Positions 1 to 57,791 of a DNA stretch of 57,791 bases are shown here, piece after piece (positions within the stretch are counted from its first letter, which is position 1; the number at the start of each line of letters is the position of its first letter). Source of the stretch: an uncultured Candidatus Saccharibacteria bacterium (lineage in GTDB: Bacteria > Patescibacteriota > Minisyncoccia > Phycocordibacterales > SBAW01); assembly GCA_964355655.1 (NCBI GenBank), contig CAYHDT010000005.1, positions 1 through 57,791 of the forward strand. Reading direction: 5' to 3'. The notes below the pieces were generated by a model. It was not told where the DNA came from and did no database searches. It saw only the letters and a program-made list of their open reading frames with translations. The position numbers were made by a program, and so were the translations under genes.

Positions 1-435
1 GCTAAAGAGAAAGTAGAGCAGTCGCTTAAAGACTACTTCCGCCCCGAGTTCCTCAACCGCATCGCCGAGGTAATTATCTTCAATATTCTTTCTCCCGAGG
101 CCGTCAAAGAGATAGTAGGGATACAGGTTAAAGAAGTGGTGGAGCGTCTGGCGGGGAAGGATATTACTCTTACTATCAATCCTGCCGTGTATGAGTATTT
201 GGGCCGCGAGGGCTACAATCCGCATTACGGTGCCCGCCCTCTGCGCCGCCTGATACAGGATAAAATATTGACCAAGGTTGCCAGTCTAATGGTGTCGCGT
301 AGCGTGCTTTCCGGCGGCTCGGTAACGGTGGACATGTCGGCTAAAGGAGAATTTACTTTTGAGGTAAAAAAGGGCGGCCGCACCAAAGCGGTCAAAATCT
401 CCGCCAGCGCTCTGGCGGAGGAGAAGGTATCATAA
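1..435 (+). CDS. Clp/Hsp100 ATPase (ClpB/ClpC) C-terminal part, 5'-truncated by window
   Basis: Frame open from base 1: FRPEFLNRIAEVIIF ... GYNPHYGARPLRRLIQ, the AAA2/D2-small motifs. Confidence 0.92.
   Translation, partial: AKEKVEQSLKDYFRPEFLNRIAEVIIFNILSPEAVKEIVGIQVKEVVERLAGKDITLTINPAVYEYLGREGYNPHYGARPLRRLIQDKILTKVASLMVSRSVLSGGSVTVDMSAKGEFTFEVKKGGRTKAVKISASALAEEKVS
399..420. repeat. 9-bp-stem palindrome in Clp C-terminal tail
   Basis: CTCCGCCAG-CGCT-CTGGCGGAG, translated as SASALAE. Confidence 0.6.
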
Positions 436-537
436 CCAAAAATTTCCTGTACTAGGAATTCTTGTTCGGAAAATTTTAGGAAAGAAAGAAGCCCCTTTGA
501 TGTAATCTCAGGGGCCTTGGTCATGCAGTATTGGACG

Positions 538-771
538 TCAGACTTCGCGGGCGACCGTACCGCCAACGAGTCGCGCGGTTTCTTCCGGCGTGGAACCGAG
601 CTGAAGCTCGCCTTCGCGCCGAAACAGTCCACAGGGCACTGGTGGGGAGGTCTCGCCCCAGTAGTGCATGTCGAGGACGATATTGCTGGGCAGGACGATA
701 GGGCCGCCCTTGCGATAGGCTTCGATCCCGACCACATAATTCTTACCTTCAAATTCGAAAGAGCAGTCCAT
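538..771 (-). CDS. hypothetical protein (77 aa)
   Basis: GGAG 7 nt before ATG; own TTGACA-17-TAAACT promoter (845-817); hairpin/U-tract terminator at ~480-518. Confidence 0.65.
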   Translation of the reverse strand: MDCSFEFEGKNYVVGIEAYRKGGPIVLPSNIVLDMHYWGETSPPVPCGLFRREGELQLGSTPEETARLVGGTVAREV

Positions 772-816
772 TGCTCGTCTCCGTCTGTGTCACGGTCAAA
801 AAAACTGTGTGAAAAC

Positions 817-845
817 AGTTTATCACATTTAAATATCTCTGTCAA
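817..845 (-). promoter_or_regulatory. sigma70-type promoter of 538..771
   Basis: TTGACA-N17-TAAACT on minus strand. Confidence 0.6.
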
Positions 846-938
846 CTGGTGCGCCGCATGGAACGAGATCGGAACTATTTTGAGCTATAAAACATAAACC
901 CCAGGCCGGATTGCCTGGGGTTGCGAACATTTTTTGCT

Positions 939-1334
939 TTAGTTCGCGGAGAAGGTGAGAGTGCCGGTTTTGGAGTCCAGATCGACACGAATGGTCTTGC
1001 TGAACATTCCGGCTTTCGACCAAGTGACGCCATTCAGAAACATCTTTTCGGTCGAGTTTGCGGCCATAACCTTGCGGATGGCTGCCAGAAATTCCGACTG
1101 GCTGATGATTGGCATCACCGCGTAACGATTGAACAGCTCGCGATGCGTGAAATGGACTTCCTTGTCCTTTTCGTCCGCAGCGACAATCCGGCAGGGGCCG
1201 GAGGCCCGTTCAGCGAAGCAATCCTGGATGACCGCGAGCTGTCCGTGCGCCGTGTACATTTCCCGCGGAGGGAAGTACGGGCGGAGCGAATCGAGGGAGC
1301 CCTGCACTGCAGGGTCGACTGGCTTGAACGTCAT
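939..1334 (-). CDS. hypothetical protein
   Basis: Track ORF 939..1397; start moved to ATG 1334 behind AAGGAAG; promoter TTGACA-17-TACTAT at 1443-1415; terminator AACCCCAGG..CCTGGGGTT at ~898-922. Confidence 0.6.
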   Translation of the reverse strand: MTFKPVDPAVQGSLDSLRPYFPPREMYTAHGQLAVIQDCFAERASGPCRIVAADEKDKEVHFTHRELFNRYAVMPIISQSEFLAAIRKVMAANSTEKMFLNGVTWSKAGMFSKTIRVDLDSKTGTLTFSAN

Positions 1335-1446
1335 GGCACTCTTCCTTTCGTTGCTCGAACTTCCGCCCAGGATACCGGAATGGGCATAATCGAGCAAAAC
1401 AGTATCCGTAAAAAATAGTACTCTATAAAAATTGATTTGTCAATAG

Positions 1447-1530
1447 TGCGCCGGGTTGGATTCGAACCAACGAAGTCGTGATGACAATGCGTTTACAGCG
1501 CATCCCGTTTGACCACTTCGGTACCGACGC
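1447..1530 (-). tRNA. tRNA-Tyr(GTA)
   Basis: GCGTCGG/CCGGCGC acceptor stem, CTGTAAA anticodon loop, long variable arm, GGTTCGAATCC T arm. Confidence 0.95.
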
Positions 1531-2128
1531 AGTGTTTCTGTCTGTACGATTCTATCAGATTAAGAACATCTCGCAACATTTTTTTGTCACTGTACCGTAA
1601 GTGTATCATTCCGTACTCCATCTTTCGGCCTTCGGCCCGAAAATCTTTTCTGACGTATGGCTTCGTAAATTGAGACATCGGGATTGAGAGCGTCTTGCTC
1701 CAAAATTTTGCAATGACCGGATAGTCTTGATTTGCGTGGCAGTATATGAAAGCTCTAAATTTTCGCTCGTTTAACTCATAACGATTCCTCAAAAATTTTA
1801 TGAATAGTTCAACCATTAATGGGTTGCTATTCGCGAAATCAATACCTTTTGCTTTTGCCGTCTTATACCCCTCTGCCCAGTAGAGCATTGCTCCGATTAT
1901 TTTTAGTTCTTTGCTATGTCGAGATCGGAGAGTAAATGAAGCAGGTTTTGCTTCGTACATGAGACGGTGTGATTCAGCAAAAGAACGCCGCGGTACAGTC
2001 GTTTTTCTCAGCACATAGGTAACCGCATCAATAGATACGCCGTAACTTTTTGCAACTACTCGCATCGGTTGTCCGGATTGATATAGGGTTCCCACTTTTT
2101 GCCATTCGGATTTTGGAATCGCGGACAT
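1493..2128 (-). CDS. HTH + LAGLIDADG-like (LYWAEG) protein, copy 1; 3' end overlaps tRNA-Tyr
   Basis: N-terminal HTH-like segment; IGAMLYWAEG-K ... FANSNPLM ... IYCH ... FWSKTL ... YG; last 38 nt lie in the tRNA. Confidence 0.7.
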   Translation of the reverse strand: MSAIPKSEWQKVGTLYQSGQPMRVVAKSYGVSIDAVTYVLRKTTVPRRSFAESHRLMYEAKPASFTLRSRHSKELKIIGAMLYWAEGYKTAKAKGIDFANSNPLMVELFIKFLRNRYELNERKFRAFIYCHANQDYPVIAKFWSKTLSIPMSQFTKPYVRKDFRAEGRKMEYGMIHLRYSDKKMLRDVLNLIESYRQKHCVGTEVVKRDAL

Positions 2129-2242
2129 ATTTTCATTTTCACGGCAGGCGAGCTAAAAGTCAAAGCAAGTTATATACATACACAAGTTACTTTGACCTAA
2201 GAAATTAATTTTTATCTAAAAATCAGATGGTATGATTAAGGC

Positions 2243-4153
2243 ATGAAGAAGGCCCTTCTGTATGCTCTTTTTGGCATAGTAGTTTTCTCTTTTGCTCCGG
2301 TTGGCACTGCCAACGCGGCGGGGGAGATTGTAGTCGGATCCACTACGCAGCCTAACGCCGTACCGGCCGCGCCAAAGACCGTTATCGCCCTTACGCGCTT
2401 TACCTTGCAAAACACAGGTACGAGCAGCGTTACGCTTACCGGACTTAACGTGCAGCAAGCGGGTACCGCGGCGGATTCTGTTATCGCCGGAGTACTGATA
2501 TGGGATGAAGATATCGCTGTAGTTGGTTCTAAATTAGGGACAAGCACTTTTGACTCCTCTCATGCGGCAACCATACTGCTTTCTTTTACCGTCTCCGCGG
2601 GCCAAACCCGTGCGCTCATACTTGGCGTTTCGATGGCGGCGGATATATCCGCCGAAGCCGGCAAAACTGTCTCACTTGTCCTGACAGGGCTGCAAACCTC
2701 TCCTTCCGCGCCAGTTGCGGGCCTGGTACCGTTTACCGGGGGTATCCAAGCGGTTATTCCCTCGCCGTTTATGCCCCCGCCGCAGTGTAAGATGTCGGCG
2801 ACGCCGTCGAGCCTTACTAAAGGCGGGAGTTTTACGCTTAAGTGGAGCAGTATCAACGCTACCTCGGCGAATATTCCGGGCCCGAGTCTGGGCGACGTGC
2901 CTGTGTCGGGTCAGGCAAATCTTATTCCCCTCAGTTCCACCCGCTATATAGGGACATTTATCGGCGCAGGAGGCAAAGCTACTTGTGAGACAATAATTAC
3001 CGTCTTCCTTACCGACGGGGCGAGTACCCCGATAGGGGATTCATCCGGAGATATTGTGTCTGACCCCGGCACCTTTGGCCCGCCCGCGCCGCTTGGACAA
3101 ACGCCGTCTCTTGGCGCTCCGCCGACTATACAGGCCGGGCCGCCGATTAAGCTCTCTAACAACGAAGGTTCGGGTTTAATTCCATGTACCGGCATCAACT
3201 GCCAAGCTTGCAGACTTGCCGACCTTGCTCAAAACATCATCAACTTTTTAATCGGGCTCTCTATCCCGCTGGCGGCGGCGATGTTCGCTTACGCGGGAGT
3301 CATTTACTTTACCTCCGGAGTCATAGATAAGATTGAAAAAGCAAAGAAAATCTTTACCTCCGTGCTTATCGGCTTTGCGCTGGTAGCGGGCGGGTGGCTC
3401 ATTGTACAGACCATACTCAGCACTATATTGAGCGACAGTTATAAAAATTGGAACGAAATCAAGTGTATACAAGCAAAGGATAATACTCCCGGCGGACGGC
3501 AACTAAACAAAAGTATAAACGACCTCCTCGGCTCGATAAGCGTACTTAATAACCTCAACACCAGCGGCCAGCCGCCGGTAACGCCAGCGTCTTATCTGTC
3601 GGGAGGCCAACTGACACCGCCGCCGGGCGGAGGATGCGATGAGGCAACCAACACATGTTGGGACAAAGACGGCAAGATGGTCGACCCGGTAAGAACTTCT
3701 GTAACTAATCCGGAAATGGAAGCGCAGATAGCCGAAGCCTGTTCCAAATATGGAATGAGCAGCAGTGAATGCGCTTATGCAAAAAGTATCGCGATGAATG
3801 AGTCCAGCGGCGGTAAAAATTGCACCACTAGCGCGACAGGAGCTGCCGGCTGCATGCAGGTGCTTGCAACGACCGCGTGTGGTCTGGACTCTTCTATATC
3901 ATCTAGTTGTGGTGCATGCACTGCCAGCCGCAACAGCACTAGTGCCGCATGTGCACCGGTCATTCAAACCATTGCAAGTAACTCCCAGCTTGGTACCAAT
4001 CTCGGGATACAATACTATCATCAGATGTACAGCCAATACGGAGGTTCCTGCCAATTGGCCGCCGCCGCTTACTATCAAGGTCCCGGAAACGTAAAAAAAT
4101 ACGGCGGTGTGCCGCCTAATGCAGTTAGTTATGTCAATACGGCGTGCAGATAG
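2243..4153 (+). CDS. secreted/membrane protein: Ig-like region + TrbC/VirB2-like pilin segment + C-terminal lytic transglycosylase (SLT)
   Basis: Signal peptide; LIPC..C..C followed by two TM helices; SLT motifs AMNESSG, AAGCMQV, AAYYQGPG. Confidence 0.75.
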   Translation: MKKALLYALFGIVVFSFAPVGTANAAGEIVVGSTTQPNAVPAAPKTVIALTRFTLQNTGTSSVTLTGLNVQQAGTAADSVIAGVLIWDEDIAVVGSKLGTSTFDSSHAATILLSFTVSAGQTRALILGVSMAADISAEAGKTVSLVLTGLQTSPSAPVAGLVPFTGGIQAVIPSPFMPPPQCKMSATPSSLTKGGSFTLKWSSINATSANIPGPSLGDVPVSGQANLIPLSSTRYIGTFIGAGGKATCETIITVFLTDGASTPIGDSSGDIVSDPGTFGPPAPLGQTPSLGAPPTIQAGPPIKLSNNEGSGLIPCTGINCQACRLADLAQNIINFLIGLSIPLAAAMFAYAGVIYFTSGVIDKIEKAKKIFTSVLIGFALVAGGWLIVQTILSTILSDSYKNWNEIKCIQAKDNTPGGRQLNKSINDLLGSISVLNNLNTSGQPPVTPASYLSGGQLTPPPGGGCDEATNTCWDKDGKMVDPVRTSVTNPEMEAQIAEACSKYGMSSSECAYAKSIAMNESSGGKNCTTSATGAAGCMQVLATTACGLDSSISSSCGACTASRNSTSAACAPVIQTIASNSQLGTNLGIQYYHQMYSQYGGSCQLAAAAYYQGPGNVKKYGGVPPNAVSYVNTACR

Positions 4154-4167
4154 AGTACAATCAAATT

Positions 4168-4872
4168 ATGCAAGCACAATTTTCTAAAATTATAATAATC
4201 ATCTGCGCTGTTCTCGTTGTGGTAGGTGGAGGATTCTTGCTTTTTTCGTGGTTATCTACGCCAGGTTCGAAGCTTAATACACAGACGCCGCCATCCGGTA
4301 CCTCCTATGGCGGTTCGAATCAAATTTCGGTACAGACTCCATCTTCTACATCAAATCAACAACAAACATTGCCGGACATCCAAGGTGCATACGCGCGGCT
4401 CTTTGAGAAAATTTTGGCTAAAAAAATACTGTTTGCCAGGGTAAACTCTTCTACAGGAGATACAGGGAGTCTTTATAGTCTGTACGCTAAAGATGTGGCT
4501 GAAGCAAAGAAAATGTTTCCGGCACAAAGTGACTTTTCTATAGGGGTAGCGCTTCTTGATATTACCGATGACGGCGTCGCCGAAGCATTAGTGTTGGATG
4601 ATCTACCCGGCTATTGCGGTACCGGCGGCTGCACGCTTGATATATATAAAAAACAAAATGGGAAATGGGTATCAATATACAATGTACTCGCGCAAGGTGA
4701 GATAGGACTTTCAAATACGATTACTAGCGGGTATCAGGATCTCTTTTTGTCGGTGCATACCAGTGGGAGTCCAAATACTGCTGTGGTGCGTTATGTATGG
4801 GATGGCAAGACATATCAGCCGGGGGAGGTCATGGCTGTCTGGGATGGAACTATTTTCCGTACCGCCCAATAA
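4168..4872 (+). CDS. membrane-anchored exported protein with D-x-x-x-D-G and CGTGGC motifs
   Basis: N-terminal TM; LDITDDGVAEAL...YCGTGGCTLDIY. Confidence 0.7.
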   Translation: MQAQFSKIIIIICAVLVVVGGGFLLFSWLSTPGSKLNTQTPPSGTSYGGSNQISVQTPSSTSNQQQTLPDIQGAYARLFEKILAKKILFARVNSSTGDTGSLYSLYAKDVAEAKKMFPAQSDFSIGVALLDITDDGVAEALVLDDLPGYCGTGGCTLDIYKKQNGKWVSIYNVLAQGEIGLSNTITSGYQDLFLSVHTSGSPNTAVVRYVWDGKTYQPGEVMAVWDGTIFRTAQ

Positions 4873-4920
4873 GTTGCGCTAAAATGCGGTTTAGGGTAAA
4901 GTGTTTTGGCAATGTCACAA

Positions 4921-4961
4921 AGCCGACGCCTTGGTCGGCTCCCCGACTGAAAACGTCGGGG
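4921..4961. repeat. tandem double hairpin (REP-like)
   Basis: AGCCGAC-GCCTTG-GTCGGCT followed by CCCCGAC-TGAAAAC-GTCGGGG. Confidence 0.7.
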
Positions 4962-4981
4962 GATAGTTATGATTTAAATTT

Positions 4982-5140
4982 ATGTCTCAAGATAGATTGA
5001 TAAAATTACAGTGTTCGAAGTGCAAGCGCATCAACTACTGGACCTCCAAGAATAAAAAGTTGGTGACGCGCAAAATCGAGCTTAAGAAGTTCTGCAACTG
5101 GTGCCGCGCCTCCACTGTGCACAAAGAGGCTAAGAAGTAG
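4982..5140 (+). CDS. rpmG: 50S ribosomal protein L33 (52 aa, Zn-binding type); not in ORF track
   Basis: MSQDRLIKLQCSKCKRINYWTSKNKKLVTRKIELKKFCNWCRASTVHKEAKK; two CxxC pairs. Confidence 0.95.
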   Translation: MSQDRLIKLQCSKCKRINYWTSKNKKLVTRKIELKKFCNWCRASTVHKEAKK

Positions 5141-5150
5141 TTATCCACAG

Positions 5151-5173
5151 TTTCCAAGGACTCTCCTTGGAAA
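5151..5173. repeat. AAGG-N5-CCTT family hairpin
   Basis: TTTCCAAGG-ACTCT-CCTTGGAAA. Confidence 0.7.
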
Positions 5174-5183
5174 TTTTCTTTTT

Positions 5184-5257
5184 TGGCGGGCGATGAAGGA
5201 ATCGAACCTTCAATAACGGTTTTGGAGACCGTTGTGATACCGTTTCACCAATCGCCC
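5184..5257 (-). tRNA. tRNA-Trp(CCA), CCA end encoded
   Basis: GGGCGAT/ATCGCCC acceptor stem, CTCCAAA loop, GGTTCGATTCC T arm. Confidence 0.95.
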
Positions 5258-5268
5258 GTACGCGCATC

Positions 5269-6111
5269 TTAGCGCGAAAGGAATTTTTTTGAAAGTCGCA
5301 GAGCCTCTTTTTTGCCGCCCACCCAGTGTATGTCTTTGTGGCGCTTAAACCACCGGTTTTGGCGTTTTGCATACTGCTCTTCTCCGCGGACAATCGCATC
5401 CGCCAACTGCTTTTTAGTTATCTTTTTATCCAGATAGTCGGCTAATAAGGCAAACTCAAATCCCAACTCCAAGAATCTTTTTTTAGACAGTGCGGCGCGG
5501 AGTTTTTTTGCTTCGGCTACCATACCGAGCTTTAGGCGCGCCGTGACGCCCGCGCGGATGTTTTTAGATTTTTTTAAGCCCAGCCACAGCACCCGGTAGG
5601 GGGGCTCGCGCACCAGGCTTGGCACGGTGCCGAGAGTTTTCGCTATCTCTATCGCGCGGATCATCCGTACCGGATTGCGCTTGTCTACGCGTTTGGCGCT
5701 GGCCGGGTCGATTTTTTGCAGTATCGCAAAAAGCTGCGCAGGAGACTTTTTAGCAAGCGCCGCGCGGAGTGTTTTATCCGGCGCGACTTTCGGCAGGCGC
5801 CATCCGCGCAAAAAAGCATCGGCATAAAGCCCGGCTCCGCCGACTACAATAGGTATTCTAGTATTTTGCAAAATACTGGAACAGATTTTCGCCGCATCTT
5901 TTTGGTACTGGCCGACGCTGTATTGGCGGCGCGGGTCGGCAACTCCCACCATGTGGCCTCTCTCCGCGCGCGAGATGACAGCCATGCCCCTATAGAGCTG
6001 CCGGCTGTCGGCCGAGATAATCTCCCCGTTCAGTTTTTTAGCAAGCCAAATGCCGAGCGAGCTCTTGCCCGAGGCGGTCGGGCCCACAATAGCTATAACT
6101 TTATGCTTCAT
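5269..6111 (-). CDS. miaA: tRNA dimethylallyltransferase
   Basis: GPTASGKS, IISADSRQLY, VGGAGLY, YAKRQ..WF. Confidence 0.95.
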   Translation of the reverse strand: MKHKVIAIVGPTASGKSSLGIWLAKKLNGEIISADSRQLYRGMAVISRAERGHMVGVADPRRQYSVGQYQKDAAKICSSILQNTRIPIVVGGAGLYADAFLRGWRLPKVAPDKTLRAALAKKSPAQLFAILQKIDPASAKRVDKRNPVRMIRAIEIAKTLGTVPSLVREPPYRVLWLGLKKSKNIRAGVTARLKLGMVAEAKKLRAALSKKRFLELGFEFALLADYLDKKITKKQLADAIVRGEEQYAKRQNRWFKRHKDIHWVGGKKEALRLSKKFLSR

Positions 6112-6144
6112 CCGGGTAACTGTACAAAATAAAAAACCCCGGCG

Positions 6145-7029
6145 CTATGCCGGGGTATGTTCTTTGTCCGCAAGATAGGCGCGGATGGATGCGAGATAGC
6201 GTTCCATCCCATCGACCTGGTAGCCTTCGATTTTATCTTGTTCCCACCCGAATTTTACGACGGTTGAAACCGAAACAATGCTGCAGCCTTCGATACCACG
6301 CCGCTTAAGAGCTGCGTCGCCGCCAATGTCGTACCCGAGCACTGTCAGCCGATTGTGCACGGTATACGGCGCTCTGCGCAGCTGGTCGGTCGCTTCGGTA
6401 ACTTCCCGTTCGATGACCACGTGCGTAGCGCCAAGGGTCAGAGCTTCTTCCGGCGGCATCGGGTTGATGTGTTCGTTCTTTCCCGTGCCTTTGCTACGGA
6501 CACCTGTCGCAATAATGGTGCGGAATGTCTTCCGGCTTCGCGTACCTTCCAAATATCGGAGGAATTGCGCCGGGCACGTTATCGCAGAGATGCCCGCAAA
6601 TTCCGCTTTGACTTGCCGTCTCATAAGCCATTCAAAGTCTGCGTACCCGTACTCCCGCTTGCACTCCTCATCATTCTGGTCCGAGCGTATCGGAATCATG
6701 ACTATGGTCATTTGACCCGATAGAGCGCGAATCGATTTGAGAGTTTCACTGTTGACACCACTGTCAACACTTAAGTATTGCGGAGCATACGGACCCAATG
6801 CCCGGTACAGCTTGATGATGGAGACCATACGATCATGAACATCGGTGTGTTTGAGGTCAACAAATACATTGACCCGCCCGCCGATATTTTTAAGGATATT
6901 CTCCAACCCTTGCTTCAGGATAAGGTTACCGAGCTTAATTCCCCATACTCCCTGGATAGGGAGGATGTTGATGATTTGTTGACGCAACTCGCCGCTCGCC
7001 CGGTCCAGGCCGAGAATGATGCTGTCCAC
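6145..7029 (-). CDS. OMP decarboxylase (PyrF)-like protein fused to a C-terminal PyrE-like fragment
   Basis: GTG start behind GGAG; ILGLD, GIKLG, VDLKHTD, TGVR, GATHVVI; tail resembles the OPRTase C-terminus without the PRPP motif. Confidence 0.65.
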   Translation of the reverse strand: MDSIILGLDRASGELRQQIINILPIQGVWGIKLGNLILKQGLENILKNIGGRVNVFVDLKHTDVHDRMVSIIKLYRALGPYAPQYLSVDSGVNSETLKSIRALSGQMTIVMIPIRSDQNDEECKREYGYADFEWLMRRQVKAEFAGISAITCPAQFLRYLEGTRSRKTFRTIIATGVRSKGTGKNEHINPMPPEEALTLGATHVVIEREVTEATDQLRRAPYTVHNRLTVLGYDIGGDAALKRRGIEGCSIVSVSTVVKFGWEQDKIEGYQVDGMERYLASIRAYLADKEHTPA

Positions 7030-7096
7030 CGTTTTTTCTCCCTGCTTAACTATTGTCTGCCCACACCGTACCAAAATATTCCTTTTAAAACAAACG

Positions 7097-7244
7097 TTGT
7101 GCCGGGAGAGAGAATCGGTCACAACTCCCGTCGGGCCGTCGCCCGCCGGGGTCGCGACCCCGGCTCGCGGTCCAGCAGGTGCTGGACATCGCTCCGCCTT
7201 TCGATTCTCGCAAAAACTTCGTTTTGTGCCGGGAGAGAGAATCG
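7097..7244 (-). mobile_element. ~106-bp GC-rich mini-element at tRNA-Leu 3' end, flanked by a 21-bp direct repeat
   Basis: TTGTGCCGGGAGAGAGAATCG at 7097-7117 and 7224-7244; internal hairpins. Confidence 0.75.
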
Positions 7245-7310
7245 AACTCTCATGATGTTGCCATCGCGGGATTTTGAGTCCCGTGCGTCTACCAATTCCG
7301 CCATCCCGGC
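7227..7310 (-). tRNA. tRNA-Leu(CAA)
   Basis: GCCGGGA/TCCCGGC acceptor stem, CTCAAAA loop, long variable arm. Confidence 0.95.
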
Positions 7311-7335
7311 AGGATGCCATGTTAGAATATCTCCA

Positions 7336-8325
7336 ATGCTGCAATTTCACAATAACGCAATTTTTTGGGTGGAGGTCGATAAAATCAAACCGAACCCGTT
7401 TCAGCCGCGCAAGGAGTTTGATGAGGCCAAGCTCAATGACCTGGCAAAGTCGATCCGCCAGTACGGCGTTATCCAGCCGTTAACAGTCACTCGCGTCGAA
7501 GTAGAGAAGCCCGACGGCGGGATAGCTACCGAATACGAGCTTATCGCCGGGGAGCGCCGGCTGCGCGCCGCAAAACTGGCGGGCGTGGGCTCGGTACCGG
7601 TGCTTATCCGCGCGGGGCACGATGACGACAAAACTAAGCTCGAGCTGGCTATTATAGAAAACCTCCAGCGCGAGGACCTTAACCCGGTAGACCGCGCCAA
7701 AGCTTTTGATCAGCTGGTGCGCCAATTCGGCTTTAAGCACGTACAAGTGGCAGAAAAGGTCGGCAGGTCCCGCGAGTATGTCAGCAACACTATCCGCCTA
7801 TTGCTGCTGCCGCAGACAATGCAGGACGCTTTGTCCGAAGGGAAAATAAGCGAGGGACACACCCGCCCGCTCCTGATGCTTGCCGACCGTCCAACCGAGC
7901 AGGAGGTGCTTTTTAGAGAAATTATGCTGAAGCGGCTTACGGTGCGCGACACCGAGTCTATCGCTCGGCGCATCGCCTTTGACCGCGTGCGCAAAAAAGA
8001 ATATTTATACTCGCCTGAAATTTTGAGCATGGAGCGGGAGCTTACCGAGGCGCTCGGTACGCGTGTTGCGATCGAGCCCAAGGAGCACGGCGGCAAACTC
8101 TCTATTGACTTTATGTCCGAGGACGACCTTAGGGTGCTTTTTGCCGCGCTTGCCGCGCGGATTGCAGCCGGCAAACAGCCGGCTGTCCCGACCGAAGTGG
8201 AGGGACACAGCCCCTCGACTAGGCTCGGGGCAACCAGCTCATCTGATGAGCTGGTTGATGACCGCTCTAAAGATGAAATAGTAAAAGACGAAAACACCTT
8301 CGACCCGGGCAGTTTTTCCCTTTAG
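7336..8325 (+). CDS. parB: ParB/Spo0J partition protein
   Basis: NPFQPRKEF, YGVIQP, LIAGERRLRA, IIENLQREDLNP; start set at ATG 7336. Confidence 0.95.
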   Translation: MLQFHNNAIFWVEVDKIKPNPFQPRKEFDEAKLNDLAKSIRQYGVIQPLTVTRVEVEKPDGGIATEYELIAGERRLRAAKLAGVGSVPVLIRAGHDDDKTKLELAIIENLQREDLNPVDRAKAFDQLVRQFGFKHVQVAEKVGRSREYVSNTIRLLLLPQTMQDALSEGKISEGHTRPLLMLADRPTEQEVLFREIMLKRLTVRDTESIARRIAFDRVRKKEYLYSPEILSMERELTEALGTRVAIEPKEHGGKLSIDFMSEDDLRVLFAALAARIAAGKQPAVPTEVEGHSPSTRLGATSSSDELVDDRSKDEIVKDENTFDPGSFSL

Positions 8326-9929
8326 GATTTTTTGCGTGTGCGCGGAGCCGCGGCCTTGGTCGCTTTTTCCAGTGCCATTCGGATGTGCCGCCGCGCGAGA
8401 GTCGTCTTGGCGAAGTCGAGCCATTTTTGTTTCGGAGCGGCCGATTTTTTTGTCACAATCTCAACAATATCGCCGTTATGCAAGGTGGTGTCCAAAGCAA
8501 CGAGCTTGCCGTTGACTTTGGCGCCGAAGATACGGTCGCCTATGTCGGAGTGTATCGCGTAGGCAAAGTCGACGGGGCTGGAGTGCAGCGGCAAATCGAC
8601 TACATCGCCGGTCGGAGTAAAGACAAATACCCGCGCGGTAAAAATATCGGTTTTGAGCGTTGTTTCAAAATCCGGGTCCTGCGACTCCTCGGTAAGGTCC
8701 TGCAGCCATTCGGGCCCGCCCTGGGCGCCATAGCGGGCGCGTTCGGGCTTTCCTGCATCTGCGGCAGACGGCTCTTTTTCCGGCACACCCTTCTTATCGG
8801 GGTGAGCCATCTTGCGGAAGCTCGGTATCAGGCTTTTTATCCAGTCAAAGCTCGACTGTCGTCCGCCGCCGGAGCGGGCTCCCGGGCTTTGCGGACCGTC
8901 GCCCTCTTTGTATAAGACGTGCGCCGTGATGCCGTACTCGGCTTCGCGGTGCATGTCGGCCGTGCGTATCTGAATTTCGACGATGCCGCCGTCGCCGGAG
9001 AAAACCGTCGTGTGCAGACTTTGATAGCCGTTGGGCTTGGGGAAGGCGATGTAGTCTTTAATTTTATTAGGCAGGGGCTGCCATAGGTTGTTGACGATAC
9101 CAAGCACGCGATAGCAGTCGGGAACGTCCTTGACGATGATGCGCAACGCGGCGATGTCATATATTTTGTCGATATCGCCGCTCTTGCGTTTGAGCTTGCG
9201 CCACAGACTGTATAAGCCTTTGACCCGATAGTCGCTGTGGAACCCGGTTATCTCTTCCTTGGCTATTTGCTTGCGCAGGGTGCGCGACATCTTTTCGAGC
9301 CGCTCGAGCGTCTCTTCGGCGCGGCCGGCCAAAAGTTTTGTTGTCTCCGCAAACTCGGTTGGGAAAGCGTGCTCAAAAGCGAGGTCCTCCAGTTGCCGGC
9401 GCACAACTCCCATACCGAGCCGGTGGGCTATCGCCGCGTAAATTTCCAGCGTCTCCAGCGCGATGCGCGTGCGCTTTTCCTGCGGCACATATTGGAGCGT
9501 CCGCATATTATGCAGGCGGTCCATAAGCTTGATGATGAGCACGCGCGCATCTTTGCCGGTGGCCACCAGGAGCTTGCGGAGGCTCTCGCGGTGGCGCTCG
9601 GCCCCGCGGTACTTCAACCGCCCGAGCTTGGTAACGCCCTCCACTAAAAATTTGATTTCTTTTCCGAACTCCTTCTCAAGTGTTTCGGGGCTGACACCCG
9701 CGTCTTCTATGCTGTCGTGCAACAACCCGGCCGCAACCGTCTTGGCTCCCATGCCAAGCCCGGCCAGGCCTTTGGCCGTCTCGACCAAGTGCACCAGGTA
9801 CGGCTCGCCACTAAAGCGTTTGTGCTCCTTGTGCGCCTCGGCGGCAAAGTTGTAAGCCTTCTCCACCAATGCGAGCTCCTCGGCAGTTGGAGCGCCCATC
9901 TTTTGCAGGATTTCCTTTACGCTCTCCAT
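8322..9929 (-). CDS. RelA/SpoT (p)ppGpp synthetase/hydrolase (HD, SYNTH, TGS domains)
   Basis: RFSGEPY, LLHDSIED, KLMDRLHNMRTL, KDYIAFPKPNGYQSLHT, VFTPTG...VDFAYAIHSD. Confidence 0.95.
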   Translation of the reverse strand: MESVKEILQKMGAPTAEELALVEKAYNFAAEAHKEHKRFSGEPYLVHLVETAKGLAGLGMGAKTVAAGLLHDSIEDAGVSPETLEKEFGKEIKFLVEGVTKLGRLKYRGAERHRESLRKLLVATGKDARVLIIKLMDRLHNMRTLQYVPQEKRTRIALETLEIYAAIAHRLGMGVVRRQLEDLAFEHAFPTEFAETTKLLAGRAEETLERLEKMSRTLRKQIAKEEITGFHSDYRVKGLYSLWRKLKRKSGDIDKIYDIAALRIIVKDVPDCYRVLGIVNNLWQPLPNKIKDYIAFPKPNGYQSLHTTVFSGDGGIVEIQIRTADMHREAEYGITAHVLYKEGDGPQSPGARSGGGRQSSFDWIKSLIPSFRKMAHPDKKGVPEKEPSAADAGKPERARYGAQGGPEWLQDLTEESQDPDFETTLKTDIFTARVFVFTPTGDVVDLPLHSSPVDFAYAIHSDIGDRIFGAKVNGKLVALDTTLHNGDIVEIVTKKSAAPKQKWLDFAKTTLARRHIRMALEKATKAAAPRTRKKS

Positions 9930-10023
9930 ATAACCAGTGTACACACTGGAAGCTCCAAGCGCCAAATTTCAAATTATATACAAGCTCCAAAAAAGCTTAA
10001 AAATAAGGCTGTATTGACACCCC

Positions 10024-10052
10024 TTGACAAATCTGTTGTATTGGAGTACACT
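10024..10052 (+). promoter_or_regulatory. sigma70-type promoter
   Basis: TTGACA-N17-TACACT. Confidence 0.65.
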
Positions 10053-10107
10053 GGCACGCGGAACTCAGTCACAGTTTTAGTTTAGATCCGACCACGGGAG
10101 TTACTCC

Positions 10108-10377
10108 ATGCGCTATGGCATTCTTCTGGCTTCGTTATTGGCGATTTTGGTCGCCGCCAGCTCCTACGTGTTGCAAGTGCAAGTGAAGCATGTGCAGGTG
10201 CAGGCGGACAAGAGCACCAAAATCCTGCGGGTCCAGACGGAAGGATTGACCCGCACATTCGAAAATCTCTCCGCCGCCGTCAGCGCCTACAACGAAAGCG
10301 TTGGGGGCTTCATCAAGGCGACGAAAGAAAGAATACATCGAAGTGATGAAAAAACGGAACGCGACGACGGCGGCTAG
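10108..10377 (+). CDS. hypothetical protein, N-terminal TM/signal
   Basis: GGAG 7 nt before ATG; hydrophobic N-terminus; terminator AAACCCCGGA..TCCGGGGTTT at ~10417-10443. Confidence 0.65.
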   Translation: MRYGILLASLLAILVAASSYVLQVQVKHVQVQADKSTKILRVQTEGLTRTFENLSAAVSAYNESVGGFIKATKERIHRSDEKTERDDGG

Positions 10378-10445
10378 TATCGCTCAGTAGCAAGGTCCGC
10401 AACAACCTTAATGTTGCTAAACCCCGGACTTGTTCCGGGGTTTCG

Positions 10446-12728
10446 CTATTTCTCCTCCGTCTTTTTCTTTGCGAAACCTCTTCGTTTCTTTTCTTCCTTC
10501 AATATTTCCAGCGCGCGCGGGAGCTCGATTTCATACACATCGTCTTTTTTTAAGCTGCGGAAGTCGGCTTTGGGCTTGGTGTGGTGCGCGATGTACGGGC
10601 CGAAGCGCCCGATATTGGCCACAATCTGCTCCTTAGTCTCCGGATGCTCGCCGAGCACGCGGGGGAGCGAGAGGTACACCGCCGCGTCCTCCACGGTTAC
10701 GGTCGCCGGGTCTTTTTCTTTAGGTATGGAGGAGCGCTTGGGCTTTGGTTTTTTTGTCTTACCTTTGCCTTCGGGCATCTCGCCCAGTTGTACATACGGA
10801 CCGAAGCGTCCGCTCAACACGTAAATATTTTCTCCGGAATCGGGGTGCGTACCGATAGGTTTGCTCGGCTCGTTGCTGATAACCTCGCCGGTCTGCGTGC
10901 GTGCGCCCATGCAATCGGGAAAGCGCGCACACGACATAAACTTTCCTTGGCGCGAAAGCTTAAATACCATCGCGTTTCCGCAGGCTGGGCAGAGGAATTC
11001 CTCCGGCGCGGGCCCCAAGTCGGTTATCTTTCCGGCTTCTTTATCCTTCTTTTTAACTTCCTTTAAGAACGGCCCGTAAAAATCTTTAAGCGTTTTTGCG
11101 TACTCGCGTTTGCCGTCGGCTATCTCGTCGAGCTCATCTTCCATCTCGGCGGTAAAGGTGTCGGATATATAGGTGGGGAAGTTGGCCTCCAAAAAGCTCG
11201 ACACCACGTCGCCTGTGTCGGTGGGTTTAAGCGAACGGCCTTCTTTTGCCACGTAACCGCGTGCGTCGAGCGTCCGCATGATAGAAGCATAGGTCGAAGG
11301 CCTACCAATACCGCGCTTTTCCAGTTCTTTAATAAGCCCGGCTTCGGTGTAGCGCGGCGGCGGGGCGGTCTGCTTTTCCTCCGCCGACACTTCTTTTACA
11401 TCCAATGCTTCGCCGGCGGCAACTTTAGGCAGCTCCACATCCTCGCCGCGCGCGGCAGGGTCGGCCTTAAGCCACCCGTCAAACAAAATCCTGCTGCCGT
11501 TGGCAACAAAGGCAGGTAAGTCAGACTTCCCCAGTAAGTCTGACTTACTGCCTACCCGAGCTTCTATTTTGGTGCGCAATATTTTGGCGTCGGCCATCTG
11601 GCTTGCCACGGCGCGCGCCCAAATAAGTTCGTAGAGCTTTTTTTGTTCGGGCGTGGTGCCGGCGGACTGTTTGTCGGCATGAGTCGGGCGGATAGCTTCG
11701 TGGGCTTCCTGCGCGTTTTTGGACTTTTGGGCAAAGGTATGCGGTTCGGCGTAATTTTTGCCGAACTCTTTTTCCACCAACGCGAGTATGCCCGCCTGAG
11801 CGGCAGATCCGAGATTGGGAGAGTCGGTGCGCATGTACGTTATGTGCCCCGCTTCATACAATTTTTGCGCGATGCGCATGGTGTTAGAGGGTGAGTATCC
11901 CAGCCTAGAGGATGCCGACTGCTGGAGCGTAGAGGTAGTAAACGGCGGCCGCGTGGTGCGCTTGGCCTCTGTCTCGGACACGTCCCCGACAGTAAGGCCG
12001 TCTTTTTTAACCGCCGCGATTATTTTATCGGCCTCATCCTTTTTTTTAGGCTCCTCACTGCAGGTAAGCAACAGGTCTTCCCCGCCCGAATGACCGGAGC
12101 CATCCGGTCGGGCGGTTTTTTTCAGCGTCTTTGTGGCGGCGGTAATGACGTAAAAAGTTTCGGGTACAAACGCGCGTATCTCGCGCTCGCGTTCCATGAT
12201 GATGCGCAGCGCCGGCGATTGCACGCGCCCGGCGCTCAGACCGTAGCGCACTTTCTTCCAAATCAGGCCGGAGAGGTCGTAGCCCACCAAACGGTCCAGC
12301 ACCCGGCGCGCCTCCTGCGCGTAGCGGAGGTTTTCGTCTATCAGCCGGGGATTCTTAAGCGCCTGTTGAATAGCCTCCTTGGTTATCTCGTTAAATACGA
12401 TTCGTTTCGGTTTTTTGAGCCCCAGTTCCTGCCCGATATGCCAAGCGATAGCCTCACCCTCGCGGTCGGGGTCGGTTGCCAACAGTACCTCTGTAGATTT
12501 TTCAGAAAGTTCGCTCAGTTCGGCAATAACTTTTTGCTTGCCCGGTACCACTTCATAGTGGGGGACAAAACCGGCCTCGATATCTATCGCTTTTTTGTTG
12601 CTCTTGGGGAGGTCGCGCACGTGGCCCACCGAGGCGCGCACGACGAAGTCTCCCTTGGAATCTATTTCCTTAAGATACTTTTCTATAGTCTTCGCCTTCG
12701 CGGGCGACTCAACAATTACTAATTTCAT
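10446..12728 (-). CDS. topA: DNA topoisomerase I
   Basis: LVIVESPAKAKTI, DPDREGEAI, SAGRVQS, ITYMRTDS, GIGRPSTY. Confidence 0.98.
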   Translation of the reverse strand: MKLVIVESPAKAKTIEKYLKEIDSKGDFVVRASVGHVRDLPKSNKKAIDIEAGFVPHYEVVPGKQKVIAELSELSEKSTEVLLATDPDREGEAIAWHIGQELGLKKPKRIVFNEITKEAIQQALKNPRLIDENLRYAQEARRVLDRLVGYDLSGLIWKKVRYGLSAGRVQSPALRIIMEREREIRAFVPETFYVITAATKTLKKTARPDGSGHSGGEDLLLTCSEEPKKKDEADKIIAAVKKDGLTVGDVSETEAKRTTRPPFTTSTLQQSASSRLGYSPSNTMRIAQKLYEAGHITYMRTDSPNLGSAAQAGILALVEKEFGKNYAEPHTFAQKSKNAQEAHEAIRPTHADKQSAGTTPEQKKLYELIWARAVASQMADAKILRTKIEARVGSKSDLLGKSDLPAFVANGSRILFDGWLKADPAARGEDVELPKVAAGEALDVKEVSAEEKQTAPPPRYTEAGLIKELEKRGIGRPSTYASIMRTLDARGYVAKEGRSLKPTDTGDVVSSFLEANFPTYISDTFTAEMEDELDEIADGKREYAKTLKDFYGPFLKEVKKKDKEAGKITDLGPAPEEFLCPACGNAMVFKLSRQGKFMSCARFPDCMGARTQTGEVISNEPSKPIGTHPDSGENIYVLSGRFGPYVQLGEMPEGKGKTKKPKPKRSSIPKEKDPATVTVEDAAVYLSLPRVLGEHPETKEQIVANIGRFGPYIAHHTKPKADFRSLKKDDVYEIELPRALEILKEEKKRRGFAKKKTEEK
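11511..11552. repeat. in-frame palindromic insert in topA (AAGTC(A/T)GACTT pair)
   Basis: GTAAGTCAGACTT (11516-28) / AAGTCTGACTTAC (11536-48); peptide SKSDLLGKSDLP. Confidence 0.8.
12082..12115. repeat. in-frame hairpin insert in topA
   Basis: CCGCCC-GAAT-GACCGGA-GCCA-TCCGGTC-GGGCGG; peptide ARPDGSGHSGG. Confidence 0.75.
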
Positions 12729-12747
12729 ACAGACGTATCAATAGATA

Positions 12748-13611
12748 CTACACTCTTTCGATTTTACCAAGCCTCTCTACTATAAGCCCGCGGATGAGTA
12801 ATGACGAAAGAGCGATGTTTGCATCCTGCGCGCAGAGGCCGGAATTCTCTATCAATTCATCGCGCACCAAGGGTTCGGTAAGCGCATGAAGCGCCCGCAT
12901 CTCGGCCTGGCCAAGGTCGGTGGGGAGTGGCGCCTGTTTTGGCGTATCAAGCGGTTTTATCCCCAGCGCCTGCAGAATGTCATCCGCGGCGCGGACCAGC
13001 GTCGCGCCCTCGCGGATCAGGCGGTTGACACCGGCTCCGGTTTCGCGGCCCAGTTCGTGCGGTATTGCCAGCACCTCGCGGTTGTAGTCGAGCGCGAGCC
13101 GCGCGGTAATCAGCGTGCCGGACTTCTCGCCCGCTTCTATTATCAAAGCGGCGGCTGACATGCCCGCGCTTATGCGGTTGCGCTTAGGGAAGTCGTAGAT
13201 AGCGGCTTTGTGGGGCCCCCGCTCCTCGCTTATGAGCGCGCCGCCCCGGGCTAAAATACGCTGCGCTATCGGCTTGTTGGTCGACGGATATATAGAGGAG
13301 TCGTCGCAAGAAGAGGGAAGCACGGCGATAGTGCGGAGTCCGACATCCATTGCCGCTTTATGAGCCTCGGAGTCTATCCCGAGCGCCATGCCGGACACCA
13401 CCGCGACCGGATATCCGGCAAGGCCCGCGATGAGCTGTTGGCAGATGCGGCGTCCGTACAAAGAAGTGGCGCGCGAGCCGACGACACACAGGTACTTGTG
13501 GTCTTTAGGCGGGAGCTCGCCGCGAATATATAAGACTTTAGGCTTGTCGGGAATCTCGCGCAAAAGCGGCGGAAACTCCCTCGGTGGCAGTTGGCGTATA
13601 GGAAAAGACAT
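12748..13611 (-). CDS. dprA: DNA-processing protein DprA
   Basis: LREIPDKP, VVGSR, VSGMALGID, FPKRNRISAG, EAGEKSGTLITA. Confidence 0.95.
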   Translation of the reverse strand: MSFPIRQLPPREFPPLLREIPDKPKVLYIRGELPPKDHKYLCVVGSRATSLYGRRICQQLIAGLAGYPVAVVSGMALGIDSEAHKAAMDVGLRTIAVLPSSCDDSSIYPSTNKPIAQRILARGGALISEERGPHKAAIYDFPKRNRISAGMSAAALIIEAGEKSGTLITARLALDYNREVLAIPHELGRETGAGVNRLIREGATLVRAADDILQALGIKPLDTPKQAPLPTDLGQAEMRALHALTEPLVRDELIENSGLCAQDANIALSSLLIRGLIVERLGKIERV

Positions 13612-13626
13612 TGTAGTCTATTATAT

Positions 13627-14910
13627 ATGCTCGATTTGCAGTTTATCCGCGACAATACCGACATCGTCCGCGCGACGCTTGAAAACAAAAAGCGCGAGGT
13701 CGACCTTGACCGTCTTTTACAGCTGGCCGACGAGCGCAAAGCGGCCGCCGGCGAAGTCGGTGAGATAAATAAAAAACGAAACGAGGCGCAGCAAAATCGC
13801 GATGCCGAAGCGGGCAAGCGGCTGAAGGACGAGCTGAGGGTGGCGGAAGAGAAGTATGCCGCGCTTGAAAAAGAAGTTGTTTCGCTTTTGATAAAAATTC
13901 CTAATGTGCCTTCGGCAGACACTCCTATCGGTCCCGACGAGTCTGGCAATGTAGTTGTACGCGAGTGGGGAGAGAAGCGGGTTTTTAGTTTTAAACCTAA
14001 AGAGCACTTCGAGTTGGGCCGCGAGTTGGGCATTATCGATACTGAAAAAGCGACGGAAGTATCCGGCCCGCGCTTCGCATACCTGAAGGGTGACCTGGTG
14101 CTGATGGAGATGGCACTTATGGACCTCGCATGGAGAACGATTACCTCAGAGAGTACCCTTGCCAAAATAATCGCCGATGCGGGACTCTCGCTGAGCGCGA
14201 AACCTTTTATACCGGTAACCCCCCCGCTCATGATGCGCTCGGTGGTGATGAATCGCATGGCGCGGCTCGATCCGATAGACGAGCGCTACTATTTTGAGAA
14301 AGATGACCTGGTGTTTATCGGCAGCGCCGAGCATACGCTGGGCCCCTTGCATATGGACGAAAATTTGCCGGAGAGCGCGTTGCCGCTGCGCTACGCCGCG
14401 CTTACGCCGGCCTTCCGCCGCGAGGCGGGCACGTACGGTAAGGATACGAAAGGCATCTTGCGCTTGCATCAGTTTAATAAATTGGAAATGGAGTCGTTTA
14501 CCAAGCCGGAGGACGGCCTCTCCGAGCAGGAATTTATGGTGGCTATACAAGAATATCTGATGCAACAACTGCGTTTGCCGTACCGCGTCGTTTCAATTTG
14601 CACCGGAGACATGGGCTTTCCCGACCAGCGGCAAATAGATATAGAAACTTGGATGCCGGGCCAGGACCAATATCGCGAAACGCACACCTCCGATTATATA
14701 GGAGGCTTCCAGGCGCGGCGGCTCAATACTAAGGTCAAGCGCGCCGACGGCACCAGTGAACCCGTGCATATGAACGACGCCACCGCACTCTCTCAGCGCC
14801 CGCTTATTGCCATATTGGAGAACTACCAAAACGAGGACGGTTCGGTAACCGTGCCCGAGGTCCTGCGCGCGTATATGGGGAAAGAGAAGATTACTGCGAC
14901 ACAAAAGTAG
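13627..14910 (+). CDS. serS: seryl-tRNA synthetase
   Basis: MLDLQFIR, IPNVP, FRREAG...GILRLHQFNKLE, HMNDAT. Confidence 0.97.
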   Translation: MLDLQFIRDNTDIVRATLENKKREVDLDRLLQLADERKAAAGEVGEINKKRNEAQQNRDAEAGKRLKDELRVAEEKYAALEKEVVSLLIKIPNVPSADTPIGPDESGNVVVREWGEKRVFSFKPKEHFELGRELGIIDTEKATEVSGPRFAYLKGDLVLMEMALMDLAWRTITSESTLAKIIADAGLSLSAKPFIPVTPPLMMRSVVMNRMARLDPIDERYYFEKDDLVFIGSAEHTLGPLHMDENLPESALPLRYAALTPAFRREAGTYGKDTKGILRLHQFNKLEMESFTKPEDGLSEQEFMVAIQEYLMQQLRLPYRVVSICTGDMGFPDQRQIDIETWMPGQDQYRETHTSDYIGGFQARRLNTKVKRADGTSEPVHMNDATALSQRPLIAILENYQNEDGSVTVPEVLRAYMGKEKITATQK

Positions 14911-14912
14911 CC

Positions 14913-14984
14913 TGCGGGAGTCGCATAATTTCCTGCTGGAAATTTGCTGATTCTCGGCCCGTCGGCCTGCGAAACACTCCCGCA
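14913..14984. repeat. branched intergenic palindrome
   Basis: TGCGGGAGT...ACTCCCGCA enclosing AATTTCC-TGCT-GGAAATT and GGCC-CGTC-GGCC. Confidence 0.65.
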
Positions 14985-15014
14985 AACTACTTTTGTTTCG
15001 CTTATACTGTAGTT

Positions 15015-15821
15015 ATGGCCCGCGTAGAACTCCCCGAATCCCGCCTGCGGCTCCGCAAGCGCCGCCGCAGAGTGCGCGTTGCCGCTGTGTTTATTGTATT
15101 TGTTCTGATTGTGGTGTGCGGTTTAGTAGGTCTGACCTACTGGCCGGCTCTGCGGATAAAAGATGTTGCGGTAAGCGGCGCGCAGACGCTCCCGCCCGGC
15201 ACGGTTGAGGCTTTTGTACGCGACCGCCTGGCGGGGGAGTACTGGTACGTGTTTTCCAAGAGTAATATTTTTTTGTATCCAAAACAGCAAATTGCGGCCG
15301 ACCTTGTGCAGACGTATCCGGTGCTCGCAAGCGCCGATGTGCACGCGGCGGACTTTCATACCATCACAGTCAACCTCGTCGAGAGGGAACCGCGCGCCCT
15401 TTTGTGCTCGCAAGACAACAGATGTCTGTTTATGGATGAAAACGGCGTCGCGTATACCGATGCACCAATTTTTTCCGAGCCGGTGTATGTAAGCTATTAC
15501 GGCTCCACGACCGGCAACATGCTCCCTAAGCAGTTTTTAACGCCAGTGGAGTTCCAAGCGCTCTCCGCGCTGGTGGACGCGATAGCGCAAAAGCTGCAGG
15601 GCGAGCAGGCGGCGGACATAGCCGTCGACGGAGAAAAGGATGTCCGCATGCGCTTCGTGTCCGGCTTTACCCTTATCTTTGCGCTCTCCGACCATGGCGG
15701 CGACGTCTTCGAGCGGCTCGGGCTTGCCCTCATTGCCGAGCCGCTGGCGGCGCACAAACTATCGGACTTCGAGTATCTGGATTTGCGCTTCGGGGACAAA
15801 CTGTATTACAAATTGAAGTAA
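15015..15821 (+). CDS. FtsQ/DivIB-like protein
   Basis: Basic N-terminus, TM, POTRA-like segment, VNLVEREP, EYLDLRFGDKLY. Confidence 0.75.
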   Translation: MARVELPESRLRLRKRRRRVRVAAVFIVFVLIVVCGLVGLTYWPALRIKDVAVSGAQTLPPGTVEAFVRDRLAGEYWYVFSKSNIFLYPKQQIAADLVQTYPVLASADVHAADFHTITVNLVEREPRALLCSQDNRCLFMDENGVAYTDAPIFSEPVYVSYYGSTTGNMLPKQFLTPVEFQALSALVDAIAQKLQGEQAADIAVDGEKDVRMRFVSGFTLIFALSDHGGDVFERLGLALIAEPLAAHKLSDFEYLDLRFGDKLYYKLK

Positions 15822-16894
15822 TGAAAAATTTCTGGACTGAGCTCCCGAAGCCGTTTTTTGTATTGGCGCCGCTGGCGAATGTTACCGACGCGGCCTTTCG
15901 CCGCTTAATAGCCAAGTATTCGAAAATAGCCGGTGCCGCTCCCTATGTCACCTACACCGAGTTTGTCTCGGCCGACGGGTTGTGCAAGGCGGGAGAGGAA
16001 GGAAGGCGCAAGCTCATGCGCGACCTGATGTTTACAGACGCAGAGCGGCCTATTGTGGCGCAATTTTTTACCGCCACACCCGAGCATATGGAAAAAGCGG
16101 CTGCTCTGGCGCAGGAGCTCGGCTTTGACGGTGTCGATATAAATATGGGCTGTCCGGACAAGACCATCGAAAAGCAAGGCGCGGGAGCAAAATTGATTTT
16201 AAATCCCGAGCGAGCAGCAGAGCTAGTGCTGGCGGCAAAGCGCGGCGCTCCAAACTTGCCGGTCTCGGTTAAGACGCGGCTCGGGTACAATAAAGATATT
16301 TTAGAGGAGTGGCTGCCGGCGATTTTATCGGCGGAGCCGGCTGTACTTATTTTGCACGCGCGCACGCGTAAAGAAATGTCCAAGGTTCCCGCGCGCTGGG
16401 ACAGGGTCAAGCGCGCGGTCGAAATCCGCAACGAGCTCGGCAGCAAAACGTTGATTATCGGCAACGGCGACTTGCAAAACATAGCCGACGCTGAACAAAA
16501 AATAAAAGACTCCGGCGCGGATGGGGCGATGCTGGGCAGGGCGGTTTTTGGCCGTCCATGGCTTTTTGCCGAAGCTCCGGCAGAAGGGCTCGAAAAAAGG
16601 TCCTCGGATCTCCTGTCGTCGCCTACGGCGACGCAGGCCAGACCATTTTTTCAAACCCTTCCGCCTACGATTGGAGAGCGGCTACGTGTGGCGGTCGAGC
16701 ATACCAAGTTGTTTGAGGAGCTGCTCGGGGATATAAAAAACTTCGCGATTATGAAAAAGCACTTTAAAGCCTATTGCGAAGGCTTCCCTGGTGCTAAAGA
16801 GCTGCGGGTGCGGCTCATGGAGGCCGAAAATGCCGCCGAGGTGGAGCGTTTGGTGGAAGAGTATATACTTACGAATAATGAAGAAGGGAAGTGA
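15821..16894 (+). CDS. tRNA-dihydrouridine synthase
   Basis: LAPLANVTD, YTEFVS, DINMGCP, VSVKTRLG, LHART, IGNGD, MLGRA. Confidence 0.93.
   Translation: MKNFWTELPKPFFVLAPLANVTDAAFRRLIAKYSKIAGAAPYVTYTEFVSADGLCKAGEEGRRKLMRDLMFTDAERPIVAQFFTATPEHMEKAAALAQELGFDGVDINMGCPDKTIEKQGAGAKLILNPERAAELVLAAKRGAPNLPVSVKTRLGYNKDILEEWLPAILSAEPAVLILHARTRKEMSKVPARWDRVKRAVEIRNELGSKTLIIGNGDLQNIADAEQKIKDSGADGAMLGRAVFGRPWLFAEAPAEGLEKRSSDLLSSPTATQARPFFQTLPPTIGERLRVAVEHTKLFEELLGDIKNFAIMKKHFKAYCEGFPGAKELRVRLMEAENAAEVERLVEEYILTNNEEGK
16583..16661. repeat. in-frame branched palindromic insert in dus
   Basis: GAAGGG..GAAAAAAGGTC / GACC.TTTTTTC..CCCTTC with inner CGTCGCC-TAC-GGCGACG. Confidence 0.7.
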
Positions 16895-17927
16895 CAATGA
16901 ACGCACGCCTATGGCCCTGTACCGCAAGTACCGGCCTTCTAATTTCGGCGAAATACGCGGGCAAGCAGAGATAGTGTCGGTGCTGGAGGCCGCGGTTAAG
17001 AGCGGCAAAGTGGCGCACGCGTATTTGTTTGCCGGGGGCAGAGGTACGGGCAAAACCAGCATGGCGCGCATATTGGCCCGCGCTCTGGCTACCTCGGAAC
17101 AGGATATCTATGAGATGGACGCCGCCAGCAACCGCGGCATCGACGAGATACGCGAGCTGCGCGACGGGGTTTCGACGCTGCCGTTCAGTTCTAAATATAA
17201 ATTTTACATAATCGACGAGGCCCACGCACTGACCCGCGACGCGTGGGGCGCCTTGCTTAAAACTTTGGAGGAGCCGCCAGCGCACGTTATTTTTGTGCTG
17301 GCGACAACCGAGCTTGACCGCGTGCCGGACACTATTACCTCGCGATGTCAGACCTTCGCTTTTAAAAAGCCGTCGCACGAGACGTTAAAGAAGATGGTGC
17401 TCGACATCTCCAAAAAAGAAGGCGCGTCGCTTGCGCCTGCCGGAGCGGAGCTCATTGCTTTGATGGGCGAAGGCTCGTTCCGCGACACGCAGGGGATATT
17501 GCAAAAAGTACTCACAGTATCAACGGACGATAGATTGACCGAGGAGGAAATCGGCAAAGTGGTCGGAGCGCCGAAGAGCGGACTCGTAAATACTTTTTTA
17601 CAGTCGCTCGCCGCCAAGGATATTGCGGGCGCTGTAGAGGTATTTCATCAGGCGGCACACAACGGCTCCGAGCCAAAAGTATTTGCTTTGCTCGCGGTTA
17701 CCAAAGTGCGCGCAGTCTTGCTGCTGCGCTTTGCGCCTAAATTAAAAAAAGAGTTGGAAAGCCAGTTCGGCGAGGATGATTTAAAAGTATTGGAGAATTT
17801 AGCAGGCGAGGGTCTTGCGATAAACGCTGCTTTGCTTGCGGAGCTCCTGACCGCGCTGATAGAGATGAATCGCGCCCCGCTCCCGCAAATCCCCCTGGAG
17901 CTTGCCTTATATAGGGCGCTGGGCTAG
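16878..17927 (+). CDS. dnaX: DNA polymerase III gamma/tau
   Basis: ALYRKYRP, HAYLFAGGRGTGKT, DAASNRGID, IIDEAH, LKTLEEPP; start may be 16911. Confidence 0.95.
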   Translation: MKKGSDNERTPMALYRKYRPSNFGEIRGQAEIVSVLEAAVKSGKVAHAYLFAGGRGTGKTSMARILARALATSEQDIYEMDAASNRGIDEIRELRDGVSTLPFSSKYKFYIIDEAHALTRDAWGALLKTLEEPPAHVIFVLATTELDRVPDTITSRCQTFAFKKPSHETLKKMVLDISKKEGASLAPAGAELIALMGEGSFRDTQGILQKVLTVSTDDRLTEEEIGKVVGAPKSGLVNTFLQSLAAKDIAGAVEVFHQAAHNGSEPKVFALLAVTKVRAVLLLRFAPKLKKELESQFGEDDLKVLENLAGEGLAINAALLAELLTALIEMNRAPLPQIPLELALYRALG

Positions 17928-17958
17928 AGTTTTTGTAGAAGGAAACAGGGAGGACAGC

Positions 17959-18447
17959 ATGTCCAACGTCATTCAGGCTGAATTCTTCTTCGTCGGCAAC
18001 CATCTAAAAAGGGCCGTGCGGTTTACCGACTTGGGAGTTCTCACGTCCCTCGTCAGAAAGATCGAAAAAAATAGAACCAAGAGAGACGAAATTTGCGATA
18101 AATTTTCAACTTTCGGTCCTCTGAGGAAAAAGTATGAAACTTGGCGGGTGCGGCGCTTGGCCGGGAAGGCCATTCGGCTGAGAGACGACCTTCATCTCAC
18201 AGTATTGCGACGCATGACCCAATTGGCCGGTCGTCCCGAAGAGGTTGCGATTGAGCGGCTTAACCGTACATTCCGCCCTTCACGGTCTGGCGAGCTGATG
18301 TCCTTGTTGCGTAACGTAAAGGAGACCGAGCCTAATGCAATAAGGTCTCTGTTTTTCGTTACACATTGGCCCAAGATGTTCGTATTTGCCTACGGCGAAT
18401 GCGAACTATGCACCGACGATCCGCCTCAAGTGGCTTTTGGATTTTAG
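17959..18447 (+). CDS. hypothetical protein
   Basis: GGAGG 5 nt before ATG; TTGCCT-17-TAGAGT upstream; terminator after the stop. Confidence 0.65.
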   Translation: MSNVIQAEFFFVGNHLKRAVRFTDLGVLTSLVRKIEKNRTKRDEICDKFSTFGPLRKKYETWRVRRLAGKAIRLRDDLHLTVLRRMTQLAGRPEEVAIERLNRTFRPSRSGELMSLLRNVKETEPNAIRSLFFVTHWPKMFVFAYGECELCTDDPPQVAFGF

Positions 18448-18448
18448 C

Positions 18449-18476
18449 GCCCCGCACATGCGGGGCTTTTTCTTTT
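18449..18476 (+). terminator. intrinsic terminator
   Basis: GCCCCGC-ACAT-GCGGGGC followed by a T-tract. Confidence 0.8.
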
Positions 18477-18525
18477 AATGGGGATAGATCGTACCAAGGT
18501 ATTATATTTACGGTAGAATATAAGC

Positions 18526-19224
18526 ATGGTTCGACACAGTCAGAAAAATCGTGAAAAAGCGATAATATTGCGCGAACAAGGCCTTTCCTACCGAGAGATT
18601 TTAGAGCACGTGCCTGTAGCAAAATCAACTCTTTCTTTGTGGTTGCGTTCAGTCCATCTTTCTGTTCCTCAAAAACAGGCCTTAACACAAAAGAAACTTA
18701 ATGCCGCAAGACGCGGCGCCGAGACAAAAAGACGGCAGAGGCTTTTGTCGACCGAAAAACTAAAAACTGCCGCCCGAAAACAAATAGGTAGTCTCACAAA
18801 ACGAGAAAAGCTACTTATTGGCGCCGCACTTTACTGGGCGGAAGGTTCTAAACAACGACCAAGTACTTTAAGTACCAGTGTAATTTTCAACAACTCCGAC
18901 CCGCTAATGATAAAATTTTTCAAGGACTGGTTACTGGAAGTAGTAAAAGTAAATCCGCATGCTTTAAAGTTTGAAATCTATTTGCACGAAACGCACCACC
19001 ATCGTTTGAATGAAGTAAGGCGATACTGGGCAAAAGTTCTTTCTGAGCCAGTACAAAAACTAGAAACAGTGTATTTTAAAAAGAACGTGCTAAAGACTAG
19101 TAGGAAAAACACGGAAAACGGGTATTATGGGCTGGTACGTATACGCCTGCGCGCCAGCTCAGGTTTAAACAGAACTATTTCCGGTTGGGTCGAGGGAATA
19201 GTACAAAATTGCGGGGTCGTCTAA
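18526..19224 (+). CDS. HTH + LAGLIDADG-like (LYWAEG) protein, copy 2; 3' end overlaps tRNA-Gln
   Basis: LREQGLSYREI..VAKSTLSLW (HTH); IGAALYWAEGSK ... FNNSDPLM ... IYLH ... YWAKVL ... YYG. Confidence 0.72.
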   Translation: MVRHSQKNREKAIILREQGLSYREILEHVPVAKSTLSLWLRSVHLSVPQKQALTQKKLNAARRGAETKRRQRLLSTEKLKTAARKQIGSLTKREKLLIGAALYWAEGSKQRPSTLSTSVIFNNSDPLMIKFFKDWLLEVVKVNPHALKFEIYLHETHHHRLNEVRRYWAKVLSEPVQKLETVYFKKNVLKTSRKNTENGYYGLVRIRLRASSGLNRTISGWVEGIVQNCGVV

Positions 19225-19280
19225 CGGTAGGACTCGGGACTTTGAATCCCGCTACGAAGGTTCGAATCCTTCCCCCGCAG
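19210..19280 (+). tRNA. tRNA-Gln(TTG)
   Basis: TGCGGGG/CCCCGCA acceptor stem, CTTTGAA loop, GGTTCGAATCC T arm. Confidence 0.95.
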
Positions 19281-19289
19281 CAAAAACAA

Positions 19290-19889
19290 ATGGACTATGA
19301 CGACATCAATTCTAGACTGAGACGATTATATCTATCCCTTGGCCAAAGATTCGAGGCTAATATTTTTGAGCACGAACAATCCAAAGAAACTCGTGATGGA
19401 AACAAGGTTACTGTAACTATTAGTTTTGACGGAAAACATGATGTGGATGAAACACGCAACAGAATAAATACAATTATTAGTAATCTAGCTAATCTGAAAG
19501 ATCATTTAAAAACGAAATTAAAGCAGAAAGGAGGAGATCCGCAGGAGATTGAAAACGAGATTAATCAAAGCCTTCCGTTACAGCTTGTATTGGATTTAAA
19601 TAACCAAGAAAAGCATGGTTATCCTCTCAAAGAAAAGAGACGCTCTAAAAAGGATCCGAAGATAATCAATGTGTCTAAAGGCATATCATCCATACCAGGA
19701 ATGAATGCGCCGAGATTTATTAGAGATCCTATTACAGGTGCTGGCCATACAGACAATATGGCGGTCGTAATTACGGGGGAAGTGGTCGACGGACAAGGTA
19801 ATTTGCTATACAGTTTTAACGACTTAATCAATAGGTCTTCAGACGCCTGGGAAACAATTGTGACTAAATTTAATCTAAATCAGGAATAG
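19290..19889 (+). CDS. hypothetical low-GC protein
   Basis: ATG 9 nt after the tRNA; visibly AT-rich; DLNNQEKHG motif. Confidence 0.7.
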   Translation: MDYDDINSRLRRLYLSLGQRFEANIFEHEQSKETRDGNKVTVTISFDGKHDVDETRNRINTIISNLANLKDHLKTKLKQKGGDPQEIENEINQSLPLQLVLDLNNQEKHGYPLKEKRRSKKDPKIINVSKGISSIPGMNAPRFIRDPITGAGHTDNMAVVITGEVVDGQGNLLYSFNDLINRSSDAWETIVTKFNLNQE

Positions 19890-19993
19890 TTTTACTTATC
19901 AAGGTTCCAACATCGTACCAAACACCCAATTAGCGTTTTTGGAAAGAAAAAAGCCAGCAACATACTGGCCTTTGGAAGAAGCTCCGATAGAAA

Positions 19994-20404
19994 TTATGCC
20001 GCCCTCGACATCAGCAATCCAATTTGGATGTCGATTTGATTCTCGCCGACGAATTGGTGATTGAACTCGCCAAACACTTCGCCGGCAACTTTCTTGATCA
20101 CCTCGGCGATTTTGTCGAATTGCTCTGGGTTGCCTTGCGCGACGATGAGTGTGGGCGTTACCCATAAGCGATCGATCCCAGGGCAAGATACAAGTCTGTC
20201 GAAGAAATTGAGAACCTTCTCGCCCTGCGTCTCGACGTGGGGCCGGTAGGTGCCCTGGTAATTTCCTCTGCCGAATTCGGCAGTGACCACCTCCCAAATC
20301 ATGGGAATCCGATAGGTCGGATCAACGATTTGAAAGGCCAGGGCTTGCTCTCCACTAAACCGTTGTGCCGTACCCTGTAACATGAGGGGTTTTAAGGCTG
20401 ACAT
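19994..20404 (-). CDS. hypothetical protein (weak NifU/Nfu N-terminal-like pattern)
   Basis: GGAG SD; TTGACA-16-TATAGT promoter; LVSCPGIDRLWVTPTLI segment. Confidence 0.6.
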   Translation of the reverse strand: MSALKPLMLQGTAQRFSGEQALAFQIVDPTYRIPMIWEVVTAEFGRGNYQGTYRPHVETQGEKVLNFFDRLVSCPGIDRLWVTPTLIVAQGNPEQFDKIAEVIKKVAGEVFGEFNHQFVGENQIDIQIGLLMSRAA

Positions 20405-20650
20405 GGGCGTTCTCCGTTGCGTCTGGCAGAACTATATATCGTTTGATGGATGTGTCAAAATGGTTCCAATACCCCAAGGGCACTGCGGTTTCAAAAGATT
20501 GATTACAATCTAAGAAACCGGGAGCATCGTACCAGACACCAAGCTATTGACAGTTTTATATTTTATAATATATTACTTTTTGTACGGTTCTTTATAACCG
20601 CCAACCCCAAACCATAGCCGATGCCTTGCGCTAGGCGATTGGAGGACTAC

Positions 20651-21277
20651 ATGGCTACCACAAGTGCTATGCTTTTGGCTGACGAAGGTTTTCTCAACAC
20701 GCTCCGCCGAAGTCTCGCTATCCGCTATATCCTGACGCCGGGCAATCCATCCGACATGCAATATCTCATTGTTGAGATTCTGGGGGCTACAGGCATTTCC
20801 GGGCAACCCTCATCGACGGACATCTTGTTCCGTTTTAAGAGCGGAATCCACCTGCATGATGACTTTAAGCCGTCTTCGCTCGAGTTTGACTCCGAACGAA
20901 GGTATGACCAGGTGATGCAGCGCCTGCAGGCCATGCTGGAAGACTGGGAAAGTAAGGCACCTACTCACCCATGGTGGGGTGATTGGCTCCAGTCAAAGCC
21001 CTTTGTCGGCGTGTTCTTGCTTGGCAACGGTATAAGGAGGGAGGTCGGGGCCGATAACCCGAATTTCCTATTCTATCACGGCGTGCTTGCGCAGCAGATT
21101 GCCCAGCACGCAAACTACTTGGAAGAAGTGTCGCAACACGAACGCTCTCTTGCGATAACGCAACAGCGCGACGCGTTCAAGGTCTTGGCGCGGCGGTTCG
21201 GCGCGTTTGCGGCTCAGGCTCAGCACGCGCACGTTGCTCAGACCATTGGGACCACCGATAAGCTCTACCAACTATAG
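20651..21277 (+). CDS. hypothetical protein
   Basis: GGAGG SD at 20641-45; terminator at 21286-21320. Confidence 0.65.
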   Translation: MATTSAMLLADEGFLNTLRRSLAIRYILTPGNPSDMQYLIVEILGATGISGQPSSTDILFRFKSGIHLHDDFKPSSLEFDSERRYDQVMQRLQAMLEDWESKAPTHPWWGDWLQSKPFVGVFLLGNGIRREVGADNPNFLFYHGVLAQQIAQHANYLEEVSQHERSLAITQQRDAFKVLARRFGAFAAQAQHAHVAQTIGTTDKLYQL

Positions 21278-21382
21278 TCGTCCGCGGCCGTCCGGTTAAC
21301 CCCGGGCGGCCTTTTCTTTTGCTACAATGGTTCCCTGGCCGGGCAGGCCAACATCGTACCAGACATCCAGCCAACAAAAAAC

Positions 21383-21868
21383 ATGAAGCGAAATCGCGGA
21401 TTTACATTAATTGAGCTTCTCGTAGTCATCGCCATTATCGGTATTTTGGCAAGCATCGTATTGGTGGCGCTTGGGGGTGCGGGTGCTGGCGCCCAGGATG
21501 CGCGCCGCAAAGCGGAAATTTCCCAAATCGGACAGTTTCTTAAGCTCAATTGCTACACACCCGACGCCGGGCTGGGCGACTATGACCTAATGCCTATCAT
21601 TGAGGAACTCAAGGCAAAGAATCCTCAGTATGCGAGTCAGATCCCGACGCTCAAGGACCCCACCAGCGGTACCGACACTGTATCGAACTACCGCTACGTC
21701 GTCTCAAGCGGCGGTTCTTGCGCTATGTATACCAACCTTCAGCAAGAATCGCAGACGGTGACGCTCGCCGGCATTTCTGCGCCGACGCCGGGCGGCGGCA
21801 CGGGGATTTTTCAATCTCCCACACCGGGTTGGAACGGTTCGACAAAATATTTTCAAGTATCGAACTGA
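21383..21868 (+). CDS. type IV pilin-like protein
   Basis: Class III signal RG/FTLIELLVVIAIIGILASIV; D-x-RR motif. Confidence 0.9.
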   Translation: MKRNRGFTLIELLVVIAIIGILASIVLVALGGAGAGAQDARRKAEISQIGQFLKLNCYTPDAGLGDYDLMPIIEELKAKNPQYASQIPTLKDPTSGTDTVSNYRYVVSSGGSCAMYTNLQQESQTVTLAGISAPTPGGGTGIFQSPTPGWNGSTKYFQVSN

Positions 21869-22029
21869 CTGCTCGAAGATATACTTGAGTATCCAACATC
21901 GTACCAGCGACCTAATTTTCTAGAGGTACTCCTCTTAGAAAATGGAAGTACTCTTGTGGTGACACACATCTCGACTTTTTTGCAAAACTGTTTTAACCTA
22001 CTCGCAGATTCAGCACACAGGAGGGGTGG

Positions 22030-22839
22030 ATGTATCATCACGCGCGACTGTATGATTTGTCGTTCGTCTCTCCATCGAGGAGATCGTCTGGCAAACCACA
22101 ACTAGTCTTTACATTTGCACGAAAATATCTGAGCGAATGCATCGACCGCTTGGCAAAACTTGAAGATCAGGTAGATGTCAAGGCTTACTGCGGGCGTGAT
22201 ACCCGTTTTAGCCTCCCGGTACCGGACCTCTTTGGTAACACTGAGTTTGGATACGGAGGCTGCGGCCTTATGACCGACTCGGGCGACGAGGTGTCTTTGC
22301 TTCTTGAACTGAGCGAAGCACATTTGCACAATACGACACTCACGATTGGCTTGCTTACGCACACATTGTTGGGGGACTTTGCCGATGAGGCAAAAAACTC
22401 AAACCGTATGCAGCAGGTCGATCTTGAGACTTCTTGCACGCACGGACTGCATGGGCATTCGGTCGGCGGATATATCTCCGGCCAAGTACGCGAGTGGCTT
22501 CGCAAACAGTGGCACAAAGGCCCGAACGACAACTGGATGCACTGGGCCCCGATGCCTAAAGAAGTTATTACCGCCATGCGTCAAACGTGGAGCTCCTTGG
22601 CCTCTAAAGATTTGCGGAGATGGGCAAGTAACTGCGGCGGAAGCATCACGGAAGATGGTCGATTTATTCTCAACTGCTTCGGCAATGCTTGCGACCTCGC
22701 CATCTATCCTGACAATATGGCCGCGGACGAATATGATTCGGTGCGGTTTAGTTGCCACAATCTGGACGGTGCCCGACAGCAGCTAACGCTCTTGGCTGGT
22801 TTAGCTAAGCTCTGCGAACTGGCTCGGGCTGAAACCTAA
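22030..22839 (+). CDS. hypothetical protein
   Basis: AGGAGG SD; 269-aa ORF followed by a terminator. Confidence 0.7.
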   Translation: MYHHARLYDLSFVSPSRRSSGKPQLVFTFARKYLSECIDRLAKLEDQVDVKAYCGRDTRFSLPVPDLFGNTEFGYGGCGLMTDSGDEVSLLLELSEAHLHNTTLTIGLLTHTLLGDFADEAKNSNRMQQVDLETSCTHGLHGHSVGGYISGQVREWLRKQWHKGPNDNWMHWAPMPKEVITAMRQTWSSLASKDLRRWASNCGGSITEDGRFILNCFGNACDLAIYPDNMAADEYDSVRFSCHNLDGARQQLTLLAGLAKLCELARAET

Positions 22840-22976
22840 GGCTGTCTCTCACCGGGCGGCCTTTTATTTTGCTGCAATGATGCCCTCGACACATGCCGTT
22901 TTTGGCCGTTTGGAACTAGATGACTTTTTGGTAAGTCTGTTGTAATCTCTTTGCAGATTGAATCGGAGGGACTGAG

Positions 22977-23384
22977 ATGATACTCAACGCAAGGCAGATT
23001 GTCTGGACGCCTATAATCGGGAAAGATAGCGTGGCTGTGGCGCTTAATCCTGAGTTTGCGAAAGCCTGCAAAGGCTACGCGCTCGACGGGCAAGAAGGAC
23101 GGAGGATTGCCCAGCACGCATGGGAGAATGTGGGAAACAAAGGCCCTGTAACGCCGAGCAACTTTTTCCATTTTAGCGGCAACCTGCTGTTGCAGGGGGT
23201 GTACTACAAGCCGGGAGCCGGCGTCTGGCTTACGCTGGATACAACCACCCTCTCCGATGTCATGCGCCCTGTGATGTATCACGGCCATAACGAAGACCGC
23301 TCTGCCGACGACCGCCTTTGGTTGTTGCATGCCTTCGGCGAATGGGCTACTTCGGCAATAGCTTTATTGAATTGGCTTAAATAG
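22977..23384 (+). CDS. hypothetical protein
   Basis: GGAGG SD; followed by a terminator. Confidence 0.6.
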   Translation: MILNARQIVWTPIIGKDSVAVALNPEFAKACKGYALDGQEGRRIAQHAWENVGNKGPVTPSNFFHFSGNLLLQGVYYKPGAGVWLTLDTTTLSDVMRPVMYHGHNEDRSADDRLWLLHAFGEWATSAIALLNWLK

Positions 23385-23439
23385 GGCGAGGGGCGACCGT
23401 TCATTCAGCGGCCGCCTTTTCTTTTGCTACAATAAGCAC

Positions 23440-23589
23440 ATGGATAAACTAGGTACAAATTTTGCAATCTTCGTTTTATTTTTTGGAGTCGCGGCCGTGC
23501 AAGCTTTCCAGACTCAAAATTGGCTCATGGTGGTGTTTTGGGCCGCAATCGGCCTCGTCTTTTTGTGGGCTGATATACGAAGCAAATAA
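23440..23589 (+). CDS. small 2-TM membrane protein (49 aa); not in ORF track
   Basis: MDKLGTNFAIFVLFFGVAAVQAFQTQNWLMVVFWAAIGLVFLWADIRSK; TGC-TACAAT 6 nt upstream. Confidence 0.75.
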   Translation: MDKLGTNFAIFVLFFGVAAVQAFQTQNWLMVVFWAAIGLVFLWADIRSK

Positions 23590-23780
23590 TATGGAACAGA
23601 CCATCGCCGGCATTATTATGAAAAAAGAAATGCTTATAAGAAATCCTTGCCTATGGGACTGCGGTAAAATTTAAATAGGGACTCGAACTCGGATTTGATT
23701 AATTGGTGTTTTTATTGTATTGTCCTACGCGGATATCCCCGCCGTGTGGGCTACACGGAGCACCTTAACGGAGTAGAGCG

Positions 23781-24998
23781 ATGGGCAACCATCAGATACT
23801 TGCGCCTCAGCGCAAAGACCTTGATGCCGCCCACGCTGCGGCTCAGGGAATACGCATACCCCGAGTGTTTACCGCTTTCGAGGAGGGTCGTGACTTCGTA
23901 CTTCAACAGAACGGAAAGTTGATCATTCGCACCGAGCATCCGCTCGAGCGTGAAGGTCTTTCGGGGCTCAACATGAGCCACACCGTCTCGTTGGAGGATG
24001 TCGTCTTGCACGAACAAGAGGGCGGGCTTTTCGCGAGCTTCCGCGATTTCAACTCTGTCCTGCTCGATTACATGATGCAGGACTGGCACAAGAAACGCGG
24101 TAGCGCCAGGCACTACTGCGAACTGCACGGCCTCAGCCTCGATGAGTATGTGGCTGGCCTGACGCATTCCTATTGGGAGTATGTCTCCGGCTACAACCTC
24201 TATGTGGTGGCTGACCCGGTAATCTCGAACCGCTACCGCTTGTTCGCTGGCTGGAATGAGCTAAAGAATAATAGCCGCGAGTATCCCGTCACTTCGTACG
24301 ATGTGTTCGATGGCGAGGTGAAGCTGACCGGTGGTCGGACTCACGCGGCGGTGATCGAGAAGATCGGCGACATCTTGCGGCTCTACAACAAAGTCCGCGA
24401 GGTGTTTGGTCAGGAAATGTGCTGGGTCGTGGAGATGCAGCTCGCCGGCAATGGTGAATTGTACTTCCTCCAGCGCAGTGTCGGCCAGCTGTTTAAGCCG
24501 TGCGAGTGGTCGTTCGGACCGCCGGAGACCTGCCACTTCTTGGTGGGACATCAATACGGCTTTGGCGAAGTGCGCGGCACGACACCAAAAGAAGGTGTCG
24601 AGCTTAGCTTCCTGTTTGAGCGCGGCGTGCGGGCAAAGTGGTTTAAGGATTACGAGCACTCCGCAATCCTCGATAGTCATATTAGCTCGCCAGTCGTGGA
24701 GCAGAAGCGCGTTGCTTCGATGCCATACGTTCAGACTTACCCGCAGGGCCACGGTGATGGTGCGCGCGATCCGCACAGCTCAATCCTGCCTTTGGTGCGA
24801 GCGCCGTTGTACCTCTACTTGCCGGATTTGCACGACTTGCTCCCGCCCGAATTTGAGTGGGAACACGATCGGGTAAAGAAGGCTAAGAGGGAAAGGGTGC
24901 GAGACTGGTACTCGGATCCCAAGCGCATGCCCCAGATTACGCTTCATGTGCGATCGGACGGCAACGAGGCACGCGTCAATATACTGAAGATTGTCTGA
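23781..24998 (+). CDS. hypothetical protein with PEP/pyruvate-binding (ATP-grasp)-like motifs
   Basis: IIRTEHPLE..GLSG and VEMQL..NGELYFLQ; GGAG SD; terminator at 25012-25040. Confidence 0.55.
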   Translation: MGNHQILAPQRKDLDAAHAAAQGIRIPRVFTAFEEGRDFVLQQNGKLIIRTEHPLEREGLSGLNMSHTVSLEDVVLHEQEGGLFASFRDFNSVLLDYMMQDWHKKRGSARHYCELHGLSLDEYVAGLTHSYWEYVSGYNLYVVADPVISNRYRLFAGWNELKNNSREYPVTSYDVFDGEVKLTGGRTHAAVIEKIGDILRLYNKVREVFGQEMCWVVEMQLAGNGELYFLQRSVGQLFKPCEWSFGPPETCHFLVGHQYGFGEVRGTTPKEGVELSFLFERGVRAKWFKDYEHSAILDSHISSPVVEQKRVASMPYVQTYPQGHGDGARDPHSSILPLVRAPLYLYLPDLHDLLPPEFEWEHDRVKKAKRERVRDWYSDPKRMPQITLHVRSDGNEARVNILKIV

Positions 24999-25076
24999 TT
25001 ATAGTTAGACTCGCCCCGGCTTGCCGGGGCGTTTTTCTTTGACCTTTCCGGGGCTCGAATTGCTATACTTACAACC

Positions 25077-25481
25077 ATGACAGGATTAGAGTTCCGAGTG
25101 CCGACAGAGCTCCGCAAAGTTCTTGCGGCTGCTCCTAAGGCAGAGGTGTTGTGGAGAGGTCTTACGCCTATCGCGCGCAGAGACTTTGTCACGTGGATAG
25201 AGTCGGCCAAACAGGCCGAGACACGCACACGCCGACTCAAGAGCGTGCCCTCCAGACTTATGTCCGGCAAGCGCCGCCCCTGCTGTTATGCGCTGGTGCC
25301 GATGAATTTGTACAAAGCTCTCGGCGCTAACCCAAAGGCAAAGTTGCAATGGAAAGGTCTTACGTCTACCGAGCGCAGAAATTTTGTCAGCTGGATAGAC
25401 TCGGCCACAAACTCAGAGACGCGCGGAGTCCGGATTGCAAAAATCCCCATGCTACTCGTAGCCGGAAAGCACCGCCCTTAA
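25077..25481 (+). CDS. YdeI/OmpD-associated domain protein (tandem duplicated domain)
   Basis: Two repeats of VP-L-K-L-A-P-A---W--LT---RR-FV-WI-SA---ETR. Confidence 0.8.
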   Translation: MTGLEFRVPTELRKVLAAAPKAEVLWRGLTPIARRDFVTWIESAKQAETRTRRLKSVPSRLMSGKRRPCCYALVPMNLYKALGANPKAKLQWKGLTSTERRNFVSWIDSATNSETRGVRIAKIPMLLVAGKHRP

Positions 25482-25520
25482 AAGGCGGCCTTTTATTTTG
25501 CCGCGTGCTATAGTTTTTGC

Positions 25521-26123
25521 ATGAATCTGCGGCAATTTTTTGTAGGACGGGCTATCGGACTTTTGGTTGTGCTTGGGGTGGTGGGGCTCGTGGCGGCCTT
25601 TTATTCCTTTAATAATTATATTTACGAACAAAAGCAGGCCTACGCCGCGGCCGACCACAAAAATGCCGAATACTTTATTGAAGGACAGCGGGTGAGACTT
25701 AAAAACGGTGTTGCCGAAACGGCCGCTGCCCCCGGCTCAGCCTCGACAGTAACTACTCGGTATTTTGGCAATGAACTGAGGACGGACCTTGATGGCGACA
25801 GGCGCGAGGATGTAGCCTTTATACTCACGCAGGAGCAAGGTGGCTCCGGCACGTTCTTTTATGCCGTGGCAGCGCTCAACACCAGTCGCGGCTACGTCGG
25901 GTCGGACGGATACTTGCTGGGCGACCGAGTAGCGCCGCAAAGTACCAATGTGAGCCAAAACCCCCGTCACAAATATGTCGTCGTGTTTAACTATGCCGAC
26001 CGTGCGGTCGGCGGGCCGATGACTACACAGCCTTCCGTCGGCAAAAGCGCGTATCTGAAGCTCGACCCGGCAAGCATGCAGTGGGGCATTGTCGAGCCCA
26101 ACTTCGAAGGCGAGTCGCGATAA
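25521..26123 (+). CDS. membrane-anchored exported protein
   Basis: N-terminal TM; YFGNE..TDLDGD..ED...GGSGTFFY. Confidence 0.75.
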   Translation: MNLRQFFVGRAIGLLVVLGVVGLVAAFYSFNNYIYEQKQAYAAADHKNAEYFIEGQRVRLKNGVAETAAAPGSASTVTTRYFGNELRTDLDGDRREDVAFILTQEQGGSGTFFYAVAALNTSRGYVGSDGYLLGDRVAPQSTNVSQNPRHKYVVVFNYADRAVGGPMTTQPSVGKSAYLKLDPASMQWGIVEPNFEGESR

Positions 26124-26149
26124 GAGGTTTACCTCTTGCTCCAAAGAGC

Positions 26150-26404
26150 ATGTATGTTGTCTACATTATCGAGTGCGGAGATAGGTCCCTGTACACAGGG
26201 ATTACCAACGACCTTAAACGCCGATTTGCGCAGCATCAGCAGGGGAAGGGCGGACATTACACCGCCGCCAAAAAAGCGGTCAAAATACTTTATACTGAAA
26301 AGTGCCCCGACCGCTCAGCGGCGCTAAAACGCGAGGCCGAGATTAAGCGCTGGCCGAGGGCCAAGAAGCTTGGTTTAATAAAAGCCCTAAAGTTTAGAAG
26401 ATAG
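26150..26404 (+). CDS. GIY-YIG nuclease (UPF0213-like)
   Basis: YVVYIIEC.D.SLYTGITNDL.RR..QH...ALKRE..IK. Confidence 0.9.
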   Translation: MYVVYIIECGDRSLYTGITNDLKRRFAQHQQGKGGHYTAAKKAVKILYTEKCPDRSAALKREAEIKRWPRAKKLGLIKALKFRR

Positions 26405-26417
26405 AGCCTTGCCGTAC

Positions 26418-27179
26418 ATGAAACGAATAGTCATAAAAATAGGAACAAAAGTCCTTTCCACGGAAAGCGGGACCCTTGATGAGGAGTTTCTTGCGCATAC
26501 CGTAGAACAGATAGCGCAATTGCGCAAAAAGGGGATGCAGGTGGTTGTCGTCACTTCCGGCGCGGTTGGCGCGGGCAGGAGCTTGGTATCGCTCCGGGAC
26601 ATACAGTCCGAAGTGGTGCAAAAGCAGGTGTTTGCCGCGGTCGGCCAGGTACAACTAATGACCGTATACGCCCGGCTTTTTGCAAAATATAGCTATCATT
26701 GCGCCCAAGTACTGGCGACCAAAGAAGACTTCCGCGACGACCAGCATTACCAAAATATGCAAAATTGTTTTGAGGGGTTGCTGTTGGACAGCGTGATTCC
26801 TATTGTTAATGAAAACGACGTGGTCGCCACCACGGAGCTCCTGTTTACCGATAACGACGAGCTTGCCGGCCTAGTGGCAAAACAGCTAAAAGCCGACAGT
26901 CTGATAATACTTACCGGCACTGACGGCATAGTAGATGACGCAAAAAAAACGATACTTGAGATTAACTCATCAAATATAGAAGCCGTCGCGAAATATATTA
27001 CTCCGGACACATCGGCCGGCGGCCGAGGCGGCATGGTCTCTAAGTTTGCGGTTGCGAAAGAATTATCTGAAAAAGGAATCTCTGTGCATATAGTTAACGG
27101 AAAGAATGAAAATATACTTCTCGATGTAGTTGAGGGGAAGAAAGCAGGCACGCACTTTATCCCCAGGACCCTCGCTTAA
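26418..27179 (+). CDS. proB: glutamate 5-kinase (no PUA domain)
   Basis: IVIKIGT, VVVTSGAV, AAVGQ, PIVNEND, DND.LA, GRGGM.SK. Confidence 0.92.
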   Translation: MKRIVIKIGTKVLSTESGTLDEEFLAHTVEQIAQLRKKGMQVVVVTSGAVGAGRSLVSLRDIQSEVVQKQVFAAVGQVQLMTVYARLFAKYSYHCAQVLATKEDFRDDQHYQNMQNCFEGLLLDSVIPIVNENDVVATTELLFTDNDELAGLVAKQLKADSLIILTGTDGIVDDAKKTILEINSSNIEAVAKYITPDTSAGGRGGMVSKFAVAKELSEKGISVHIVNGKNENILLDVVEGKKAGTHFIPRTLA

Positions 27180-27181
27180 CC

Positions 27182-27688
27182 ATGAAATGGATTCTATTTA
27201 CGGGGACGTGGAGGCTGACTGATAAAAAAGTCGAGGAGGATGTCAGGACTTCCGTGCGGGAGGTGCTTGCCCGCGGCGACGGTATTGTTACCGGCGGAGC
27301 GACGGGCGTTGATTACTTTGTCATGGATGAGGCGATGAAAATAGACGCAACCGCCGCGCGCCTGCTGGTCATAATCCCCGCAGAACTCGAAAGCTATATC
27401 CACGACTACTATACTCATTGGTGTCTGGAACCGGTTACCAAAGACAGCGTCAGTATTCTTGCCGTGCTGTTAAAAAAGATAAAATCGGCTAACGCAAAAG
27501 CCCTTGTGGAAATGCCGTATACTACTATCACGCAAGAGCATTACGACCTGAGGCATGACGAAGAGATACTCCTTTCACACGCGGTATACGCTTTTCAGGT
27601 AAACGGGAGTACCGGCACGCAAGACACTATAGACAAAGCCAAGAAGGCCGGTTTGCCTATAGAATTGCACAAAAAATACTCGTTATGA
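27182..27688 (+). CDS. SLOG/DprA-like Rossmann-fold protein
   Basis: ILFTG, IVTGGATGVD, GT..TI..A.K.G. Confidence 0.6.
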   Translation: MKWILFTGTWRLTDKKVEEDVRTSVREVLARGDGIVTGGATGVDYFVMDEAMKIDATAARLLVIIPAELESYIHDYYTHWCLEPVTKDSVSILAVLLKKIKSANAKALVEMPYTTITQEHYDLRHDEEILLSHAVYAFQVNGSTGTQDTIDKAKKAGLPIELHKKYSL

Positions 27689-28350
27689 TGCCGCGTCACG
27701 AAAATAGGAAGCGCTTATTTCTTTTTACCGCGCTTGGTTTGGAATTGTTTGTTATAGGGATTTTTGCGGTGAATATAACTGTCCATACATGGACCAGGCA
27801 GTACCGGTATGACGATGCTTCGCAAGCGCCCGCCGCGCAGGTGGTACTTATCCCCGGCGCGGCCATTCTTTTAAACGGCGGACTCTCGCCTATATTTAGG
27901 GACCGCGCGGATGCGGCTATCGGCTTGTATGAAGCGAAAAAAGTTTCAAAAATACTGGTTTCCGGCGACAACAGCACGCTCAGCCACAACGAGGTAAACC
28001 CGGTGCGCAACTACCTGCTGGGAAAAGGAGTCCCGGACCAGGATATTTTTCTCGACCATGCCGGGTTTGATACCTACAGCAGCATGTACCGGGCGCGCGA
28101 CATTTTCGGGGTTACCTCCGTACTCATTACTACACAGTCCTTCCACCTGCCGCGCGCGGTCTTTATTGCCCGCCGACTGGGGATAGAGGCCTATGGAGTC
28201 AATGCGGACAAGGGCACCATTCTTTTTAAAAATTATGTCCGTGAGGTGTTTGCCCAGGAGAAGGCCGTGCTCGACTTGATAGTGCAGAGGAAGCCGAAGT
28301 ATTTAGGAGAGCAAATCCCCATCACAGGAGACGGCAGGCTTTATCCGTAA
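27685..28350 (+). CDS. SanA/YdcF (DUF218) family membrane protein
   Basis: SGDN, EV..., DHAGFDTYSS, TQSFHLPRA, REVFA. Confidence 0.85.
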   Translation: MMPRHENRKRLFLFTALGLELFVIGIFAVNITVHTWTRQYRYDDASQAPAAQVVLIPGAAILLNGGLSPIFRDRADAAIGLYEAKKVSKILVSGDNSTLSHNEVNPVRNYLLGKGVPDQDIFLDHAGFDTYSSMYRARDIFGVTSVLITTQSFHLPRAVFIARRLGIEAYGVNADKGTILFKNYVREVFAQEKAVLDLIVQRKPKYLGEQIPITGDGRLYP

Positions 28351-28407
28351 AGTGTTATACTGGCCGGAATAGAAACAAATTTTGGAAATTGTAAAGAGTG
28401 TGCTAAG

Positions 28408-29868
28408 GTGTACGGAATGCAGCGCGGAGAGGTAATAGTACGGTTTGAGAAGGTCTCTTTTGATTTTGGCGTCAAAAAGCCCATTCTAAGCGAGGTGGAT
28501 TTTAGCATCCGCCGGGGCACTAAGGTTACCCTCATGGGCCAAAACGGGGCCGGCAAGTCGACTATCTTCGGCCTTATTACCCGCGCCTTTGAGCCGACCG
28601 ACGGCCTGATTCATCTTTCGCACGGGCTTACTATAGCGACTTCCCGACAAGTCATCCCCTCCGGGGAGATGAAGCTCACCGTGCGGGAGTTTTTTGAAAG
28701 CGTATTCCCTAAAAAAGTTTACGCTATCGACCCTAAGATAGAAAAGGTGTTAGAGGCGGTCAATCTGCACGCGCCTCTTGATAAAGCCATCGGAACGTTT
28801 TCCGGCGGCCAGCAGGCGCGGCTGTTGCTTGCGCAGGCGCTTATACAAAATCCGGACCTCCTTCTGCTTGATGAGCCGACCAACAACCTCGATAAAGCCG
28901 GCATCGAGCATTTGACGAAGTTTTTGCAGGGATATAAAAAGACAGTCATCGTCATCTCCCACGAAGCGGAGTTTCTCAATTCGTTTACGTACGGCGTGCT
29001 CTACCTGGATGTACACACTCACAAAGTCGAACAATACGTCGGCAATTACCTCGACGTGGTCAAAGACATCACCGCGCGGATAGAAAAAGAAAACCGCAAG
29101 AACGCTCTGTTGGCCAAAGAGATACAGGAGAACAAGGATAAATCAAACTTCTTCGCCAACAAGGGCGGACAGATGCGCATGGTTGCCAAGCGTATGCGGG
29201 AGAAAGCCGCCGAGCTCGAGGAAGAAATGGTGGATGTCCGCAAGGAGGACAAGACTATCAGGTCGTTCCGTATCCCCGCCGAGCAGACGCCTCCCGGCGA
29301 CCTCATTACCATTACTTCGTTTTTGACCGTCAAAAATCATAAGCCGGTCGAGCGCAAAGCAAAGCTTGCTCTGCGGAAAAATCAGCACCTCCTGCTTAAA
29401 GGTCCTAATGGTATAGGAAAATCCACGCTCCTGCAGGCTATTGCCTCAGGCAAAGCTAAGGGTGCCAAAGTCACTGAGGGCGTGACAGTTGGCTATTATC
29501 GGCAGGACTTCTCCAACTTAGATTTCAACAAGACGGTGTATGAGGAACTCTCTGCGGTAGTGGACCGCCCGATAGAGGAAGATATCCGCAAAGTGGCGGC
29601 GGGCTTTTTAATTTCCGGCGAAATATTCCACTCGCGTATAGGCTCGCTCTCCGAAGGGCAGAAGGGGCTGGTAGCCTTTGCCCGGCTGGTGCTGCTGCGC
29701 CCAGGGCTGCTTATACTTGATGAGCCGACCAACCATATAAACTTCCGCCATTTGCCGGTCATCTCCGAGGCGCTCGACGCGTACGAGGGCGCGATGATAC
29801 TGGTCTCGCACGTGCCGGACTTTGTAAAGAAAATACGCATTGACGAAGTGCTTGATTTGGAGAAATAA
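28408..29868 (+). CDS. ABC-F family ATPase
   Basis: Two ABC domains (GQNGAGKST/FSGGQ/LDEPTN and GPNGIGKST/LSEGQ/LDEPTN), no TM segments. Confidence 0.92.
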   Translation: MYGMQRGEVIVRFEKVSFDFGVKKPILSEVDFSIRRGTKVTLMGQNGAGKSTIFGLITRAFEPTDGLIHLSHGLTIATSRQVIPSGEMKLTVREFFESVFPKKVYAIDPKIEKVLEAVNLHAPLDKAIGTFSGGQQARLLLAQALIQNPDLLLLDEPTNNLDKAGIEHLTKFLQGYKKTVIVISHEAEFLNSFTYGVLYLDVHTHKVEQYVGNYLDVVKDITARIEKENRKNALLAKEIQENKDKSNFFANKGGQMRMVAKRMREKAAELEEEMVDVRKEDKTIRSFRIPAEQTPPGDLITITSFLTVKNHKPVERKAKLALRKNQHLLLKGPNGIGKSTLLQAIASGKAKGAKVTEGVTVGYYRQDFSNLDFNKTVYEELSAVVDRPIEEDIRKVAAGFLISGEIFHSRIGSLSEGQKGLVAFARLVLLRPGLLILDEPTNHINFRHLPVISEALDAYEGAMILVSHVPDFVKKIRIDEVLDLEK

Positions 29869-29872
29869 AACT

Positions 29873-30658
29873 ATGAAGCCGGCGCCGAAAAAGAAATTTA
29901 AAAAAGCGGAGCGCGATACCTCGTGGGGAAAGGTGGCCGGCTGGTACACTGACCACTTGCAAAAGGAGGATACCTACCAGAATAAAGTTATTTTGCCGAA
30001 CCTCCTGCGCATGGCCAAAGTCGCGAAGGGCGAGCGCGTGCTCGACCTCGGCTGCGGCGAAGGATTTTTTGCCCGCGAACTGGCAAAAGCCGGCGCCAAA
30101 GTGACCGGCACTGATATCGCCAAAGAGCTGATAGCGCAGGCGCGCGCCAAAGGCAACGCGGAGTATTTTGTCTCTCCGGCCAATAAACTCACCTTTGCTA
30201 AGGACAGCGGGTTTGACGCGGCGCTATGCGTGCTAGCACTGCAAAATATAGAAGACCTTGCGGGCGCGCTTAAAGAGGTGCGCCGCGTATTGGCCAAGGG
30301 CGGGCGTTTTATTTTTATCGTCAACCATCCGGCCTTCCGCGTGCTTAAACGCTCGAGCTGGGGCTGGGACGAAACTGCTCAGAAACAATACCGTCGTGTC
30401 GACGGCTATCTTTCTGCGGCGAAGATTTTTATAGACATGCACCCGGGAGCGCCTAAAGCGACCCGTACTATTTCTTACCACCGGTCGTTGCAGGACTTTT
30501 TTAAAGCGCTCAGTGGTGCGGGATTTGCCGTATCTAAGTTGGAAGAGTGGGTGTCCCACAAAGAGAGCGGGGAGGGGCCGCGTCAGGCGGCGGAAGACGC
30601 CGCGCGCAAAGAGATCCCGCTTTTTATGGCGATAGAGGCGCGCGTTTTAGAGAAATAA
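29873..30658 (+). CDS. class I SAM-dependent methyltransferase
   Basis: VLDLGCGEG motif I. Confidence 0.88.
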   Translation: MKPAPKKKFKKAERDTSWGKVAGWYTDHLQKEDTYQNKVILPNLLRMAKVAKGERVLDLGCGEGFFARELAKAGAKVTGTDIAKELIAQARAKGNAEYFVSPANKLTFAKDSGFDAALCVLALQNIEDLAGALKEVRRVLAKGGRFIFIVNHPAFRVLKRSSWGWDETAQKQYRRVDGYLSAAKIFIDMHPGAPKATRTISYHRSLQDFFKALSGAGFAVSKLEEWVSHKESGEGPRQAAEDAARKEIPLFMAIEARVLEK

Positions 30659-30661
30659 TTT

Positions 30662-31927
30662 ATGGAGACCCCGTATGACGTACTGGTGGTCGGCGGCGGC
30701 GCTTCGGGGCTTATGGCGGCGGGCCGCGCCGCCGAAAGAGGGCAGCGTGTCCTTTTGCTGGAAAAAAATAAAAAGCTCGGCGAGAAGCTCGGCATCTCGG
30801 GCGGCGGCCGCTGTAATATAACCAACGCCGAGGAGGATGTACGCGTCTTTGCCTCCAAGTACGGGCGCGCCGAGCAGTTTTTATACTCGATCTTCGCGCA
30901 GTTCGGAGTTAAAGATACGTTCAGTTTTTTTGAGTCGCGCGGGCTCCCGCTCGTGGTGCAGGCCCGCAAACGCGCGTTCCCCGCGAGCGAAAAAGCGGCG
31001 GATGTTTTAAAAGTGCTGGAGAACTACGTGCGAGAGGGGGGCGTTGCCGTGCGCACCGGCTCGCCGGTCACCAAAATTGTTTCTGATAAAACAGGCATCA
31101 GTGCTGTGTACTGCGGCAAAACCGAATACCGCGCCAAGTCTTATATCCTTGCGACCGGCAGCGTGTCGCATCCGGAGACCGGCTCCACCGGCGACGGCTT
31201 TGCCTGGCTGGAAGAGCTCGGACACACGGTCGCCGCGCCGACGCCGACCATTGTGCCGCTAAAAGTCGCCGACCAGTGGTCCAAAATATTGTCCGGCACA
31301 TCGTTGTCATTTATGAAAATTACGTTTTTTGTGGACACTTCGACTACGCTCAGTGCAGGCAGAAAGAAAGCTTTTTCTAAGACCGGCAAAGTATTGTTTA
31401 CGCATTTCGGCCTCTCGGGGCCGCTTATATTAAACAGCGCTTCCGCGGTGGCCGACCTGCTGCATGAAGGCGCGATAACCGCGACTATAGACGCGTATCC
31501 GCACACCGACCTGGGGTCATTGGAAAAAACAATATTAAGCGTGTTTGATAAAAACAAAAATAAGACGCTTAAAAATATTATTAAAGAGGTCGTGCCCGAC
31601 GGCACCCACAAGGGCGTATTGTTGTTGCTCCAGACGCAGATGGATATCACTAAAAAAGTGCATTCGGTAAGCAAAGAGGAGCGCAAGGCGCTCGCGCGCC
31701 TGCTTAAAGCTCTACCGCTTACGATTGAGGGCTTGATGGGCTTTGACCGCGCGGTCGTCGCCGACGGCGGCGTGCCGCTTAATGAAATAGACACTAAAAC
31801 TCTGCGTTCAAAAAAAGTTCCCAATTTGTTTATTACCGGCGACCTGTTGCACATAAACCGTCCGTCCGGCGGCTACAGCCTCCAGTTGTGCTGGACAACG
31901 GGCTATGTCGCGGGCAATACTGCATAA
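30662..31927 (+). CDS. HI0933/YhiN-family flavoprotein
   Basis: VVGGGASG, ISGGGRCNITN, LATGSVSHP.TGSTGDG, GGYSLQ. Confidence 0.92.
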   Translation: METPYDVLVVGGGASGLMAAGRAAERGQRVLLLEKNKKLGEKLGISGGGRCNITNAEEDVRVFASKYGRAEQFLYSIFAQFGVKDTFSFFESRGLPLVVQARKRAFPASEKAADVLKVLENYVREGGVAVRTGSPVTKIVSDKTGISAVYCGKTEYRAKSYILATGSVSHPETGSTGDGFAWLEELGHTVAAPTPTIVPLKVADQWSKILSGTSLSFMKITFFVDTSTTLSAGRKKAFSKTGKVLFTHFGLSGPLILNSASAVADLLHEGAITATIDAYPHTDLGSLEKTILSVFDKNKNKTLKNIIKEVVPDGTHKGVLLLLQTQMDITKKVHSVSKEERKALARLLKALPLTIEGLMGFDRAVVADGGVPLNEIDTKTLRSKKVPNLFITGDLLHINRPSGGYSLQLCWTTGYVAGNTA

Positions 31928-31931
31928 TTAT

Positions 31932-32669
31932 ATGAAACAGAACAAAATCTTCGCTTACGGACGGCACGCGGTGCGCGACGCGCTGCTGTATGCGCCTCGC
32001 TCGCTTACCAAGGTGTATATGGACGCCAAGATGGTCGACACCAAACTGCGCCGCCAGATAGAAGAAGCGGGCGTGTCGGTGGCCAAACTCTCCGAAGGCA
32101 TGGCGCGCTCCGATATGAAGAGCGGCACCGCGCACCAAGGCGTTATCGGCTCCATCTCCATTCCGCAGCTGATGGTCCCGTATCAAAAGTTTTTGGACCA
32201 ACTTGAAGCCACGCCGCGCGCCATGCTGGTACTGCTCAATGGCGTGCAGGACCCGCATAATGTGGGCGCGATTATTCGCACGGCGGCGGGCTTTGGCGCG
32301 ACCGCTGTTTTGATGCCTGACAAAGGACAGGCACCGGTAACCGGCTCAGTCATTAAAGTGTCGGCGGGGATGGCCTTCCGCCTGCCGCTCGTGAGTATCG
32401 GGAGTGTTAAGCAAACAGTGTTCGATTTGAAGAAAAAAGGGTTTAAGGTTTACTCACTCGCGGGCGAGGGAGCGCAAAGCATCGGTACCGAAGGCTTCGG
32501 CGGCCCGTCTGTTTTTATACTGGGCAACGAGGGGAGCGGGATACCGGAGGATATCCGCAAAATATCGGATACCGTGCTCTCTATCCCTATGGACCCCAAG
32601 TGCGAGTCGCTCAACGTAGCGGCCGCGGCCGCCGTGGCCCTGTATGCCTGGGCCGCCAAGAGGGCTTGA
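31932..32669 (+). CDS. RlmB/TrmH-family (SPOUT) RNA methyltransferase
   Basis: YGRHAV, HQG, QDPHNVGAIIRTA, LGNEGSG, SLNVAAA. Confidence 0.92.
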   Translation: MKQNKIFAYGRHAVRDALLYAPRSLTKVYMDAKMVDTKLRRQIEEAGVSVAKLSEGMARSDMKSGTAHQGVIGSISIPQLMVPYQKFLDQLEATPRAMLVLLNGVQDPHNVGAIIRTAAGFGATAVLMPDKGQAPVTGSVIKVSAGMAFRLPLVSIGSVKQTVFDLKKKGFKVYSLAGEGAQSIGTEGFGGPSVFILGNEGSGIPEDIRKISDTVLSIPMDPKCESLNVAAAAAVALYAWAAKRA

Positions 32670-32758
32670 CTTTAAAATAGGCCTGTGATACCTTTAAAGG
32701 GTCTAAAAGACTAGGAAACGAAGGTCGGGGTTTCTCAACAGAAAAACAAACAACAAAG

Positions 32759-32956
32759 ATGCAAGGAACAATTAAGACTTTGACGGACCGTGGGTTCGGA
32801 TTCATCTCTCGCGAAGGCGAGACGAAGGATCTGTTCTTCCACTCTAAGGACCTCAATGGCGTAACTTTCGAAGAGCTCAAGGTAGGCGATGTGCTTACGT
32901 TCGAGGTTTCGGAAGGCCAGAAGGGACCTGCCGCCGTCAACGTATCTCGCGCCTAA
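32759..32956 (+). CDS. cold-shock protein
   Basis: RGFGFI, LFFH; ~55-nt leader after TTGACT-17-TACCTT; terminator at ~32968-33000. Confidence 0.95.
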   Translation: MQGTIKTLTDRGFGFISREGETKDLFFHSKDLNGVTFEELKVGDVLTFEVSEGQKGPAAVNVSRA

Positions 32957-33024
32957 GCGCGTAGAACAAAAAGCCGCCCCAGCAATGGGGCGGCTTTTTG
33001 TTTTTACATGGTAAAATTCAGGAA

Positions 33025-34734
33025 ATGAGTTTGGCGGATGATTTGCGCAACATAGTACGAGGGGAAGTTGATGATACGCCCGCGACACTGGAACAGAATT
33101 CGCGGGACGCGAGCCTTTTTAAGGTCGCGCCAAAAGTGGTAGTGCGCCCGAAGGATGCGCAGGATATCTGTGCGGTAGTCAAATTTGTCAGCGAAAAGAC
33201 GTGTCAAAGCGAAGATCTTTCCGCCGGATTGCCACACGGCAGCAAATGCGGCTACTCGATAACCGCGCGCGCGGCCGGTACCGACATGTCTGGCGGACCC
33301 CTTAACGACTCCATTATTTTAGATATGGTCGCGCATCTTAACTCGTTGGTCGAGATGGGAGAGGAAGAGGCGATAGTCGAACCGGGGATGTATTTTAGGG
33401 ACTTTGACAAGGAGACGAAGAAAAAAAATCTTGAGCTCCCCAGTTACACCGCCTCCCGCGAGCTCAATACGGTCGGCGGCATGGTTGGCAATAACTCCGG
33501 CGGGGAAAAGAATCTTAAATACGGCAAAACAGCGCGCTATGTGGAAGGGCTTGAGGTGGTGCTCGCCGACGGCAACGTTCATACACTGAAGAACATGGAA
33601 GGAAATGAGTTAAAACAAAAACTCGCCGAGCAATCGTATGAGGGAGATATCTATCGCCGTGTTGCTTCTTTGATTTCGTTGCCAACGCACGCGGCAATTA
33701 TAAAGGCCGCTACGCCGAAGGTTGAAAAGAATTCTTCCGGCTACGCTCTGTGGGATATCGGCGACGGTAAACAGTCGCTCAACCTCGCGCGCCTTATGGT
33801 CGGCGCGCAAGGAACGCTCGGTATTACGACAAAAATCCATTTCAAGCTTGTGCATCCTAAGCCGTATGCCGCGATGACGGTCTTGTTTGTAAAAAAACTT
33901 TCACAACTCGGCGAGCTGGTGCCCGAGGTGCTTAAATATAAGCCCGACAGTTTTGAGTCATACGACGACCATACTTTCTCTATTGCGATGAAATATCTTC
34001 CCGAATTGGCGACTCAAATGAAGGCGGGCATGCTCAGCCTTGGAATATCGTTTTTGCCTGAGTTGTGGATGGCGCTCACGGGCGGCATACCAAAACTTAT
34101 TCTTTTAGTGGAGTTTAGGGGAGACACGCAAGCGGAGGCGCTTGACCAAGCCAAAAAACTCGCCGCGGAAGTAGGGCACAATCGGTCGCACGTCAGCGTG
34201 CGTATCGCCAAAACCGAAGCCGCCGCCCGCAAATATTGGGCGGTGCGGCGGGAAAGTTTTAACCTCCTGCGCAAAAAAATCCGAGGCAAGCGTACGGCGC
34301 CGTTTATAGATGACTTTGTGGTCCCGCCTCTGACGCTGCCGGAGTTTTTGCCGAAACTCGAGGCGATACTTTCAACCTATGATTTAGTTTACACAGTGGC
34401 GGGCCATGTGGGGGATGGGAACTTCCATATTATCCCGCTGGTCGACCCGACCGACCCTACCGTAGCCAAAACGATAGATGCCCTGAGCCACAAAGTCTAC
34501 GACCTGGTTATTTCTTACAGCGGTTCAATTACCGGCGAGCATAACGACGGCATTATCCGCACGCCCTATGTGGAAAAAATGTTCGGCCCGGCGATGTACG
34601 CGCTCTTTATGGAGGTAAAAAAAATTTTTGATCCGCAAAACATCTTTAACCCGGGCAAAAAAGTCGGCTCTACGTTTGCCGATGCGCTCGGCAAGCTTGA
34701 CCTGTCTGACGGTAAAAAAGCGGGTGTACAATAA
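33025..34734 (+). CDS. FAD-binding oxidoreductase (GlcD/D-lactate dehydrogenase-like)
   Basis: ARAAGT...GG, TVGGMVGNN, GAQGTLG, AGHVGDGNFH, GEHNDG, IFNPGK. Confidence 0.88.
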   Translation: MSLADDLRNIVRGEVDDTPATLEQNSRDASLFKVAPKVVVRPKDAQDICAVVKFVSEKTCQSEDLSAGLPHGSKCGYSITARAAGTDMSGGPLNDSIILDMVAHLNSLVEMGEEEAIVEPGMYFRDFDKETKKKNLELPSYTASRELNTVGGMVGNNSGGEKNLKYGKTARYVEGLEVVLADGNVHTLKNMEGNELKQKLAEQSYEGDIYRRVASLISLPTHAAIIKAATPKVEKNSSGYALWDIGDGKQSLNLARLMVGAQGTLGITTKIHFKLVHPKPYAAMTVLFVKKLSQLGELVPEVLKYKPDSFESYDDHTFSIAMKYLPELATQMKAGMLSLGISFLPELWMALTGGIPKLILLVEFRGDTQAEALDQAKKLAAEVGHNRSHVSVRIAKTEAAARKYWAVRRESFNLLRKKIRGKRTAPFIDDFVVPPLTLPEFLPKLEAILSTYDLVYTVAGHVGDGNFHIIPLVDPTDPTVAKTIDALSHKVYDLVISYSGSITGEHNDGIIRTPYVEKMFGPAMYALFMEVKKIFDPQNIFNPGKKVGSTFADALGKLDLSDGKKAGVQ

Positions 34735-34740
34735 CACCGT

Positions 34741-35793
34741 ATGCCGCAAAGGATGCGCGACGGATTTACTCTCATAGAGCTGCTCCTTGTGATAGCTATT
34801 ATCGCTATCTTAGCGGCAGTCGTGCTTGCCGGTGTGGCCTCCAGCCGCCCCAAAGCGCGAGACACTAAGCGCCTTGTCGACCTAAAAAGCATAGCCAGCG
34901 CTTTGGAGTTTTACAACATCGACAAAGGACATTATCCGGTTGCGGCAGCATGGGTAACCGGTTGCGACAAAGCAGGCGCAAATTGGATACCCGACGGCTT
35001 GGACTACGCGTGGAGCGCCAAATATATCCAGATAATGCCGCGTGACCCGTCCGAGGACTGCGGCGGTTCTGACCAGCGTTCGTATCAATATCAAAGCGAC
35101 GGGGTTACCTATAAAATAACCACCACGCTTGAAAGTTCGTCGCCCCCGATAGCATCGGGAGAGACCCTCGCTTTCAACGGGTCCTTTTTGCAACCGTTTG
35201 TAGACACTACGCCGCTGACGGTCACTTTTTCTACACCGGTATCCAACCCGACCAATCAGTCGCCGATACCCATTGTGGTCACGTTCTCCCGGGCGGTAGT
35301 GGACTTTGCCCAAAGCAGCTTGTCGATCGTACGCGGCACCGTAAGCAGCTTCTCATCCGTGTTGGCATCAGTCTTCAATCTCTTTGTGACGCCTACCGAT
35401 AATGATGTCGTTATGCTGAGCGTGCTCGGAGGAGTGGTTCACGACCGAAGCGGCATCGGCAATTCCGCGGCGCAGTTTACAATCACTTACGACTCGCTTT
35501 CGCCGCACATCGCGTTGTCTCCCGACCCCTTGCCGGCCGCGGTGTCCGGACCGTTTTCGGTTACGGCAAATTTTACCATCGGAGTAGTTGACTTTGCGGC
35601 AAATAAAATTTCAGTCACAAACGGCAGTGTAACCGGTTTCAACAAACAAAATAACTCCAACTACACATTTACGGTAACCCCTGCCGCCAACGGGACGGTG
35701 ACGGTTTCTGTCCCCGGAGGCGTTACCACGAGCGCCGCCGGCAACACAAACATCTCCTCGAACTCAATCAGTACCACCTATACGGGACAGTAG
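34741..35793 (+). CDS. type IV pilin-like protein with two C-terminal Ig-like domains
   Basis: G/FTLIELL; ARDTKRLVDL; two repeats of V-V-FS...DF...I.V..G.V..F...F.VTP..G. Confidence 0.82.
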   Translation: MPQRMRDGFTLIELLLVIAIIAILAAVVLAGVASSRPKARDTKRLVDLKSIASALEFYNIDKGHYPVAAAWVTGCDKAGANWIPDGLDYAWSAKYIQIMPRDPSEDCGGSDQRSYQYQSDGVTYKITTTLESSSPPIASGETLAFNGSFLQPFVDTTPLTVTFSTPVSNPTNQSPIPIVVTFSRAVVDFAQSSLSIVRGTVSSFSSVLASVFNLFVTPTDNDVVMLSVLGGVVHDRSGIGNSAAQFTITYDSLSPHIALSPDPLPAAVSGPFSVTANFTIGVVDFAANKISVTNGSVTGFNKQNNSNYTFTVTPAANGTVTVSVPGGVTTSAAGNTNISSNSISTTYTGQ

Positions 35794-35797
35794 CGAT

Positions 35798-36436
35798 ATG
35801 AAAATAACTAAACTCGGACATTGCGCGATGGTGTTGGAGATTGACGGGGTGAGGCTCTTGACCGACCCGGGGAATTTTACCGCGGAGCGCAATGTGCAAA
35901 ACAGGATAAATGCGGTGCTCATAACGCACGAACACCAGGACCATTTGCATATAGAGTCACTGAAGAAGGTGTTAGAGAGCAACCCCGGCATGGTGATAGT
36001 TGCCAACAGCGCGGTCGGCTTAATTTTAGAAAAAGAGGGAATTCCGTACACCAAAGTCGGCGACGGGCAGTCGACCGACATCAACGGAGTAGCTATAGAG
36101 GGTTTCGGCAAAAACCACGCGCTAGTGTATCCGCCTGACGCGGGGCTGGTGGAAAACACGGGCTATTTTGTGGGCGGCAAGTTTTACTTCCCCGGCGACA
36201 ACTTCCACAACCCGGATAAGCAGGTTGATGTGCTGGCTCTACCGGTTGCCGGTCCGTGGATGAAACTGGCGGACGCGGTGGACTTTGCAAAAATAATTAA
36301 AGCCCGCACGGCCTTTGGTGTGCACGATGGGATGATACAGCCCTTCTTTCGTGGATTTGTGGGCAACCTACTTAAGACGTTTGTCCCCGAGACGGAGTAC
36401 GTAAGCCTGCAGGACGGCGAAACAAAGGAGTTTTAA
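35798..36436 (+). CDS. metallo-beta-lactamase-fold hydrolase
   Basis: GHC, ITHEHQDH, PGD, GVHD. Confidence 0.88.
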   Translation: MKITKLGHCAMVLEIDGVRLLTDPGNFTAERNVQNRINAVLITHEHQDHLHIESLKKVLESNPGMVIVANSAVGLILEKEGIPYTKVGDGQSTDINGVAIEGFGKNHALVYPPDAGLVENTGYFVGGKFYFPGDNFHNPDKQVDVLALPVAGPWMKLADAVDFAKIIKARTAFGVHDGMIQPFFRGFVGNLLKTFVPETEYVSLQDGETKEF

Positions 36437-36503
36437 CACAATATAAAGGACCGGCCTTTATATTTGTGTACCTTGTGTAAGGCCAAAAGCGTATAGTGGT
36501 GGG

Positions 36504-37706
36504 ATGGAACCTTTGGCAAACAAAATACGCCCAAAGTCGCTCGATGAGTTTGTCGGGCAGGAGCACTTGGTCGGCAAGGGGAAACCCCTGAGAGAAGCGA
36601 TTGAGGGCAAGCACCTCTTCAGTTTTATTTTATGGGGGCCGCCGGGGAGCGGTAAGACGACGTTGGCGCGCCTGTATGCCAATGCGCTTAATGCCGAGTT
36701 CCACGAGCTGTCGGCGGTCGACTCCGGCAAGGAGGATATTAAGCGGATACTTGATAAAAAAGGACAAATAAAATTCGATACAAGGCCGAAAGTTTTGTTT
36801 ATCGACGAAATACACCGGTTTAACAAAGCCCAGCAGGATTTTTTGCTGCCATTCGTCGAGCGCGGCGACCTCACGCTCATCGGAGCCACGACGGAGAACC
36901 CGAGCTTCGAGGTCATCGGTGCGCTTTTGTCCAGGACACAAGTGTTTGTGCTGGGTGAGCTTACCGAAAAAGAGATGGAAAAAATAATCGAAAGAGCATA
37001 TGACACATTGAACAAAAATGCGCGCCCCGTTAGAGATAAGTCCGCTAAGCGGACTGCCGACCGTAGTCGGATCTCTAACGGGGCGCGCGAGTGGCTTATC
37101 CAAGCGGCGCAGGGTGATGCGCGGCAGGCTATCGGAGTGTTAGAGAGCGCGCAGAAGCTGTACGGCGCGATAACCCTCGAATCGCTGAAGGAGACTATCC
37201 AAAGCAAGCACCTGCGCTACGATAAAAAAGGCGAGGAGCATTACAACACCATTTCGGCCTTTATAAAATCTATGCGAGCCTCCCAGCCCGACGCGGCGCT
37301 CTACTACCTGGCGCGCATGGTTGAGAGCGGGGAAGACCCTCTTTTTATCGCCCGACGCATGGTCGTGTTTGCCAGCGAGGATATCGGGCTTGCGGTGCCG
37401 ACCGCATTGGTGGTGGCTAACGCGGTCTTTCGCGCGTGCGAAACCATCGGCTACCCGGAATGCGCAATTAATCTCGCGCATGGCGTTGCCTATTTGAGCG
37501 AATGCAAAAAGAGCCGCTCTTCGTATGATGCGTACCTTGAGGCGTTGGATGACGTTAAAACACTAGGTGCCTTGCCTATCCCGATGCGCGTGCGTAATGC
37601 TCCGACGAAGCTGATGAAAAACTTGGGCTATCACAAAGGCTACAAATTTTACGATAAGGAGTCCTATCTGCCGGACAAGCTGAAAGGAAAAAAGTATCTG
37701 AAATAA
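36504..37706 (+). CDS. rarA: replication-associated recombination protein A (RarA/MgsA)
   Basis: GPPGSGKTT, IDEIHRF, ATTENP, ISAFIKSMR, SEDIG, PKS-like KKS. Confidence 0.95.
   Translation: MEPLANKIRPKSLDEFVGQEHLVGKGKPLREAIEGKHLFSFILWGPPGSGKTTLARLYANALNAEFHELSAVDSGKEDIKRILDKKGQIKFDTRPKVLFIDEIHRFNKAQQDFLLPFVERGDLTLIGATTENPSFEVIGALLSRTQVFVLGELTEKEMEKIIERAYDTLNKNARPVRDKSAKRTADRSRISNGAREWLIQAAQGDARQAIGVLESAQKLYGAITLESLKETIQSKHLRYDKKGEEHYNTISAFIKSMRASQPDAALYYLARMVESGEDPLFIARRMVVFASEDIGLAVPTALVVANAVFRACETIGYPECAINLAHGVAYLSECKKSRSSYDAYLEALDDVKTLGALPIPMRVRNAPTKLMKNLGYHKGYKFYDKESYLPDKLKGKKYLK
37025..37083. mobile_element. MITE-like in-frame insert in rarA
   Basis: 13-bp terminal inverted repeat CCCCGTTAGAGAT; CGCG on both sides; net 63 bp. 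Confidence 0.75.
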
Positions 37707-37745
37707 AAAACTCCGCGCGGGGCGGAGTTGCAGAGTCGTCGGCTT

Positions 37746-38132
37746 CTAGATAAACCGGCTGGAGAGCCAGTCGTGTGCCATATGCGCCACCAAACCGATG
37801 GGGAAAAAAACAATCGAGCCTAGAAAGGCCACAATCATGCTCTCAGAAAATCCGGCGTTTTGAGCGAGCCCGAAGATGAAGATGAGTGCCCCTGCAACTA
37901 TGGCTGCCACGAGTCCTGTCCGGAGCTGTTCTCTGAATCCTTCGTCCCATGAAAACATCCATCCACGGATTAACATGGCTATCAGAGACACTACTGACCC
38001 GAAGACAAATATTTCGAGGTAGACGGAAGCGGGGGATAGTGTCCGGATGAGAATATTTATTATGACCAGAAACAAATCAAGCAAAAACCCGCCGGCAAAA
38101 GCGGCAAGCAGCGTAACACCGAATCGGCGCAT
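37746..38132 (-). CDS. hypothetical multi-TM membrane protein
   Basis: AAGGAGG SD before ATG 38132; four hydrophobic segments. Confidence 0.72.
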   Translation of the reverse strand: MRRFGVTLLAAFAGGFLLDLFLVIINILIRTLSPASVYLEIFVFGSVVSLIAMLIRGWMFSWDEGFREQLRTGLVAAIVAGALIFIFGLAQNAGFSESMIVAFLGSIVFFPIGLVAHMAHDWLSSRFI

Positions 38133-38208
38133 AGCGACCTCCTTAAGATCTATTGCTGCATGTACAATATCTTTGCTTGCCAAAATGTCAAATAAAAATG
38201 CCGCCGGA

Positions 38209-38802
38209 CTAAAAGCCCGGCGGCGGTTCGCCAAACGTCATGAGGTGCGCGGCATAGCGGACTTCCTCGGACTTCAGATAGCCCAAGCGGCAGACGTGTG
38301 TGGAGGTCGCGCTCTGCGTGACGGTTCTGCACCCGGTGGTGTAGAAGTCGCGGAAACCAAGCAGCATGGCCGTAAGGTCAACCGCCTCTTCGTGCCGGGA
38401 AAGGACGTGTCCGACCGAGTCAAGCACGACGTGCGAGAGTTCGTGGGCGACCGCAAGGACCACCTGTTCGAAGGTTGCTTCCTGGAGGAATGATTTCCGG
38501 AAGTTAACCATAATGAGCGTATTCTTAAAGTCCCGCGTGCCTCTCATAGGCAGGGGCATCGGACGATTGATCCAGGCAGGTGCATCTCCGATATCTGCCG
38601 GAGTATTGCCGTTCCACAAACCGACTCTGATCCGGAGATTGAGCTTAAGTGTGTCGCGGACGAAACGTACGATGCTGTTGTAGTCCCTGGCCTTGTAAAA
38701 GGCTTCGAGTTCAGTATCGTCGATCGGTGCGCGTGTCGGGCCGAACGACAGGCGCAGCGCGCCTATGTAAGCGTGCAGCATTTCTCTGCGTATCTTCACC
38801 AC
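38209..38802 (-). CDS. HExxH zinc-metalloprotease-like protein (ImmA/IrrE-like)
   Basis: VAHELSH ... EEAVDLTAMLLG ... GYL. Confidence 0.65.
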   Translation of the reverse strand: MVKIRREMLHAYIGALRLSFGPTRAPIDDTELEAFYKARDYNSIVRFVRDTLKLNLRIRVGLWNGNTPADIGDAPAWINRPMPLPMRGTRDFKNTLIMVNFRKSFLQEATFEQVVLAVAHELSHVVLDSVGHVLSRHEEAVDLTAMLLGFRDFYTTGCRTVTQSATSTHVCRLGYLKSEEVRYAAHLMTFGEPPPGF

Positions 38803-38878
38803 AATCTCTCCCGTGCTATTTCTAGAATAATTTATACTATTTTAATATATAAAAGTCAAGCAAATAAAAAACCGCCGA

Positions 38879-39060
38879 TTATTTTGGCGGTTGCTGCTTC
38901 TCGAACTTGTGGACACGGATACATTTAGGGCCGAGCGGTTTATGGCTTGTGCCGCGGCCGCGACACTTGGGACATTGCTTCAACCTCTCGCGTATATCGG
39001 CCTCCCGGCCTTAGGCCTCAGGATATTGCCGCTTCCGCGGCATGTTTTGCATAGTGACAT
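38879..39060 (-). pseudogene. frameshifted small DnaJ-type CxxCxGxG zinc-finger ORF
   Basis: AAGGAG SD; CKTCRGSG and CPKCRGRG lie in different frames; 182 nt from start to stop. Confidence 0.5.
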
Positions 39061-39103
39061 GACAAACTCCTTTTTCTTCTGGGACGAAGAGTATACTAAC
39101 TAT

Positions 39104-39628
39104 ATGCAGGAAACAATAGTCTTCGGCGGGGGATGCTTTTGGTGCACGGAGGCGGTTTTTCTGATGATTAAGGGAGGGCAGTCGGTGGAGCCGGGATATA
39201 CCGGAGGTAACACTGTTGATCCGACCGATACCGACGTTTATACCGGGAAGACCGGCCACGCGGAGGTGGTCAAAATAGAGTACAACCCCGATCAAATTTC
39301 TCTTGAAGAGTTATTACAGGTATTTTTTTCTACACACGACGGTACACAGCTCAACCGCCAGGGGCCGGATGTGGGCACTATGTATCGCTCGGCTATTTTT
39401 TACACTACCGAGCGCCAGAGAGAAAAGGCCCGGCACTATATTGATGTTCTAAATAAAAATGTTACTCAGCGTATTGTGACTGAAGTTGTGCCTCTCGATA
39501 AATTCTATCCGGCACAGGATTATCACAAAAATTTCTACAAAAGCGGTAATCGCCCGGATTATTGTGAGTTAGTTATCGATCCAAAAGTTGATAAGGTAAA
39601 AAATAAATTCAAAAGCCTACTCAAATGA
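39104..39628 (+). CDS. msrA: peptide-methionine (S)-S-oxide reductase
   Basis: FGGGCFWC, GHAEV, QGPDVG.MYRS, YH. Confidence 0.95.
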   Translation: MQETIVFGGGCFWCTEAVFLMIKGGQSVEPGYTGGNTVDPTDTDVYTGKTGHAEVVKIEYNPDQISLEELLQVFFSTHDGTQLNRQGPDVGTMYRSAIFYTTERQREKARHYIDVLNKNVTQRIVTEVVPLDKFYPAQDYHKNFYKSGNRPDYCELVIDPKVDKVKNKFKSLLK

Positions 39629-40047
39629 CTATTGAAGAATTTGAACAATTAGTGGAGCGGGAGTTCCCGCTGGCGGTGCCGGAGAAATTTCATCACCTGA
39701 TAAAGAATGTGGCTTTTTTGGTTGAGGACGAGCCGGACGCAGTGGCGCGGAAAGAAAATGGTTTACAACAAGGCGAAACTTTGTTGGGACTTTATAAGGG
39801 AGTGCCATATACCGAGCGCGGCGACCTGTACGGGGTAGGCGGCACGTTGCCCGACACCATTACGCTCTACCGGCTGCCGATTGAGCATGCCGCCGTTCAA
39901 GATAATCTCCCGGTCGCGCAAGTTATCCGCGAGACCATCTGGCACGAGGTGGCCCACCACTTTGGCATGGACGAGCATACGGTACGGGGCCGCGAGCATC
40001 AGCGTGACCACGGCCCCGATGAGTCGTGTGAAAGTTGCTCGGCATGA
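39625..40047 (+). CDS. minimal zincin (DUF1025/Zincin_1-like)
   Basis: LLGLYKG.P, PD.ITLYR.P, HEVAHHFG. Confidence 0.85.
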   Translation: MTIEEFEQLVEREFPLAVPEKFHHLIKNVAFLVEDEPDAVARKENGLQQGETLLGLYKGVPYTERGDLYGVGGTLPDTITLYRLPIEHAAVQDNLPVAQVIRETIWHEVAHHFGMDEHTVRGREHQRDHGPDESCESCSA

Positions 40048-40059
40048 TATAAAGGAAAC

Positions 40060-40485
40060 ATGCAAGAAAAACTACCCCTAGCGCCTTATATACTCCTCGC
40101 ACTCGCAATGGTCGGGCTGGGCGATACTTTGTATCTGTCGTACTTCCAATATATGAACCTTATCCCCACGTGCGCTATCGGCGGGTGCGAGGTGGTGCTG
40201 ACCAGTGTGCACTCAAAATTCTTCGGCGTGCCGTGGTCCTACATCGGCATGGTTTTCTATTCCTATATGTTCTGCCTCGCCGTACTTTTGTGCATCGAGC
40301 CGCGCTCTAAGGCTTTGCGCCTCGGCGCGCTCGTTTATACCGGGGCGGGATTCCTGTACTCGGCGTGGGCCATTTTTTACGTCCAACTCACGGTCATCGG
40401 GGCGCTCTGCCAATTTTGCGCAATCTCGGCGCTGACCGCTTTCGCATTATTTTGCGTAGCCGTCTGGCATTGGCGAACAACTTAA
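40060..40485 (+). CDS. vitamin K epoxide reductase (VKOR) family protein
   Basis: C..GGC..VL.S, GVP, LCQFC. Confidence 0.9.
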   Translation: MQEKLPLAPYILLALAMVGLGDTLYLSYFQYMNLIPTCAIGGCEVVLTSVHSKFFGVPWSYIGMVFYSYMFCLAVLLCIEPRSKALRLGALVYTGAGFLYSAWAIFYVQLTVIGALCQFCAISALTAFALFCVAVWHWRTT

Positions 40486-41249
40486 TACGCCGGCCTGCGG
40501 TAGCGGTTAAATAGCCGCCAGAGGAAATACAGTACCAGGAGCGCCGCTACCGGGTAAAAGATGCCCGCGCTGCCGATAATAAAGTTAAGCAGGGTAAGCA
40601 GATACAGATAAAGGGTCCAGAGGATAAACCAAAAAGTGCCTGTCGGGTCGGTAGTGGCTTGCGCGACCGTCCCGGCGCCCAACACCTCGCCGGAACGATC
40701 GCCCAGGTTAACCTTGGCGGCCGCTATTTGGCCGTCGATAGTGTCGGAGAGCGTCGCGCGCCCGCTGTCGATGAACTTAAAGACCGGTGCCGTGGCATTG
40801 GCCGCGGCGGGGGAAAAGCCGGCTATGCTGTCCTGGATTTTTTGCGAAGATTCGACCGGTGCGGCGGCCTGTGCGACTGTATCCGCTGGCTGCGGCTTTG
40901 CGGCGATGCTGAAAGTCTCGGATTGTCTCTCTACAACCTCGGTGCCTTTCTTCAGCTCGGCGACAACCGTGTGCGAGCCTTTCAGGGGCTTCCAGGATAC
41001 CGATACTACCGACGCTTCGTTTGCATTAAGCGACACCGGCACACTGCCGATAGCCGCCGCCCCTTCGCTGAACTGCATCGTACCGGTAAAAGCGGACGCG
41101 TCCTCGTTGGCGATGACGGCGTGGATAATCACCGTTTCTCCCTCGACTACCGCCGACCGCGACAGAAAGAGCGACTGCTTGGCAAACCCCGCCCCAAAAG
41201 CGATATAAGGAGCCGCTAATAGTGCGAGCAATAACGCGTATTTCATCAT
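40482..41249 (-). CDS. exported Ig-like (CARDB-like) protein with C-terminal TM
   Basis: Signal peptide, beta-rich domain, C-terminal hydrophobic helices. Confidence 0.7.
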   Translation of the reverse strand: MMKYALLLALLAAPYIAFGAGFAKQSLFLSRSAVVEGETVIIHAVIANEDASAFTGTMQFSEGAAAIGSVPVSLNANEASVVSVSWKPLKGSHTVVAELKKGTEVVERQSETFSIAAKPQPADTVAQAAAPVESSQKIQDSIAGFSPAAANATAPVFKFIDSGRATLSDTIDGQIAAAKVNLGDRSGEVLGAGTVAQATTDPTGTFWFILWTLYLYLLTLLNFIIGSAGIFYPVAALLVLYFLWRLFNRYRRPAY

Positions 41250-41263
41250 GCTATTATTATTGC

Positions 41264-42205
41264 ATGAGATTTTTTAGGTGGTGCAAGCGGCTTTTGGTTC
41301 CGCATCACGAAAACGCCTATCGCCCGCATCTTTTGCGCCGCGGCTCGCTTGTATTTTTGCTCGCGGTGGCGCTTTTGGCTGAAGGTGCACTAGTCTTCAA
41401 TCTTATGGCCCGGCACGGGGGAGCGGGCTTTATGGCCGCGGTGATACAAAGCGAGATTATTTCGCTTACCAACTCGGAGCGCGCGCAAAATAAAATAGCT
41501 GTTCTCGCGGAAAATACTCTCCTTAACCAGTCCGCACAAGCTAAAGCTGATGATATGGCCACAAAGGGCTATTTTGCGCACAATAGCCCGGACGGCACGC
41601 AGCCTTGGAGCTGGATAGACGCCGCCGGATACGATTATCAGTACGCGGGGGAAAATTTGGCCGTTCGATTCGTCGATTCGAAAGACGTCGTTGTCGGTTG
41701 GATGGCGTCGCCGACGCACCGCGCCAACATTGTCAAGCCGGCGTACACTGAGGTGGGCGTTGGCATCGCGCAAGGCATGTATAAAGGCCAAATAGCGACG
41801 TTTGTGGTGCAGCATTTTGCAAAACCGTCGGCCAAGGCGCTCGCTGCGCGGGCGAGCGGGCAGGTACTGGGCGCCGAAATAGGTCCTCCGCCGTCGCTAA
41901 CCGACACGGCCCTGCGCACTGCGGGCAAGATTATTTCCGAACCAAGGCAGACGACCGCGTGGGTACTGGGCGGGATAATCGCTCTTCTCGCGCTGGCGCT
42001 CGTCATCGCTTTTTTCCACCATGTGCAGGTACAGGCGCGCGACCTTTTGGTGCCGGGGACCATGGTTGCAGTCGTTGCTTTGACGCTCCTTGTTATCAAC
42101 ACAAACTTTCTTTCATCAACTATTACGGTAACTGCGCAGGAGGCGGGGGTTGCGGGCTACCATGGAGTAGTATTGACGCCCGAAGCCGGCTACTCGGAAC
42201 GGTAA
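41264..42205 (+). CDS. CAP/SCP-domain membrane protein
   Basis: AQAKADDM..GYFAH, AGENLA, WMASPTHRANI. Confidence 0.88.
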   Translation: MRFFRWCKRLLVPHHENAYRPHLLRRGSLVFLLAVALLAEGALVFNLMARHGGAGFMAAVIQSEIISLTNSERAQNKIAVLAENTLLNQSAQAKADDMATKGYFAHNSPDGTQPWSWIDAAGYDYQYAGENLAVRFVDSKDVVVGWMASPTHRANIVKPAYTEVGVGIAQGMYKGQIATFVVQHFAKPSAKALAARASGQVLGAEIGPPPSLTDTALRTAGKIISEPRQTTAWVLGGIIALLALALVIAFFHHVQVQARDLLVPGTMVAVVALTLLVINTNFLSSTITVTAQEAGVAGYHGVVLTPEAGYSER

Positions 42206-42226
42206 GGTATACTATTTGGATATGAA

Positions 42227-42307
42227 TCCCGTTAGAAATCCAGCCATTTGGAACATGGGGTTCGTTATAGATAGTCGAGAGTTTTATAAACTAAATTTCT
42301 AACGGGA
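42227..42307. mobile_element. MITE-like insert at the FKBP start codon
   Basis: 13-bp terminal inverted repeat TCCCGTTAGAAAT; TGAA duplicated at 42223-26 and 42308-11. Confidence 0.75.
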
Positions 42308-42747
42308 TGAACAAGAACATCATAACGGGCATAGCCGTAACTGCCGGTTTGGCGGTGGTGGCGCTTTTCTTTGTGTACGATCCGATCGGCATATCTTCAG
42401 GTGTTGCGGCACCTGCTTCTGCGGGACTTGTCGTGCAGGATGAGGTAGTGGGTACGGGCGCGGAGGCGCAGGCAGGCAGCATAGTGAGTGTGCATTACAC
42501 AGGAAAGTTGTCCGACGGCACAGTCTTCGACACGTCGGTCGGCAAAGCTCCTATCGAATTTCCGCTCGGCACCGGATACGTCATTCCCGGCTGGGATCAA
42601 GGGATAGTGGGCATGAAAGTCGGCGGCAAGCGCCTGTTGATAGTCCCGCCGGAGCTCGGATACGGCGCGCAGGCAAACGGCCCCATCCCCGGAAACTCAA
42701 CGCTGATATTTGAAGTAGAGCTTGTAAAGGTCACTCCCGCGCAGTAA
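42307..42747 (+). CDS. FKBP-type peptidyl-prolyl isomerase
   Basis: VHYTGKL.DG..FD, VIPGWDQG, GG.R.LIVPPELGYG. Confidence 0.95.
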   Translation: MNKNIITGIAVTAGLAVVALFFVYDPIGISSGVAAPASAGLVVQDEVVGTGAEAQAGSIVSVHYTGKLSDGTVFDTSVGKAPIEFPLGTGYVIPGWDQGIVGMKVGGKRLLIVPPELGYGAQANGPIPGNSTLIFEVELVKVTPAQ

Positions 42748-42796
42748 AGCTCCGCAAAAACTTCGTTTTTGCTCCGTATCTTGCTACTCTTCCGTG

Positions 42797-44083
42797 ATGC
42801 GTCCGATTTCCTTTCAGATAGAAAAAGAAATGCCCGGCTCCCTCGCGAGAGCCGGCATTTTGTCTACGCCGCATGGCGATATTAAAACGCCGGCTTTTGT
42901 CGCGGTGGGGACTAAGGCAGATGTCAAAGGAGTTCAAACGGCGCAGTTCGGCGAACTTGGCATTCAAACTATCATCGCCAACACCTACCATTTATATCTT
43001 TCGCCCGGTCCTGAGTTGATTGCAAAGGCGGGCGGGATACATACGTTTATGGGCTTTGACGGGCCTATCATGACCGACTCGGGCGGCTTCCAAGTCTTTT
43101 CGCTCGGCGAGGGATTTGGTAAAAAGGTTTCGAAAGTCACAGCCGGTGAAAAAGTTCCTTTCTCCGGAGAGATAAACACGACCCCAACTCCTACAAAAGA
43201 AACTTTTTCACCGGCTGTGTACGATGAAGAGTTGGCAACCTCTCACGGCAAGCTTGCAATCATTGATGATGACGGCGTAACTTTTACTTCGCACATTGAC
43301 GGAAGCCTTCACCGGTTTACTCCTGAACGCTCTGTTGAAATACAGCATAGCCTCGGCGCGGATATTATTTATGCGTTCGACGAGTGTACTTCCCCCGCGG
43401 CCGACCATGAGTATCAAAAAGAGGCGATGGACAGAACGCACCGCTGGGCCGACCGCTCGCTGAAGGCCCACCGGCAGATGTCAACAAAGGCTAAACCTTT
43501 GCATTGCAAAGGTTTAGCCTTTGTACCGGGGATATACGGTATCGTGCAGGGCGGACGGTTTGCCGACCTGCGTATTGAGAGCGCCAAATATCTGGCCGGC
43601 ATGGACTTTGACGGCTACGGCATCGGCGGCTCGTTCAGCAAGCACGATATTCTTGGGATATTGGACAAAGTAAATACGGAACTGCCTAAGGAGAAGCCGC
43701 GCCACTTGCTCGGCATCGGCGAGCCCGAAGATATTTTTATCGGAGTTGCATCCGGTATAGACACGTTTGACTGTGTTACCCCGACCCGCAACGGCCGCAA
43801 TGGGGGGATATATGCCGTAGACGGCAAATATCAAATTCCAAATAACAAATATCAAACGGATTTCGGGCCGCTTGATGAAGGGTGCGAGTGTCCCGTCTGT
43901 AAAGTGCATACCCGCGCCTATGTGCACCACCTGTTCCGCACCAAAGAAATGCTTGGCGGTATTTTAGCATCTATGCACAACTTATATTTCCTGACGAATC
44001 TGGTTCAGCAAATCCGGGCGTCTATACTGGACGGCTCGTTCGAGCGTTATCAACAGTCCTTCCTTCAAGAGTATAAGCAGTGA
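42797..44083 (+). CDS. tgt: tRNA-guanine transglycosylase
   Basis: TPAFV.VGT, MTDSGGFQVFSL, GIVQGG, FDCV.PTR, CECPVC...H. Confidence 0.95.
   Translation: MRPISFQIEKEMPGSLARAGILSTPHGDIKTPAFVAVGTKADVKGVQTAQFGELGIQTIIANTYHLYLSPGPELIAKAGGIHTFMGFDGPIMTDSGGFQVFSLGEGFGKKVSKVTAGEKVPFSGEINTTPTPTKETFSPAVYDEELATSHGKLAIIDDDGVTFTSHIDGSLHRFTPERSVEIQHSLGADIIYAFDECTSPAADHEYQKEAMDRTHRWADRSLKAHRQMSTKAKPLHCKGLAFVPGIYGIVQGGRFADLRIESAKYLAGMDFDGYGIGGSFSKHDILGILDKVNTELPKEKPRHLLGIGEPEDIFIGVASGIDTFDCVTPTRNGRNGGIYAVDGKYQIPNNKYQTDFGPLDEGCECPVCKVHTRAYVHHLFRTKEMLGGILASMHNLYFLTNLVQQIRASILDGSFERYQQSFLQEYKQ
43138..43219. repeat. in-frame 19-bp inverted repeat insert in tgt
   Basis: CACAGCCGGTGAAAAAGTT / AACTTTTTCACCGGCTGTG. 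Confidence 0.8.
43484..43524. repeat. in-frame 20-bp inverted repeat in tgt (AAGG-N5-CCTT pair)
   Basis: ACAAAGGCTAAACCTTTGCA-T-TGCAAAGGTTTAGCCTTTGT. Confidence 0.85.
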
Positions 44084-44096
44084 GTATACTAAAGGA

Positions 44097-44408
44097 GTGT
44101 ACAGGAATTTATGGATGGCTGGAGTAGCCATTGTTGTTGCCGTTATAGCTATAGGCACGTATTTTTACCTGCAGTCCCGGCCTGTGCCAGAGCCGGCTAT
44201 CGTGCTCCAAACAACAGAAGAAGACGTCTATTCGCCTGAAGTGCAAGCGCTGCAGCTTAAAAATCTTAAAGCGTTAGCCGCAAGTATGGCTTCGGAGCAG
44301 GCGCAAGTTCAACAACAAGCACAATTGGCGGCGCTTAAATCTCTGCAGCCCGGACAAGCACAAACAAATCAAGACCAGTTGAAGTCGCTCCAATCTCTGG
44401 GCATGTAA
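44097..44408 (+). CDS. membrane-anchored Gln-rich hypothetical protein
   Basis: TM helix followed by repeated Q-L--LKSL segments. Confidence 0.6.
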   Translation: MYRNLWMAGVAIVVAVIAIGTYFYLQSRPVPEPAIVLQTTEEDVYSPEVQALQLKNLKALAASMASEQAQVQQQAQLAALKSLQPGQAQTNQDQLKSLQSLGM

Positions 44409-44417
44409 ATAAATCAA

Positions 44418-45431
44418 ATGACCTTTTATTTCAACTACAAAAAAACAACAAGCTGGCTGGGGGCGGGGGTGCTCGGGCTGTTGGTGGCGCTGATGGCCGT
44501 GGCGCCACATGCGCAGTCGCAGAGCGGCTCGACCCCGGTTACCGGCTGGATGTGGAGCGACAATATCGGATGGGTAAGTCTTAATTGCTCGAATACAAAC
44601 GATTGCAGCCCTACCTGGGGACTTAGCCTTAGCGGCAGCGCGGTTACCGGTTATGCCTGGAGCGATAATATCGGATGGATAAAGTTCGGCGAGCTCGGGC
44701 CCACGTTTCCGGCCGGCGGCGGGAGTGCAACAGAAGCGGCTTTTAGCGGCGGTAATTTTTCCGGATGGGCGCGCGCTTGCACCGGCACCACCAGCGGCAA
44801 CTGTACTAATAAAATCGGGCGTACCGACGGCTGGGACGGCTGGATAAGTCTTAGTGGAACTTCGCCGACGTATAAAGTTGACACTGACGCGAACGCTTCT
44901 TATCTCCCGCAAACCTCGGGCGCATGGGGGAGCGAGGTAGTCGGCTGGCTCGGCGCCAAAGTGACCGCCACAGCGAGCTGCGTGCCTACGACAAAATCTT
45001 GCACCGATTCGACACATTATAGCGGCTATACCGATGCTTCGTGCAATGAGTATCAGCCGGGTGAATGTGCCCCGAGCTCATTTTGCCAAGATCCCGGTGG
45101 CGCGTGTGTTCAAATTTCGGTCGGTGGCTGTCTTAGCATCGGCGTTAATCCCGGCCCGCCCTTGGATTGTATAGACGAAGTCAGCAAAGGCCGTTTGGAC
45201 GGTACCGGCAAGGCAACACTGTATTGGAGGTCAATACCCAGCACTCTCGATGGTTGCACGCTCAAAAATACAAGCGGTGCGACTGTTGATACGGGACTCT
45301 CCGGGGACTATACAACGCCGACACTGACTACCGGGTCCTATACATATACCCTGACCTGTACCCTCAACGGCGACACGGTTATTACAAAACAGGTAACTGT
45401 GTCACCGTTGCCGGTGTACGAGGAAATTTAA
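44418..45431 (+). CDS. secreted surface protein with GW-W-S-x-x-GW repeats and C-terminal Ig-like module
   Basis: GWMWSDNIGW, GYAWSDNIGW, GWDGWISL, AWGSEVVGW; Cys-rich linker. Confidence 0.78.
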   Translation: MTFYFNYKKTTSWLGAGVLGLLVALMAVAPHAQSQSGSTPVTGWMWSDNIGWVSLNCSNTNDCSPTWGLSLSGSAVTGYAWSDNIGWIKFGELGPTFPAGGGSATEAAFSGGNFSGWARACTGTTSGNCTNKIGRTDGWDGWISLSGTSPTYKVDTDANASYLPQTSGAWGSEVVGWLGAKVTATASCVPTTKSCTDSTHYSGYTDASCNEYQPGECAPSSFCQDPGGACVQISVGGCLSIGVNPGPPLDCIDEVSKGRLDGTGKATLYWRSIPSTLDGCTLKNTSGATVDTGLSGDYTTPTLTTGSYTYTLTCTLNGDTVITKQVTVSPLPVYEEI

Positions 45432-45498
45432 TGCCATTATTAACAAGCCATTAATTATCAGTAGGTTACAGGTGCTATCATAAGTACATACTTTATAT

Positions 45499-46461
45499 AT
45501 GCAATTCATCAAAAAATTCTCTTTCTCATTCGCACTCTTTTTAGGCTTGTTGTTTGCCGGAGCGGCGGTTGCTTGGAGCGGCCCTCCATCAGGAGGACCT
45601 CCAACTTGCCCTCTTACCAACTCAGCATGTAATCCACCGATAAATACGAGCTCTTCCCCTCAAACTAAAATAGGTAACCTGTCTATAACCGGTGACCTGT
45701 CTATAGCCGGACAATTCCAGGCAAATGGTGGTCTGGGGGCAACCAATATTCAGGTAGGCACTACCGGCAATCCGGCAGCTATTACCTCGCCGAAATTTTG
45801 CATAGGTACTGACTGCAAAACATCAGCATGGGATGAGTTTGTCGCGATATCCCGCGACGCCACCAACTTTACTAACAGTCAACTGACGTTGCGGAGCCTC
45901 CGGAGCTCCTTTAACGCCGCGGTCACTACCAATCTCATAGGAGCTATTAACTTTGACTCTAATGATCTTGACCTAACCGCACCCGGCAAGACAACGGCGG
46001 CAATAAGAGCCGTAGCGGCAAGTGCGCACACCGCCACAAGTCTGCCTACCAGCCTTGTGTTTTACACCACCGCGGTAAATGACACGACCCCGAATGAAGT
46101 AATGAGAATCACGTATGACGGGAATGTGCAGGCGGCTAAATTCGTCTACCCTTCAGATGAAAGGCTTAAAACTAATATAAAAACGCTCGGCGACGCGCTG
46201 TCTAAAGTGCTTGCCTTGCGCGGCGTCAGCTTTGTGTGGAAAAACGGCACCCAGAGAGCGGGACAGGAAGACATCGGTTTTATCGCCCAAGAGGTCGAAA
46301 AAATAGCCCCCGAGCTGGTGGCCACCGACGAGCGCGGCTACAAGGCAGTCGACTACGCACGCACCGTGCCGCTCTTGGTTAACGCTATACGCGAGCAACA
46401 AGCGCAGATAGATGAGCTCAAGGCGCGGCTCGACGCGCTGGCCGGACAGTCCAGTCGTTAA
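45499..46461 (+). CDS. secreted fibre-like protein with C-terminal peptidase S74/intramolecular chaperone domain
   Basis: SDERLKTNI...L.G..F.W...GFIAQEVE..PELV...VDY...L..AI.EQQ..I. Confidence 0.85.
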   Translation: MQFIKKFSFSFALFLGLLFAGAAVAWSGPPSGGPPTCPLTNSACNPPINTSSSPQTKIGNLSITGDLSIAGQFQANGGLGATNIQVGTTGNPAAITSPKFCIGTDCKTSAWDEFVAISRDATNFTNSQLTLRSLRSSFNAAVTTNLIGAINFDSNDLDLTAPGKTTAAIRAVAASAHTATSLPTSLVFYTTAVNDTTPNEVMRITYDGNVQAAKFVYPSDERLKTNIKTLGDALSKVLALRGVSFVWKNGTQRAGQEDIGFIAQEVEKIAPELVATDERGYKAVDYARTVPLLVNAIREQQAQIDELKARLDALAGQSSR

Positions 46462-46463
46462 CT

Positions 46464-46991
46464 ATGGGAAATAAGCTGACACAAACGCAGTGGCTCTGGG
46501 TCACGGGTGCACTGGCACTCGCGGTCTTGCTTGGAGTCGCGTTTGTGCGCGCGCAGGAACAGGTTTCTCTACAACAAAATCCCATACACTCCGATATCTC
46601 AACCGCTCCGGCAGAACAAAAAGAAGTTAATTTCAGCCCCGCTATCGGACCAATAACCGGCCTCAGTGGCTTTATTAAAAGCGTGGGGCCGGGCAACTTT
46701 ATGCTGACTACGGTCATTGTTAATGAAGGGGTCAAAACCACGACAATACTCATCGATTCCACGACCATTATAAGCCGGCTGGTCGCCAAGGACGAGGCGC
46801 TGCTCAAAAAACAACGTGCCGAAGCCGTAGCTAATGGCACCCCGCCCCCCGAACCCTACACTAACGAAACCATAGGCTTATCCGACCTGAGCGAAGGAAT
46901 GCTGGTGACCGTCGAATTTGTGGAGGCCACACAAGCCACCAGTGCCACCGCACACGCCAAAAGCGTTGACATATTGCCGATAACGCCATGA
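46464..46991 (+). CDS. membrane-anchored hypothetical protein
   Basis: N-terminal TM; OB-like beta segments (G.I.SV...T.I...L..G..V.V). Confidence 0.65.
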   Translation: MGNKLTQTQWLWVTGALALAVLLGVAFVRAQEQVSLQQNPIHSDISTAPAEQKEVNFSPAIGPITGLSGFIKSVGPGNFMLTTVIVNEGVKTTTILIDSTTIISRLVAKDEALLKKQRAEAVANGTPPPEPYTNETIGLSDLSEGMLVTVEFVEATQATSATAHAKSVDILPITP

Positions 46992-46995
46992 TATC

Positions 46996-47892
46996 ATGCG
47001 CCGCGCTCTCTATAATTCGACACTAACACTCTGTACGGTCTTTTTTGCCGTTGCATTTTTAGTTGCCCCGGTGTTTTCCCAGGCGGCAACAATACCAGTG
47101 TGGCAGGGTAAGTATCCCTATTTTAATGTTGGTCAATTCAATGCTCCTGCGGGCCACGGCTGGCCAGCACCCCGCGTAACACTCGATGGATCAGCGTGGG
47201 GTTATTATGGTGTTTTTATGCCCTCGTATGCGAGTATTTACGTAACCGAGGACCGATCTAATGCCCTGTCCGGAGTAAATAAAGTTGCTCGTTTTGGCTA
47301 CCCCGCCTTTGTCTGGAGACAAACCCTCTCCGTTTCTGGTACAACTCTGTCGGCTGTGACACCATGGACAAATATTACACTCGACTGGGCGTGCCAAAAA
47401 ACGCAAGGTAGGAACGTTGGAGGTTCATGTAAATCTTATGACGCATTTGACCAATGTAATTCCTGGACTGGCGGTACTATTGAGTATTTGGGTTACTATA
47501 CAGGCGCCGTAGTAAATGGGGTCGCGCGTCCAGCGGTCGGGAGCATAACTGTAGCACCAAGCGTGACAACAACGTATACTATTTATTGCTCTGCACGATC
47601 TCAACAAAAAGAACTTCTTAGACCACCCGCTACAAACAGTTTTGTGTTTAAGGTGGTAGTAGTGGACCCGTGTCCGGTCGATATCGAGGCCGCAAAAGGT
47701 AACCCGAGCGGGTATTGGCTGAAAGCAAACACCACGCGGCGGCTCAACAATACCACCTTAGGCTTCAATAATTGCCTCAAAAATATAAGCGGTAACGACT
47801 ATTACATCCCCGCCAACACAAAAGCCGAACTGCAGTCGTTCTTTACCAATGCATCAGCCGGCAGGGTCCCGGGCGTTTTGGTGCCTCAATGA
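46996..47892 (+). CDS. secreted protein with shared C-terminal CP-DIEAA...IPA-T-AEL-SF domain
   Basis: Signal peptide; TLDWAC/TYTIYC module. Confidence 0.72.
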   Translation: MRRALYNSTLTLCTVFFAVAFLVAPVFSQAATIPVWQGKYPYFNVGQFNAPAGHGWPAPRVTLDGSAWGYYGVFMPSYASIYVTEDRSNALSGVNKVARFGYPAFVWRQTLSVSGTTLSAVTPWTNITLDWACQKTQGRNVGGSCKSYDAFDQCNSWTGGTIEYLGYYTGAVVNGVARPAVGSITVAPSVTTTYTIYCSARSQQKELLRPPATNSFVFKVVVVDPCPVDIEAAKGNPSGYWLKANTTRRLNNTTLGFNNCLKNISGNDYYIPANTKAELQSFFTNASAGRVPGVLVPQ

Positions 47893-48953
47893 TACATCTA
47901 GCAAACTACAACCGCCTATGGCAAACCGGCACGATTTTATTTAGCTTTGCGTTGTTAGTCATCCCCATGTCCGCGCAGGCCGCCACGGCGCTGGGCGACC
48001 TGCAAGATATACCAAAAGACTATACCGGCGAGGATTATCCCGCGCAGCCGCTCTGCTGGGTCAACTACTCTTTTGCAGGCTACGGCGACGGCGTTTGGGG
48101 CCCACTGTGTGTCCGTATCGGGCGGAGTTATTTTGATGCGGTTATGGGCGTTCTATGGGGTACGTATCATCACTATTCAGGATATATATACAGAGCAGAT
48201 CTCATATGGGGTAACCCGCAGACCGACACTTTTGCGGTCGGATTTCTTAGTGCGAACCTTGGCGGTGGGGAAGGACAGACCCGCTATATTACTCGGACCT
48301 TTACTCCTGCGGGTTATTATCAGTACAATGCGTCTACTGGCGCGGGAAAATATGTCTGGAACCTAGGTAAGCTCGACCCCGCCCCGGTCGAGCGTAAAGC
48401 CGGCAATGATGTGGAGGTAGACGGCGGTCAGAAGATTACTCTCGAGTGGTCGTGTTTGCCGTCGCGGCAGGTAAATTGGCAGGCAAAAAGTGGACAAGGT
48501 ACTTTTTCGCAAGGTGGTTGGGGCGGCGGTATTTTGTACAAGTATACCTTCGCCTCAAGCGCCTCCGGCTCCGGCCCGGGTACCGACTTTGACTTTACCG
48601 GCGGAGCGCTCAAAGGTTTTAAAAAAATAAAGGCGCCCATCGCCGCCGGCGAACACGACTACGTACTTACCTGCAAGGGCGCTATTTCCACGCCCGTTAC
48701 TATTCCGGTTATTGTCAAAAGCCTGTGCCCCACAGATATTGAGGCAGCTCCCGGAAACACAAATGGTTTTTGGCTGAAGCCGGGCACGGCGGCCGCGCCG
48801 ACAACGCGCCATCTTTCTAAAACCTTTTCCACAATCACCTATGACTTCTGCATCAAAAACACCGGCGCCAACGGCTACTTTATCCCCGCCAAGACCGCTG
48901 CCGAACTTAAGTCGTTCGTCGACCGCTTGCCGTCTGGGGTAACGAAGTTTTAA
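47889..48953 (+). CDS. secreted protein with the same C-terminal domain
   Basis: Signal peptide; TLEWSC/YVLTC module; CPTDIEAA...FIPAKTAAELKSF. Confidence 0.72.
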   Translation: MIHLANYNRLWQTGTILFSFALLVIPMSAQAATALGDLQDIPKDYTGEDYPAQPLCWVNYSFAGYGDGVWGPLCVRIGRSYFDAVMGVLWGTYHHYSGYIYRADLIWGNPQTDTFAVGFLSANLGGGEGQTRYITRTFTPAGYYQYNASTGAGKYVWNLGKLDPAPVERKAGNDVEVDGGQKITLEWSCLPSRQVNWQAKSGQGTFSQGGWGGGILYKYTFASSASGSGPGTDFDFTGGALKGFKKIKAPIAAGEHDYVLTCKGAISTPVTIPVIVKSLCPTDIEAAPGNTNGFWLKPGTAAAPTTRHLSKTFSTITYDFCIKNTGANGYFIPAKTAAELKSFVDRLPSGVTKF

Positions 48954-49001
48954 GCATGCACCGGCTAAACCAAAACCGGTTATCTTTGCTAGAATGGCCG
49001 G

Positions 49002-51149
49002 ATGGCTAATTTTAAACTCTCGACCCACCACACGCCTGCCGGCGACCAGCCCAAGGCCATCGAGGCTCTGATACAGGGTCTTACGCGCGGCGAGCGGCAC
49101 CAAACCCTGCTGGGGGTGACCGGTTCGGGCAAGACTTTTACCGCGGCTAATGTTATTGCCGCGCTCGACAAGCCCACGCTGGTTATAGCCCACAACAAAA
49201 CGCTGGCCGCCCAGCTGGCGCAGGAGTACCGGGACTTTTTTCCCGATGCAGCGGTGCACTATTTTGTCTCGTACTACGACTACTATCAGCCGGAGGCGTA
49301 CATGGCGCACTCCGACACTTACATAGAAAAGGAGGCGCAAATAAACGAAGAGATAGAGCGCTTGCGCCACGCTTCGACGCAGGCCCTGCTGACGCGCAAA
49401 GATGTGATAGTAGTCGCCTCGGTATCCTGCATTTACGGCCTGGGGAGCCCCGAAGAGTATCGCAAAGTGCACCTCGAGCTGAAATCAGGCATCAAAAAGA
49501 ACCGCGCGGAGCTTATCCGCGAGCTCATCGGCGTGTACTTTGAGCGCACAAATGCCGACTTAACCCCCGGCACCTTTAGGGCATTGGGCAACAGTGTGGA
49601 AATAATGCCGACGGGCGAGCGGGTGCTGTACCGCGTCGAGTTCGCCCATTCGACGGGCTCAGGGCAAGAGGGCGAGCAAATCGGCAAACTGCGCATTATA
49701 GACGCGGTTACCCGCGCAGAAATAAATCAAGGACCGTCCTCCATTTTTTTGTTTCCGGCCAAGCATTACGTTACCCCTGAGCATGAGCGAGCGCGCGCCA
49801 TCGCGGATATTCGCGCGGAGCTCAAGGCCCAGCTCGCCAAGTTTGAGCGTGCGGGCAAGCTGCTTGAAGCCGAGCGTCTGAAACGCCGCACCAACTATGA
49901 CTTGGCGATGATACGCGAGGTGGGCTACTGCAACGGGATAGAAAACTATTCCCGCCATTTTGACGGCCGGAAGGCCGGCGAACCCGCACACTCTCTATTG
50001 GAATATTTTCCGCACAAAAAAGACGGCACGCCCGACTTTCTGACTATTATAGACGAGAGCCATGTAACGGTGCCGCAGATAGGCGGCATGTACGCGGGCG
50101 ACCGCGCCCGCAAGGAAACACTGATAGATTTCGGTTTCCGGCTGCCGAGCGCTTTAGACAACCGGCCGCTGCGGTTTGAGGAATTTGAGGAGCGGGTAGG
50201 GCAGGTTATCTATACGTCAGCGACGCCGGGGCCGTATGAAAAAGAAAAGAGCGGCAAGAATATAGTCGAGCAGATTGTCCGGCCGACCGGTCTTTTGGAT
50301 CCGATTATTGATATTCGCCCGGTTACCAGCGGCGCGGTTCTAAAGGACTCTCCTTTGGCTCCCCGTCTGAATTCCAAAGGTTTAGCCTTTGTTTCAAAGG
50401 CTAAACCTTTGGAATCGTATCAAGGACAGGTCCAGGATGTGATAGAAGAGGTGGCAAAAGTGGTCAAGCGCGGCAACCGCGTGCTTATCACCACGCTTAC
50501 CAAAAAGATGGCCGAAGACTTAAACGACTACTTGAAAGAGCGCGGCATAAAGTCGACTTACCTGCACAGCGACGTAGAGACGCTGGAGCGGATTGAAATA
50601 CTGACCAGCCTGCGCCGCGGCGAGTACGATGTGTTGGTGGGCGTCAACCTCCTGCGCGAGGGGCTCGACCTCCCCGAGGTGGAACTGGTGGCGATCCTCG
50701 ATGCCGACAAAGAAGGGTTTTTACGCAGCGAGGTATCGCTGATACAAACCATTGGCCGAGCCGCGCGCAACAGCGCGGGACGGGTTATTTTGTATGCCGA
50801 CCAGGAGACGCCTTCTTTAGTTAAAGCAGTGGGGGAAACCCGCCGCCGCCGTACTGCGCAGGAAGCGTACAATAAAAAGCACGGGATTACGCCGACCACT
50901 ATCATAAAAAATATAAAAGATATTACCGAGGAGCTCCGTAGCGAACATTCTAAAGCGATAGTTACTATGCTCGAGGTGGACAAAGAGCTGTATAAAAAGA
51001 ATCCGCGCCAATTTATCGCGGCTAAAAAACGCGAGATGGCCGAGGCGGTCAAGGAGCTCGACTTTGAGTCGGCAGCTCTTATCCGTGATGAGATTTTAGC
51101 CTTGACCGGAGGAAATGCTAAAAAGAGGCCAAAAAAGCCCAAAAAATAA
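49002..51149 (+). CDS. uvrB: excinuclease ABC subunit B
   Basis: [44 protein letters not shown]. Confidence 0.98.
50342..50415. repeat. three AAGG-N5-CCTT units in frame in uvrB
   Basis: AAAGG-ACTCT-CCTTT followed by a 21-bp inverted repeat at 50371-50415. Confidence 0.85.
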
Positions 51150-51188
51150 GGGTATTTTGGTAGCAAGGTTTAACCTTGCTATAAAAGC

Positions 51189-51217
51189 TTGACAAGAGTC
51201 AATAGGGGGTGTATGAT
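51189..51217 (+). promoter_or_regulatory. consensus sigma70 promoter
   Basis: TTGACA-N17-TATGAT. Confidence 0.75.
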
Positions 51218-51223
51218 AGTGTT

Positions 51224-51411
51224 CTGACGTCGGGGCCGTACGTTTTCGCAGGATGAGGTGCTCATAGCTTTGCTAGACCCTCTGATGTGATACAAGCGGC
51301 AGCTTGAGAGGAGCAATCCTTCCCCGACGTCCGCTCTTTCGTTCAGATGGCGCTCCGAGAGCGACATCTCAGCCCCGCAGCCCCTCACGACAGTGAGAGT
51401 GGCGCGGGGCT
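51224..51411 (+). ncRNA. candidate structured non-coding RNA, family unknown
   Basis: GACGTCGGGG/CCCCGACGTC closing helix of a branched domain, plus two further hairpins. Confidence 0.55.
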
Positions 51412-51477
51412 ACCTTATACCTAAACGAGGGTATAATTACCCTCAGATTCTAACGATCCAGCTCAGGGAGAGGGACT

Positions 51478-51576
51478 ATGTCTACTGGTGTAATAGCGAC
51501 GTTTGTCTTTCTACTTATCTTCTGCGGAGCGCTCATGACTCCGCCTAATACTCGCCAGCCGCGAGTTGACTCATGA
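51478..51576 (+). CDS. small hydrophobic protein (32 aa); not in ORF track
   Basis: MSTGVIATFVFLLIFCGALMTPPNTRQPRVDS; GGAG/GGGA SD. Confidence 0.5.
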   Translation: MSTGVIATFVFLLIFCGALMTPPNTRQPRVDS

Positions 51577-51670
51577 CCAGTCTTGAGTGGTTTGGCCTGG
51601 CGGATATCGTATCGCTGTTCGGGTCGCTGCTTTGGCCCGCCAGTTTTTGCAGAAGCTCCGGAAACTCCGG

Positions 51671-51714
51671 AGCCCGCCCGAACGTACGTTCAGTACGGGC
51701 GGGCTTTTTCTTTT
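51671..51714 (+). terminator. intrinsic terminator
   Basis: AGCCCGCCCG...CGGGCGGGCT followed by a T-tract. Confidence 0.8.
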
Positions 51715-51818
51715 TGTACTGCAAAATGTTATACTACTTGTGTACATAGCTGACCCCTCGGGCAATCCGTGGGGCTAGTCTGTTGCCGCCAAGAGCAAGC
51801 TCTTGGCCAATAAACAAG

Positions 51819-54413
<2,595 letters not shown>

Positions 54414-54421
54414 CTGCGCCT

Positions 54422-55696
54422 ATGCAGTTGGAGCAATTTAAAAAGAAAATGAAGCGCATCCCGGACTCTCCCGGAGTGTACTTCTTTTTAGGAAAGAACA
54501 AGAAGGTGCTCTACATCGGCAAGGCCACTAGCCTGCGCGACCGTACGCGGAGCTACTTTGCCGCCGACCTTGCGGCAAACCGCAACCCGCTTATTGTGCA
54601 GATGCTCCAAAAAGCGCAGACGCTGGAGTGGCGCGAGACCGACTCAGTGCTTGAGGCGCTGCTGCTTGAAGCTGCGCTCATACGCTCGCACAAGCCCCCG
54701 GCCAATACCGATCTTAAAGACGATAAGAGTTTTAATTATGTCGTCATTACACAGGAAGAGTATCCGCGGGTGCTGGTGATAAGAGGAAAAAATCTAACCG
54801 CGGCTCCTAAGGCCAAAAAAATATTCGGCCCTTTCCCGCACGGCCTTCAATTGCGCGAAGCTATGAAGCTTATCCGGAAGATTTTTCCATATCGCGACAC
54901 GTGCACGCCGTGCAACATTACAAGGCGAAACCTTGTTAACAAGGTTTCGCCTTGTAAACCGTGCTTCAACTACCAACTGGGCCTGTGTCCGGGCGTGTGT
55001 GCGGGGGCGGTGTCCAAGCAAGAGTACGGCCGCAATGTCCGCCACATTGTACTGTTGTTTGAGGGCAAGAAAAAACAGCTTATCAAGGCGCTTAATAAAG
55101 AGATGCGCGCCGCGGCAAAAACGGAGGAGTTTGAGCAAGCCAAAGAGCTCCAGCGGCAAATGTATGCGCTTCAGCATATCCAGGATATTTCGCTGATAAA
55201 GGAAGAATATCGTAGCCCCTCGACCGCTCTCGGGTCAATTCGGTCGGACCGAATTGAGGCATACGACATTGCGCACCTGCGGGGAAGTGCTGCGGTGGGC
55301 GTCATGGTGGTGGTAGAAGGCGGGGAGGCCGCCAAGGGGCAGTACCGCAAATTTAAAATAAAAAGTGCTAAAGCAGGCGATGACCCCGGCGCGCTGAAAG
55401 AAGTGCTTTCCCGCCGGCTGGGCCATGACGAATGGCCCCTGCCGCGCCTTATTGTCGTAGACGGCTCGACCGCGCAAATAAACGCCGCCCGCAATATATT
55501 GGCCGAGTACGGCATGGCTATCCCGGTCGTGGGTGTGGTCAAGGACGAAAAACACCGCCCGCGCAACATTGCCGGCGACCGCGGGCTGGTTAAAGAAAAA
55601 GAGCGCGAAATACTTTTGGCCAACAGCGAGGCACACCGCTTTGCGATAGGCTACCATCGCAAAACGAGCCGAAGGGAGTTGACGCTTGGTAAATAG
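54422..55696 (+). CDS. uvrC: excinuclease ABC subunit C (short form)
   Basis: GVY..LYIGKA.SLR.R, EALLLE, Cys cluster, IEAYDIAH, DG...Q. Confidence 0.93.
   Translation: MQLEQFKKKMKRIPDSPGVYFFLGKNKKVLYIGKATSLRDRTRSYFAADLAANRNPLIVQMLQKAQTLEWRETDSVLEALLLEAALIRSHKPPANTDLKDDKSFNYVVITQEEYPRVLVIRGKNLTAAPKAKKIFGPFPHGLQLREAMKLIRKIFPYRDTCTPCNITRRNLVNKVSPCKPCFNYQLGLCPGVCAGAVSKQEYGRNVRHIVLLFEGKKKQLIKALNKEMRAAAKTEEFEQAKELQRQMYALQHIQDISLIKEEYRSPSTALGSIRSDRIEAYDIAHLRGSAAVGVMVVVEGGEAAKGQYRKFKIKSAKAGDDPGALKEVLSRRLGHDEWPLPRLIVVDGSTAQINAARNILAEYGMAIPVVGVVKDEKHRPRNIAGDRGLVKEKEREILLANSEAHRFAIGYHRKTSRRELTLGK
54918..54957. repeat. perfect 40-bp palindrome in frame in uvrC
   Basis: TTACAAGGCGAAACCTTGTTAACAAGGTTTCGCCTTGTAA equals its own reverse complement. 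Confidence 0.9.
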
Positions 55697-55737
55697 GGTG
55701 TATACCTACGATAGATATAACCGGCAGGGAGTTTGCC

Positions 55738-56058
55738 ATGACAGCCGATGCAGTCTTTGTTCAACAGCCAAACGTGGAAGCACAACGCGCCGAATGGATG
55801 AAAAAACACATCGGTGTGTTTAAGACGGAATGCTATTGCAACTGTTTGCCCGGGAGGTTTGTGACGGATCATGCATCGATTCTCCCGTTTAACGTACCAA
55901 TGTCAGAGAAGATGTTTGGCCCGGGGCGGGATAATTACGGGCAGGATTCGTTTACTCCGCCTCAGTTGCAGCATGAGTACTATTGCGACTCCTGCGGCGC
56001 GATGTACCATCCGTCGGTCATCGAGAAATTCTACACGCCGCGCGAAAAGCGTAAGTGA
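55738..56058 (+). CDS. hypothetical protein with Cys pairs (possible Zn ribbon)
   Basis: GGAG SD; CYCNC and CDSC; terminator at ~56064-56090. Confidence 0.6.
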   Translation: MTADAVFVQQPNVEAQRAEWMKKHIGVFKTECYCNCLPGRFVTDHASILPFNVPMSEKMFGPGRDNYGQDSFTPPQLQHEYYCDSCGAMYHPSVIEKFYTPREKRK

Positions 56059-56108
56059 TCGCAAGCCGCCGAACTTTGGCGGCTTTTTCTTTGTTATATA
56101 CTGCATAC

Positions 56109-57086
56109 ATGCGGACAGTAGTAGCGGTATTGCGTGGCGGGCCTAGCAGCGAGTATGAGGTGTCGCTCAAATCGGGCGCTACCGTTTTGCGCGAGCTTGA
56201 TAAAGATAAATACGACGTGCGCGACCTTTTTATATCGCGGGGCGGCGACTGGCATTTGCACGGCGTTCCGGTATCTCCTGAAAAAGCACTTTTTGGCGTG
56301 GATGTGGCTTGGAACGCGATACACGGCGAATACGGCGAGGATGGCCGGCTGCATCATCTGTTGGACGCGCTTGGCGTGTCTTACACCGGTTCGGGCGCCG
56401 CGGCTTCGAAGCTGGCCTTCAATAAACAGCACACGAAAGATTTGCTTGCAAAAAACGGCATCAAGGTCGCCCACGGTGTTGTGGTAGCGGTCCCGCAAGA
56501 CGAAGGCGCGCGGGAACGGGTCGCGATAGATTTGTTTCGGACAATGCCGCACCCCGCTATAGTCAAGCCGGTCATCGGCGGCAGCTCGGTGGGCGTGTCG
56601 GTCGCAGAAAATTATCATGCGTTGGCGGAGGCTCTCGCGCGAGCTTCCGGGGTTTCGCCCGAGGTGCTGGTTGAGGAGATGATTCGCGGCAGGGAAGCCA
56701 CGGTAGGAGTCATAGATGGTTTTCGCGGGCATAAAACTTACGCCCTTATGCCGGTCGAGATAATCCCGCCACCAAAGCGTTTTTTCGATTATGAGGTTAA
56801 ATATAACGGCGAGACTATTGAGCGCGTGCCGGGCAATTTTTCAGACACCGAGAAAGCCGAGCTCGAGCGCGCGGCCAAGCTTGCCCACGAGCTTGTAGGC
56901 GCGGCGCACTACTCGCGCTCGGATTTTATTGTCTCGCGCCGGGGCGTGTATTTTCTTGAGATAAACAGTGCGCAGGCGGTCGGCTTGACCGAAGAGTCGC
57001 TGTTACCAAAAGCACTGCACGCAGGGGGCACTAAGCTCTCGGACTTTATCGACCATGTCATATCGCTCGTGCATAACAAAAAATGA
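56109..57086 (+). CDS. ddl: D-alanine-D-alanine ligase
   Basis: GGPSSEYEVSL.SG, HG.YGEDG, KP..GGSSVG, YEVKY, LEIN. Confidence 0.93.
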   Translation: MRTVVAVLRGGPSSEYEVSLKSGATVLRELDKDKYDVRDLFISRGGDWHLHGVPVSPEKALFGVDVAWNAIHGEYGEDGRLHHLLDALGVSYTGSGAAASKLAFNKQHTKDLLAKNGIKVAHGVVVAVPQDEGARERVAIDLFRTMPHPAIVKPVIGGSSVGVSVAENYHALAEALARASGVSPEVLVEEMIRGREATVGVIDGFRGHKTYALMPVEIIPPPKRFFDYEVKYNGETIERVPGNFSDTEKAELERAAKLAHELVGAAHYSRSDFIVSRRGVYFLEINSAQAVGLTEESLLPKALHAGGTKLSDFIDHVISLVHNKK

Positions 57087-57415
57087 CCAAACTGGCGAAG
57101 AAAAAATGCGTACCGTGCGAGGGCGGGGTAGAGCCGCTTAACCTCGACCGCGCGCAGGAACTGCTAAAAGAACTCCACTCCGATTGGATGCTGATAGACC
57201 AGTGCCGGATGCTAGCGCGCAGCTTTGTGCTTAAGGACTTTGTGCAGGCGCTTGCACTGACCAATAAAATAGGCGCCATTGCCGAGGCAGAACAGCACCA
57301 CCCGGATTTGACTCTCGGCTACGGAAGCCTCGGGGTCGAGCTGACCACACACGCTATTGGGGGCTTAAGCGAAAATGATTTCATTGTGGCGGCCAAGATA
57401 GACGAGATAAAATAA
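57083..57415 (+). CDS. pterin-4a-carbinolamine dehydratase family protein
   Basis: C.PCEGG, F.DF..A, AE.EQHHPD, THAIGGLSENDFI.AAKID. Confidence 0.9.
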   Translation: MTKLAKKKCVPCEGGVEPLNLDRAQELLKELHSDWMLIDQCRMLARSFVLKDFVQALALTNKIGAIAEAEQHHPDLTLGYGSLGVELTTHAIGGLSENDFIVAAKIDEIK

Positions 57416-57450
57416 AAAAAACCGGCAGCGAAGGATATCGCGGCCGGTTC

Positions 57451-57540
57451 TCAATGGAACGCTCCTGCAACAATGGCGGCTAGGAACGCTACCGCGATGA
57501 ACGTAGTAGCGTGAGGCCATTTCGACAACACACGAGTCAT
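57451..57540 (-). CDS. small single-TM protein (29 aa); not in ORF track
   Basis: GGAGG SD; MTRVLSKWPHATTFIAVAFLAAIVAGAFH; TTGACA promoter upstream; terminator AACCGG..CCGGTTTTTTT after the stop. Confidence 0.6.
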   Translation of the reverse strand: MTRVLSKWPHATTFIAVAFLAAIVAGAFH

Positions 57541-57720
57541 TTTGTTTCCTCCCAGAAACAAGTACTTTCGAACCGACCGCCAATCCTATAGGTACGGGAT
57601 AAAGTGTCAATGAAGAAGCGTGTGGATTACCTGTGGGCAATATGGGGACAGCCGGCTTGTATAGGGAAGTTCTTGGTTTTTCGGCACTTTTGACGTACTA
57701 TAAAAATTGTAGAGTAGTAA

Positions 57721-57791
57721 GGGCCCTTAGCTCATTTGGTAGAGCGCCTCATTTGCAATGAGGAGGTGACCGGTTCGATCCCGGTAGGGTC
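57721..57791 (+). tRNA. tRNA-Ala(TGC), 3'-truncated by window
   Basis: TTTGCAA loop, G3:U70 pair, GGTTCGATCCC T arm. Confidence 0.93.

Follow-up and report, generated by a model that had tools for sequence, protein, structure and literature searches.

An in-frame hairpin element in rarA of a Kaiserbacteria-like CPR bacterium and its family with longer, GIY-YIG-coding relatives

In-frame selfish DNA inside genes is classically a feature of Rickettsia. The Rickettsia palindromic elements (RPE) are palindromic repeats of ~100-150 bp in Alphaproteobacteria that lie in frame in unrelated housekeeping genes; they add peptide segments compatible with the protein fold, their orthologous insertions are common to several species, and no associated enzyme is known for them (as summarised in PMC10969869). 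The element described here may be likened to RPE in behaviour only, in that its insertion in rarA and that of a family member in gatB, the second case of in-frame insertion in a coding gene, leave the frame open. It differs in its size (59 nt, with 13-bp arms) and in its Kaiserbacteria-like host, and the family to which it belongs targets start codons and has full-length relatives that carry a GIY-YIG gene. A sequence relationship between RPE and the rarA element was neither found nor expected; an Rfam search of the element at a permissive threshold gave microRNA-type noise only (best E 0.66).

Next to RPE, the closest analogue is the Ssn system (Chenal et al. 2025, PMC11893778), in which single-domain GIY-YIG ssDNA nucleases (CDD cd10448) occur with NTS/SRM hairpin repeats. 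Binding and cleavage by the enzyme are directed at a folded single strand. A copy of the hairpin repeat lies on either side of the nuclease gene, and many more are scattered around genes; the NTS consensus is CGTCATTCCCGCGMAVGCGGGAATCYRG, and the repeats have not been reported to transpose or to lie in frame within genes (PMC11893778). In the family described here, a small single-domain GIY-YIG ORF likewise has the family arms on both sides. On the other hand, NTS is unlike the family sequence CCCGTTAGAGAT...ATCTCTAACGGG, only a short TCCCG/CGGGA core being alike, and the arms here enclose the gene as a start-codon insertion with a target duplication, while the gene-less copies are MITE-like.

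The Correia elements of Neisseria are MITEs, 100-155 bp long, whose repeats measure 26 bp and whose duplication is TA; they are co-transcribed with genes. Small size, terminal inverted repeats, target duplication, many copies and hairpins at gene boundaries are common to them and the present elements, but to our knowledge Correia elements neither rebuild start codons nor have a GIY-YIG partner. REP/REPIN sequences are hairpin repeats that are presumably handled single-stranded by RAYT (Y1), a small nuclease-type enzyme encoded between two copies, and a small nuclease-type gene between two hairpin-repeat copies is found here as well. The genome under study has six Y1/RAYT-like (Y1_Tnp) genes of its own; however, three of these are flanked by different hairpins with the core AAGTCNGACTT and none of the six adjoins a CCCGTTAGA element. 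RAYT was rejected as the mobiliser because the Y1 genes carry these other hairpins. GIY-YIG homing endonuclease genes of the I-TevI type spread by homing with co-conversion of flanks. The rarA copy resembles them in its patchy presence at one exact site of a conserved gene, in the adjacent flank that accompanies it and in the nuclease family involved, but it encodes no enzyme, is neither an intron nor an intein and is predicted to be translated.

The window, the whole stretch of DNA that was analysed, comprises 57,791 nt of a genome labelled G000 below; L- and P-numbers denote the RarA genes or proteins of relatives. The G000 host is an ultra-small, Kaiserbacteria-like CPR bacterium with a genome of 863 kb. 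An earlier note on this DNA had described a 59-bp element in rarA with a terminal inverted repeat, two inner hairpins and CGCG on either side, and both the structure and its location were confirmed, the former by an inverted-repeat search and folding (Table 1). The product of the host gene, which is a replication-rescue gene, has the Pfam domains AAA, AAA_assoc_2 and MgsA_C and matches E. coli MgsA (PDB-code: 3PVS) with an E value of 8e-89. The reading frame is unbroken, and motifs for Walker A, Walker B, sensor-1 and sensor-2 (GDAR) can all be recognised. An exact-match protein look-up with the G000 RarA returned no identical record.

With slashes at the element ends, the locus reads GCGCG/CCCCGTTAGAGAT-A-AGTCCGC-TAA-GCGGACT-G-CCGAC-CGTA-GTCGG-ATCTCTAACGGGG/CGCGCG. 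The 13-nt arm and the flanking GCGCG/CGCGC together form a perfect 18-nt inverted repeat (37020-37037 with 37071-37088). According to folding, the element forms a three-way junction of -55.3 kcal/mol (z = -8.2), a value that none of 200 shuffles reaches. With up to two mismatches allowed, the window contains four occurrences of the 13-mer arm where 0.93 are expected, a count that none of 100 shuffles attains. The element and its flanking Arg and Ala codons correspond to RarA residues 174-194 (RPVRDKSAKRTADRSRISNGA), the site being codons 173-194, and four of the six readings of the element are open.

Table 1. Positions of the rarA element, its host gene and a second family member in the window
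Feature	Position	Strand	Evidence or remark
rarA/mgsA host gene, 400 aa	36504..37706	+	ORF list; Pfam; PDB match
Upstream patch RAYDTLNKNA	36993..37022	+	Replaces RTKLKVPKDA of insert-free alleles, equal length
Left CGCG target duplication	37021..37024	+	Alternative: 6-nt GCGCGC at 37020-37025
Gene-less hairpin element (MITE type), 59 nt	37025..37083	+	Arms are family arms; fold
Left arm, 13 nt, CCCCGTTAGAGAT	37025..37037	+	
Inner hairpin 1, AGTCCGC-TAA-GCGGACT	37039..37055	+	Inverted-repeat search; fold
Inner hairpin 2, CCGAC-CGTA-GTCGG	37057..37070	+	Seen in fold
Right arm, 13 nt, ATCTCTAACGGGG	37071..37083	+	Perfect complement of left arm
Right CGCG target duplication	37084..37087	+	Alternative: GCGCGC at 37083-37088
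Second family member, 81 nt, arms TCCCGTTAGAAAT/ATTTCTAACGGGA	42227..42307	+	

The earlier note had also proposed that removal of the element and one CGCG (63 bp) restores the gene, with a net gain of 21 codons. Comparison with relatives bears this out: the joined G000 flanks, aaaaATGCGCGCGAGTGG, match the exact empty site of the closest orthologue L002, aaagATGCGCGCGAGTGG, and the protein without the 63 nt reads ...NKNAREWLIQ. The empty rarA site is GATGCGCGCGAGTGG, where an empty start-codon site is ATGAA, and the occupied L096 and empty L102 provide a second occupied-versus-empty case. The caveat that CGCG could instead extend the inverted repeat was justified. Since GCGCGC is self-complementary, the locus admits two readings, a 59-nt element with a 4-nt duplication and a 57-nt element with a 6-nt one; the 59 + 4 reading is favoured because the family keeps a terminal T-A or C-G pair.

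The palindrome in rarA is a gene-less (MITE-type) member of a family of hairpin elements with the arms [T/C]CCCGTTAGA.../...TCTAACGGG[A/G], which in their full 13 bp are [T/C]CCCGTTAGAnnn / nnnTCTAACGGG[A/G]. A genome-wide search for the arms gave ~20 gene-less copies of 29-113 nt in the 863 kb of G000, with duplications mostly of 4 nt (range 3-7). A typical member duplicates 3-7 nt starting at TG and rebuilds an ATG with its last base: ~16 of the ~20-21 G000 copies lie exactly on start codons, where they rebuild ATG or GTG and open ORFs of 37-621 aa. The duplications differ from copy to copy (TGAA, TGAG, TGGG, TGTA, TTGA, TCAA and TGAGTAA; CGCG at the rarA copy), and copies in relatives have the same arms and the same duplication pattern. 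Across 78 elements the arm length is 13 and pairing ends at position 14; arm positions 1, 11, 12 and 13 vary, yet they are Watson-Crick paired in 87-97%. All 18 long G000 copies have perfect arms, while interiors within subfamilies are merely 70-91% alike; inner hairpin 2 of the rarA element is found again in a 59-nt copy at contig C15:3859-3917. We found no description of this family in the literature. An integron attC site was rejected on account of motifs in the opposite order (GTTAGA...TCTAAC, not RYYYAAC...GTTRRRY), dispersed copies and target duplications, and an invertible promoter switch was rejected in view of the copy-specific direct duplications and the nuclease-bearing relatives.

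These relatives were recognised by family arms spaced 220-280 nt apart, a pattern seen in 28 of 401 genomes of the order and, for the reversed-pattern control, in one genome. Some 20 full-length elements of 274-283 bp each contain a single ORF of 86-95 aa for a GIY-YIG nuclease (4e-14 to Pfam GIY-YIG, the only domain), whose best PDB relatives are UPF0213 proteins (E 1.5e-6). The right arm encodes the nuclease C-terminus FLSLTG, and the TGA stop overlaps the rebuilt ATG. An intact G000 homologue, 47-60% identical to the element nucleases, lies at contig C10:29406-29663. The small GIY-YIG gene of the window (26150-26404) is 27-39% identical to them and was set aside as the enzyme candidate in favour of the C10 gene. 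The GIY-YIG protein is a candidate enzyme for moving these elements, and by analogy with the Ssn nucleases its recognition target is most likely the hairpin or cruciform into which the arms fold. The MITE-like reading of the element is upheld by the multi-copy family with the same arms, the varying duplications, the longer nuclease-bearing elements and the exact empty site.

Is the rarA copy then a private insertion of this genome? The expectation that related rarA genes lack the segment held for all 19 close orthologues and failed for a set of more distant RarA genes, at least 13 of which have the element at the same codon. Since those copies share the arms and the fold, their presence does not refute a MITE; it does show that the insertion is more than a recent event peculiar to G000. 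The site is occupied in 10 genes compared as DNA and in further proteins, and all fold to the same junction (-32 to -57 kcal/mol). We infer that the rarA insertion is old. The best explanation overall, with a probability of roughly 0.72, is an old family insertion in rarA whose structure has been maintained in some lineages, G000 included. Maintenance could come from selection on the folded DNA or RNA, or from recurrent rounds of repair or conversion between the conserved arms, set off by the nuclease; elsewhere the insertion would have decayed into a plain basic loop, and alleles would also have been exchanged or lost through recombination.

The evidence for maintenance comes from comparison of the occupied rarA alleles. 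Third-position identity is 0.80 in the element versus 0.43 gene-wide, and none of 394 other 20-codon windows reaches this value (maximum 0.59); between G000 and L193 the element is 93% and the gene 69% identical. Hairpin 1 reads AGAACGC-AAA-GCGTTCT in other alleles, which amounts to two compensatory double changes, and hairpin 2 reads GCGAC/GTCGC or GCGGC/GCCGC, so that four inner-hairpin pairs are changed on both sides. The covariation score is 0.155 versus 0.061 for shuffled alignments (0 of 500 reach it; slid controls <=0.05), in a set of nine related sequences in which each pair probably changed no more than once or twice. Alternatively, different intact variants of the element may have been inserted or exchanged at the site, which would give the same pairing without compensatory evolution in place. 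Because the hairpins are far better preserved than the surrounding gene, the rarA element is not simply decaying junk. It is possible, and we suggest it tentatively, that the three-way junction has been kept in place past synonymous saturation as a MITE arm-and-hairpin module under selection or nuclease-driven renewal. Such a structure-specific, GIY-YIG-dependent element would persist at fixed addresses, namely start codons together with a few loops in coding regions, and swap its interior between the arms; a classical cut-or-copy transposon, by contrast, decays once it has inserted.

On a RarA gene tree obtained by a quick search, insert-bearing and insert-free genes are interleaved, and well-supported branches force at least four gains or losses of the insert. 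A sister clade with 99% support contains 23 genes, 13 of them with the insert, and G000 lies outside it. The AU test rejects a tree on which all insert and relic genes form one clade (p = 1e-4) but not one with G000 beside the insert-rich clade (p = 0.10). This pattern would be expected if DNA uptake and homologous recombination had carried the element, along with the patch upstream of it (Table 1), into rarA alleles that lacked it; a GIY-YIG cut at the empty site might have set off the transfer, with co-conversion of the upstream flank. The insert-bearing L096 is sister to the empty L101 and L102 (97% support) and differs from L102 only in the insert and ~60 nt upstream, and P0117 joins the two allele types in a tandem hybrid, from which it follows that insert and insert-free alleles recombine. 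However, the flank adjoining the element is only ~50% identical in DNA between G000 and sister-clade alleles, so no recent co-conversion tract is visible, and no nuclease gene lies in or beside the rarA copy. We regard such homing-like spread as a rather unlikely account of the locus.

A recent private insertion in the G000 lineage, with the other occupied rarA genes as independent hits of a site-specific hot spot (GATGCGCGCGAG), appears unlikely. Re-insertion at a hot spot is conceivable because the arms, hairpins and flanking GCGCGC of G000, and hence its duplication, are perfect, as in a fresh insertion. The 19 empty closest orthologues are in line with it, as are the RarA backbone of G000, which is nearest to insert-free congeners (89% identical to L018), and L200 and L201, which have a different, 69-nt family member at the same rarA site. 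On the other hand, the linked upstream patch of G000 is absent from its own congeners but present in every insert-bearing allele; in other lineages, too, the patch (RAYxxLxKxA) always accompanies the insert. P0018, in G000's own tree group (SH-aLRT 90), has a decayed relic of the same insert, and the sister-clade variants all share the decayed flanks GCCCGC...GCAAGC and not fresh duplications. Finally, the target in rarA, the Ala-Arg codons GCGCGC, is not a start codon and lacks the family's usual A/TG right junction with a duplication from TG, having CGCG instead.

It has also to be asked how the protein tolerates the insertion, and whether the host makes use of it. The insertion falls in a RarA loop, of variable length among RarA proteins, that follows the first lid helix and precedes the sensor-2 helix; at the aligned position E. 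coli MgsA has the loop RGYGGQDIVLPDE. An AlphaFold model shows helices at 155-172 and 192-202 and, between them, the insert as coil (pLDDT <50 at residues 177-187); on this model the 21 added residues are a basic, disordered surface loop. The gene stays intact because 59 + 4 = 63 nt keeps the frame, because the stop-free frame of both arms is read (PVR...SNG) and because the added residues form such a loop. Translational bypass or RNA-level removal of the insert is unneeded with the frame open and stop-free.

Co-option, in which either the folded nucleic acid (RNA or DNA) or the basic loop of 21 residues would serve RarA expression or function under purifying selection, seems about as improbable as a recent insertion. 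At the nucleotide level the element is more conserved than any other stretch of this highly conserved gene, both inner hairpins are retained through compensatory changes even as the encoded peptide shifts from KSAKRT to KNAKRS, and decayed relics persist as K/R/S/P/G-rich loops and are not deleted. But most RarA genes, close relatives included, do without the insert, pairing has decayed in L199, P0008, P0010 and P0011, and the model offers nothing beyond a disordered loop. A role as promoter or terminator was rejected because no consensus of either kind was found at the element, and Rfam gives no match. A chance palindrome, a lineage-specific loop expansion or an assembly artefact unconnected with mobile DNA would fit the variable length of the loop, but is effectively refuted by arms identical to those of a multi-copy family across the bacterial order, by the z score of the fold and by the same-site element in independent assemblies from NCBI, JGI, ENA and Logan.

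The insertion in rarA brings Rickettsia-like in-frame insertion to ultra-small CPR bacteria, in a family tied to a candidate nuclease of ~90 residues. Because it is embedded in a well-aligned, conserved gene, the evolutionary rate, pairing and gain or loss of the rarA copy can be measured against its host gene, which makes it a natural experiment unlike the start-codon copies. With these results it becomes directly testable whether selection, conversion or repeated site-specific insertion keeps such hairpin elements in place, and the locus suggests how a mobile hairpin may turn into a permanent basic loop of an AAA+ protein.

Interior orientation relative to the host gene appeared fixed in the G000 subfamilies; as a general rule this was discarded, since in other genomes a subfamily splits roughly 6 to 5 between orientations. 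An FKBP-type isomerase gene (42307-42747) carries on its start codon the second family member in the window, 81 nt long, whose last A rebuilds the ATG; TGAA is duplicated at 42223-42226 and 42308-42311.

The earlier note's description of a hairpin element in rarA was borne out by reading the window sequence at 37020-37088, where a perfect 18-nt inverted repeat surrounds two short hairpins. Folding of the element strand gives a three-way junction at -55 kcal/mol (z = -8.2 relative to shuffles), and the 13-mer arm is commoner in the window than by chance, with 4 matches vs. 0.93 expected. The host open reading frame of 400 residues, in which the element lies in frame, is RarA/MgsA according to Pfam and a match to E. 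coli MgsA (3PVS). The frame is kept because 59 + 4 = 63, and four of the six readings of the element are free of stop codons. In an alignment to E. coli MgsA the insert falls at the loop RGYGGQDIVLPDE, and an AlphaFold model (mean pLDDT of 82) shows it as coil of low confidence, bounded by helices 155-172 and 192-202. Its 21 residues are absent from all 19 RarA orthologues of relatives, which are 69-88% identical. At the empty site the closest orthologue reads aaagATGCGCGCGAGTGG; excision of the 59 nt and one CGCG yields exactly this sequence, in agreement with the proposed MITE-like insertion with CGCG duplication and 21 added codons. The rarA element is a member of a wider family, inserted with flanking duplication, translated, and tolerated in a disordered loop.

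The genome-wide search for arm pairs and tabulation of their flanks, suggested in the earlier note as a check, returned ~20 paired copies in the host genome (G000; 863 kb in 24 contigs, the window being contig C5). These have the form (T/C)CCCGTTAGA ... TCTAACGGG(A/G) and lengths of 29-113 nt, and their interiors are for the most part unrelated. The direct repeats beside them vary by copy (TGAA, TGAG, TGGG, TGTA, TTGA; CGCG in rarA) and are real target duplications. In ~16 copies the last element base and the flanking TG create an ATG or GTG at the head of a long reading frame, while the original ATGNN persists before the element; the second copy in the window rebuilds the ATG of an FKBP-type gene in this way. 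Identical arms and start-codon placement recur in 8 of 40 relatives, among them three other families of the order. Arm length, measured over 78 elements, is 13 bp, with no pairing from position 14 on, and arm positions 1, 11, 12 and 13 vary between copies and are 87-97% complementary within a copy. The arms are perfect in 18 of 18 long G000 copies, and subfamily interiors are merely 70-91% alike.

Several occupied genes have a -10-like TATACT box 7-9 nt before the original ATG. Such genes may be leaderless, and if so the elements would lie at the 5' end of the transcript.

Coordinates of elements and genes in the host genome G000 and its relative G016
Feature	Location	Strand	Remarks
Second family copy in the window	window 42227-42307		on start codon of FKBP-type gene
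TATACT box	window 42208-42213		
gatB mini-hairpin	G000 C3:9592-9620, locus L069 (outside the window)	minus	peptide PVRKQASNG
Intact GIY-YIG homologue	G000 C10:29406-29663 (locus 29381-29678)		85 aa; 47-60% identical to arm-enclosed nucleases of other genomes
Second small single-domain GIY-YIG gene	window 26150-26404	+	84 aa; UPF0213-like; 27-39% identical to element nucleases
Six Y1/RAYT-like genes	G000 C4:52673, C2:108311, C8:33453, C7:20266, C6:12648, C8:23797		~225-245 aa; HUH motif LMPNHFHL
Start-codon element	G000 C4:28433-28535		103 nt
Adjacent mini-hairpins	G000 C22:233-301		30 and 32 nt
Prepilin-leader element	G016 C2:7991-8047, L028		59-nt family member; duplication TTTA

Of 401 genomes of the order, 28 have arms spaced 220-280 nt apart, compared to one genome for a reversed-pattern control. 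About 20 of the elements so spaced measure 274-283 bp; they occupy a start codon, are flanked by duplications of TGAA, TGAG, TGCA or TGAGTAA, and contain one reading frame each of 86-95 residues with a GIY-YIG domain. The right arm encodes its C-terminus FLSLTG, the TGA stop overlapping the restored host ATG; in roughly half of the elements the frame opens at the host's original ATG, with the N-terminus MNPVRD. The intact homologue in G000 is enclosed by the variant arms TCCTGTTGTAGAT and ATCTCACAACAGGA directly before the next gene's ATG and is, in this genome, the leading candidate for the enzyme that would act on the family. There are no arms around the GIY-YIG gene in the window.

The expectation that rarA orthologues would lack the segment held for the 19 orthologues from relatives, but not for RarA of another clade, in which a protein collection search revealed the same insert, identically placed (e.g. 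ARPVRDKSAKRTADDRRISNGAS), along with more decayed inserts and basic relic loops. DNA was obtained for ten insert-bearing rarA genes (L096 and L193-L201), in most of which the arms CCCCGTTAGAGAT and ATCTCTAACGGGG are retained. Hairpin 1 occurs as GTCCGC/GCGGAC or GAACGC/GCGTTC, and hairpin 2 as CCGAC/GTCGG, GCGAC/GTCGC or GCGGC/GCCGC; in two genes the site is occupied by a different family member, 69 nt in length, with compensated arms (GAAAT/ATTTC). All of these inserts share the same junction fold. Across nine sequences 90% of cells are paired, four inner-hairpin pairs have changed on both sides, and the covariation score is 0.155 vs. 0.061 in shuffles (0/500) and at most 0.05 for slid partners. 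Third-codon identity over 36 pairs of insert-bearing genes is 0.80 in the element vs. 0.43 gene-wide, and none of 394 other 20-codon windows matches the element; between G000 and L193, identity is 93% over the element and 69% over the gene. The insert is common to several lineages at one site, and its nucleotide conservation exceeds coding needs.

In a RarA tree computed from sequences with masked loop, those rich in inserts group as a sister clade (99% support) in which occupied and empty genes are mixed; for example, the occupied L096 groups with the empty L101 and L102 (97% support). Well-supported branches require at least four changes between presence and absence, and the AU test rejects monophyly of the insert and relic genes taken together (p = 1e-4). 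G000 falls with insert-free genes from the same genus; for G000 a position adjacent to the sister clade is not rejected (AU p = 0.10). Its element may also be a fresh re-insertion at a hot spot. P0018, a RarA in the same group as G000 (SH-aLRT 90), has a decayed relic. All insert and relic alleles, including G000, carry an upstream sequence of the RAYxxLxKxA type (AAYxx or CAYxx in relics) where other alleles have RTKLKVPKDA of equal length. L096 and L102 differ strongly in the ~60 nt upstream of the insert alone, where nucleotide identity drops to 0.46-0.57; directly downstream it is normal. Homing of the insert with co-conversion of the flank may be a further explanation. In the metagenomic RarA P0117 the lid loop contains both allele types in tandem (DRAYMQICEA, the relic KRSPASKRPAKQGSFGAG and then EKIIARTKFKMPKDARDWL), a sign of recombination between them, and this protein looks like an unequal recombinant of insert-bearing and insert-free alleles.

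We infer that the rarA insertion is old and that insert-bearing and empty alleles would have been exchanged or lost through recombination. In some lineages the structure of the insert was probably maintained, either because the fold is under selection or because a nuclease triggers renewal between the conserved arms. Two observations point to interior swapping: the 69-nt variant, which lies between the same flanks, and an orthologous start codon at which two species have differing interiors. This start codon (TGATGGAGAAAATAG..., reading frame of ~410-437 residues) is occupied on C4 of G000 and, by a 65-nt element with identical arms and a different interior, in the relative G024 (L025); both elements directly follow the upstream gene's stop codon, and a duplication is not visible.

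The family is not a REP/RAYT repeat, because the six RAYT-like genes of G000 carry other hairpins; three of them are bordered, on one side or both, by their own hairpin repeats (core AAGTCNGACTT), a separate REP/RAYT-type system. Rickettsia palindromic elements are nearest to the rarA element in behaviour, while the closest described system, Ssn/NTS (an Ssn nuclease with flanking NTS/SRM hairpin repeats), is nearest in likely enzymology; the rarA element has the defining sequence features of neither. A literature search did not find a description of the GIY-YIG/hairpin element family. The rarA locus contributes evidence that an intragenic copy has persisted for long and is under structural constraint.

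A second in-frame copy in G000, a 29-nt mini-hairpin with the family arms (CCCCGTTAGAAAGCAAGCTTCTAACGGGG), adds its peptide to a variable loop of gatB between ARSQH and SLVDYNRAG and is absent in 19 of 19 relatives. The in-frame copy in G016 lies in the leader of a prepilin-type gene, which reads MKNRGFT-PLEKKSNLHSKKRTTSLT-GFTLVEMM. In G000 a pair of adjacent mini-hairpins, also with family arms, is located 16 nt upstream of the start codon of lepA, not on it, and the same pair is present in G016 (L032).

Follow-up and report, generated by a model that had tools for sequence, protein, structure and literature searches.

The stretch of DNA analysed here (57,791 nucleotides from an uncultured Candidatus Saccharibacteria bacterium, referred to as the window) carries a gene for an FKBP-type peptidyl-prolyl isomerase, the open reading frame of which matches the Pfam family FKBP_C (PF00254) with an E value of 2e-34, and a short palindromic element that extends into its start codon (Table 1). 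The encoded protein begins MNKNIITGIAV, and its alignment with orthologues starts at residue 1. The two arms of the element are 13 nt long and perfectly complementary, and thus represent the terminal inverted repeats expected of a MITE; a search of the whole window without mismatches located the exact 13-mer at just these two sites. The last base of the element constitutes the A of the rebuilt FKBP start codon, which is completed by the duplicated TG. The frame opened by the original ATG is terminated by a TAA (42300-42302) inside the right arm, and only the four nucleotides CGGG separate this codon from the FKBP ATG at 42307, thereby meeting the expectation for a coupled uORF that its stop lies within a few nucleotides of the gene start. 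An earlier note on this DNA had claimed an inverted-repeat element with TGAA on both sides, an ATG at 42222 located 8 nt past TATACT and opening a 26-codon ORF, a stop of that ORF in the right repeat 4 nt before a new ATG at 42307, and the assembly of this new ATG from the element end plus the duplication. The element and its duplications were found to be correct to the base, all coordinates of the ORF, its stop and both start codons agree, and the new ATG does consist of the A of the element and the TG of TGAA.

Table 1. Coordinates of features at the FKBP locus and of the second copy of the element in the window.
Feature	Position in window	Strand	Remarks
Palindromic element, gene-less (MITE-like), non-autonomous	42227..42307		81 bp
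Left inverted arm, TCCCGTTAGAAAT	42227..42239		Sequence read directly
Right inverted arm, ATTTCTAACGGGA	42295..42307		Sequence read directly
TGAA target-site duplication, left copy	42223..42226		ATGAA empty site in G016
TGAA target-site duplication, right copy	42308..42311		Sequence read directly
-10-like box TATACT	42208..42213	+	8 nt upstream of original ATG 42222
Short frame MNPVRNPAIWNMGFVIDSREFYKLNF, opened by original FKBP ATG	42222..42302	+	26 codons + TAA
FKBP-type peptidyl-prolyl isomerase gene, rebuilt start	42307..42747	+	146 aa, N-terminal membrane anchor
Second family copy, in RarA/MgsA gene	37025..37083		59 bp, in frame
CGCG duplications of the RarA copy	37021-37024 and 37084-37087		Both sides

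Folding of the FKBP-locus element as RNA predicts a 14-bp stem (-25.6 kcal/mol, z = -2.97 against shuffled sequences), which starts only 5 nt past the A of the old ATG and has the FKBP AUG at its base. The interior of the element (42240-42294) is no more than 49% similar to any further copy in this genome and is unmatched in the remaining 79 species of the genus, and no source copy for the element was found either among the genome's own copies or in those 79 species. A permissive Rfam search of positions 36800-43600 returned no relevant match, while a consensus promoter and terminator scan of positions 41800-42800 identified nothing, including no -35 partner for TATACT. The element is present in all of four further assemblies from the same groundwater population, three of which are identical over the compared region, the other being a partial short contig with a 1-base difference. 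Presence/absence polymorphism of the insertion was not seen across these four assemblies, and the insertion appears to be fixed in this population.

Orthologues of the FKBP gene occur in 58 of the 60 other sampled species of the genus, and a comparison was made of the start regions at the 29 loci of other genomes that matched best. None of these 29 loci carries an element at the FKBP start. In a relative with a protein 77% identical (G016), the empty site reads GGTATACT-ACTGCGTAT-ATGAATCAG, i.e. TATACT, 9 nt and ATGAA, and the junction that the earlier note had predicted for comparison of orthologous 5' regions is thus present in a genome lacking the element. The closest orthologue (G350, 82% identical), which also lacks the element, reads GGTATACT-GTTTCC-ATGAAC-ATGAAT, and GGTATACT is consequently kept in the two closest FKBP orthologues. 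A TATNNT-like hexamer lies 6-10 nt upstream of the ATG in approximately 25 of the 29 orthologues, and no Shine-Dalgarno motif was seen in the start regions of the 29. Within the genome under study, -10-like hexamers show a sharp peak 6-9 nt ahead of roughly assigned gene starts (98 genes at a distance of 6 nt, against a background of approximately 20), indicating that leaderless genes are common in this genome. Taken with the empty sites, the box retained in most orthologues demonstrates, insofar as a comparison of sequences can do so, that the FKBP gene was leaderless before the insertion, i.e. that its mRNA would have begun at the ATG, as the earlier note had supposed; TATACT is inferred to be the promoter of this leaderless transcript.

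At the corresponding locus of G350 (L067), the sequence ATGAAC-ATGAAT represents two extra codons (MN) and could be the six-base footprint of an excised element. Just upstream of the same FKBP gene, the preceding gene takes its stop codon from a degenerate mini-hairpin of 34 bp (CCCCGTTAGATAG...CATCTAATAGGG).

The copy in the RarA/MgsA gene (Table 1) adds a total of 63 nt and preserves the reading frame. Exactly 21 residues are missing at this site in 8 of 11 orthologues, which provides independent confirmation of both the insertion and the 4-bp duplication. Further features expected of a MITE are therefore encountered here, namely a target-site duplication that differs between copies (TGAA as opposed to CGCG) and an empty site in relatives (FKBP in G016, and RarA in the 8 orthologues mentioned above). 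The 4-bp duplication that had been claimed for the family as a whole is borne out by TGAA at FKBP, by CGCG in RarA and by the wider collection of 84 distinct elements from several genomes, in which this is the commonest length (46/84).

The 863 kb genome, assembled in 24 contigs, contains approximately 18 larger copies of 59-111 bp in addition to a few mini-hairpins of 29-35 bp. All copies have in common the core YCCCGTTAGA...TCTAACGGGR; the core pair CCCGTTAGA...TCTAACGGG is encountered at 20 places in the genome, as compared to zero occurrences of a backwards control pattern, and the family is defined by the 13-nt inverted arms YCCCGTTAGARRY together with the 4-bp target duplication. Resemblance over the whole length of the copies, which would also be expected of a MITE, is not observed, common interiors being confined to small subfamilies. 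As at FKBP, a start codon is occupied by 15 of the 18 larger copies, all in the register ATGNN|element|TGNN; in this arrangement a start codon with one or two additional bases precedes the element, and TG together with the remainder of the gene follows it. As read from their N-terminal sequences, the genes behind these copies include rpmJ, secY, map, rplC, ssb, ppa (inorganic pyrophosphatase) and ftsX, among others. The start of rplC is rebuilt as GTG, the element at this position ending in G. Leaderless status is not general for the family, four of the copies being positioned within the ribosomal-protein operon of this genome. Under a deliberately generous null model, in which a copy may survive at any non-coding ATG or any start codon, 32% of the copies would be expected on start codons (binomial p = 9e-6 for 15 of 18). 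In a genome from another family of the order (G033) the same register was observed in 13 of 14 copies, and the full start-codon geometry is displayed by 44 of the 84 distinct elements; a further genome (G027) has mostly TTGA duplications at TTGACA-like boxes and not at start codons. The arm core is conserved in many families of the order. Copies in subfamilies have common ancestry, and the counts for the family are not fully independent. A preference of the family for start codons is nevertheless demonstrated, as judged from where the copies lie.

A number of individual copies deserve mention. One copy in this genome (contig C8, 5938-6016) ends in C...G, has a TTGA duplication and rebuilds a TTGACA-like -35 box, and copies with the same ends, TTGA duplications and rebuilt TTGACA-like -35 boxes are found in G027 at loci L011, L014, L018, L020 and L027; TATCA and TAGCA duplications were also noted in G027. 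The ssb start codon is occupied by an element with a TGTA duplication both in this genome (C4, 34747-34857) and at L037 of G033, i.e. in different families, the interiors barely aligning, which may reflect either an ancient insertion common to both or a site that was used repeatedly. Additionally, a 35-bp mini-hairpin, not the same at the two contig ends (C19, 1-60 and C22, 1-310), marks a break of the assembly inside an apparent lepA gene, and a cluster of three mini-hairpins beside this break is conserved in G016 at the corresponding place (L113).

The same cores, at a distance of 130-400 nt from each other, were searched for in 301 genomes of the order, and matches were obtained in 37 of these. 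A recurrent form of 275-282 bp (approximately 277 bp), present in at least 15 of the 301 genomes, possesses the same arms and a single gene for an 86-residue GIY-YIG protein. This form was encountered in one of the 80 species of the genus, and no full-length nuclease copy between FKBP-type arms was found in the genome under study. The longer, enzyme-encoding element with the same ends that would be expected for a MITE thus exists, in other genomes; it had escaped the earlier note. The protein (e.g. MFYTYVLQSKKNGRLYTGCT...KRFLSLTG) matches the Pfam family GIY-YIG (PF01541, E 8e-16) over residues 1-67 and contains no other domain; NCBIfam holds no family for it, and the nearest solved structures are UPF0213 proteins, to which the match is weak (E 8e-4). 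The right arm supplies the final four codons of its gene (S L T G), and the TGA that terminates the gene overlaps the rebuilt ATG of the host. Some full-length copies have the nuclease frame joined to the host ATG (MNPVRE...), and others have a six-codon frame with its stop one base before the nuclease ATG.

Other GIY-YIG genes were also noted in this genome. On contig C10 (29380-29680), a full-length gene for an 85-aa protein with 59% identity to the nucleases of the elements is enclosed by different arms (TCCTGTTGTAGATTTT / AAAATCTCACAACAGGA), and the rebuilt ATG of an AbrB-like gene follows directly; this element has the appearance of a sister family within this genome. At 26150-26410 of the window, a YhbQ-like GIY-YIG gene of 84 aa, 37-40% identical to the element nucleases, stands free, with no inverted arms around it.

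Based on these observations, it is considered probable that the 81-bp segment at FKBP is a gene-less copy of a nuclease-associated family in ultra-small Patescibacteria (CPR), and a translational relay is proposed for the gene behind it. The anatomy of the element, the empty site, the start-codon bias, the nuclease-carrying relatives and the leaderless ancestry are established from genomic data, without any experiment. The element inserted into the TGAA whose T is base 2 of the FKBP start codon and, because it ends in A and is followed by the duplicated TGAA, the ATG is rebuilt ahead of the intact gene. The FKBP mRNA is inferred still to begin at the old ATG, for which there are no transcript data. 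Ribosomes would load at this codon in the manner of any leaderless mRNA and read the 26-codon frame across the element, probably passing before the right arm is transcribed or the stem can form, and would then stop at the right-arm TAA and restart 4 nt on at the FKBP ATG. Each of the three frames of the right arm would end harmlessly, as one contains TAA (the FKBP case), one a TGA overlapping the ATG and one produces an S-N-G fusion (...SNG-M). The nuclease is inferred to act in trans on paired arms and to be what moves gene-less copies.

Initiation on leaderless mRNA and the restart of 70S ribosomes by scanning are each an established mode (PMC9031893). The route proposed for FKBP would employ the same two modes, with the difference from the systems covered there that a mobile element would create the arrangement, which is a proposal without measurement. 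Translation of FKBP through the short frame is therefore best regarded as plausible, in the absence of transcript or ribosome data; it is by geometry only that the short frame is coupled to the FKBP start, and a dependence of expression on this coupling would be an inference. Translational bypass of the kind known from T4 gene 60 was rejected as a candidate, as restart at the rebuilt ATG is simpler and bypass is not required.

The relay presupposes transcription from the ancestral position, and it is here that the strongest alternative arises, according to which an outward promoter within the element drives FKBP as a new leaderless or short-leader mRNA, the short frame being irrelevant. Candidate motifs for such a promoter can be indicated, i.e. 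TTCGTT-17 nt-TATAAA at 42261-42289, which ends 17 nt before the ATG, and TAAATT, which ends 9 nt before it at a spacing typical of the leaderless genes of this genome. However, the consensus scan of 41800-42800 revealed no promoter-like site, the motifs are not common to other copies (the interiors being unrelated), and the TATACT box is intact at its ancestral position. An internal promoter is thus thought unlikely, albeit not to the point of being discarded.

For the relay itself, 23 gene-less copies in the ATGNN register were compared with versions in which the interior had been shuffled. The short frame reaches the right arm or fuses in 12 of the 23 copies as opposed to 4.7 +/- 1.8 after shuffling, a value of 12 being attained in 1 of 2000 shuffles. 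Early-stopping short frames were found in the other 11 ATGNN copies and in 8 of 9 copies in the ATGN register, including those before the genes read as map and rplC, and a frame running to the right arm is therefore not required in general. Occupied start codons are preceded by TANNNT at 5-10 nt in 18 of 33 cases, compared with 23% of the genes of the genome (p = 1e-4), and a Shine-Dalgarno-like motif is present in none of the 33, compared with 11% (p = 0.02). The predicted stem counts against the relay in that, if formed, it would hinder initiation at either ATG.

The arms of 85 elements were analysed with respect to pairing, nine core positions per arm having been fixed by the search and positions 1, 11, 12 and 13 being free. 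Positions 1 and 11-13 do vary, yet they form Watson-Crick pairs in 89-98% of cases and G-T pairs in 0-1%, and pairing is down to chance at position 14. Since the arms covary and the interiors of the copies are mostly unalignable, it appears that the arms are maintained and the interior is not, and the near-absence of G-T wobble pairs points to a constraint at the level of DNA rather than RNA. A nuclease by which the paired arms are read would be compatible with a constraint on DNA, this being an inference. The same findings bear on the possibility that the hairpin has been co-opted by the host as an RNA control or processing site, which would hide the FKBP start until melted or cut, for example by a double-strand RNase. 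That the 14-bp stem has the FKBP AUG at its base, and that the arms stay perfectly complementary where the interiors have diverged to background, would be in keeping with such a role; RNA helices, however, usually tolerate the G-T pairs that are so scarce at the covarying positions, no Rfam family is matched, one copy lies in frame within coding sequence (RarA), and others lie on -35-like boxes, where an RNA role at start codons makes no sense. Co-option as an RNA site is accordingly judged to be quite improbable. Scarcely tenable is the notion that the repeat is not mobile DNA and represents a host-encoded palindromic binding site or some other conserved start-codon signal, for which the conservation of the arm core across many families of the order might be cited, as it is already contradicted by the empty sites of close relatives and is further opposed by a 4-bp duplication particular to each copy, an arm spacing that ranges from approximately 10 to 260 nt, copies within coding sequence and a nuclease-gene form with the same ends.

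Integron attC sites were considered and rejected, the GTT...AAC core halves being in the opposite order, as was a dimeric operator, in view of the spacing of the arms (approximately 10 to 260 nt).

The closest published system to the mobile, nuclease-associated family favoured here is that of the Ssn nucleases with hairpin repeats (PMC11893778). These are single-domain GIY-YIG nucleases of approximately 94 residues that cut single-stranded DNA near NTS/SRM hairpin repeats (Chenal et al. 2025, PMC11893778); the repeats flank the Ssn gene and are also scattered in the genome, and the arrangement NTS-ssnA-NTS was likened by its authors to an insertion sequence. The likeness resides in the 86-aa single-domain GIY-YIG protein (approximately 90 aa) of the full-length relatives, which is not a trait of the 81-bp copy, and in a nuclease gene bracketed by repeats that are also dispersed in the genome. 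The Ssn repeats are, however, self-contained hairpins of approximately 28 nt, whereas in the present family the two ends pair mutually, and 4-bp duplications and start-codon insertions distinguish this family from Ssn. A search of PMC11893778 for the terms 'start codon', Patescibacteria and 'Candidate' found none of these. The SRM motif HGTCWY...RNCYNB is absent from the FKBP copy, the RarA copy and seven full-length elements, and it is not enriched in the genome, with 3 hits against 4-5 in shuffled sequences.

The Correia elements of Neisseria are bacterial MITEs that are co-transcribed with neighbouring genes and have a TA duplication. They resemble the present copies in being short, gene-less and dispersed, with inverted ends, a target duplication and the possibility of hairpins in mRNA, but differ in that the duplication here is 4 bp long and has base 2 of the start codon as its first base, the copies have just 13-nt arms in common, and the parent is a GIY-YIG gene and not a DDE transposase; to our knowledge, Correia elements are derived from no nuclease-only parent. 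Classical MITEs likewise exhibit the inverted ends, the duplication and the gene-less state, without the start-codon register or a nuclease-only parent. Rickettsia palindromic elements are known as insertions that are tolerated in frame within protein-coding genes, in which respect they are similar to the RarA copy, and we know of no report that they prefer start codons or have a nuclease-carrying parent. The REP/BIME-RAYT system and the gene-less derivatives of IS200/IS605 depend on Y1 (HUH) transposases, show no target duplication and are situated mainly after genes (PMC11893778). A small nuclease and hairpin repeats, with probable action on single-stranded DNA, are shared with both; the present family does not belong to either in view of the 4-bp duplications, the GIY-YIG parent ORF and the start-codon sites. 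The papers searched were found to contain no account of inverted-repeat GIY-YIG elements at start codons in bacteria, and the habit of this family of landing on and rebuilding start codons is apparently unusual and undescribed.

Beyond the identity of the FKBP copy, it is possible, as a tentative suggestion only, that the family constitutes a new enzymatic class of prokaryotic transposon, in which a bare GIY-YIG nuclease, as the sole protein, recognises the paired arms and which lives by translational hitch-hiking. With a size of approximately 277 bp it would be the smallest self-contained kind of transposon known to us. Such an element would land on start codons without a Shine-Dalgarno motif, mostly leaderless ones, where the target may be single-stranded in the open complex of the promoter; it would borrow the host ATG for its own gene and return ribosomes to the host gene via the stop and start encoded by the arm, and the FKBP copy would be a gene-less passenger. 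If true, an element that aims at start codons and spares gene function would represent a new route of persistence for selfish DNA in compact genomes, a nuclease-only element would be added to the known kinds of bacterial transposon, and the recently found Ssn-type nucleases would gain a role that may have been their original one. With respect to annotation, such insertions yield false short genes and mis-called starts in genomes of Patescibacteria. Furthermore, a leaderless gene turned into a two-frame relay would, the relay being inferred, amount to a natural experiment on leaderless and restart translation.

Several other repeats were observed in the window. A palindrome at 43483-43519 (AACAAAGGCTAAACCTTTGC...) lies in frame within the tgt gene and extends the protein by 9 residues (..KAKPLHCKGLAFV..) not found in any orthologue of the alignment shown, and a related perfect palindrome with 21-nt arms is located at 50371-50415 (region 50357-50415); together these look like a second, different family of palindromic insertions. 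A hypervariable loop of tgt contains an inverted repeat at 43138-43219 (24-nt arms, 96% complementary), the peptide of which is present in G016 and missing in the other orthologues. Four to six occurrences of the repeat GGCGGCCTTTTCTTTTGCTAC(AAT), which resembles the tail of a terminator combined with a promoter, lie between 21286 and 25504, perhaps on either side of small genes or tRNAs. Finally, an inverted repeat with 26-nt arms, 88% complementary and 54 nt apart, is positioned at 14896-15001.

Follow-up and report, generated by a model that had tools for sequence, protein, structure and literature searches.

The gap between uvrB and uvrA in this uncultured bacterium encodes, as judged from its sequence, a promoter-driven structured RNA of no known family on the + strand. 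Two adjacent hairpins, H1 and H2, form the part of this RNA that recurs across lineages, and we propose, at a probability of roughly 0.4, that they are a cis-acting structured leader module of a small-membrane-peptide operon. A literature search found no description of the element, which is new, previously undescribed and narrowly distributed. An earlier note on the window, by which we mean the whole 57,791-nucleotide stretch of DNA analysed here, had proposed a promoter-driven RNA candidate of about 190 nt. The RNA is present and matches no known family, but it is probably not a self-contained 190-nt molecule, and the unit to which it belongs appears to span about 490 nt.

Setting and extent of the transcription unit

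The window matches a Hainich groundwater contig (ERZ1292617), and its UvrB has its nearest homologues, at 84–88% identity, among Kaiserbacteria-, Adlerbacteria- and Paceibacterota-type CPR proteins. A 669-nt gap separates uvrB from uvrA, which is followed by uvrC (Table 1). The structured RNA of the earlier note occupies the first third of this gap.

The sigma-70-type promoter lies where it had been claimed, with 11 of 12 consensus matches, and neither strand of the gap has another strong promoter-like site, even under relaxed criteria. A consensus scan of 51150–51830 finds no minus-strand promoter, even at 8 of 12 matches or as an extended −10, and consensus scanning likewise finds no internal promoter within the unit at 8 of 12 matches. 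The promoter block (GGGCTTGACAAG..GGGTGTAnGnT) is common to the window and to the related loci L003, L009, L051/L008 and L049, where it is kept 3′ of uvrB despite an RNA sequence behind it that differs in each.

No terminator is found after H2 at 51411. The hairpin is followed by CUACCUUAUACC, carries no U tract and is absent from the output of the terminator scan, and we reject it as the intrinsic terminator of a 190-nt RNA. The first convincing terminator is the compound one at 51655–51715, identified by the terminator scan and by the RybB-like alignment of a permissive Rfam scan. Its first stem and TTTTTCTTTTT are common to L002, L003, L007 and L009. The 31-nt insert is missing from the metagenome variants X9r7 and X10r1, and the same 31-nt hairpin is also found by itself in many unrelated contigs. 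The window terminator has acquired a second hairpin. Because H2 lacks a U tract and the first strong terminator lies only at 51655–51715, the length of about 190 nt given in the earlier note is unsupported, and we infer from the motifs a co-transcribed promoter-to-terminator unit of about 490 nt. Folding of 51222–51715 gives z = −5.7 against shuffles.

Table 1 Features of the uvrB–uvrA–uvrC region, in positions of the window.
Feature	Position	Strand	Details
uvrB	49002–51149	+	715 aa; Pfam UvrB, UvrB_inter, Helicase_C, UVR; upstream flank
Sigma-70-type promoter	51189–51217	+	TTGACA-17-TATGAT; +1 near 51223–51225
Predicted 5′ domain	51226–51331	+	Outer helix 51226–35/51322–31; irregular rod tipped by UAGC-UUU-GCUA hairpin 51265–75; side hairpin GAGGA-GCAA-UCCUU 51308–21
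Single-stranded junction	51334–51345	+	CUCUUUCGUUCA; shared with L009 and L051
Hairpin H1	51346–51368	+	GAUG-G-CGCU / nnGAG loop / AGCG-A-CAUC; 8 pairs
Hairpin H2	51371–51411	+	17 pairs; 8-bp base AGCCCCGC/GCGGGGCU; bulged A 51379; 3′-side bulges
Hairpin H3	51427–51444	+	GAGGGUA-UAAU-UACCCUC; window type only; in minimum-energy fold
Shine-Dalgarno and ORF1	51463–51576	+	Shine-Dalgarno GGGAGAGGGA (51466–75)
ORF1 peptide	51478–51576	+	32 aa, hydrophobic, MSTGVIATFVFLLIFCGALMTPPNTRQPRVDS; predicted transmembrane helix and polar tail
ORF2 (probably coding)	51573–51749	+	MTSLEWFGLADIVSLFGSLLWPASFCRSSGNSG...; start overlaps ORF1 stop as ATGA; frame continues through terminator
Compound intrinsic terminator	51655–51715	+	Stem GCUCCGGA/UCCGGAGC (51655–73); 31-nt GC hairpin insert (~51672–51704); T tract TTTTTCTTTTT 51705–15
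uvrA promoter and 5′ UTR	51727–51818	+	Extended −10 TGTTATACT at 51727–35; downstream limit of unit
uvrA	51819–54413	+	864 aa; Pfam UvrA_inter, ABC_tran
uvrC	54422–55696		Pfam UvrC_RNaseH_dom, GIY-YIG

The RNA resembles no catalogued family. At gathering thresholds Rfam 15 finds only five tRNAs in the whole window, and a permissive scan of 51050–51900 returns only terminator-driven matches of 12–21 bits against thresholds of 40–140. Rfam finds nothing at E ≤ 0.1–1 in the related loci L002, L003, L007, L008, L009, L013, L048 and L049, and ARAGORN finds no tmRNA. The earlier note, which by eye had seen no signature of RNase P, tmRNA, SRP or a common riboswitch and had named 6S RNA for checking, is borne out, with no family, 6S included, reaching its gathering threshold. 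The 6S RNA forms one long irregular rod of about 180–200 nt that has a central bubble and whose two ends pair. Here, the minimum-energy and consensus folds both split into three independent domains (5′ domain, H1 and H2) with unpaired ends, and 6S RNA is rejected. The element shares with the orphan motifs of Rfam (Weinberg/Breaker type) an intergenic position, GC-rich covarying hairpins and a narrow phylogenetic range. It differs from them in being absent from Rfam 15, with no match at E = 0.1 save the terminator similarity, and in that the domains flanking it at its single fixed locus are unusually interchangeable.

The H1–H2 module and its 5′ domains

Against dinucleotide shuffles, 51220–51420 folds with z = −4.36, 51224–51333 with −3.6 and 51334–51413 with −5.3. 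The minus strand also folds well (z = −3.74), so fold energy alone leaves the strand undecided. We compared the uvrB–uvrA gap from ten relatives, in which only ~51334–51413 recurs across lineages, namely in L003, L009 (= L010–12, L046 and L047) and L051. Conservation across unrelated 5′ flanks starts at 51337, where X9r7, X10r1 and X11r3/r4 join exactly. At least five unrelated 5′ domains precede H1–H2 and at least three different contexts follow it, and the module remains 82–88% identical among lineages whose two flanks are unalignable.

An H1–H2 alignment was assembled from nine sequences, four from loci (window, L003, L009 and L051) and five rebuilt from difference tables of Logan contigs of groundwater and freshwater metagenomes, and 97.3% of its cells are paired. 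In H1 the figure is 100%, with two pairs changed on both sides (GAUG/CAUC, GGUG/CACC, GACG/CGUC), and the unpaired G.A mismatch and the GAG of the loop are invariant. In H2 it is 96%, with four pairs changed on both sides (for example CUCAC/GUGAG, CCUAC/GUAGG, CCCAC/GUGGG and CUUGC/GCGAG, or GCC/GGC to GCU/AGC), and the covariance model scores 107 bits at the window copy. The 8-bp base of H2 and the junction UUUCGUU are invariant across the alignment, and an AG-to-GA swap in one variant merely moves the bulged A by one position. The six both-side changes, drawn from about nine sequences of one narrow clade, compare with 1.4 ± 1.0 in shuffles (0 of 500 reach 6) and with 0–2 in slid controls. 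RNAalifold independently predicts the same H1 and H2, and the two hairpins, which the earlier note had located at 51345–69 and 51371–411, also stand in the minimum-energy fold.

One-sided changes in the module are C>U or A>G and retain pairing, as G.U, on the + strand only, which places the RNA on the + strand. A coding reading of the hairpins is excluded, since L003 carries a 1-nt indel and the positions of stop codons shift among relatives. The window itself holds no credible ORF in 51189–51411, as had been stated before, and contains there only a 30-aa TTG ORF and a 69-aa antisense ORF. In L003, three H1-like hairpins stand in tandem.

The 5′ domain behaves differently from the module in this comparison. 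It has a minimum free energy of −45.8 kcal/mol (z = −3.6), is absent from L003, L009 and L051 when the loci are compared, and recurs only in metagenome contigs X11–X16 at 93–95% identity. Where it recurs, the outer 10-bp helix shows zero variation, and changes concentrate at 51238–41 and 51294–97/51303. Paired insertions and substitutions in the reconstructed variants preserve the minimum-energy architecture (helix 51235–43 with 51292–300), which the indel-bearing X12r6 and X13r7 also retain, and the loop of the hairpin at 51308–21 changes only to GUAA, still a GNRA loop. The base pairs listed in the earlier note are all truly complementary, and its 10-bp helix is present, but its five nested inner stems reach only −36.9 kcal/mol, about 9 kcal/mol worse than the minimum-energy fold, and clash with the GNRA hairpin.

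The homologue comparison that it had proposed yields compensatory changes for H1–H2. By sequence comparison, support is limited to the two 3′ hairpins, the helix and inner stems being lineage-specific and almost invariant; the modelled 5′ domain is genuine as a fold, with its support coming from energy in one lineage. A switch between CGGGGC (51231–36) and GCCCCG (51372–77), raised as a possibility before, fails in L003, L009 and L051, which retain GCCCCG and lack its partner. Because CGGGGC sits in the lineage-specific 5′ domain, the switch is not a conserved feature. We reject a riboswitch on the missing switch partner, on a Shine-Dalgarno burial that is local, and on the L009 type, which has no downstream gene.

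Searches place the element, by its sequence distribution, in one Paceibacteria-type clade, in which close relatives show a patchy, mosaic locus. An exact-pattern scan of the GTDB species set gives 32 hits, of which one is real (L040, the same contig as L003) and the rest are chance matches in high-GC sequence. Among JGI metagenomes only two contigs carry the block, both identical to L009, and scanning and BLAST find it in none of the viral, phage and plasmid collections. The covariance model R1 detects no diverged copies in L002, L004, L007, L013, L048, L049 or L052. This very narrow range (one GTDB species representative and the two JGI contigs), together with variants that are mostly >90% identical, is what would be expected of a GC-rich intergenic remnant of rearrangements that has no specific function and is conserved through recent common ancestry. 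We lend this little credence, as H1–H2 is 82–88% identical between unalignable flanks, six pairs have changed on both sides with none of 500 shuffles reaching the observed scores, and the loop and mismatch bases are invariant.

The mosaic flanks and the sharp junction at 51337 could also be the mark of an element acting as DNA, either REP- or MITE-like palindromes, the former suggested in the earlier note, or a recombination site for cassette exchange. The 10-bp perfect inverted termini of the 5′ domain and the solitary occurrence of the 31-nt terminator hairpin in many unrelated contigs fit such an element, and REP/BIME sequences are likewise imperfect GC-rich palindromes between convergent or co-oriented genes. 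However, every part is single-copy, and the REP reading is rejected on that ground. BLAST of seven sub-parts against the 57.8-kb window reveals no extra copies, nor do a repeat search or a word count, and the covariance model detects a single copy at each locus, with no others in the window or the 12 related loci. Words like GACGTCGGGG are not enriched (8 in the window against 3.7 ± 1.9 expected). The element further differs from REP/BIME in having its own promoter and strand-specific substitutions, and changes that keep wobble pairs on one strand are expected for RNA and not for DNA cruciforms. With nothing in phage, plasmid or viral collections and no recombinase gene nearby in the ORF list and Pfam annotation of the window, a DNA-level element is highly unlikely.

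The downstream peptide genes

Three layouts follow H1–H2. In the window type, H3, ORF1 and ORF2 follow; in the L003 type, another H3 and ORF2; and in the L009 type (L009/L046/L047) the terminator comes directly, with no peptide ORF. Variant changes in H3 (51428 A>G and 51440 C>U) keep its pairs as wobbles. ORF1 of the window differs from the X9r7 = X10r1 variant, found in two groundwater metagenomes, at seven positions, six of them third codon positions (P about 0.007). Since six of the changes are synonymous and the only other is L>V, we take ORF1 to be a real gene, and this substitution pattern marks it as one under purifying selection. A partial match to the start of ORF1 at 41777 is a chance occurrence inside a 327-aa + strand ORF (41222–42205).

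ORF2 is probably coding as well, judging from its substitutions. It is conserved in L003, X9, X11 and X12, and against L003 it shows six synonymous and seven hydrophobic-to-hydrophobic changes. Its frame has no stop codon before the terminator, and its peptide is small and hydrophobic, with a predicted transmembrane helix and polar tail. No ORF2 homologue was found in the protein database, and the peptides of ORF1, ORF2 and the L007, L013 and L052 loci match no Pfam, NCBIfam or PADLOC model. A small hydrophobic peptide gene directly 3′ of uvrB is recurrent in the clade, being present in the window, L003, L007, L013 and L052, and in one sub-clade H1–H2 lies ahead of such genes.

The recurrence of peptide genes after uvrB, and the movement of H1–H2, the ORFs and the terminator as one block in X9r7, are the reasons why we favour a cis-acting leader. 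The homologous stretch in X9r7/X10r1 (51337–51746) spans H1–H2, both ORFs and the terminator, all joined to a foreign 5′ flank. The gap as a whole is enclosed by a single strong promoter and a single strong terminator, which also supports this arrangement. The unit would then be an mRNA whose leader, about 254 nt long, precedes ORF1 and ORF2 and consists of the folded 5′ domain (51226–51331) and then the module of junction UUUCGUUCA, H1 and H2. On the + strand RNA, H1–H2 would serve as a cis-acting recognition element and may set the stability or translation of the downstream peptide mRNA. The invariant G.A mismatch, GAG loop and bulges would fit a specific protein or RNase partner, and because these unpaired bases are invariant, such a partner seems a better explanation than a simple stabilising hairpin. 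We infer both any regulation by H1–H2 and the identity of its partner.

A possible binding motif is repeated along this leader. Within 257 nt there are four copies of GAGAG where 0.24 would be expected, an enrichment observed post hoc. They lie in the ORF1 Shine-Dalgarno as well as in the 5′ domain, H1 loop and H2 arm. The L003, L009 and L051 RNAs contain three copies each, even inside their non-homologous 5′ domains, and CTCTC has zero occurrences in the same RNAs. GAGAG may thus be a shared motif linking leader and ribosome-binding site. A purine motif repeated in loops or arms and in the downstream Shine-Dalgarno is also seen in CsrA/RsmE leaders and CsrB/RsmZ sponges, and the tandem H1-like hairpins of L003 recall the CsrB/RsmZ-type RNAs. 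The A(N)GGA consensus is built on GGA, however, whereas the motif here is GAG or GAGAG and its enrichment is post hoc.

Two observations count against a simple leader. In the L009 type the terminator follows directly and no peptide ORF is present, so H1–H2 is not a leader there. A 55-codon frame in L009 was considered and rejected as a gene, on its weak ribosome-binding site, its V>A, Q>P and D>G changes and the loss of its stop in L051. Second, the predicted burial of the ORF1 Shine-Dalgarno is independent of the leader. The Shine-Dalgarno and AUG are predicted to pair locally with codons 8–12 (P(unpaired) of the core Shine-Dalgarno 0.0–0.1), and this is unchanged when the leader is removed in silico. 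No conserved alternative pairing between H1–H2 and the ribosome-binding site was found. CUCUUUC (51334–40) was dropped as an anti-Shine-Dalgarno, its pairing being lost in X9r7 and L003 and the ensemble favouring the local hairpin.

The mRNAs of tisB-, dinQ- and hok-type small peptides have long folded leaders that set stability or translation, and tisB and dinQ are SOS-linked. A type I toxin-antitoxin-like system, in which ORF1, ORF2 or both would damage the membrane and the folded leader would keep the mRNA inert until processed, has much in common with the present locus. As in tisB/istR-1, dinQ/agrB, hok/sok and aapA1/isoA1, there is a strong promoter, a long structured 5′ UTR of about 250 nt, a Shine-Dalgarno buried (here by prediction, with the AUG, in a local hairpin), an ORF for a hydrophobic peptide of about 30 aa with a predicted transmembrane helix (both peptides are below 60 aa), a patchy, mosaic locus among close relatives and a neighbourhood of DNA-repair genes that recalls SOS-linked tisB and dinQ. 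In contrast to those systems, no antitoxin RNA or antisense or divergent promoter is detected at any threshold tried (consensus scan, 51150–51830), there is no sequence relation to a known toxin or leader, with no match to Hok, Ldr, TisB, Fst, other toxin families, PADLOC or NCBIfam models, and the module also occurs without a downstream peptide gene (L009 type). Small peptide genes at this position in most relatives are more like a conserved accessory gene, and ORF1 is under purifying selection. We therefore regard a toxin as improbable.

Alternative roles and significance

The L009 layout lends itself to the main rival explanation, in which the transcript, whole or after processing, would work in trans as a stand-alone or dual-function sRNA. 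H1–H2 would then be a protein-binding scaffold, the interchangeable 5′ domain would carry a lineage-specific function and the ORFs would merely share the terminator. The L009/L051 type has a promoter, a 290-nt structured 5′ region, H1–H2 and a terminator with no convincing ORF, and both the placement of H1–H2 behind at least five unrelated 5′ domains and the three tandem H1-like hairpins of L003 agree with a scaffold. Expression data bear on this as well. The window's own sequence is absent from the RNA-seq runs searched, and the freshwater metatranscriptome contig X20 covers L009 3240–3385, in the 5′ region, with that organism's uvrB and uvrA undetected. X20 carries five differences, among them a GUGA loop changed to GCAA and a lengthened stem, so that the GNRA loop is kept and the stem extended, a pattern that reads as RNA-like evolution. 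X20 is, however, the one contig of RNA evidence, at low depth and with DNA carry-over possible. The window has no terminator or U tract after H2, H1–H2 and the ORFs move together in X9r7/X10r1, and in typical sRNAs the conserved part is the targeting part and not the variable one. On this balance we consider a trans-acting RNA fairly unlikely.

The position of H1–H2 between a promoter and downstream terminators also raises processive antitermination, in which nascent H1–H2 would bind RNA polymerase and cause read-through into uvrA–uvrC. The put-type RNAs, which come from enterobacterial phage and act on E. coli RNA polymerase, bind the zinc-binding domain of the β′ subunit and suppress termination and pausing. 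In HK022, putL and putR each fold about 70 nt into two stem-loops, lie at or ~270 nt downstream of promoters and need an unpaired wedge base (PMC9378689). The present module is similar in having two adjacent stem-loops (~66 nt, 2 nt apart) with conserved unpaired bases, 120–300 nt 3′ of a promoter (about 120 nt in the window) and 5′ of terminators (~250 nt away) and same-strand genes, but the likeness is one of form only and the downstream genes have their own promoter. An aquifer metatranscriptome contig, X27, covers ORF2 and the terminator of an L003-like relative and continues beyond the T tract, as read-through would predict, though X27, also of low depth, may derive from DNA. uvrA keeps its own conserved promoter and 5′ hairpin whether or not a relative has H1–H2, with the hairpin at 51754–74 found 5′ of uvrA in every relative examined, and the window has even gained a second terminator hairpin. 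Antitermination by H1–H2 is therefore very improbable.

A broader form of these ideas, which we hold to be decidedly improbable, makes H1–H2 the constant scaffold of a CPR-specific modular RNA, or a cellular put-like RNA that reprograms RNA polymerase into uvrA–uvrC. As such a scaffold, it would receive unrelated structured 5′ domains of 100–300 nt, each with GNRA hairpins, through recombination at the UUUCGUU junction, at one fixed locus and under one conserved promoter, and the RNA, no longer an ordinary leader, might be guide-like or act as a sponge for a GAGAG-binding protein.

To our knowledge, very few noncoding RNAs of CPR bacteria have been described besides the universal ones. The locus described here offers a concrete, covariation-supported CPR element, consisting of two hairpins with invariant unpaired bases and tied to tiny membrane-peptide genes between genes of nucleotide-excision repair. 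Because the element is confined to a single narrow clade of uncultured organisms, it is for now of specialist interest. If H1–H2 controls the peptides, as the cis-acting leader we favour would imply, it would be a first example of post-transcriptional small-protein control in CPR bacteria; a role in trans or on RNA polymerase would make it a new class.

Small genes between uvrB and uvrA

The uvrB–uvrA gap is a small-gene island. In most relatives, unannotated genes for hydrophobic peptides of 31–34 amino acids lie immediately 3′ of uvrB, and nearly all of the peptide genes in this position were overlooked by gene callers. The first such gene of the window, ORF1, is under clear purifying selection. 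Some relatives also carry a gene for an ArsR/HTH_5-type regulator within the gap, and in L002 the gap additionally holds a gene for a 92-aa CxxC protein; a AGCUCCGGA..UCCGGAGCUUUUUCUUUU terminator accompanies each.

Features of the window and of related loci (L numbers)
Feature	Locus	Positions	Strand	Location
Hydrophobic-peptide genes	window	51478–51576 and 51573–51749		after uvrB
Hydrophobic-peptide gene	L007	~5275–5373		after uvrB
Hydrophobic-peptide gene	L013	~2818–2913		after uvrB
Hydrophobic-peptide gene	L052	5121–5225		after uvrB
ArsR/HTH_5-type and 92-aa CxxC protein genes	L002	5310–5942		gap
ArsR/HTH_5-type gene	L009	3621–3893		gap
GAGAG	window	51306, 51357, 51395, 51468	+	
GAGAG	L003	5286, 5353, 5392	+	
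GAGAG	L009	3352, 3412, 3481	+	
H1-like hairpins	L003	5240–5365		
RNA-like region	L049	5029–5400		
Terminator hairpin	window	~51672–51704		
uvrA promoter region and 5′ UTR	window	51727–51818		directly 5′ of uvrA
5′ UTR hairpin	window	51754–74		
Palindrome	window	51788–807		5′ of uvrA
21-nt direct repeat	window	7097–7117 and 7224–7244		
tRNA-Leu(caa)	window	7226–7310	minus	

The public record of the L003 locus (and of L040, on the same contig) carries the label ‘Candidatus Saccharibacteria’. Contrary to this label, its UvrB and gene order agree with Paceibacteria-type relatives; the label may be wrong.

Structured RNAs and terminators

Three hairpins resembling H1, the first of the two conserved hairpins (H1 and H2) of the proposed leader RNA after uvrB, lie in tandem in L003 (GGGGUGCU..GAGAGCACCCC, CUUGAUGGCGCC..GGCGACGUCAUCAAG and H1 itself), which suggests duplication of the module. 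L049 has the same post-uvrB promoter followed by a different, very stable RNA-like region of ~330 nt with its own terminator, from which H1–H2 is absent; a promoter with a highly structured RNA therefore recurs at this locus non-homologously. In a post hoc observation, GAGAG was strongly enriched on the plus strand of the window, L003 and L009 RNAs, occurring also in their non-homologous parts and within the ORF1 ribosome-binding site; CTCTC does not occur in the same three RNAs.

Between the ancestral terminator stem and the T tract of the window sits an inserted 31-nt GC hairpin, GCCCGCCCG..CGGGCGGGC, missing in metagenome contigs X9r7 and X10r1, which are elsewhere 93% identical to the window. 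The same 31–35 nt were found alone in unrelated contigs from six metagenomes. Such a hairpin could be either a terminator cassette in common use or a mobile element of very small size.

Elsewhere in the window, one copy of an exact 21-nt direct repeat overlaps the 3′ end of tRNA-Leu(caa), and may be an integration-site remnant.

The region upstream of uvrA

An extended −10 promoter, TGTTATACT, lies upstream of uvrA in the window. The hairpin of the uvrA 5′ UTR, CCCCUCGG..CCGUGGGG, is kept in all relatives examined (those listed for this region being L002, L003, L004, L007, L009, L013 and L049). A further palindrome is present in the window and L013. The conserved element is probably a regulatory element for uvrA–uvrC.
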